Assembly: GCA_964351415.1 (NCBI GenBank)
Contig: CAYGOG010000001.1
Span: 1,811-27,250 of the forward strand
Length of the DNA stretch: 25,440 nt
Direction of reading: 5' to 3'
From: an uncultured bacterium
GTDB lineage: Bacteria > Chlamydiota > Chlamydiia > Chlamydiales > SM23-39
The notes beneath the pieces were generated by a model, which saw only the letters and a list, made by a program, of their open reading frames with translations, had not been told where the DNA came from and searched no databases. This document shows, in pieces, positions 1 to 25,440 of this stretch; the stretch's first letter is position 1; each line of letters begins with the position of its first letter. The position numbers were made by a program, and so were the translations under genes.

Positions 1-1
1 C

Positions 2-790
2 AATGATGCGTTCCTCGACGGCTATCAAGTCACCGTGAGCTCGGATGTAGAAGCCCGAATCATCGAGCTGCTAGTCGACGAAGGCGATTGGGTCGAGTCG
101 GGAGCCCAAATCTGCCAATTGGACGAGAGCCTGTTTCTCTCGCGTAAAGCAGAAGCTCAAGCGCGCGTCGCGCTTCTGGAAGTAGAGGTGACGCTGAAAC
201 AAGTGCACTGCGAAAAGCTGCGCGACATCTACCAAATTGCGCGCCAAGAATTTGAGACTGAGGTGCTCTCCTTCCTCGATTACGATAAAAAGGAGAAAGA
301 TTTTCGGATGGCCGAAGTGGAGTTGCAAGCCTCGCACAAAGCGCTCGCGCAAGGCATCGCCCAAGTGGGCGTCATCGAGGAGCTTCTCCGCCACACCAAA
401 GTCTACGCTCCGCGCGCCGGTTCCATTGCGAAACGGTGGGTCGTCGGCGGCGATGTCGCCCACGTCGGGCAGCCGCTTTTTTCGCTCACCGATACCCGCA
501 ATATCTGGGTCACCGCCAATCTCGAGGAGACGAAAGTGGGCCGCGTCCAGATCGGCGACTCTGTAAAAGTGCGCATCGATGCCTATCCCGGCCAAATCTT
601 CTGGGGCAAGGTCTTTGCAGTCCGCGCCGCTGCCGCCTCCCAATTTGCGCTGATTCCCCCCGATAACGCGACCGGCAACTACACCAAGGTGGTGCAGCGC
701 GTGCCTCTGAAAATCCTTCTGGATCTCCCCGAAAATCTCCCCCACCTCTACCCGGGAATGTCGGTCGAAATCGACATCCAGGTGCCATGA
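2..790 (+). CDS. EmrA/HlyD-family efflux membrane-fusion protein (5'-truncated by the window edge)
   Basis: The frame is open from base 2 (NDAFLDGYQVTVSSDVEARI), upstream of the ORF-track GTG at 35. It has a lipoyl-like VxEGDxVxxG segment, a coiled coil, and the EmrA hallmark FALIPPDNATGNYTKVVQRVPLKI. The stop overlaps the next ATG (ATGA). Confidence 0.9.
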   Translation, partial: NDAFLDGYQVTVSSDVEARIIELLVDEGDWVESGAQICQLDESLFLSRKAEAQARVALLEVEVTLKQVHCEKLRDIYQIARQEFETEVLSFLDYDKKEKDFRMAEVELQASHKALAQGIAQVGVIEELLRHTKVYAPRAGSIAKRWVVGGDVAHVGQPLFSLTDTRNIWVTANLEETKVGRVQIGDSVKVRIDAYPGQIFWGKVFAVRAAAASQFALIPPDNATGNYTKVVQRVPLKILLDLPENLPHLYPGMSVEIDIQVP

Positions 791-2316
791 GAGTCCCCAC
801 CCTTTTTGCCGCCACGCTCCTCGCCTCGTTTTGCGGGGTGATGGGGGGCTTGGCCACCGCTTCCGGCACCGACCTGATCCAAGGGGAACTCGCCTTAAGC
901 AATACCGTTCTCGAGTGGCTCACTCTCCTCTACTTTCTCGCGATCAATACAATCATCCCCATCGCCTCCGCCTGCGCCAACCGCTGGGGCATGCAGCACA
1001 CCCTCAGCCTCGCCATTTTGATCATGTGGGTGGGCGCGCTCATCGCCGCCTGTGCGCCCGATTTTGCCATCCTCGCCCTCGGCCGCACCCTCCAGGGGAT
1101 CGGCGCTGGGCTTCTCTTCCCCCTCGGGATGGCGTTTGCAGCGCTCCTCTTCCCGCCCGAACGGCTCTCGTTTGCCCTCGTCCTCTACCTCCTCTGCGCC
1201 TTTGCGCTCTCTCTGGGCCTCGGGATCGGCGTCGTCGGTTGGCTCTCCCAACACATCGGCTGGCGCTCCGTCTTCGCCCTCATCGTCGCCCTCAGTATCC
1301 TCTCCAATGCGCTCTTCCTCCTCTACCCCCCGCATCCCGAAAAACCGGCGCGCATCCCCTTCGACATCATCGGCTACATCCCCTTTGCCCTCTCGGTCGC
1401 CATGCTCCTCATTGCGCTTGTCAATGGCAACCTCTCCGCTACCGACGCCGGTTGGCGCTCTCCCTGGATCGTCGCCCTCCTCGCCCTCACTGTCCCCGCC
1501 ACCATTACCTCGCTCGTCATGCAGGTGCGCCACCCCCATCCGCTCTTCCCAACCGAGCTCTTTCGCAACGCTGAATTCGTAATCTGCTCCATCGGCCTCT
1601 TTCTCATTGGAACCAGCCTCTTTTCCACCATCACCCTCTCGCTCCAATTTGCCCTCTCATTTCTCCATTATCAGCGCGACATCGCCAGCTACATCATCGC
1701 CCCCTTTGGCTTCGTCATCCTCGCCGGTTCTCTCCTCGCCACCTACCTCTCCAAAAAAATCCCCCTCATCTTCCTCATCCTGTCCGGCTACGTCGCCCTG
1801 ATCTGCGGAGACCTCTATGCCTCCACCTTTACGCTCCGCTGCATGCCCTCTGATCTTGCGCTCTTCGTCGCACTCCGCGCCTTCGGCATCGGACTCGCCT
1901 TCACTCCCCTCACCGTCCGCGCGATGCAATCGCTCCCCCGCCACCTCCTAGGACAAGCCTCCACCTTTCTCACCTACGCGCGACAGCTCGGCGCCACCTG
2001 TAGTCTCGCCCTCACCGGTATCCTGCAAATCCGCCGCACCATCTTCCACACCGCCCGCTTCAGCGAGCAAGCCGCCGACCCCTCTACCGGCTTTCATCTC
2101 GCTGTCGACGCCCTCGCCGCTAAAATTGGCTCCATTGGCGGCCTCGGCAACGCCCACGATCGGGCCCACCGCCTCCTCATCGACAATATCTCCCTGCAAG
2201 CCCAAGTCGCCGCCTGGTGCGACTCGATTCACTTTTTCTTTTATCCCACCCTCGCGCTCCTCATCTTGCTGGCATTCTTGTCGTTTCGGAAACGGCATGA
2301 TATCGTAAAGCCGTGA
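787..2316 (+). CDS. MFS efflux transporter, DHA2 (EmrB/QacA-like)
   Basis: 509 aa with many hydrophobic helices, motifs GRTLQGIGAG and GWRSVF, and HPLFPTELFRNAEF (typical DHA2 PLxDLxLF region). It directly follows the emrA-like gene with an ATGA overlap. Confidence 0.88.
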   Translation: MRVPTLFAATLLASFCGVMGGLATASGTDLIQGELALSNTVLEWLTLLYFLAINTIIPIASACANRWGMQHTLSLAILIMWVGALIAACAPDFAILALGRTLQGIGAGLLFPLGMAFAALLFPPERLSFALVLYLLCAFALSLGLGIGVVGWLSQHIGWRSVFALIVALSILSNALFLLYPPHPEKPARIPFDIIGYIPFALSVAMLLIALVNGNLSATDAGWRSPWIVALLALTVPATITSLVMQVRHPHPLFPTELFRNAEFVICSIGLFLIGTSLFSTITLSLQFALSFLHYQRDIASYIIAPFGFVILAGSLLATYLSKKIPLIFLILSGYVALICGDLYASTFTLRCMPSDLALFVALRAFGIGLAFTPLTVRAMQSLPRHLLGQASTFLTYARQLGATCSLALTGILQIRRTIFHTARFSEQAADPSTGFHLAVDALAAKIGSIGGLGNAHDRAHRLLIDNISLQAQVAAWCDSIHFFFYPTLALLILLAFLSFRKRHDIVKP

Positions 2317-2729
2317 AACCGATCTGGAAACGCTCCCCCTCCCTCGAAGAGCTCAACCGCTACTGTCGCAATACCCTCATCAGCCACCTCGGGATCCAGA
2401 TCGTCGAGATCGGCCCCGACTTCCTTGTAGCCGACATGCCGGTCACGCCCGCCCTTTACCAGACCATGGGAATTGTACACGGAGGGGCCAATGCTGCCCT
2501 GGCTGAAACAGTGGGGAGCCTTGGGGCAAACCTAGCCTCGGAAGAGGGGGTAAAAGGGGTTGGATTGGAATTGAATATCAATCACATCCGAGCCGTCCGC
2601 GAAGGGATCGTGCGGGCTCGTGGAACTCCCGTGCACCTGGGCCGATCGACCCAGGTGTGGGAGATTCGACTGTTCAACGGAGAGGCGTTGACCGCTATCT
2701 CGCGTTTGACAGTCTCGCTAATCGCTTAG
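2313..2729 (+). CDS. Hotdog-fold acyl-CoA thioesterase, YdiI/MenI/EntH-like
   Basis: IWKRSPSLEELN N-terminus, GIVHGGANAALAETVGS active-site motif, GLELNINHIRAVREG and HLGRSTQVWEI, all matching my recollection of E. coli YdiI. GTGA overlap with the MFS stop. Confidence 0.88.
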   Translation: MKPIWKRSPSLEELNRYCRNTLISHLGIQIVEIGPDFLVADMPVTPALYQTMGIVHGGANAALAETVGSLGANLASEEGVKGVGLELNINHIRAVREGIVRARGTPVHLGRSTQVWEIRLFNGEALTAISRLTVSLIA

Positions 2730-3100
2730 CGGTAGTCGCGGTTTCCGCCGCGGAAAGAGGGGCGGTCGCCGTCGCGACGGGGAGCGCGGTCGCCGCGGAA
2801 TCCACCTTCAGAACGGGGTGCGCCACCTTCACGAGGTCCTGCATCGCTGCGGGCCATGTCGATGACAAGCGCCTTGCCCATGAACGGTTGACCGCTCAAG
2901 GAATCTTTCGCTTTGCCTGCGTCTTCTGCAGTCGCCATGCGCACGAATGCGAATCCACGGGGACGGCCCGAATAACGGTCCATTACGATCTTTACGTCTT
3001 TCACTTCGCCATATTGAGAGAAGAGCTCGCGTACTTGATCTTCGTTTGCATCATAGTTGAGATTGCCGACGAAGAGCTTCGAATTGTTTTGTTGGAACAT
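2726..3100 (-). CDS. RRM (RNP-motif) RNA-binding protein
   Basis: RNP2 KLFVGNL and RNP1 RGFAFVRM, followed by a G/R/D-rich low-complexity tail. Confidence 0.93.
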   Translation of the reverse strand: MFQQNNSKLFVGNLNYDANEDQVRELFSQYGEVKDVKIVMDRYSGRPRGFAFVRMATAEDAGKAKDSLSGQPFMGKALVIDMARSDAGPREGGAPRSEGGFRGDRAPRRDGDRPSFRGGNRDYR

Positions 3101-3200
3101 GAATGATACCTAGTTTGAGACCGCTCTTTTGGCGAATGAAGCGAAAAGGTTGGTCGAAATTTACGTTGAAGATTGTAGGGCTATGTGTAGGATTAAGTCA

Positions 3201-3578
3201 ATGCTTCAGTTAACAGAGCGCATGGCTTCCCTCGACATCTTCGAGACCGACTTAGAGGAATCGTTTGTCAGGGGCTCCGGGCCCGGCGGACAAAAGGTGA
3301 ACAAGACCTCTTCGTGCGTTTATATCAAGCACATACCCAGTGGCTTAGAGGTGAAATGCCAGCGCACCCGCTCGCGCGAGCAGAACCGCCGCCTCGCGCG
3401 CATCGAGCTGTGCGACCGGATCGAGGAGCAGCGGCTCGGCTTGATGAGCGCCCGCAAACGGGAGCAAGCAAAAATTCGAAAACAGAAGCAGCGCCGCTCC
3501 CGTCGGACGCAAGAAAAAATTTTAGCTTCCAAGAGAGAGCGCGGCTCGCTGAAAAAGTTGCGCAAGCCCCCCGAATAG
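3201..3578 (+). CDS. Peptide chain release factor-like protein (ArfB/YaeJ-type ribosome rescue peptidyl-tRNA hydrolase)
   Basis: GSGPGGQKVNKTSSCV (GGQ motif), CQRTRSREQNR and a basic C-terminal tail. The start is uncertain: in-frame ATGs at 3183, 3201 and 3222; the track start at 3129 looks too long. Confidence 0.85.
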   Translation: MLQLTERMASLDIFETDLEESFVRGSGPGGQKVNKTSSCVYIKHIPSGLEVKCQRTRSREQNRRLARIELCDRIEEQRLGLMSARKREQAKIRKQKQRRSRRTQEKILASKRERGSLKKLRKPPE

Positions 3579-3587
3579 GGGTATACT
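3558..3587 (+). promoter_or_regulatory. Putative sigma70/sigma66-type promoter of the rluA-like gene
   Basis: TTGCGC (3558-3563)-N18-TATACT (3582-3587), 11 nt before the ATG at 3599. No SD sequence. Confidence 0.5.
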
Positions 3588-3598
3588 GGCGCCTCTTT

Positions 3599-4438
3599 AT
3601 GGAATACCGCGTCACTGAACCCATGCTCGCCCGCGAGGCGATCCGCCGCCTCTATCCGCAGAGCTCTCGCCGCACGCTGCAAAACTGGCTGCGCGGGGGC
3701 CGCTTTGCCGTCGACGGGCAGCCGCTCTACCGCGAGTCCGATCCCCTGCAAGAGGGGCAAGTGGTCACCGCCCGCGAGGGATACCGCGTGCGCCGTTTCA
3801 TCGCCGATATGGAACTGCTCTATGAAGACCGGTACGTTGTCGCGATCCATAAGCCGCAGGGACTCCTCAGCGTTCCGCTCGATGAACAAGGGCTCGAATC
3901 GCACGCGCTCGGCCTCCTCAAGGGCTACTACGGCACCTCGCAAATCTACCCCGTCCACCGCCTCGATCGGGAAGCCTCGGGCGTCCTCGTATTTGCCCGC
4001 GGGAAAGAGTCGGAAGAGCGGCTCAAAGCGCAATTCGAGGCGCACAAACCGCGCCGCGAGTACGTCGCCGTCGTGCATGGCCACATTGAAGAGCAAAAGG
4101 GCACCTGGAATATCCCGCTGCTCGAGCTCCCCTCCTTTCGCGTGGTCGTGTCCTCAGATGGGCGCGACGCCATCACCCATTACGAGGTGATCCGCCGCTC
4201 GAAGAAATACACCTACCTGAAGCTCTTCCTCGAAACGGGGCGCAAGCACCAGATTCGGGTCCATTGCAGCCATGCAGGGCACCCGATTGTGGGCGATGAG
4301 CGATACGGCTCGGATGAAGACCCGATCGGCCGCATGTGTCTCCACGCGCGCGACCTCCAGATCAGCCATCCATTTACGGAAAAGCCGCTCCATTTTGAGT
4401 CGGCTCCCCCGGGGCCATTCCGCAAACTCGGTCTTTAG
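3599..4438 (+). CDS. RluA/RluD-family pseudouridine synthase with a degenerate N-terminal S4-like region
   Basis: KPQGLLS, catalytic VHRLDREASG, LETGRKHQIRVH, GHPIVGDERYG and MCLHARDL motifs. I moved the start to ATG 3599, after the upstream stop. Confidence 0.93.
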   Translation: MEYRVTEPMLAREAIRRLYPQSSRRTLQNWLRGGRFAVDGQPLYRESDPLQEGQVVTAREGYRVRRFIADMELLYEDRYVVAIHKPQGLLSVPLDEQGLESHALGLLKGYYGTSQIYPVHRLDREASGVLVFARGKESEERLKAQFEAHKPRREYVAVVHGHIEEQKGTWNIPLLELPSFRVVVSSDGRDAITHYEVIRRSKKYTYLKLFLETGRKHQIRVHCSHAGHPIVGDERYGSDEDPIGRMCLHARDLQISHPFTEKPLHFESAPPGPFRKLGL

Positions 4439-4486
4439 TGTCTAATTGCGAAAGTTCGTGAACGAATCTTTCGCAATTAGACACTA
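4436..4486. repeat. 51-bp palindrome spanning the whole gap between two convergent stop codons (possible bidirectional terminator or mini-MITE)
   Basis: Perfect 19-bp arms TAGTGTCTAATTGCGAAAG (4436-4454) / CTTTCGCAATTAGACACTA (4468-4486), plus an inner TTCGT/ACGAA stem. Confidence 0.9.
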
Positions 4487-5488
4487 GAAGTCTAGAGTCG
4501 CTCGAAGCGTGATGCCATACAGGGCTAACATCCCGCTCGTAATCCAGGTTTCTTTCGCCTGATTGTTTACGGCGCTCGTTGAACGGCGGATTTCCTGCAA
4601 GTTTAGCCAAGCCGTCATCTCATAGCCCAAGAATACCTCGACCCGATTGCGCGGGTAGTTCTTTTGCCAGGAGGGGCCGATCAACACCTGCGCCGTAAAG
4701 GTGGGGCGCACGTCTTCAAATTTCTCATCGCGAACAGGCCCGCCGGTGACCGTGGTCGCCGTTTGCTTGGCTTCATTCTTATATTGCCCCACAAGCGCCG
4801 CGGTCGTCACAAGGCCGGTGACAAACATGTTGTTGCCCCAAAACCAATCGCTCTGAATCCCCGCTCGCAATCCGCCGCCGATGTAGTGCCATCGGTTGCG
4901 AATGGTCGTGGAATTGCCAGACCCATCGTTGTAGCGCACTCTCCAGTCTTGATCCATCCACGCAGCGGTAGGGCCGCCCATAAAGCGAAGACGCAGGTGA
5001 GGGTTGGTGTCGAAGACGCGATCTGCAAGCAGGTCGAACACGTTGTAATTGAGGTGGATGGTGCTGTGTGCCCCGGTCATGTCATTCGTAAAGACCTGGG
5101 GGAACGTGCCGTCTAAAAATTCATCGGCGGGGATCGGCTTTGTCGCGCTTTCAAAGCCCCGATTGGTGATCCGCGTATATTGCCCGCGCACTTCCCAGTA
5201 CTTGGGCGCGTTGTAAAATCCAACCGAGATCCGAAATCCGGGATCCATGTTGTATTCGGCATTTTTGACTTCGCCAGAGGCCCATGTGAGGCCACTAGGA
5301 GCGTTGGCCGGAGCTGGATGTTCCATTTTCAGCGCATAGTCGAGGGCAGCTTCAATCACGGACCAATAGAGAAACTCCGCATGCACGAAGATGCAATCGT
5401 AGTCTTTCTTAAACAGGTCAGCATCGTACTTTTCGGGTTGTTGCCAAGCGGGTTTATTGCTGGCCATTGCGAGGTAATCGTCGTACAT
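4484..5488 (-). CDS. Lpg1974-family / chlamydial MOMP-like beta-barrel outer-membrane protein
   Basis: FVHAEFLYW...LDYA near the N-terminus, GFRISVG, alternating aromatic beta-strands, VFLGYEMTAW, and a C-terminal YGITLRATLDF beta-signal ending in Phe. No signal peptide is visible. Confidence 0.75.
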   Translation of the reverse strand: MYDDYLAMASNKPAWQQPEKYDADLFKKDYDCIFVHAEFLYWSVIEAALDYALKMEHPAPANAPSGLTWASGEVKNAEYNMDPGFRISVGFYNAPKYWEVRGQYTRITNRGFESATKPIPADEFLDGTFPQVFTNDMTGAHSTIHLNYNVFDLLADRVFDTNPHLRLRFMGGPTAAWMDQDWRVRYNDGSGNSTTIRNRWHYIGGGLRAGIQSDWFWGNNMFVTGLVTTAALVGQYKNEAKQTATTVTGGPVRDEKFEDVRPTFTAQVLIGPSWQKNYPRNRVEVFLGYEMTAWLNLQEIRRSTSAVNNQAKETWITSGMLALYGITLRATLDF

Positions 5489-5496
5489 ATCAGCAC

Positions 5497-5526
5497 ACTC
5501 TATCGCATCGACAGTTATTTTTTCAA
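5497..5526 (-). promoter_or_regulatory. Putative promoter of the beta-barrel gene
   Basis: On the minus strand: TTGAAA (5526-5521)-N18-TAGAGT (5502-5497)-N8-ATG (5488). Confidence 0.45.
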
Positions 5527-5527
5527 T

Positions 5528-6151
5528 TCAAGGCGCGGCTCCCCATCCGGGGAAAAAAGCGAGACAGCCATTGGCAAAGGATTGCACCGCTATGGAGGCG
5601 AGGATGAGTCCGCCAATCCGGTTGAAGATGCTGATCCCCTTGCGGCCGATTGCGTGCTCAATGCTCGTGGAAAACCAGAGCACGAGTCCCATCACAGCGG
5701 TGACCATCATCGCGCTCGAGGTAATGACCAATAGATTGGCGACGCCAGGATAGTCGTTCACGCTCACAATCAGCGAGCTAATCGCTCCGGGCCCCGCGAT
5801 AATCGGCATGGCCAGCGGCACGATCGCCCCGGTCTCCCGTTTCTCATCGGGGTTTTGTTTCATCGAGCTCTCTTCCGCATGCAACATCGACAATGCAAGC
5901 AACATCAACACGATGCCGCCGGCAATCTGAAAGGCGGGGATCCGAATGCCCAACACAGCCAGCAGCGGCTTGCCAAACCAGGTCACCACCAGGAAGATAA
6001 TCCCGACCGCTAATGTCGCGACAAAGACTGTGTTCTTGCGCTCAGCCGGCGTGTCGCTGCGCGTGATCCGCAGGACAGCGGGGATCGCCGAGAGCGGGTT
6101 TGCAATGACGAGTAACGTAACAAAATGGTTGAGGAAGTCGGTGAAATTCAT
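5528..6151 (-). CDS. MarC-family membrane protein
   Basis: LLVIANPLSAIP, FQIAGGIVL, AIVPLAMPIIAGPGAIS and RIGGLILASIAVQ are canonical MarC motifs. Confidence 0.93.
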   Translation of the reverse strand: MNFTDFLNHFVTLLVIANPLSAIPAVLRITRSDTPAERKNTVFVATLAVGIIFLVVTWFGKPLLAVLGIRIPAFQIAGGIVLMLLALSMLHAEESSMKQNPDEKRETGAIVPLAMPIIAGPGAISSLIVSVNDYPGVANLLVITSSAMMVTAVMGLVLWFSTSIEHAIGRKGISIFNRIGGLILASIAVQSFANGCLAFFPGWGAAP

Positions 6152-6159
6152 ATCCCAGC

Positions 6160-6168
6160 AGTTTATCA
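6160..6168 (-). promoter_or_regulatory. Putative extended -10 promoter of marC
   Basis: On the minus strand: TGA-TAAACT followed by 8 nt and then the ATG at 6151. Confidence 0.45.
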
Positions 6169-6172
6169 GAAT

Positions 6173-7975
6173 CTACCGTTTCGGTTTTGCACTCATCGCG
6201 CCATAGGGGGCGATCAGCAGCACCTCTTCCACCTGGTTCTCCTCATTCAACAAGAATCGCACGGAGAGTCCGGCTAATTTTTTCACCGTGAACTCGTTCG
6301 ATCCATTGGGGACCATCTCATAGAGCGGTTGCCCTGGGATAACCGCATATAGAGCGCCTCCGCGGAGCATAATCTCCACAGTCACGTCTTCCACATCATA
6401 CGGACCCACAAACTGCATCAGGTAATCAAAGGAGGAGGCTGTCGGATTGGGTCGCTTCTTAAACACGATATCCGCGACACTCGACTCAAATGGGACCACC
6501 ACTTCGCCCACATCGCCCAGGGAGTCGTTGTGGAACGAGAATTTAAACCCGACCCGACTATAGCAAGCATCTTGCACCTCTTCTTCGATATTGAAGACAT
6601 CGTAGTGCCAATGGCCCAAGACCATGGTGAGCCCGTGCAGCGTTGCGTGGAGCGCCCCATTGATGAGTTCGATTTTCATTGTCCCATACCCCGGATGGGA
6701 GTACTCGCCTACATAGGCCTCAAGCGGATGAAGCGGGTTGGTGCCCAGTTTGCGCTGCATCCCCTCTTTTTTGGTGCGCTCTCCTTGGCTTGCCTTTTCT
6801 TTGGCAAGCTGTTTCAACCCCTCTTCGATCCACACAGTGGATTTGATCCCCAATGCCCGATCGAGGAAGTGCAGGCTTAAGATATAGGGGAGCATCGACA
6901 AGTTCCGGTTCCCCAGCACAATGACTCCCACCCCTTCTCTCGGGAGCAACGACATGAATGAGGTAAACCCATCTAATCCGCCGTGGTGGCAAATATTGTA
7001 GTGTCCCCGATGCGATTGGATAAACCATCCCAATCCACAGGAGTTGATAATCGATCCGGGATGTTCGCTCACACCGGCAATGACCATTTGAGGCGAGTGC
7101 ATCTCTTGCAATGTCACCCTGGTCATCAACGTCTTGCCTTGATAGACGCCGTTATTCAGGTGCAGTTTCACCCACTCCGCCATGTCATACACATTCGAAT
7201 TGAGACCGCCTGCGGGCCGAAGGGGGCTCAACTCGCGATAGGAGATCCGCTTCAGCTTGCCATTCTTCTCGAGATAGGGGGCGCTGACATCGGTAAATAA
7301 CTGCATATCGGCAATGGAACAGGTGGTATTTTTCATCCCCAATGGGCGTAAGACCCGCTCGTGCAACACCTCACTCCAGGTTTTCCCCGTCACCTGCTCA
7401 ATGAGCGCTTCCGCCACCACAAACATCAAATCATTATAGTAGTAACGCTCGCGCAAATCGCAGGCAGGCTCCAAAAATCGAAGCCGCTTCAACGCTTCCA
7501 GCTTCGTCATCCCCGAGTTGTAGGCCATAAAGGGGTGGCGCGCGAGACCCGTCCGGTGCGAGATCACATCGCGCACCGTCACATTGAGCGTTGCGTACTC
7601 ATTATACAATCGAAAATCGGGCAGGGTCTCCACCACCGGTTGATCCCATGAGAGAAGCCCCTCATCGATCAGATTCCCCAACATAAAAGCAGTAAATGAT
7701 TTCGTACATGAACCCACGGGAAAGATCGTCGCAGGAGTCACCGGCAGCTGCTGTTCGAGGTCGCGCTGACCATATCCCTTCGCAAAGATCAGCTCGCCAT
7801 CGACGACAATACCTACGGCAATGCCGGGCACGCCATAATCGCGCAACGCCCGGTTCACCTCTTCGTCCACATCGTCCAACACCTGGAGAGCTTTGTGAGC
7901 TTTAGGTGAGAGTACCGCCTCAACAGACCCCAGCATCCCTAAAATCAAAACCCCGGTTAAGATCCATGTACGCAT
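6173..7975 (-). CDS. Secreted serine hydrolase, beta-lactamase/AmpC-like family, with C-terminal DUF3471-like domain(s)
   Basis: N-terminal signal-like peptide, SxxK (GSCTK), YxN (YYN), HHGG, LRPLGMKNT and a C-terminal YVGEYSHPGYGTMKI segment. GGAGG SD upstream of the start. Confidence 0.88.
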   Translation of the reverse strand: MRTWILTGVLILGMLGSVEAVLSPKAHKALQVLDDVDEEVNRALRDYGVPGIAVGIVVDGELIFAKGYGQRDLEQQLPVTPATIFPVGSCTKSFTAFMLGNLIDEGLLSWDQPVVETLPDFRLYNEYATLNVTVRDVISHRTGLARHPFMAYNSGMTKLEALKRLRFLEPACDLRERYYYNDLMFVVAEALIEQVTGKTWSEVLHERVLRPLGMKNTTCSIADMQLFTDVSAPYLEKNGKLKRISYRELSPLRPAGGLNSNVYDMAEWVKLHLNNGVYQGKTLMTRVTLQEMHSPQMVIAGVSEHPGSIINSCGLGWFIQSHRGHYNICHHGGLDGFTSFMSLLPREGVGVIVLGNRNLSMLPYILSLHFLDRALGIKSTVWIEEGLKQLAKEKASQGERTKKEGMQRKLGTNPLHPLEAYVGEYSHPGYGTMKIELINGALHATLHGLTMVLGHWHYDVFNIEEEVQDACYSRVGFKFSFHNDSLGDVGEVVVPFESSVADIVFKKRPNPTASSFDYLMQFVGPYDVEDVTVEIMLRGGALYAVIPGQPLYEMVPNGSNEFTVKKLAGLSVRFLLNEENQVEEVLLIAPYGAMSAKPKR

Positions 7976-8039
7976 ATCAATACCTCCGGTTATCGGGGCC
8001 GATATGTTAGGCCATGCAGTCTTAAGTCACAAGAAAATT

Positions 8040-8171
8040 TTACTTACCCGCAAGACCCAACACACCGCTCACGATCAAATAAACGGCGACGATGTAGTTG
8101 AGCAACCGGGGAAACAGCAGGATCAGAATCCCTCCCCCAAGAGCCAGCATGGGCGAAATATTTTGCAGCAT
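8040..8171 (-). CDS. Small membrane protein, DUF3096-like (43 aa; absent from the ORF track)
   Basis: Hand translation gives MLQNISPMLALGGGILILLFPRLLNYIVAVYLIVSGVLGLAGK. GILILxxPRLLNYIVAxYL is the DUF3096 signature as I recall it. Confidence 0.85.
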   Translation of the reverse strand: MLQNISPMLALGGGILILLFPRLLNYIVAVYLIVSGVLGLAGK

Positions 8172-8188
8172 ACTTTTCCCATATCAAC

Positions 8189-8217
8189 TTGGGATAAATT
8201 GGCACCAGGTTTATCCT
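8189..8217 (+). promoter_or_regulatory. Putative promoter of brnQ copy 1
   Basis: TTGGGA (8189-8194)-N17-TATCCT (8212-8217)-N7-ATG (8225). Confidence 0.55.
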
Positions 8218-8224
8218 ATTAACC

Positions 8225-9349
8225 ATGTCGAATCGCAAACTGATTATTTCTACCGGCCTCGCCATGTTCTCCATGTTCTTTGGCTCGGGCAACCTCGTCT
8301 TCCCCCTCGTCGTCGGACAACTCTCCCAAGGCCACTACCTCCTTGCCACCCTCGGCTTCTTCGCCACCGCCGTCCTCGTCCCCTTCCTCGGCATCCTCGG
8401 GATGCTCCTCTTTAAGGGCGACACCCACAGCTTTCTCTCTCGCCTCGGCCGTTACGCCCCTTTCTGGTTTTCCCTCATTGCCCTTTCTCTCATGGGGCCA
8501 TTTGGCGTCCTCGCCCGGTGCATCACCGTCGCGCACGGCTCCTTTACCCTCCTCCTCCCCTCCACACCCCTTTGGCTCTTCAGCCTTATCTCCTGCGCCC
8601 TCCTTTTCCTCCTCACCGTCCGCCAAAACCGGATCGTGCCCCTTCTCGGCACCTACCTGACCCCCATCCTTCTCTTAGCTCTCGGCGCAATTGCCCTCAT
8701 CGGCCTCACCTCCCATCCCCTTCCGCTCGCCATCCCCGGCACTTCGCTGTCCATTTTAACCGATTCCCTCCTCAAGGGGTATCAGACGATGGATCTCCTC
8801 GCGGCCTTCTTTTTCTCCACATTTGTCATCCGCCACCTAGAGCAAGACGATCCGCGCGCCTCTCTGTCCATCTTTTTCCGCGCCTCGCTCCTCGGCGCCG
8901 GCCTCCTCTCCCTGATCTATTTCGTTTTGATCCTCGCCGGCTCCATGTACGCCCCTGAACTCGCCTCCATTCCGCCTCAAGAAATGTTTGGCCATGTCGC
9001 GCAGCTGGCGCTGGGGCCTCTGGCGGCTCCCCTTGTCGCAACGGCCGTCATCCTCGCGTGCGTCACCACAGCGGTCGTCCTCGCCACCCTCTTTGCCGAG
9101 TTCGTCCAAGCGCACATCGTGCCTCTCTCGCGACCCCTCTCCCTCCTCCTCACCCTCGCAATCGCCTTTTCCACCTCCATCCTGGGCTTCTCCCGAATCG
9201 CGCAATACCTAGGATTTTTCCTAGAAATGACCTACCCCGCCCTGATCCTCCTTACCCTCCTCAATATCTTCCACCGCCTCTACGGCTGGAAAATGGTGAG
9301 GATTCCAACTGCGGTGGCTGTGTTAGCGAAAGTCTTTGCCTCTATTTAA
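8225..9349 (+). CDS. brnQ: Branched-chain amino acid transporter, BrnQ/LIVCS family (copy 1)
   Basis: GLAMFSMFFGSGNLVFP, LGTYLTP, KGYQTMDLLAAFFF, LACVTTAVVL and YPALI are BrnQ motifs. Confidence 0.92.
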   Translation: MSNRKLIISTGLAMFSMFFGSGNLVFPLVVGQLSQGHYLLATLGFFATAVLVPFLGILGMLLFKGDTHSFLSRLGRYAPFWFSLIALSLMGPFGVLARCITVAHGSFTLLLPSTPLWLFSLISCALLFLLTVRQNRIVPLLGTYLTPILLLALGAIALIGLTSHPLPLAIPGTSLSILTDSLLKGYQTMDLLAAFFFSTFVIRHLEQDDPRASLSIFFRASLLGAGLLSLIYFVLILAGSMYAPELASIPPQEMFGHVAQLALGPLAAPLVATAVILACVTTAVVLATLFAEFVQAHIVPLSRPLSLLLTLAIAFSTSILGFSRIAQYLGFFLEMTYPALILLTLLNIFHRLYGWKMVRIPTAVAVLAKVFASI

Positions 9350-9405
9350 AAGATAAGAAAGAAGGGTTTCCCCTAGGCAGTCGGGGACTGCGTCCCCCGC
9401 CGCCC

Positions 9406-9649
9406 CCACAAGCGGTTCACCCAGTTGCTGCGACTCAATGTAAAGCGGCTTTACAACAGATTACGCAAACACCGCGTTCAGAATTCGTTGCCACGGAGGG
9501 GCAGCGGGAGCGAAGCCCCGACTGTGCCTCCACAAGCGGTTCACCCAGTTGCTGCGACTTAATGTAAAGCCGGCTTTACAAGAAATTCTGTAAATATAGC
9601 ATTCGGAATTCGTTGCCATGGAGGGGCAGCGGGGGCGAAGCCCCGACTG
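9406..9649 (+). repeat. Two tandem ~120-bp direct repeat units (9406-9524 and 9530-9649)
   Basis: Both run CCACAAGCGGTTCACCCAGTTGCTGCGACT...TGTAAAGC(C)GGCTTTACAA-[24 nt variable]-GAATTCGTTGCCAYGGAGGGGCAGCGGGRGCGAAGCCCCGACTG. Confidence 0.95.
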
Positions 9650-9705
9650 CGAGCACTGCGCAGTGAAAGAGGGACGCGAAGCGGCCCTCTCACGGAGCAG
9701 CCGAC

Positions 9706-9805
9706 GGGTTTTTCTGACAAAGCAAAATCGATCCGCACAAGGGGGGTGCTGTGTTCCACACAGCCCCTCCGCAGAAGGGTCGATTTGGCACAGTCAGAAA
9801 AAGCC
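9706..9805. repeat. 100-nt imperfect inverted repeat (long hairpin)
   Basis: GGGTTTTTCTGAC/GTCAGAAAAAGCC, AAATCGATCC/GGGTCGATTT, GGGGGG/CCCTCC, and GCTGTGT-TCC-ACACAGC at the apex. Confidence 0.9.
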
Positions 9806-9879
9806 TTTGCAGGGGCAGCTGGGGGTGCAACCCCCGACTGCCTAGGGGAACCCTTTCTCTCTCTTATTTGTTTTCTTGT

Positions 9880-11055
9880 TTAACCAACAATTAAACCGAT
9901 TGCTGAGAGTCCCAGTACAATCCAAAAGGGTACCTTCACGGCCGTTGTGCCGTAGAGCTTGTGGGCAATATTGGCCAGGCAAAGGATGATGAGGGCTGGA
10001 TAGACCGCCTCAAGGATGGGGCTTGCCAGACGCATAATCCCGCTAAAACCCAAGTTTGCCAGGATCGCCATGGTCGAAATCGTGAGGATCTGCGCTGTCA
10101 AGGGGGACACGCGGCTGCCCAAAAGCTCGGTGCGGATCATGTCCGAACAGATGAGCGCCAAAGAAATTGCCGTTGTAAAGCACGCAAAAAACACCGCACC
10201 GCTGGCCACTAGAGCTCCCCAAGGGCCTAAGACCCGATCTGCCAAAGCATGGAGCAATTCTTGAGGCGCGAGATTGGCTGACAGAGATGGGCCATGGTGC
10301 GCTGCGAGATAGGTCAGGCCAATATAGGTCGCCATCAAGAGCGCGGAGGCAATGAAGCTCGCCCCAATCATCCGCGTCCGGGCCATCTCAGCGCTTGTCA
10401 CCCCCTGCGATAGGTGAGGCATGATTACGGTCGCAAATAAGAGCGATGCAATGAGATCGGTTGTCTGATAGCCCCCTTTTAAACCCGCGAGAAAACTCTC
10501 CATCGTCGTCACACCGGTATAGGCAGCAGAGGGCGCTGTGTACCACCCAAAGAAGATGAGCAGAAGCAGGGTGAAGAGGAGAATGGGCGTGAGGACCATC
10601 CCCAGAAGATCGATGATGCGGGTGCGCCAATGGACAAAGGCGAGCACAACGGCGCAAATGAGAACGCTGAATAGCGGCAAGCTAAATTGAGGGAAAAATT
10701 GGGTAAAGCTGACGTGCATCAGCGTCACAAGGCGCGGCATGCTGGCAACAGGACCTTGTGTCAACAGAAGGACAAAGAGCAGGGCAAATGCGGGCCAACG
10801 ACCCAAGCGACCCAGAAAAGCGCGCAAATCGGCGCCGTACATCATCATCGCGATTAGGCCCAGAAGGGGAAACAAAACAGCCGATACGCCCAACCCCACA
10901 ATGGCCGCGGAAGACTCGGTTCCGACCATCTTTCCCACAATGAGAGGGAAAATCAAGTTTCCCGCGCCAAAATACATGGAAAAGAGGGCAAGGCCCGTGG
11001 AAATTACGCCAGACCAAGGAGAAATGACGTCTTGCGTTTTGATTGTGGTCGACAT
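9880..11055 (-). CDS. brnQ: Branched-chain amino acid transporter, BrnQ/LIVCS family (copy 2)
   Basis: GLALFSMYFGAGNLIFP, LGMVLTP, GGYQTTDLIASLLF, FACFTTAISL and YPALI motifs. Confidence 0.92.
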   Translation of the reverse strand: MSTTIKTQDVISPWSGVISTGLALFSMYFGAGNLIFPLIVGKMVGTESSAAIVGLGVSAVLFPLLGLIAMMMYGADLRAFLGRLGRWPAFALLFVLLLTQGPVASMPRLVTLMHVSFTQFFPQFSLPLFSVLICAVVLAFVHWRTRIIDLLGMVLTPILLFTLLLLIFFGWYTAPSAAYTGVTTMESFLAGLKGGYQTTDLIASLLFATVIMPHLSQGVTSAEMARTRMIGASFIASALLMATYIGLTYLAAHHGPSLSANLAPQELLHALADRVLGPWGALVASGAVFFACFTTAISLALICSDMIRTELLGSRVSPLTAQILTISTMAILANLGFSGIMRLASPILEAVYPALIILCLANIAHKLYGTTAVKVPFWIVLGLSAIGLIVG

Positions 11056-11079
11056 AACGGCTCCGTAGGAATTGAGGGG

Positions 11080-11108
11080 AGTTTAACAAAGGCGAGAATT
11101 CCAGCCAA
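11080..11108 (-). promoter_or_regulatory. Putative promoter of brnQ copy 2
   Basis: On the minus strand: TTGGCT-N17-TAAACT, 24 nt upstream of the ATG, with a GGAG SD in the leader. Confidence 0.5.
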
Positions 11109-11122
11109 GCGCTCGGTGCAAA

Positions 11123-11151
11123 TTGCAAAGAATTTTCTGTGTGTTTATAAC
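11123..11151 (+). promoter_or_regulatory. Putative promoter of the sterol reductase gene
   Basis: TTGCAA (11123-11128)-N17-TATAAC (11146-11151)-N8-ATG (11160). Confidence 0.6.
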
Positions 11152-11159
11152 AGGAAGGT

Positions 11160-12479
11160 ATGACTCAAGAAACCCTGCGCGTCCCCACCTGGATTCACCG
11201 AATCGCAATGCCACTCTTTCTCGTGGCCATATGCCCCCCCGCTGTGTTCATCTTTTGGTACACCGCAACTCACCTAGATGGCTCGTTTATCGACCTCTGG
11301 AAGCTCATGCAAATCCAAGGCATTGGCAAAACGTTTTTCGACATTTGGATCCCCGTAGCGTTCGGCTCCGCCAAGGCCTGGAAAATCATCGGCATTTTCG
11401 CCGCATTCCAACTGCTCTTAATGCGGGTTGTCCCGGGCAAGCCGTTCTTAGGCCCGATCACCCCCATGGGCAATGTCCCCCTCTACAAAGCCAATGGCCT
11501 CGCCTGCTTTGGCATCACGATGGGCACATTTTGGCTCGCCTCTCACCACTGGAACCTATTCCCCGCGACGATCCTGTATGACGAGCTCGGCCCTATCCTC
11601 GGCGCCCTCAATACATTTAGTTTGATCTTCTGCCTTTTCCTCTATGCCAAAGGGATCCTCCGCCCCTCTTCGACCGATGCCAGCTCGAGCGGCAACCCCC
11701 TCTTTGATTACTACTGGGGCACCGAGCTCTACCCGCGCGTCTGGGGCTGGGATATTAAGCAGTTCACCAACTGCCGCTTTGGGATGATGAGCTGGGGCCT
11801 TCTTCTCCTCTCGTACGCCGCCAAGCAAAAAGCCCTCTACGGCTTCGTCTCCGATGCGATGGCGGTCTCCGTAGCCCTACAACTGCTCTACGTAGCCAAG
11901 TTTTTTCTTTGGGAGACGGGCTACCTGCGCTCGCTCGACATCATGCACGACCGCGCCGGCTTCTATATCTGCTGGGGCTGCCTCGTATGGGTCCCCTCGA
12001 TCTACACCTCGCCCGGACTCTACCTCGTCCATCACCCCATTCAACTGGGCACTCCCCTTGCAGCCGCCATCTTTTTTGCAGGGGTCGCCTCCATTGCCGC
12101 CAACTACCTCGCCGACCGGCAGCGGCAAGTGGTGCGGGCGCTGCAGGGCAATTGCCGCGTCTGGGGCCGCACACCGATTCTCATTCGGGCCCCCTACAAA
12201 ACCGAAACAGGCGAACCGAAAGAAACCCTCCTCCTCGCCTCAGGTTGGTGGGGGCTCTCTCGCCACTTCCACTACCTGCCCGAAATAGGCGCCGCCTTCT
12301 TCTGGAGCTTACCCGCCCTGTTTTTCAACTTCTTGCCTTATTTTTATGTGTCGTTTCTGACGATTTTGCTCGTCGATCGAGCTTTCCGCCACGACAAGCG
12401 GTGTGAAGATAAGTATGGCCCCGCTTGGGCCGAATATTGCAGGCGGGTTCCCTACAAGTTAGTCCCGTTCCTCTACTGA
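11160..12479 (+). CDS. Sterol reductase, ERG4/ERG24 family, 7-dehydrocholesterol reductase (DHCR7/DWF5)-like
   Basis: YYWGTELYPR, KQFTNCRFGMMSW, DIMHDRAGFYICWGCLVWVP, LLASGWWGLSRHFHY and DKRCEDKYG...YCRRVPYKLVP motifs. Confidence 0.92.
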   Translation: MTQETLRVPTWIHRIAMPLFLVAICPPAVFIFWYTATHLDGSFIDLWKLMQIQGIGKTFFDIWIPVAFGSAKAWKIIGIFAAFQLLLMRVVPGKPFLGPITPMGNVPLYKANGLACFGITMGTFWLASHHWNLFPATILYDELGPILGALNTFSLIFCLFLYAKGILRPSSTDASSSGNPLFDYYWGTELYPRVWGWDIKQFTNCRFGMMSWGLLLLSYAAKQKALYGFVSDAMAVSVALQLLYVAKFFLWETGYLRSLDIMHDRAGFYICWGCLVWVPSIYTSPGLYLVHHPIQLGTPLAAAIFFAGVASIAANYLADRQRQVVRALQGNCRVWGRTPILIRAPYKTETGEPKETLLLASGWWGLSRHFHYLPEIGAAFFWSLPALFFNFLPYFYVSFLTILLVDRAFRHDKRCEDKYGPAWAEYCRRVPYKLVPFLY

Positions 12480-13469
12480 GTTATCGAGGAATTCGCCAAA
12501 GAAGTTCAGGACGAACTCGGCTGTTTCTTTGTGGAGCTTTTCCCGGTCAAAACCGGGACCTTCCCGCAAGTAGTAGGAGGGAAGCTTCACTTTGCCCCAC
12601 TCAGAAATCCGGTTCACAAACGAGTTGTGAGCGACAGGCGGCGCGAGCACCTTTAAGCGAATCGGCAAGTTGCCCTCGATCATCCGGTTCAAGTGTTCAT
12701 TCGGAGGGAGAACATCGTCCTCTTCGGGGGCGATAATGCCGATCGGCGTCCCCTGCGCTAAAATTTCTTGCGGATCGTAACCCCAGGTCGCCGGCGCAAT
12801 GAGCACGATCGCCTTGATGCGCGGATCGTAGAAGGAAACTTTTGCCTCGTCGAGATTCACCTCAGCTGCCACATCCACTTCTTTCACTTTGCCGCGCTGC
12901 GCCGCCACAATTTGCTCGAGGTGGTGGACTTCGCCGCCGGCAAGCGCCAAGCCGGTCATGCCCCCCAACGAGTACCCCACAAAGCCAATCCGCTCCCGGT
13001 CGATCCTCTCCCCCCAAACGGGGTCAGCTAAGATCGCATCCAGGGCAAATGAAACATCCCGAGGGCGCTCCCAAAATTTAAGGCTCGCAACGGGATCCAT
13101 CGTACGCCAGGTATTGCCGTGGTGTTCCACGGAGGCGACCAGGTACCCCTGCTTCACAAGCGACTCGGCAAGCCAGCTCCGATCGCGCCGATCCCCGGCA
13201 TGGCCATGGGATAGGAGGATCAGGGGACGCGGCTTATCTTGGGCAAAATAGGGGGCATTGCGCGACTCAACGGGGTGCACCCACACGCTCTCCTTGCGGT
13301 GACCGGGGGTCCACGGAGTCGTCGGATACCAGAACTCGACAGTGACGGGGCGCTCGCGGGACTCATCGCGCATCTCAAAGGTCGTCACGCCAATGGGAGG
13401 CTCAGCAGGCGCGCGAGACATCCCCAATAGGGCTGCCCCAAGCAGGAGGAAAATTAGAATTTTTCTCAT
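12459..13469 (-). CDS. Secreted alpha/beta-fold hydrolase (PAF-acetylhydrolase/dienelactone-hydrolase-like)
   Basis: Signal-like MRKILIFLLLGAALLG from ATG 13469 (my preferred start). LILLSHG, WERPRDVSFALD, nucleophile elbow GYSLGG, EEDD and AHNSF. Confidence 0.85.
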   Translation of the reverse strand: MRKILIFLLLGAALLGMSRAPAEPPIGVTTFEMRDESRERPVTVEFWYPTTPWTPGHRKESVWVHPVESRNAPYFAQDKPRPLILLSHGHAGDRRDRSWLAESLVKQGYLVASVEHHGNTWRTMDPVASLKFWERPRDVSFALDAILADPVWGERIDRERIGFVGYSLGGMTGLALAGGEVHHLEQIVAAQRGKVKEVDVAAEVNLDEAKVSFYDPRIKAIVLIAPATWGYDPQEILAQGTPIGIIAPEEDDVLPPNEHLNRMIEGNLPIRLKVLAPPVAHNSFVNRISEWGKVKLPSYYLREGPGFDREKLHKETAEFVLNFFGEFLDNSVEERD

Positions 13470-13480
13470 ACAGTGTAAGC

Positions 13481-13489
13481 AGTTTACCA
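13481..13489 (-). promoter_or_regulatory. Putative extended -10 promoter of the hydrolase gene
   Basis: On the minus strand: TGG-TAAACT, 11 nt before the ATG at 13469. Confidence 0.35.
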
Positions 13490-13517
13490 CATTTAGAGCC
13501 CCTCTCGCCACCCTTTT

Positions 13518-13565
13518 TATACCGCTATTAGCCCAAAAGGCTACTTTTCAGCTAATAGCGGTATA
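13518..13565. repeat. 48-bp palindrome in a divergent intergenic region
   Basis: Perfect 15-bp arms TATACCGCTATTAGC (13518-13532) / GCTAATAGCGGTATA (13551-13565), with an inner AAAAG-GCTA-CTTTT stem. Confidence 0.9.
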
Positions 13566-13669
13566 CTCCCCTTCTCTATTTTAAAGAAATCTCTTACATA
13601 AGCGAACTGACACAATCGGCTGAGCCCCAGCCGCTTGCATTTCAGCTGCTGCAACCGCTAAATCCTTCT

Positions 13670-13697
13670 TTAAGATTACAAAAATTTACAGTATACT
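13670..13697 (+). promoter_or_regulatory. Putative promoter of the ankyrin-like gene
   Basis: TTAAGA-N16-TATACT (13692-13697)-N9-ATG (13707) in an AT-rich context. No SD. Confidence 0.45.
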
Positions 13698-13706
13698 ATT
13701 TACATT

Positions 13707-14294
13707 ATGGATACAGGACACGCTCTTCTCGAGGCCGCCGCGGCGGGGGACATATCCCTGGTAGAGGCGCTTAAAGCTGCGCCCGCCTTCGGCGCGCTGC
13801 CTATGGAGTGGATTGGAAGCGCCTTGAGAGTGGCCGCAGAACAGGGGCAGACTGCCATTGTGGACCTCTTGCTCCGGTCGCGACGAGCGGCTCACATCGC
13901 CGGAAATTTTATTTTTACCGCTCTTTTGGGCGCCTGTGAGGCGCGCGATCCTGCCCTTCTCACATTGCTACTCGATCACGAAAAGCGGTTTCAGACGCTC
14001 GATCTCGATCAGATGGGCGAGGCGCTCTTGTATGTGGTCGAGACGGGTCAGGTTGAGACGCTCAAGCTGTTGATGGCCTTGCCCCGCTTTGCCAAAGTCG
14101 GCTCGAGTTACCTGAATCGGGCGTTGACTTTGGCGGCGAGCTGTGGCCACAAAGGGGCGATGCTCACCCTGCTAGCCTATGACTTAAGGCTCGGCAAGCT
14201 CCATCCGGCGACGCTGGATGAGGCGCGGCGCGAAGCGGCTGACGGGGGCTTTGAGGCGTGCGTACAAGTTCTACTTGAACAGAGACCTCTCTAG
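13707..14294 (+). CDS. Ankyrin-repeat-like protein
   Basis: About six ~35-aa degenerate units: ALLEAAAAGDISLVEAL, ALRVAAEQGQTAIVDLLL, ALLYVVETGQVETLKLLM, ALTLAASCGHKGAMLTLL and others. Confidence 0.75.
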   Translation: MDTGHALLEAAAAGDISLVEALKAAPAFGALPMEWIGSALRVAAEQGQTAIVDLLLRSRRAAHIAGNFIFTALLGACEARDPALLTLLLDHEKRFQTLDLDQMGEALLYVVETGQVETLKLLMALPRFAKVGSSYLNRALTLAASCGHKGAMLTLLAYDLRLGKLHPATLDEARREAADGGFEACVQVLLEQRPL

Positions 14295-14311
14295 GTCGTA
14301 ACCTAGAGGGC

Positions 14312-15868
14312 ATGCATCCTGACTATTTCCAGCACGAAGAGTACCAAAACCGCCTGAAGTCGCTCGAGGAGATCCGCTCTTTAGGGCTAGACCCCTATCC
14401 CCCCAAATATCCGACCACCCGCAAAACCAGCGAGCTGCACGTGGAATGGGAAGGGAAAGAGGCGGGCCATTTTGACGACGCAGCTGCAGGCAAGACGCCC
14501 CACCTGTTTGTGTCGGGGCGACTCGTGTTGTTTCGGCCGATGGGGAAAAATGCGTTTGCCACGCTCCAGGATGAGACGGGGCGCATTCAGGTGATGTTCA
14601 ACCGCGAGCTGACGCAAGTAGCGGGGTTGCCTACAGATCAGCCCGCCTTAAAATTTCTCGAGAAAAAGATCGACTTAGGCGATTTTTTGGGCATCGAGGG
14701 GCACATATTCCGCACGCAGAAGGGAGAGCTCACGGTCTTCGCCAAGTCGGTGACCTTGCTGTCGAAGGCGCTCTTGCCACTGCCCGATAAACACGCAGGT
14801 GTCGCTGATAAGGGCGTATTGTATCGGAAGCGGTGGCTCGATCTGATTACCGACGCCGAGTCGATGGAGCGGTTCCGCCTTCGCTCCCGCATCCTATTTG
14901 CGATCCGCAAGTACATGAACGACTGGAACTTCGAAGAGGTGGAGACGCCTATCTTACAAAACATCTATGGCGGAGCTGAGGCGCGCCCCTTTACGACGCA
15001 TCTCAATGCTCTCGACCAGAACATGTTCCTCCGCATTTCTCTCGAAATCTCGCTGAAAAAACTCATCATCGGCGGCATGAATCGCGTGTTTGAGATCGGC
15101 AAAATCTTCCGCAATGAGGGGATCGACCGGACGCACAATCCGGAGTTTACGATGATGGAGGCGTACGCGTCGGGGTGGGATTACTTCGACATGATGGCCT
15201 TCACCGAGCAGCTCTTTGAGACAGTCGCCCTGAACCTCATCGGCGGGACGCAGATCCGCGTTGTGAAAGACGGCGCGGAACACACAATTGAGCTGAAAGC
15301 GCCCTGGAAACGGCTCTCGATGGTCGACGCGGTGCGCCAATATGCGAAGATCGATCCGCTCCAAGCTTCTCTGGACGAGCTGCGCCACTTGTTGTTATCG
15401 CGCGGCGCGCTCGATCCGAAAGAGGTGCACGGCGCGACGCGCGGCTCTCTCACAGCGCTGTTGTTTGAGGCGTTTGCCGAAGAGCACCTGATTCAGCCGC
15501 ACCACATCATCGACCACCCCATTGAAACGACCCCTCTATGTAAACCGCACCGCGATCCCGAGCTGCGCAGGTTGGGCTTTGTGGAGCGATTCGAGAGCTT
15601 TGTCCTGGGGAGCGAGATGTGCAATTCCTATACGGAACTCAACGATCCGATCCTACAGCGCCATCTATTCGAAGAGCAGGCGAAGAAGAAAGCGGCCGGT
15701 GACGATGAGGCGCACCCGTTTGACGAGGAGTTCCTCGAGGCCTTAAGCCAAGGGATGCCCCCCACAGGCGGCGTCGGCATCGGCATCGACCGCCTCGTGA
15801 TGCTCTTCACCTCAGCGCCCTCTATCCGCGATATTCTGTTCTTCCCGCTGATGCGCCCTGAAGATTGA
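14312..15868 (+). CDS. lysS: Lysine--tRNA ligase (class II)
   Basis: OB-fold anticodon domain (GKNAFATLQD), FEEVETPILQ, GGAEARPFTTH, RVFEIGKIFRNEGIDRTHNPEFTMME and GMPPTGGVGIGIDRLVM. Confidence 0.98.
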   Translation: MHPDYFQHEEYQNRLKSLEEIRSLGLDPYPPKYPTTRKTSELHVEWEGKEAGHFDDAAAGKTPHLFVSGRLVLFRPMGKNAFATLQDETGRIQVMFNRELTQVAGLPTDQPALKFLEKKIDLGDFLGIEGHIFRTQKGELTVFAKSVTLLSKALLPLPDKHAGVADKGVLYRKRWLDLITDAESMERFRLRSRILFAIRKYMNDWNFEEVETPILQNIYGGAEARPFTTHLNALDQNMFLRISLEISLKKLIIGGMNRVFEIGKIFRNEGIDRTHNPEFTMMEAYASGWDYFDMMAFTEQLFETVALNLIGGTQIRVVKDGAEHTIELKAPWKRLSMVDAVRQYAKIDPLQASLDELRHLLLSRGALDPKEVHGATRGSLTALLFEAFAEEHLIQPHHIIDHPIETTPLCKPHRDPELRRLGFVERFESFVLGSEMCNSYTELNDPILQRHLFEEQAKKKAAGDDEAHPFDEEFLEALSQGMPPTGGVGIGIDRLVMLFTSAPSIRDILFFPLMRPED

Positions 15869-16790
15869 GTGCCTCTAGATACCAAGAGATTGTGCGGGCA
15901 AGCCCCTCTTGGAGCGAGAAGCGGGGCATCCAATTCAGCCGCGTGCGCGCTTTGGTGAAGTCGAGCGTTTGATCGCGGATTTCGGCCCGCGCTCGGTTTT
16001 GGATGATGGGTTTGAGATGGGTGAGGCCCATCTGCTCCTGGATGGCGTAGATCACGTCCAGCACCGTGTGGGGCTGCTGCGGGCCAAAATTAAAGGCCTC
16101 CCCTTGCACGCCCGGCTGATCGGCGTGGCGCGCCATCGCGATGTAAGCGCTGACTGCATCTTCGACGTAGAGGTAATCGCGGGTGAAGGTGCCGTCGCTT
16201 CGGATCAGCGGCGCTTGCCCCTCGGCAAGAGAGCGGATGGTCCCCGGAATCAGGCGGCTCCAGTTGAGGTCGCCCCCGCCATAGATATTGCCGCAGCGGG
16301 CGATGACAATCGGGAGGCCATAGGTGTGCGCATAGGTGAGGGCAATCAGGTCGGCACAGGACTTGGATACGTCGTATGGATGGCGCCCCGCTAGAGGCAT
16401 CTCCTCCGTATAGGGAAGAATGGGACTTGCGCCGTACGCTTTGTCGGTGGAGGCGACGAGGATCCGCTTCACAAGCGTGGGATGGCGGCGACATACCTCG
16501 AGCAGGTTGTACGTACCGCGGATGTTGGACTCAAAGGTGAGAAACGGACTGCGCAGTCCCACTTCGACAATCGCCTGCGCTCCGAGATGGAACACGGTGT
16601 CGATTTCACACTCGGAAATCGCCCGCTCGAGAGTCTCGATCGACTGCAATTCCCCTGTAATGAGCTCGACCCCTTCGATGGGAATCGCATCGCGCAAAAG
16701 GGCAAACACTTCATATCCCTGTTCCACAAGGTGTCGCGCAAGCCACGAGCCGACAAAACCGGCCGCTCCCGTGAGAAAAATTCGCTTCAT
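15822..16790 (-). CDS. NAD-dependent nucleotide-sugar 4,6-dehydratase/epimerase (CDP-glucose/GDP-mannose dehydratase-like)
   Basis: TGAAGFVG Rossmann motif, VFHLGAQAIV, STDKAYG, YDVSK (YxxxK) and GNIYGGGDLNWSRLIP. I moved the start to ATG 16790. Confidence 0.88.
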   Translation of the reverse strand: MKRIFLTGAAGFVGSWLARHLVEQGYEVFALLRDAIPIEGVELITGELQSIETLERAISECEIDTVFHLGAQAIVEVGLRSPFLTFESNIRGTYNLLEVCRRHPTLVKRILVASTDKAYGASPILPYTEEMPLAGRHPYDVSKSCADLIALTYAHTYGLPIVIARCGNIYGGGDLNWSRLIPGTIRSLAEGQAPLIRSDGTFTRDYLYVEDAVSAYIAMARHADQPGVQGEAFNFGPQQPHTVLDVIYAIQEQMGLTHLKPIIQNRARAEIRDQTLDFTKARTRLNWMPRFSLQEGLARTISWYLEALNLQGASAGRTEYRG

Positions 16791-16797
16791 GGGGGAA

Positions 16798-16826
16798 AGT
16801 GTAGGTGTCCCTTGTGCTTTTTGCAA
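16798..16826 (-). promoter_or_regulatory. Putative promoter of the dehydratase gene
   Basis: On the minus strand: TTGCAA (16826-16821)-N17-TACACT (16803-16798)-N7-ATG (16790). No SD. Confidence 0.6.
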
Positions 16827-16841
16827 TGATTAATTTAGAGT
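16812..16841 (+). promoter_or_regulatory. Putative promoter of the outer-membrane protein gene
   Basis: TTGTGC-N18-TAGAGT (16836-16841)-N7-ATG (16849). Confidence 0.35.
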
Positions 16842-16848
16842 CAAAGGC

Positions 16849-17880
16849 ATGAAACAACTTCTTACGCTGCTGACACTTCCGTCGATGCTCCTCGCTGCCC
16901 AGAACGATTTCTTCACGCAGCCCAAGCAACCTCCCGCACCGCCTGCGGTTCCGCCCGGAATCCCCTGGTTTACAGGTCCGCTCGTCACCCCTGCTGCCAA
17001 CGTAGTGCCCCGCGGCAATTACAACGTCGAGCCTTATACCTATGTCTTCGCGTACACAGCGGCGTATCAAAAAGACTGGTCGACAAGTAACCTGCCCAAC
17101 ATCTACGCGTTGACTCTGCAGTGTCCTTCATTTGTGGGACTTACCCCTTGGATGGATATCTCGTTTGTCCCCACCGTTTCCTGGCAGTGGTGCGAGAACA
17201 AGTACAACATGGAGATGAACGACTTCATCATCATGCTCGACTTCGCCCCGTATACAGCACCCGCAGGTTCGTGGACGCCGAATGTCAAAGTCTCCATCGG
17301 CGAGACGTTTCCAACCGGTCGCTATCGACACTTAGGCCCTAAGGAGCTCGGCACCGATGTGGGCGGCAAAGGGTCGTTTCAACAAAATGCCGAAATCATG
17401 CTGGGGCAGTCCTATCACATTCGAGGCGAAAGCTGGTGGGATTATCGGCTCGGCGCGACCTTCAACTACTTCGTCCCCGTCCACGTCAAGGGGTTTAACA
17501 CCTATGGCGGCGGCTCGAAGTGCGATGGCATCGTCTACCCCGGCTCCACGCTCACCTCGATGCTCGGCCTTGAAGTGGGTCTCAACTATAATTGGGTGCT
17601 TGCATGCGACTTTGTCGCGGTGTGGACGGCGCGCGATCGCTTTGTCGGCAATGACGGATTTGCCGAGGGCGATAAAAAGGTGCCCAACCGATTCCGCTCG
17701 ACCCACCACGCGGTGGTAGGACAAGGGTCCCAATTTATGTTCACCCTCTCCCCTGCGTTGGAATATAACTGGAACGAGGTGTGGGGCTTTATCTTCGGCT
17801 CTTGGTTCACCGTCGCAGGCAAAAGTACGCCGGTCTTCTACTCCGGCATCTTCGCGCTCGACATCAACATCGGCCTCTAG
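16849..17880 (+). CDS. Putative outer-membrane beta-barrel/transporter-like protein of unknown function
   Basis: Signal peptide MKQLLTLLTLPSMLLAA, a Pro-rich linker, WFTGPLVTP...NVEPY, FPTGRY, and many aromatic alternating strands. Confidence 0.65.
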   Translation: MKQLLTLLTLPSMLLAAQNDFFTQPKQPPAPPAVPPGIPWFTGPLVTPAANVVPRGNYNVEPYTYVFAYTAAYQKDWSTSNLPNIYALTLQCPSFVGLTPWMDISFVPTVSWQWCENKYNMEMNDFIIMLDFAPYTAPAGSWTPNVKVSIGETFPTGRYRHLGPKELGTDVGGKGSFQQNAEIMLGQSYHIRGESWWDYRLGATFNYFVPVHVKGFNTYGGGSKCDGIVYPGSTLTSMLGLEVGLNYNWVLACDFVAVWTARDRFVGNDGFAEGDKKVPNRFRSTHHAVVGQGSQFMFTLSPALEYNWNEVWGFIFGSWFTVAGKSTPVFYSGIFALDINIGL

Positions 17881-18140
17881 CGGGAATCCGCACGGCCGAA
17901 GGCGCGCATGCCGAGTGCTAGCGTATGGTACTGGACCAGCGCATAGACTGTGGCGCGCAGCGCAGGAGAACGGAGGGCGAGAAGAAGCCGCCCTCCTTGA
18001 TCAAATGCAATGGCCGCTGCGATACAGCCGAGCGCCGTCATCGCCGCAACGGTTACACGCGCCCACGTAGCACGCGCAATGAGGGCCTTTGCAGGAGAGA
18101 GCATCCCCTCGCCGAGGCGCTCTATCCTTGAGCAGGTCAA
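17877..18140 (-). CDS. Small hydrophobic hypothetical protein (87 aa), paralogue of the adjacent ORF
   Basis: A TTG start at 18140 overlaps the upstream TGA (TTGA). It shares ERLGE / VTVAAMT..AF / GMRAFGR with the neighbour's EKIGE / YISGTT..AF / GLRAIGR. Confidence 0.6.
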   Translation of the reverse strand: MTCSRIERLGEGMLSPAKALIARATWARVTVAAMTALGCIAAAIAFDQGGRLLLALRSPALRATVYALVQYHTLALGMRAFGRADSR

Positions 18141-18526
18141 GACCGCACCTCTTGAGCCGGCCAAGACTGCTTCAATTCTTCATTAGAGAGGCGGCCGATT
18201 GCCCGAAGGCCAACCCCTAAGATTGTCGCTTCAGTTCCGAGCCATGCTACAAAGCGGATCTTATTCCACGAAATGTTCCGCGCAAGCCAATTTAAGGCGC
18301 GCGCCGTTCTATCCACTGTTTGCACAGGGTAGAAAGCGAGCGTATTGAGATAGAGCATGGTAAGGGTCGTCCCTGAAATATATGTGCGAGGATCCTCTAA
18401 AAAAGGACGCACGACGCGCGGCAATTCATAAAATCCCCAGGAGAGGGCTTCTCCTATTTTTTCAGCCCAATTCTTCGGCGCTGTGCGATCCCGCAGGTCC
18501 CAACCTAAAGCATTATCAATCGACAT
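18137..18526 (-). CDS. Small membrane hypothetical protein (129 aa)
   Basis: Purine-rich SD-like AAAGGGGAA upstream, two hydrophobic segments, and it fills the gap exactly. Confidence 0.75.
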   Translation of the reverse strand: MSIDNALGWDLRDRTAPKNWAEKIGEALSWGFYELPRVVRPFLEDPRTYISGTTLTMLYLNTLAFYPVQTVDRTARALNWLARNISWNKIRFVAWLGTEATILGVGLRAIGRLSNEELKQSWPAQEVRS

Positions 18527-18565
18527 ACAATTCCCCTTTGTTTCGCAATCAATATGGGTTAAGAG

Positions 18566-19447
18566 CTAATTATTTTCGACATAAGCTATTTTTTGAATGC
18601 GCAGGTCGATTGTGCGGGGGGCAAAGGAGACTTCGCGCGCTTTGGGGGGATGCGCGCGGAGCTGACGCTCATAGTCTTGCGCCATCTGGCGCCGGAGGAC
18701 AAGGAAAGAATTGAGTTGCGCCTCCCAATGTTTGCCGGGGAGGCGGAGGATTTTGGGGAAATGGGCGATCAGGTGGTGATGGGGTAGGTTGAGGAGGAGG
18801 TCGTCGTCGAGGAAGAGGACGATCTCCCGTTGTCCGAGAGAGGGGGCCCAGGCGTTCGAGACGTCGATCCGCTTGAGCCGAAATCCTTCGCGCCACGAAA
18901 TAGAGGCGAGGGAGTCGTAGAGCTTGAGCGCGAGGGTAAATCCCCGGTCGTGGAGGGGGCGCTGCCACGAGGCGCATTCGAGAAAGGACGGCAGGCCGAG
19001 GTAAAATTCGGGGAGGTCTTTCGGCGTGAGGAACGGGGTGAGGGGGAAGAGGGCGCCGCTTCGGTCGAGCGCGACGTTGTCGTAGTCGCCGAGGCGCGCA
19101 AGGGGGGTCCGCACGGTGTAGTCGATGTAGAGAGTGTGGGGCGGCAGTTTTTCAACGGCGACTTCCGCAATCAGGGGGCACTGCTTGAGGCGCGCTTCGG
19201 CCTTGCTGAGGTCAAAGGTGATGAGGCTTTGCGGATGGTCGAGCGAGAGGCCCATCAGTTCGGCGAGGTAGGAGGTCTTCAGCTGCTCGCGCGAGGGGCC
19301 GGTTTGGATGATCGCCTGGATGTGAGTCGTGGGATCGCGCGCCCGATGCGCATGCCACGCCCCTACGATCCAGCGCCCACCAAAGGTGAGTGTGAGGAGG
19401 GCCGCTGTAGAGCCGATCAGGATCCAGAGCCCGTGGCGGTAGTTCAT
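18566..19447 (-). CDS. ftsQ: FtsQ/DivIB-like cell-division protein (TM + POTRA domain), divergent
   Basis: One N-terminal TM, then FDLSKAEARLKQCPLIAEVAVEKLPPHTLYIDYTVRTPLA (POTRA to beta-domain junction) and IDLR near the C-terminus. ATG 19447 overlaps the murC-ddl stop (ATGA). It sits at the end of the dcw cluster. Confidence 0.72.
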   Translation of the reverse strand: MNYRHGLWILIGSTAALLTLTFGGRWIVGAWHAHRARDPTTHIQAIIQTGPSREQLKTSYLAELMGLSLDHPQSLITFDLSKAEARLKQCPLIAEVAVEKLPPHTLYIDYTVRTPLARLGDYDNVALDRSGALFPLTPFLTPKDLPEFYLGLPSFLECASWQRPLHDRGFTLALKLYDSLASISWREGFRLKRIDVSNAWAPSLGQREIVLFLDDDLLLNLPHHHLIAHFPKILRLPGKHWEAQLNSFLVLRRQMAQDYERQLRAHPPKAREVSFAPRTIDLRIQKIAYVENN

Positions 19448-21687
19448 AGGAACCGGTCGAGTTGACGCCGTCTGTGGAGCGCGAGCCACACAAACGAGTC
19501 GACGATTTCAGAGGCGCGCAGGCCTGTTGCGAGGAGCATTTTCGGATAGAGGCTGAGCGCGGTCATCCCCGGAATGGGGTTTACCTCGTTGAGGAGGTAG
19601 CGGCCGTCGGGAGTCAGAAAGAAGTCGACGCGGGAAAACCCTTGCCCCCCAATGGCGCGGAAAACGGCGAGTGCCAACCGTTTGCCCTCCTCAGCCTGTG
19701 CAGGCGTCAGGTCGGCCGGTGTCGCGGTCCCCATGCTGTTGGCGCCGTACTTGGCGTCATAGCTGTAGAAGCCCCCTTGCGCGAGAATTTCACCCGCTTC
19801 GCCGACGAGCAGGAAGTCGTTGCCGAGCACCGAAAACTCAATTTGCCGCCCGAGGACCTCTTCTTCCACGAGGAAGTCGGTGTCCACTTTGAGCGCCGCC
19901 TCGACGGCCGCGGCAAACTCGGCGCCTGTTGCCACACGGGTGACACCGATGCTCGAGCCGAGGTGGACCGCTTTGACCCACATTGGGTAACGGAGAGTTC
20001 GCTCGCAATGCGCCTGTACGCCGAACCGATCCCGTTTCCAGTCGCACTCTTTAAACTCGAGGAAGCGCGCAGTGTCGATGCCGGCTGCGAGCGCGAGCCG
20101 TTTGGTGAGCCCTTTGTGCATGGCGATGCTGGATGCGGCGTGATCGCATCCGGCCACCGCCACCTGCATCATGTCGCAGAGCGCCTGCACGCGCCCATCT
20201 TCGCCAAAGGGGCCGTGCATGATCGGCAGCACGACGTCGGCCTGTTGCAGCGCGCTCCAGTCGAAGCGGCCATTGCGCGGCACGGTATGGGATTGCACAT
20301 CGTAGAGATCGGGCGAGAGATGATCGGCGACCCATTTCACCGAGCGGAGCGAGATCTCGTGTTCGGGCGATGCGCCGCCCGCCAGGAGCGCCACGCACAG
20401 CTTTTGCGGCTCATGCTGCAGCAGTTGCGGTCCCACTGCGGTGATGTCGCCGGCGCCCAAGGTGAGCACGGTGTCGTGGGGCCGCAAGAGGGGCGCTACT
20501 TCCGCAACGAGTCGGTTGCGGGGGATATAGAGCGCCCCCATTTCGCGCGCCAGCCTCTCGCCGGTAATGCCGTCGAGGGGCGTTTCGCCCGCTCCGTAGA
20601 TGTCGGTGCAAATGAGGCAATCCGCCTCAGAAAAACAGCGGGTAAATTCGCGCCATAGGTCTTGTGTGCGCGAATAGCGGTGCGGCTGAAAGAGGACGAT
20701 GAGGCGCCGCTCGCGCGCGTGGGCGCGCAGTGCGGCAAGCGTCGCGGTCACTTCGGTCGGATGGTGGCCGTAGTCGTCGTAGACGCGCACTGCGCGCCGC
20801 TCTCCCTTGAACTCGAGCCGACGCACTGTGCCTTGAAAGCGGGCCAGGCCGCGCCGAATGGCCTCTTCGGAGAGGCCCATCTTGTGCGCGAGCCCCACGG
20901 CTGCGGCCGCATTGCGCGCATTGTGTTGGCCGAAGAGGGCGACGGTGAGATGGCGGAAGGGTCCCACCGAAAAGCGGATGCCGGTGGGCGTCTGCGCAAA
21001 CTCGGTAATGCGCCACTGTGCCTTCTCTGAAAATCCGTATGAGATGCCGGGAAAAGGGGGGCAGTCATCGATACACCAAAAGAGGGGCCCCTCCACAGCT
21101 TGGGCAAAGCGGTGAAAAGCCTCGGTGAGCGCCTCGCGGCTCTTCCAGTAGTCGAGGTGATCCCAGTCGACATTCGTGATGATCGCGCCATGCGCCGGCG
21201 TGCGCAAAAAGGAGCCATCGCTCTCGTCTGCCTCAGCGACAAAGTGGGCCCCTTGACCGGCGCGGCCGTTGCTCCCCTCGCTCTGCACAATGCCGCCCAC
21301 CGCATAGGAGGGGTCGAGGCCCCCTTCGAGCAAGAGCGTGGCCAGCAGCGCTGTCGTGGTTGTCTTCCCGTGTGTGCCGGTGACGAGGAGCGGTTTTTTC
21401 CCGCGCATCAGCAAGTCGAGCAGCTCTGAGCGATGCATGCGGCTTTTGCCCCGCGCAAGCTCCGGATTGTGCGGGTCGATGCTCGTGCTGTAGATAAGGG
21501 TCGACTCGGGACGCACCCACTCGGCGCTATGTCCAATGGACACTTCGGCGCCCTCTTGGCGCAGCTGCTGCAACAGCTCGCTCTCCCGCGCATCGCTCCC
21601 GCGCACAGATAGGCCCTGCTGCAGTAAAATGCGGGCGAGCGCGCTCATCCCAATGCCGCCAATCCCTACGAAATGATAGTGTGCCAC
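19444..21687 (-). CDS. murC/ddl: Bifunctional UDP-N-acetylmuramate--L-alanine ligase / D-Ala-D-Ala ligase fusion
   Basis: MurC part: HFVGIGGIGMSALA, GTHGKTTTT, EADESDGSF, DDYGHHPTE, FQPHRYSRT. Ddl part: GGASPEHEISLRS, HGPFGEDG, FYSYDAKY, LNEVNPIPG. GTG start at 21687 with an AGGAG SD. Confidence 0.96.
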   Translation of the reverse strand: MAHYHFVGIGGIGMSALARILLQQGLSVRGSDARESELLQQLRQEGAEVSIGHSAEWVRPESTLIYSTSIDPHNPELARGKSRMHRSELLDLLMRGKKPLLVTGTHGKTTTTALLATLLLEGGLDPSYAVGGIVQSEGSNGRAGQGAHFVAEADESDGSFLRTPAHGAIITNVDWDHLDYWKSREALTEAFHRFAQAVEGPLFWCIDDCPPFPGISYGFSEKAQWRITEFAQTPTGIRFSVGPFRHLTVALFGQHNARNAAAAVGLAHKMGLSEEAIRRGLARFQGTVRRLEFKGERRAVRVYDDYGHHPTEVTATLAALRAHARERRLIVLFQPHRYSRTQDLWREFTRCFSEADCLICTDIYGAGETPLDGITGERLAREMGALYIPRNRLVAEVAPLLRPHDTVLTLGAGDITAVGPQLLQHEPQKLCVALLAGGASPEHEISLRSVKWVADHLSPDLYDVQSHTVPRNGRFDWSALQQADVVLPIMHGPFGEDGRVQALCDMMQVAVAGCDHAASSIAMHKGLTKRLALAAGIDTARFLEFKECDWKRDRFGVQAHCERTLRYPMWVKAVHLGSSIGVTRVATGAEFAAAVEAALKVDTDFLVEEEVLGRQIEFSVLGNDFLLVGEAGEILAQGGFYSYDAKYGANSMGTATPADLTPAQAEEGKRLALAVFRAIGGQGFSRVDFFLTPDGRYLLNEVNPIPGMTALSLYPKMLLATGLRASEIVDSFVWLALHRRRQLDRFL

Positions 21688-22643
21688 GCTGTCTCCTGTC
21701 GCTGATCTCGATACTGCGCTAACGCGCAGGCCATCTCGGCAAGCGGCGCCGTCTCGAGCCACGCCCGAATCTGCTGCGGAGTCGCCTCCGCTTGCCGCAT
21801 CCAATGTGCCCCCCCCGTGCGCGCTAAAAACTGCGCGTTCTCTTCTTGGTGCCCCGATGCGCCAGGAAACGGGATGAGCAGCGCCGGCAGCTGATGCAAA
21901 ATCAGCTCCGAGAGAGTGGCGGCACCCGCGCGGCAAATGGCGCAGTCGGCCGCCGCATAGGCCCAAATCATGTCTCGCTCATATTCGATCACGCGCGCAC
22001 GCCCCTCATACTCGGGCACTTTGCCTCCATGACCGCGGATGTGCAGCACCTGAAATTGCGACCCGCGCAGCGCTTCCGGCAGGGTCTCATTCAAGAAGTT
22101 CGCCCCTTGCGAGCCGCCAAATACGAGCACTGTCGGCCTGTCGGGCTCTAAGCCGTATCGCCCCCGCGCTGCCCGTTTGTCGGGCAAGGGGCGCCGATTG
22201 CGCCAGGGAAACAGCGGCGCGAAGTGGGCGCGCTTCAGCTTGCGCAGCGGCGGATGCTGCAGCGCGATCGCCTGCGCAAACGGAGCGAGCAGTCGGTTTA
22301 CCTTGCCGATCGCGCAATTGGGCTCATACAGCACAATCGGAATGCGGAGCCAAAGAGCGGCCAAGAGGACAGGCAAGCTGTGGTAGCTCCCAAATCCCAC
22401 CACCCGATCGGGGCGCTCTTTGCGCAAAAGCGTAAGCGCCGCGCGCACGCCCCGCGCAATCGCAAGCGGCGATGTCCCCGACGACTCGATGTCGGTAAAC
22501 CGAAATTTCCCCCGCTGAAAGAACGGCTTGCTTGAAAGCGCATGCCCCGCAAACGCAACCTCCACACCTTCAAGTTCTTCCGCAAGTTGTTGAGCGGGAA
22601 GGAGATGGCCACCTGTTCCACCGGTTGCAAAGAGCAGTTTCAT
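21666..22643 (-). CDS. murG: Undecaprenyl-PP-MurNAc-pentapeptide GlcNAc transferase
   Basis: TGGTGGHLLPA, GFGSYHSLP, LVFGGSQGA, CRAGAATLSE, IPFPGASGHQEENA. ATG 22643 overlaps the ftsW stop (ATGA). Confidence 0.96.
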   Translation of the reverse strand: MKLLFATGGTGGHLLPAQQLAEELEGVEVAFAGHALSSKPFFQRGKFRFTDIESSGTSPLAIARGVRAALTLLRKERPDRVVGFGSYHSLPVLLAALWLRIPIVLYEPNCAIGKVNRLLAPFAQAIALQHPPLRKLKRAHFAPLFPWRNRRPLPDKRAARGRYGLEPDRPTVLVFGGSQGANFLNETLPEALRGSQFQVLHIRGHGGKVPEYEGRARVIEYERDMIWAYAAADCAICRAGAATLSELILHQLPALLIPFPGASGHQEENAQFLARTGGAHWMRQAEATPQQIRAWLETAPLAEMACALAQYRDQRQETAWHTIIS

Positions 22644-23725
22644 CGGCGCCTCCGCGCAATCTGGAGCAACACGCCCACCGCGGCGCAGTTCATCGCGAGC
22701 GAGCTGCCGCCCTGCGAGAAGAACGGGAGCGCCATCCCCTTGCTCGGCAGCAGCGCCGAGACGACGCCTAAATTGATAAACGCCTGAATGCCCAGCAAAA
22801 ATGTGAACGTCGACGCGAGTAAAAACTGCGCCCGATCGGGGGCGCGCATCGCAATGGCAATGCCGCAAAACGCAAACGCCATGTAGAGCAAAATGAGGAA
22901 TAGCACGCCCACAAACCCCATCTCTTCGGCATAGACCGCTGCGATGTAGTCCGATCGAGCTTCGGGCAGATAGTTCATCTTCTGCAAGCTCTCGCCCAAG
23001 CCCCGCCCCGTCAAGCCGCCCGATCCCACTGCGATCTTCGCCTGATGCGGCTGGTGCCCTTTGCCGCGCAAGTCGCTCTCTGGATGCAGGTAGACCCGCA
23101 ACCGCGCTTGCACGTGGGGCATCTGCAGCGCAACGCCGCCGCCCACCACGCCGATTGCGACGAGCGGCATGAGCCAATACGAGAAGGGGATGTGAGTCAG
23201 CCAAAACAGCACCACCGCAGCGCCAAACAACAGCACCGTCGTCCCCGTATCGGGCTCCAATAAAATCAGCCCACACGGCAGCGCCAGCACACCCAGCTGC
23301 CGCAAAAAGGTGCGCACATCGAGGGGCCCCTCTTGCTTTACGATCCAACCGATGTAGGCGATCGGGATCACAAGTCGCGCAAACTCCGATGGCTGAAAGG
23401 TCAAGCCTCCCGCGCCAATCCAGCGGCGGGCGCCGTTGATCGTCTGGCCGATCCCCGGCATAAACACGCACACGAGCAGCGCCGTCGCCACCCAAAACAG
23501 CACCTGGCTGTGGCGCATCATCTCCGACACTTTGAGTCGATACGTGCCCACGCCGAGTGCAATCCCCATCAGCCCAAAGGCGCACTGCTTGTAAAACGGC
23601 CCGTGGGGATCGACATGCGACCCTCGGTCGATAATCTCGGCCGAGGTCGTGTCAAACACCATCAGGAGCCCCAGGGAAAACAGCAGTGAGACGACGACAA
23701 GTAACGCAAATCCCAGTCGGCTCAT
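22640..23725 (-). CDS. ftsW: SEDS-family peptidoglycan polymerase FtsW
   Basis: NGARRWI, FQPSEFA, EPDTGT, GSGGLTGRGLGESLQKMNYLPEARSDYI and LPSKGMALPFFSQGGSS. Confidence 0.95.
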   Translation of the reverse strand: MSRLGFALLVVVSLLFSLGLLMVFDTTSAEIIDRGSHVDPHGPFYKQCAFGLMGIALGVGTYRLKVSEMMRHSQVLFWVATALLVCVFMPGIGQTINGARRWIGAGGLTFQPSEFARLVIPIAYIGWIVKQEGPLDVRTFLRQLGVLALPCGLILLEPDTGTTVLLFGAAVVLFWLTHIPFSYWLMPLVAIGVVGGGVALQMPHVQARLRVYLHPESDLRGKGHQPHQAKIAVGSGGLTGRGLGESLQKMNYLPEARSDYIAAVYAEEMGFVGVLFLILLYMAFAFCGIAIAMRAPDRAQFLLASTFTFLLGIQAFINLGVVSALLPSKGMALPFFSQGGSSLAMNCAAVGVLLQIARRRR

Positions 23726-24360
23726 TTCACTCGCAAGCGATCTCCCGCTTTGAGTTTGCGCGCTTTTTCGGGAGTCAGGTTATTCAACCGAAGCAGCTCT
23801 TCCACTTTGATGTGGTGCTTCATCGCCACTTTCCACGGATTGTCGCCAATGCGCACGACATAGTATTCGGGGGAGCTCTCTGCTTCGGCAGCGCGCGGCT
23901 TTTGCGCCACAGCCACCGTTTTCTCTGCAGGCAGTTTGAGCACTTGCCCCACTTTCAAGAAGCTGCTCGGCAATCGATTGAGCTTAATCAGCTCATCGAC
24001 CGTCGTCTTATGCGCGCGGGCAATCTTGTCGAGCGAGTCCCCTTTTTTGACCGTCACTTCGCGGCTCGTAGGATTGACGGGCGCCGCAATCACCGGCTCC
24101 GGCGCTGAGACAAGAGGGGCTTCGGGGAGCGGCAGCTCTTGCGAGGCGATCGGCGGCAGCTGGTGCACCACTTCGGGCATTGCGCTCAGCGGCGGCGCCT
24201 CGAGTTCCGCCGGCACAAACGACGGCGACGGAACCAATCCCACCTCATTGTTTGGCGCGCCGACCTCTCCACTCGGCGAGGTGTGCGCCGCGAGGAACAG
24301 CGCAAAGAGGAGACATGAGTTCAGAGAGACTGCGATGAGGATCGTGTTCTTACGGTTCAT
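23722..24360 (-). CDS. Membrane-anchored double-LysM protein (chlamydial NlpD-like)
   Basis: N-terminal hydrophobic anchor, a Pro-rich linker and two LysM domains (VTVKKGDSLDKIA...; YVVRIGDNPWKVA...). It lies between murD and ftsW, as in Chlamydia. Confidence 0.88.
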   Translation of the reverse strand: MNRKNTILIAVSLNSCLLFALFLAAHTSPSGEVGAPNNEVGLVPSPSFVPAELEAPPLSAMPEVVHQLPPIASQELPLPEAPLVSAPEPVIAAPVNPTSREVTVKKGDSLDKIARAHKTTVDELIKLNRLPSSFLKVGQVLKLPAEKTVAVAQKPRAAEAESSPEYYVVRIGDNPWKVAMKHHIKVEELLRLNNLTPEKARKLKAGDRLRVK

Positions 24361-25439
24361 AGTGCGTGGACCAACTCCTGGAAAATAGCGCCGCGGTGGG
24401 CATAGTCTGTAAACTGATCAAAACTGGAGCAGCCGGGCGACAAGAGGACGATATCCCCTTCCCGCGCACCGGATGCGATTTCATAAAAGGCGTCGGCAAA
24501 CTTGTCGCGGCGCACGAGCGGGATCTCGCTTCCCAACTCCTGCTCCATGAGCGCAGCGGCTTCTCCGTAGGCGACAATGCGCACCACCTTACCGCGCAGC
24601 GCCTCGAGCCACGGGCGATAGGACGCGCCTTTGTGCACCCCTCCGGCGAGGAGATGAATCGGCTTGTCGAAGAGGGCCACGGCATGTCGCACGGCATCGA
24701 TATTGGTTCCCTTGCTGTCGTCATAGAAGGCAATCCCCCGCCAGGATCGGACCCATTCGATCCGGTGAGCCGGTTTTCGAAAGGTCTCCACAGCGGAGAG
24801 AAAGGCCTCCACCGTCACGCCGAATCCCGCGACCAGCGCGTAGGCCGCTTCGAGATTCTGGCGTTCGGGTCGTCCCCTTATGGTATAATCAAGTCTTGAA
24901 ATCGTTTCAATGTTTCCCTCGAAACACTGTCCTGAAATACCCGAATCGCGTGAGACCCAAAGCGTTCCGCCTGGCAACAACACATCGGCAATCCGCGCTT
25001 TGGCTGCCCGGTACGCCTCCATCGACCCATACCGATCTAAGTGGTCGGGCGTCACATTCAAAATGACCGCCGCTTCCAACCGCTGGGTGCGCACCGTTTC
25101 CAGCTGATACGAGCTCAGCTCAATCGCCAAAATCCCCTCGCCCACCTCCAGCAAACTCGTCCCCACATTGCCCACCGCTTCTGCCTTCATCCCCACGGCA
25201 TTCAACACATGCGCCACCAGCAGCGTCACCGTCGTCTTCCCATTGGTGCCGGTAATCCCCACACATCGATTCTTCAAAAAACGAAAGGCCAGCTCCACCT
25301 CGCCGATCACCTCGATGCCTCTCGCGCGCGCCTCTCGCACAACCGGATGACTCGGCGCAATCCCGGGCGACAGAATCACCTGCGCCACCGCTTCCCAATT
25401 AAGCTCCGCCGTATCGGGCAAAATCCCCTCGCCCCCTTT
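24357..25439 (-). CDS. murD: UDP-N-acetylmuramoyl-L-alanine--D-glutamate ligase (5'-truncated by the window edge)
   Basis: ILSPGI, GITGTNGKTT, ELSSYQL, NVTPDHLDRY, HRIE, DDSKGTN and LLSPGCSSFDQF. The frame stays open to the window end. Confidence 0.96.
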   Translation of the reverse strand, partial: KGGEGILPDTAELNWEAVAQVILSPGIAPSHPVVREARARGIEVIGEVELAFRFLKNRCVGITGTNGKTTVTLLVAHVLNAVGMKAEAVGNVGTSLLEVGEGILAIELSSYQLETVRTQRLEAAVILNVTPDHLDRYGSMEAYRAAKARIADVLLPGGTLWVSRDSGISGQCFEGNIETISRLDYTIRGRPERQNLEAAYALVAGFGVTVEAFLSAVETFRKPAHRIEWVRSWRGIAFYDDSKGTNIDAVRHAVALFDKPIHLLAGGVHKGASYRPWLEALRGKVVRIVAYGEAAALMEQELGSEIPLVRRDKFADAFYEIASGAREGDIVLLSPGCSSFDQFTDYAHRGAIFQELVHAL

Positions 25440-25440
25440 C

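Follow-up and report, generated by a model that had tools for sequence, protein, structure and literature searches.

The interval from position 9350 to 9866 of the window (the whole 25,440-nucleotide stretch of DNA analysed here, C1:1811-27250 of the uncultured Chlamydiota genome G000) occupies the entire ∼520-bp gap separating two convergent paralogous brnQ genes. The host genome is a MAG of 1.08 Mb in 184 contigs, with 57.7% G+C and 93.7% completeness. The nearest BrnQ homologue, with 53% identity, is found in "Chlamydiota bacterium ES1.bin.38". The stop codon of the left brnQ gene (9347-9349) adjoins the tail of the left arm of the element described below, and a weak inverted repeat (9236-9286 / 9949-9999) is present because the two flanking genes are paralogues. 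A search of the window for tRNA and tmRNA genes returned none. The features of the locus are as follows.

8225 to 9349, plus strand: left flank, BrnQ-type branched-chain amino-acid transporter of 374 aa (Pfam PF05525, E = 2.4e-48).
9349 to 9411, minus strand: left terminal arm, a T-type hairpin in inverted orientation, defined by an inverted-repeat search, 27 copies of the arm core and a 23-arm alignment with compensatory stem changes.
9349 to 9363, 9364 to 9373 and 9374 to 9376: purine-rich tail, mini-palindrome GGGTTTCCCC and TAG of the left arm.
9377 to 9405: left-arm hairpin GGCAGTCGGGGAC-TGC-GTCCCCCGCCGCC.
9402 to 9525, plus strand: tandem unit U1, closing with an internal-type hairpin, defined by direct repeats and by U matches at ∼10 other places.
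9439 to 9455: M palindrome of U1, TGTAAAGCGGCTTTACA, placed by a census of M motifs.
About 9497 to 9525: internal-type hairpin at the end of U1, GGGGCAGCGGGAGC-GAA-GCCCCGACTG.
9526 to 9650, plus strand: tandem unit U2, with its M palindrome at 9563-9580, defined by direct repeats and by a Logan contig that crosses the U1/U2 junction with 0 mismatches.
9620 to 9650: internal-type hairpin at the end of U2, GGGGCAGCGGGGGC-GAA-GCCCCGACTGC.
9651 to 9700, plus strand: module P, with 12 genome copies at 88-100% identity.
9654 to 9665: 12-bp palindrome of P, CACTGCGCAGTG.
9668 to 9690: hairpin of P, AGAGGGACGC-GAA-GCGGCCCTCT.
9701 to 9806, plus strand: module H, an imperfect hairpin of ∼100 nt, with ∼15 genome copies at 83-96% identity and a structure kept across two genera.
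9706 to 9734 and 9777 to 9805: stem arms of H, with an apical hairpin at 9742-9770.
9807 to 9869, plus strand: right terminal arm, T-type.
9812 to 9842: right-arm hairpin GGGGCAGCTGGGGGT-GCA-ACCCCCGACTGCC, followed by TAG, GGGGAACCC (9845-9853) and a pyrimidine-rich tail to about 9869.
9880 to 11055, minus strand: right flank, a second BrnQ-type transporter of 391 aa, convergent with the first (Pfam PF05525, E = 1.6e-59).

The preliminary description of this DNA, which was made from the letters alone, had reported inverted arms with a perfect 19-bp core, a 12-bp palindrome, a GAA-loop hairpin and a 100-nt hairpin, and each of these was found in its place and lies well outside what chance would give. 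The perfect core, TTCCCCTAGGCAGTCGGGG, occupies 9368-9386 and returns as its exact reverse complement at 9832-9850, and a repeat search lengthened the arms to 63 nt with 78% complementarity (9349-9411 / 9807-9869). The tandem units repeat with a period of 124-125 nt, with 45 nt at 96% identity and 79 nt at 85% identity. The locus as a whole has the order T(inverted)-U-I-U-I-P-H-T, where U stands for the U body, and contains one hairpin in four copies. This basic brick is a GC-rich imperfect hairpin of ∼30 nt with the form GGCAG-(CT)-GGGGnn-GNA-nnCCCC-(GA)-CTGCC. In its terminal subtype (T), TA(K)GG(R)AAACCC comes after the hairpin and leads into a T/C-rich tail whose length varies. The internal subtype (I) has the sequence GGGGGC-GAA-GCCCC; it closes each U unit and stands before P. 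Conserved linkers, namely the U body (95 nt), the P hairpin and the 100-nt H hairpin, lie between the bricks. Most brick loops are G-N-A (GAA or GCA), a class of loop that typifies unusually stable ssDNA mini-hairpins such as d(GCGAAGC). The palindrome TGTAAAGC-N-GCTTTACA within the tandem units belongs, on the M census, to a separate, much older, family-wide motif.

A composite of this kind could be an artefact of assembly, in which the repeats of a fragmented MAG were collapsed or expanded into a chimera, and many of the 184 contigs are indeed broken inside these repeats, while contigs from two runs show variant joints that omit one U unit. However, independent Logan contigs from the source study agree with 9049-9460 and 9441-9650 at every position and span both the left arm-to-U1 and the U1-to-U2 junctions. 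The two tandem units are confirmed at 9402-9525 and 9526-9650, and since these contigs reproduce the tandem structure, it is not peculiar to this assembly. In addition, the arm-U-U arrangement recurs on C123 and the U-I-P-H-arm arrangement on C6, each within different flanks. Based on these results, we consider an artefact very improbable.

When the interval was compared with its own genome by BLAST, 80 matches on more than 30 contigs were obtained. Counted by module, the genome contains ∼27 terminal arms, ∼15 copies of H, ∼12 of P and ∼10 of U. The 27 arm cores are divided almost evenly by orientation (14 forward and 13 reverse), and together with ∼15 internal hairpins they bring the hairpin copies to ∼40, all of which are intergenic. 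As a rough independent sign of ∼30 copies, contigs of the source metagenome have a summed depth of ∼300 over H and the arm and of ∼9.5 over the flanking genes. The preliminary description had proposed a modular MITE- or BIME-like family, and the genome BLAST bears this out, as every module is multi-copy and the modules are shuffled between loci.

The copies range from 100 to 550 bp, and the copy in the window (521 bp) is the largest that has been assembled. A recurrent module order, ARM(-)...[U]-P-H-ARM(+), is seen with variable interiors at this locus, on C6 (360 bp), on C57 (430 bp) and on C170. The right 300 nt of the C6 copy are 93% identical, and the left half, arm-U-U, is found again on C123 at 78% identity. 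The modules T, I, U, P and H are combined differently at C1, C6, C14, C29, C39, C57, C123 and C170. Simpler and rearranged forms are also present. At C33:3360-3461, a minimal element consists of two arms fused at the loop; on C31 and C60, the P hairpin is joined to the 3' half of an arm; C35 carries a deletion between CTGCG repeats; an internal hairpin is flipped on C123; and the copies on C29, C39 and C14 have a single arm and start with a directly oriented I hairpin. On C35, C47 and C57, the elements are fused with other repeat families. Of the 48 regions in the repeat cluster, 19 reach contig ends. The genome holds at least four palindromic repeat families, which together make up 4.6% of the assembly.

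No transposase was found among the ORFs of the interval, and no reading frame is open across the copies, many of which have stops in all frames. The absence of a common open frame, together with copy lengths (150-168 nt) that are out of phase, led us to reject a peptide-coding role of the kind known for the Rickettsia palindromic elements (RPEs). The family is thus non-coding and without a transposase of its own, as was first proposed. On C14, a 235-aa ORF has a partial element on either side; as a candidate enzyme or cargo it was rejected, since it encodes an ordinary SBP_bac_3 solute-binding protein.

The predicted fold of the whole 546-nt stretch is a single giant stem closed by the arms, with an energy of -272.6 kcal/mol compared with -190 in shuffled sequences (z = -11.5; 0 of 100 shuffles as good). 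The H hairpin alone (9706-9805) has a DNA fold of -31 kcal/mol (z = -6.8). The arms alone are thermodynamically unexceptional against shuffles (z = -1.2 to -1.9), so their significance rests on copy number and covariation, not on stability. In the alignment of 23 arms, 14 copies have GC and 8 have AU at stem pair 27-33, and stem pair 28-32 is UA in 15 copies and CG in 6. At other loci the P slot is filled by hairpins of different sequence with GCA or GTA loops, for example GGAGGGCTGCC-GCA-GGCAGTCCTCC on C14 and GGAAGGGC-GCA-GCCCTTCC on C3.

Covariation was also analysed across genera, in an alignment of H plus arm (A1) that contains 19 copies, 10 from G000 and 9 from the relative G013, with shuffles and with partners slid by 1-3 columns as controls. 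In this alignment, 98.5% of the cells are paired, compared with 34-52% when the partners are slid, and 10 of the 35 pairs are altered on both sides, a number that falls to 0-3 after sliding. Covariation scores 0.26 (0.02-0.12 for controls), and no shuffle reaches the observed pairing or covariation, so that the covariation sought on the basis of the preliminary description is present. Among the non-Watson-Crick cells on the outward-reading strand, G.U occurs at ∼10 pair positions and A.C at ∼2, and from this excess of G.U the folding strand would seem to be the one that runs through P, H, arm and tail in that order. Since compensation within palindromes may also stem from correction of one arm by the other, it does not by itself prove selection on an RNA or ssDNA fold.

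A first scan of 400 other Chlamydiota genomes used a 17-mer specific to G000, a pattern that misses diverged versions. This 17-mer has 27 matches in G000 and only chance-level, one-mismatch matches among the 400. A weak H-like match in G013 led to 19 copies in that genome, where the architecture is the same and 500-770 bp separate the inverted arms. Multiple copies of a shorter core, CCCCGACTGYCTA, are present in four genomes, each from a different genus of one uncultured Chlamydiota family (27 in G000, 19 in G013, 6 in G421 and 4 in G413), and among the 71 family genomes the other 67 contain 0-1 each, equal to the reversed control. The matches in G421 and G413 are true H-plus-arm blocks with their own stems (GGGGACAA...TTGTCCCC in G421 and GGGGACG...TCGTCCCC in G413) and their own tails. 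The range of the family is therefore wider than one genome. Copies are 83-97% identical within a genome and ∼71% identical between genera, which is the signature of lineage-specific amplification or concerted evolution. Neither an exact 24-mer nor a degenerate 29-mer of the arm had any match in JGI metagenome contigs.

The distribution is of the type expected of mobile DNA and is patchy even within a genus, as G096, which is congeneric with G421, contains 0 copies. An orthologous intergenic site measures 468 bp, with an element, in G421 and 75 bp in G096, within flanks that are 71-75% identical, and is a filled/empty pair for a relative's copy. The flanks are too diverged to place the junctions, and no target-site duplication is readable in this pair. 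The search for empty sites that followed from the preliminary description thus succeeded at this site and not for the copy in the window. Logan contigs covering 8600-10600 from four runs of one study include none that joins across the element of the window, and the contigs break in the repeats. The element is absent from the brnQ-brnQ gap of G013, where two ordinary ORFs lie instead, and from that of the ES1.bin.38 relative, which has one small ORF; these loci were rejected as surrogate empty sites, as the presence of other small genes leaves no clean empty junction. In all two-armed copies of G000 and G013, no target-site duplication could be defined. The ends of the elements fade into variable T/C-rich tails, and no flanking direct repeat was found at C1, C6, C33 or C57 or at the G013 copies.

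One explanation of these data dispenses with transposition and regards the mosaic as a hot-spot product, in which recombination, gene conversion and replication slippage act among palindromes that already existed. The tandem U units, the deletion between CTGCG repeats, the hairpin flips and the fusions with other families (C35, C47 and C57) are all of the type that such processes generate, and the fact that neither a target-site duplication nor an enzyme was found points the same way. Nevertheless, recombination alone does not place 150-300-bp blocks with 83-97% identity at ∼30 unrelated intergenic sites with unrelated flanks, and it leaves unexplained both the lineage-specific amplification in four genera and the filled/empty orthologous site. 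We therefore consider recombination without transposition to be quite improbable as the sole origin of the family.

An enzyme acting in trans was sought among the transposases of the repeat-bearing genomes. G000 has a single Y1 transposase, which matches the IS200/IS605 equivalog NF033573 and is divergent to a TnpB gene. This resident element has a subterminal hairpin, CTCGGCCGTAAACGGCCGAG, that is unlike the arms, and no arm is present in its flanks. As an ordinary IS200/IS605 TnpA with TnpB, an unrelated hairpin and no connection to the repeats, it was rejected as the cognate enzyme. Y1_Tnp was detected in 16 of 46 family genomes and was not found in G013, in which the repeats are present; these MAGs are 60-94% complete. 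An IS701-family gene on C37 (a DDE_Tnp_1 match) is inserted in another repeat family and has its own 21-nt TIR, which differs from the arms, and it was rejected as a parent IS. DDE_3 and rve were searched for in the genome and are absent. The presence of Y1_Tnp, DDE_5, TnpB and IS110 does not track the repeat-bearing genomes, and no arm or H lies near the IS701, TnpB or IS110 loci of the four genomes that carry repeats. The idea that a RAYT/TnpA(Y1) or IS110 enzyme might be bounded by the same ends found no support in these genomes, as none is flanked by arms and the Y1 protein is an IS200/IS605 TnpA. A RAYT flanked by repeats (a REPtron) was likewise not found in these MAGs, and since they are 60-94% complete the absence of an enzyme is unproven.

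The positions of the copies relative to genes were analysed for a possible role in transcript ends. Among fully flanked copies, 5 of 10 lie between convergent genes, compared with a background of 19%, and ∼17-23 element ends are at gene 3' ends compared with ∼10-12 at 5' ends. In 8 of the 11 copies that can be oriented, the upstream gene reads into the I-P-H-T direction. Reading outward from either end of the element, a GC hairpin comes first, then a GGGnAAnCCC mini-palindrome and lastly a T/C-rich tail. In an intrinsic (Rho-independent) terminator the U-tract adjoins the GC-rich stem-loop directly; here TAG and the mini-palindrome separate the main hairpin from the T-rich tail. A terminator scan flagged only the mini-hairpin of the left arm. 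Plausibly, transcripts that read through from the flanking genes would include the element as a highly structured 3' UTR, and they may terminate on reaching the far arm.

These observations raise the possibility that the elements are host-useful RNA devices, i.e. portable bidirectional terminators or 3'-UTR stabilisers that are kept by selection on RNA structure and that would shield convergent genes against both antisense readthrough and 3' exonucleases. The enrichment between convergent genes and at 3' ends, the outward hairpins with T-rich tails at both ends, the orientation of the upstream genes, the very stable fold and the predominance of G.U over A.C on the outward-reading strand are all consistent with this proposal. 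However, about one-third of the ends face gene 5' ends, the U-tract is ∼12 nt from the main stem and is broken by C, and the biases in position, which are weak (p about 0.03-0.1), would be expected equally for selfish insertions that are tolerated. Moreover, the distribution is patchy even between G421 (6 copies) and G096 (0 copies), and most family genomes lack the elements, which are therefore dispensable. For these reasons, retention as an RNA device seems unlikely to us, although it keeps a real share of the probability.

The family was compared with known repeat systems. At one end of >90% of REP sequences there is an unpaired tetranucleotide, GTAG (or CGTC) (Di Nocera et al. 2013, PMC3733652). 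Some 40 hairpin copies of the present family are 20-40-nt imperfect palindromes that are multi-copy and extragenic, as REPs are, but the tag is not found: the terminal type has CTAG or ATAG, with GTAG in 1 of ∼25, and the internal type has CTCG. With E. coli-type REPs and BIMEs the family shares a short GC-rich imperfect palindrome in two subtypes and both orientations, conserved linker motifs within mosaics of variable composition, stem positions that covary, and an extragenic location mainly downstream of genes or between convergent genes. It differs from them in lacking the unpaired tag, in having no RAYT that could be found, in its much larger linkers (the 100-nt hairpin and the 95-nt U body), in the pyrimidine-rich tails at its ends and in its host, a reduced Chlamydiota genome. 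As in the REPINs of Pseudomonas, which are RAYT-mobilised inverted REP doublets, an inverted pair of hairpins builds a larger hairpin, a minimal two-arm form exists (C33 and G421:C194) and amplification is lineage-specific. In contrast to REPINs, however, most copies are not simple doublets, interiors reach up to 400 bp and no RAYT was found.

The MITEs, including Neisseria Correia elements and those described in other endosymbionts such as Cardinium (PMC9769881), resemble the family in being non-coding, multi-copy, intergenic elements of 100-550 bp with long terminal inverted repeats, a fold into one long hairpin and potential terminator effects. Of the features of a MITE, the element in the window has terminal inverted repeats (63 nt at 78%, with the 19-nt perfect core), small size, no transposase ORF and multiple copies. 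On the other side, no target-site duplication could be defined, there is no parent IS with matching ends in the four genomes, many copies are single-armed and internal hairpins are repeated in direct orientation. As it contains one small hairpin in two subtypes, with conserved linkers that are variably combined, it is better called a BIME-like mosaic than a single MITE.

The remaining comparisons are with systems from which the family differs more. Like it, the RPEs of Rickettsia are palindromic, proliferate in a small genome of the obligate-intracellular type and have no known transposase, but they often lie in-frame within genes and carry the CGTC tag, whereas the present copies are all intergenic and conserve no frame. 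The ends of IS200/IS605 elements and their PATE-type derivatives are also hairpin-based and strand-asymmetric, and the genome does contain an IS200/IS605 element. A further point of likeness to IS200/IS605 ends is the G-N-A triloop, which is characteristic of ssDNA mini-hairpins of very high stability. Against this, such elements are without terminal inverted repeats, the repeats have no sequence similarity to the resident IS ends, and TnpA is missing from the G013 assembly despite the repeats in it. Hence, of the resemblance to REP/BIME, REPIN and RPE sequences first proposed, the BIME mosaic and the REP-like size, position and clustering were upheld, and the GTAG/CGTC tag, the RAYT and the in-frame insertion of RPEs were not. 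A search of Rfam at E ≤ 1 gave nothing relevant, the only hit being a chance match to SNORA64 (16.6 bits compared with a gathering score of 35; E = 0.83), and a non-exhaustive search of the literature found no description of such repeats in Chlamydiota. The statement that the element could not be matched to a named family therefore holds, with no match in Rfam and without the canonical GTAG/CGTC REP features; neither single-copy modules nor a described family, which would have spoken against the first proposal, was encountered.

Taken together, this is a real, multi-copy and structurally constrained family of mosaic repeats of the REP/BIME/MITE kind, and it is probably mobile. We favour, as a reading somewhat better than even, the explanation that the interval represents the largest copy yet assembled from a lineage-restricted set of non-coding, non-autonomous mosaic repeats that are selfish, mobilised in trans and remodelled by slippage and recombination. 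According to this model, the family would spread as selfish DNA when a trans-acting enzyme reads the H-arm hairpins on one strand. Slippage and recombination between similar hairpins would then remodel the copies and yield the tandem U duplication, the hairpin flips, the P-to-arm deletions and the minimal two-arm palindrome. Once inserted between genes, most copies would lie downstream of a gene, and transcripts reading through them would gain a very stable 3' structure; at each end the outward-facing hairpin and the U-rich tail after it may act as a terminator. Several results count against this explanation: no cognate enzyme was found, with Y1, IS701, TnpB and IS110 all unlinked to the repeats; no target-site duplication could be defined, and no empty site was found for the C1 copy; the arm hairpin alone does not rise above shuffles; and only the left mini-hairpin was flagged as a terminator.

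A more specific proposal, which we advance as a rather unlikely one, is that the H-arm module is the cis signal of a RAYT-independent propagation of hairpin mosaics, carried out by an ssDNA-acting enzyme or by host replication and repair. The family would then represent a third REP-like superfamily beside the GTAG and CGTC ones, and the module may double as a portable terminator. The features from which this proposal was drawn are that the H-arm is kept by compensatory changes in four genera, that it is strand-asymmetric and that it has G-N-A triloops.

Small intracellular-type genomes are usually regarded as repeat-poor. In this genome, palindromic repeats are a main cause of fragmentation, and their motifs mark contig breaks and can guide the scaffolding and binning of these MAGs. 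The family behaves like REP, BIME and REPIN sequences without their hallmark tag or enzyme, and it therefore bears on how hairpin repeats spread without a RAYT, a question that also arises for the CGTC repeats and the Rickettsia RPEs. The alignment of H-arm across genera can serve directly as the seed of a covariance model. Should the arms terminate transcription, the elements would act as movable regulators for pairs of convergent genes.

The brnQ pair, two convergent paralogues in the window, and the neighboring sequence include the following features:

11160-12479, gene for a sterol reductase of the ERG4/ERG24 type (PF01222, E = 6e-70), adjoining the brnQ pair
9236-9286 / 9949-9999, 51-nt inverted repeat, 73% complementarity, outside the mosaic element (9350-9866)
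9439-9455 and 9563-9580, M palindrome, (A)TGTAAAGC-N(1-2)-GCTTTACA(T), 17-18 bp

Synteny of the sterol reductase gene and brnQ is kept in ES1.bin.38, the Chlamydiota relative with the nearest BrnQ homologue. The 51-nt inverted repeat does not belong to the mosaic repeat; it reflects the convergent brnQ paralogues, an inverted gene duplication.

Elsewhere in the source genome (G000, a 1.08-Mb Chlamydiota MAG), two partial mosaic elements, mutually inverted, bracket a gene on contig C14 (G000:C14:5844-7213, L004). This arrangement of about 1.37 kb is composite-transposon-like, and the bracketed gene encodes an ordinary SBP_bac_3 solute-binding protein.

At least three other palindromic repeat families were observed in G000. 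The second family occupies 36 regions, with a fragment at window 13516-13579 (C1:15326-15389), and its full copies resemble a classical MITE in being ∼180-nt near-perfect palindromes with TA-flanked TACCGCTATTAGCTGAAAAGTAGCC ends. The third family (27 regions; fragment at window 4432-4469, C1:6242-6279) consists of ∼140-nt palindromes in which CACAGGATAGGCAGGAT repeats surround small GC hairpins, and on C35 and C57 its copies directly adjoin the mosaic element. The fourth family (CACAGAGAACACAGAG...) has about 10 copies.

Transposase-encoding loci in G000 include:

G000:C37:4500-6240 (L064), transposase gene of the IS701 family, present in one copy (454 aa, NF049999)
G000:C8:6737-8313 (L063:290-1866), complete element of the IS200/IS605 type, in which tnpB (383 aa) and tnpA (129 aa) are divergent

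The IS701-family element, which has a 21-nt TIR (CTCGACTTTAGGATTTTTTTG), is inserted inside a fourth-family palindrome copy and is adjoined by a phage-integrase-family gene. An ankyrin-repeat gene adjoins the IS200/IS605-type element. A further TnpB-like gene is present at C12:∼11700-12900. Separately, a multi-copy protein-gene family on C51, C59, C68, C119, and C23 has a common N-terminus of the type ...EG(I/M/V)MAAASS... together with ∼1-kb repeated DNA. Judged by eye, these genes are not transposases; they are possibly a paralogous effector-like family.

Beyond the two M palindromes in the window, 48 other sites were found in G000 (50 in 1.08 Mb, compared with 0 for the reversed control), and these are mostly solitary and intergenic. 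Of 45 other genera in the uncultured Chlamydiota family of G000, 28 carry the exact M motif, with up to 37 sites per genome and 0 in every control. The M palindrome appears to be independent of the mosaic element and resembles an ancient operator-type site or dispersed motif that spans the family.
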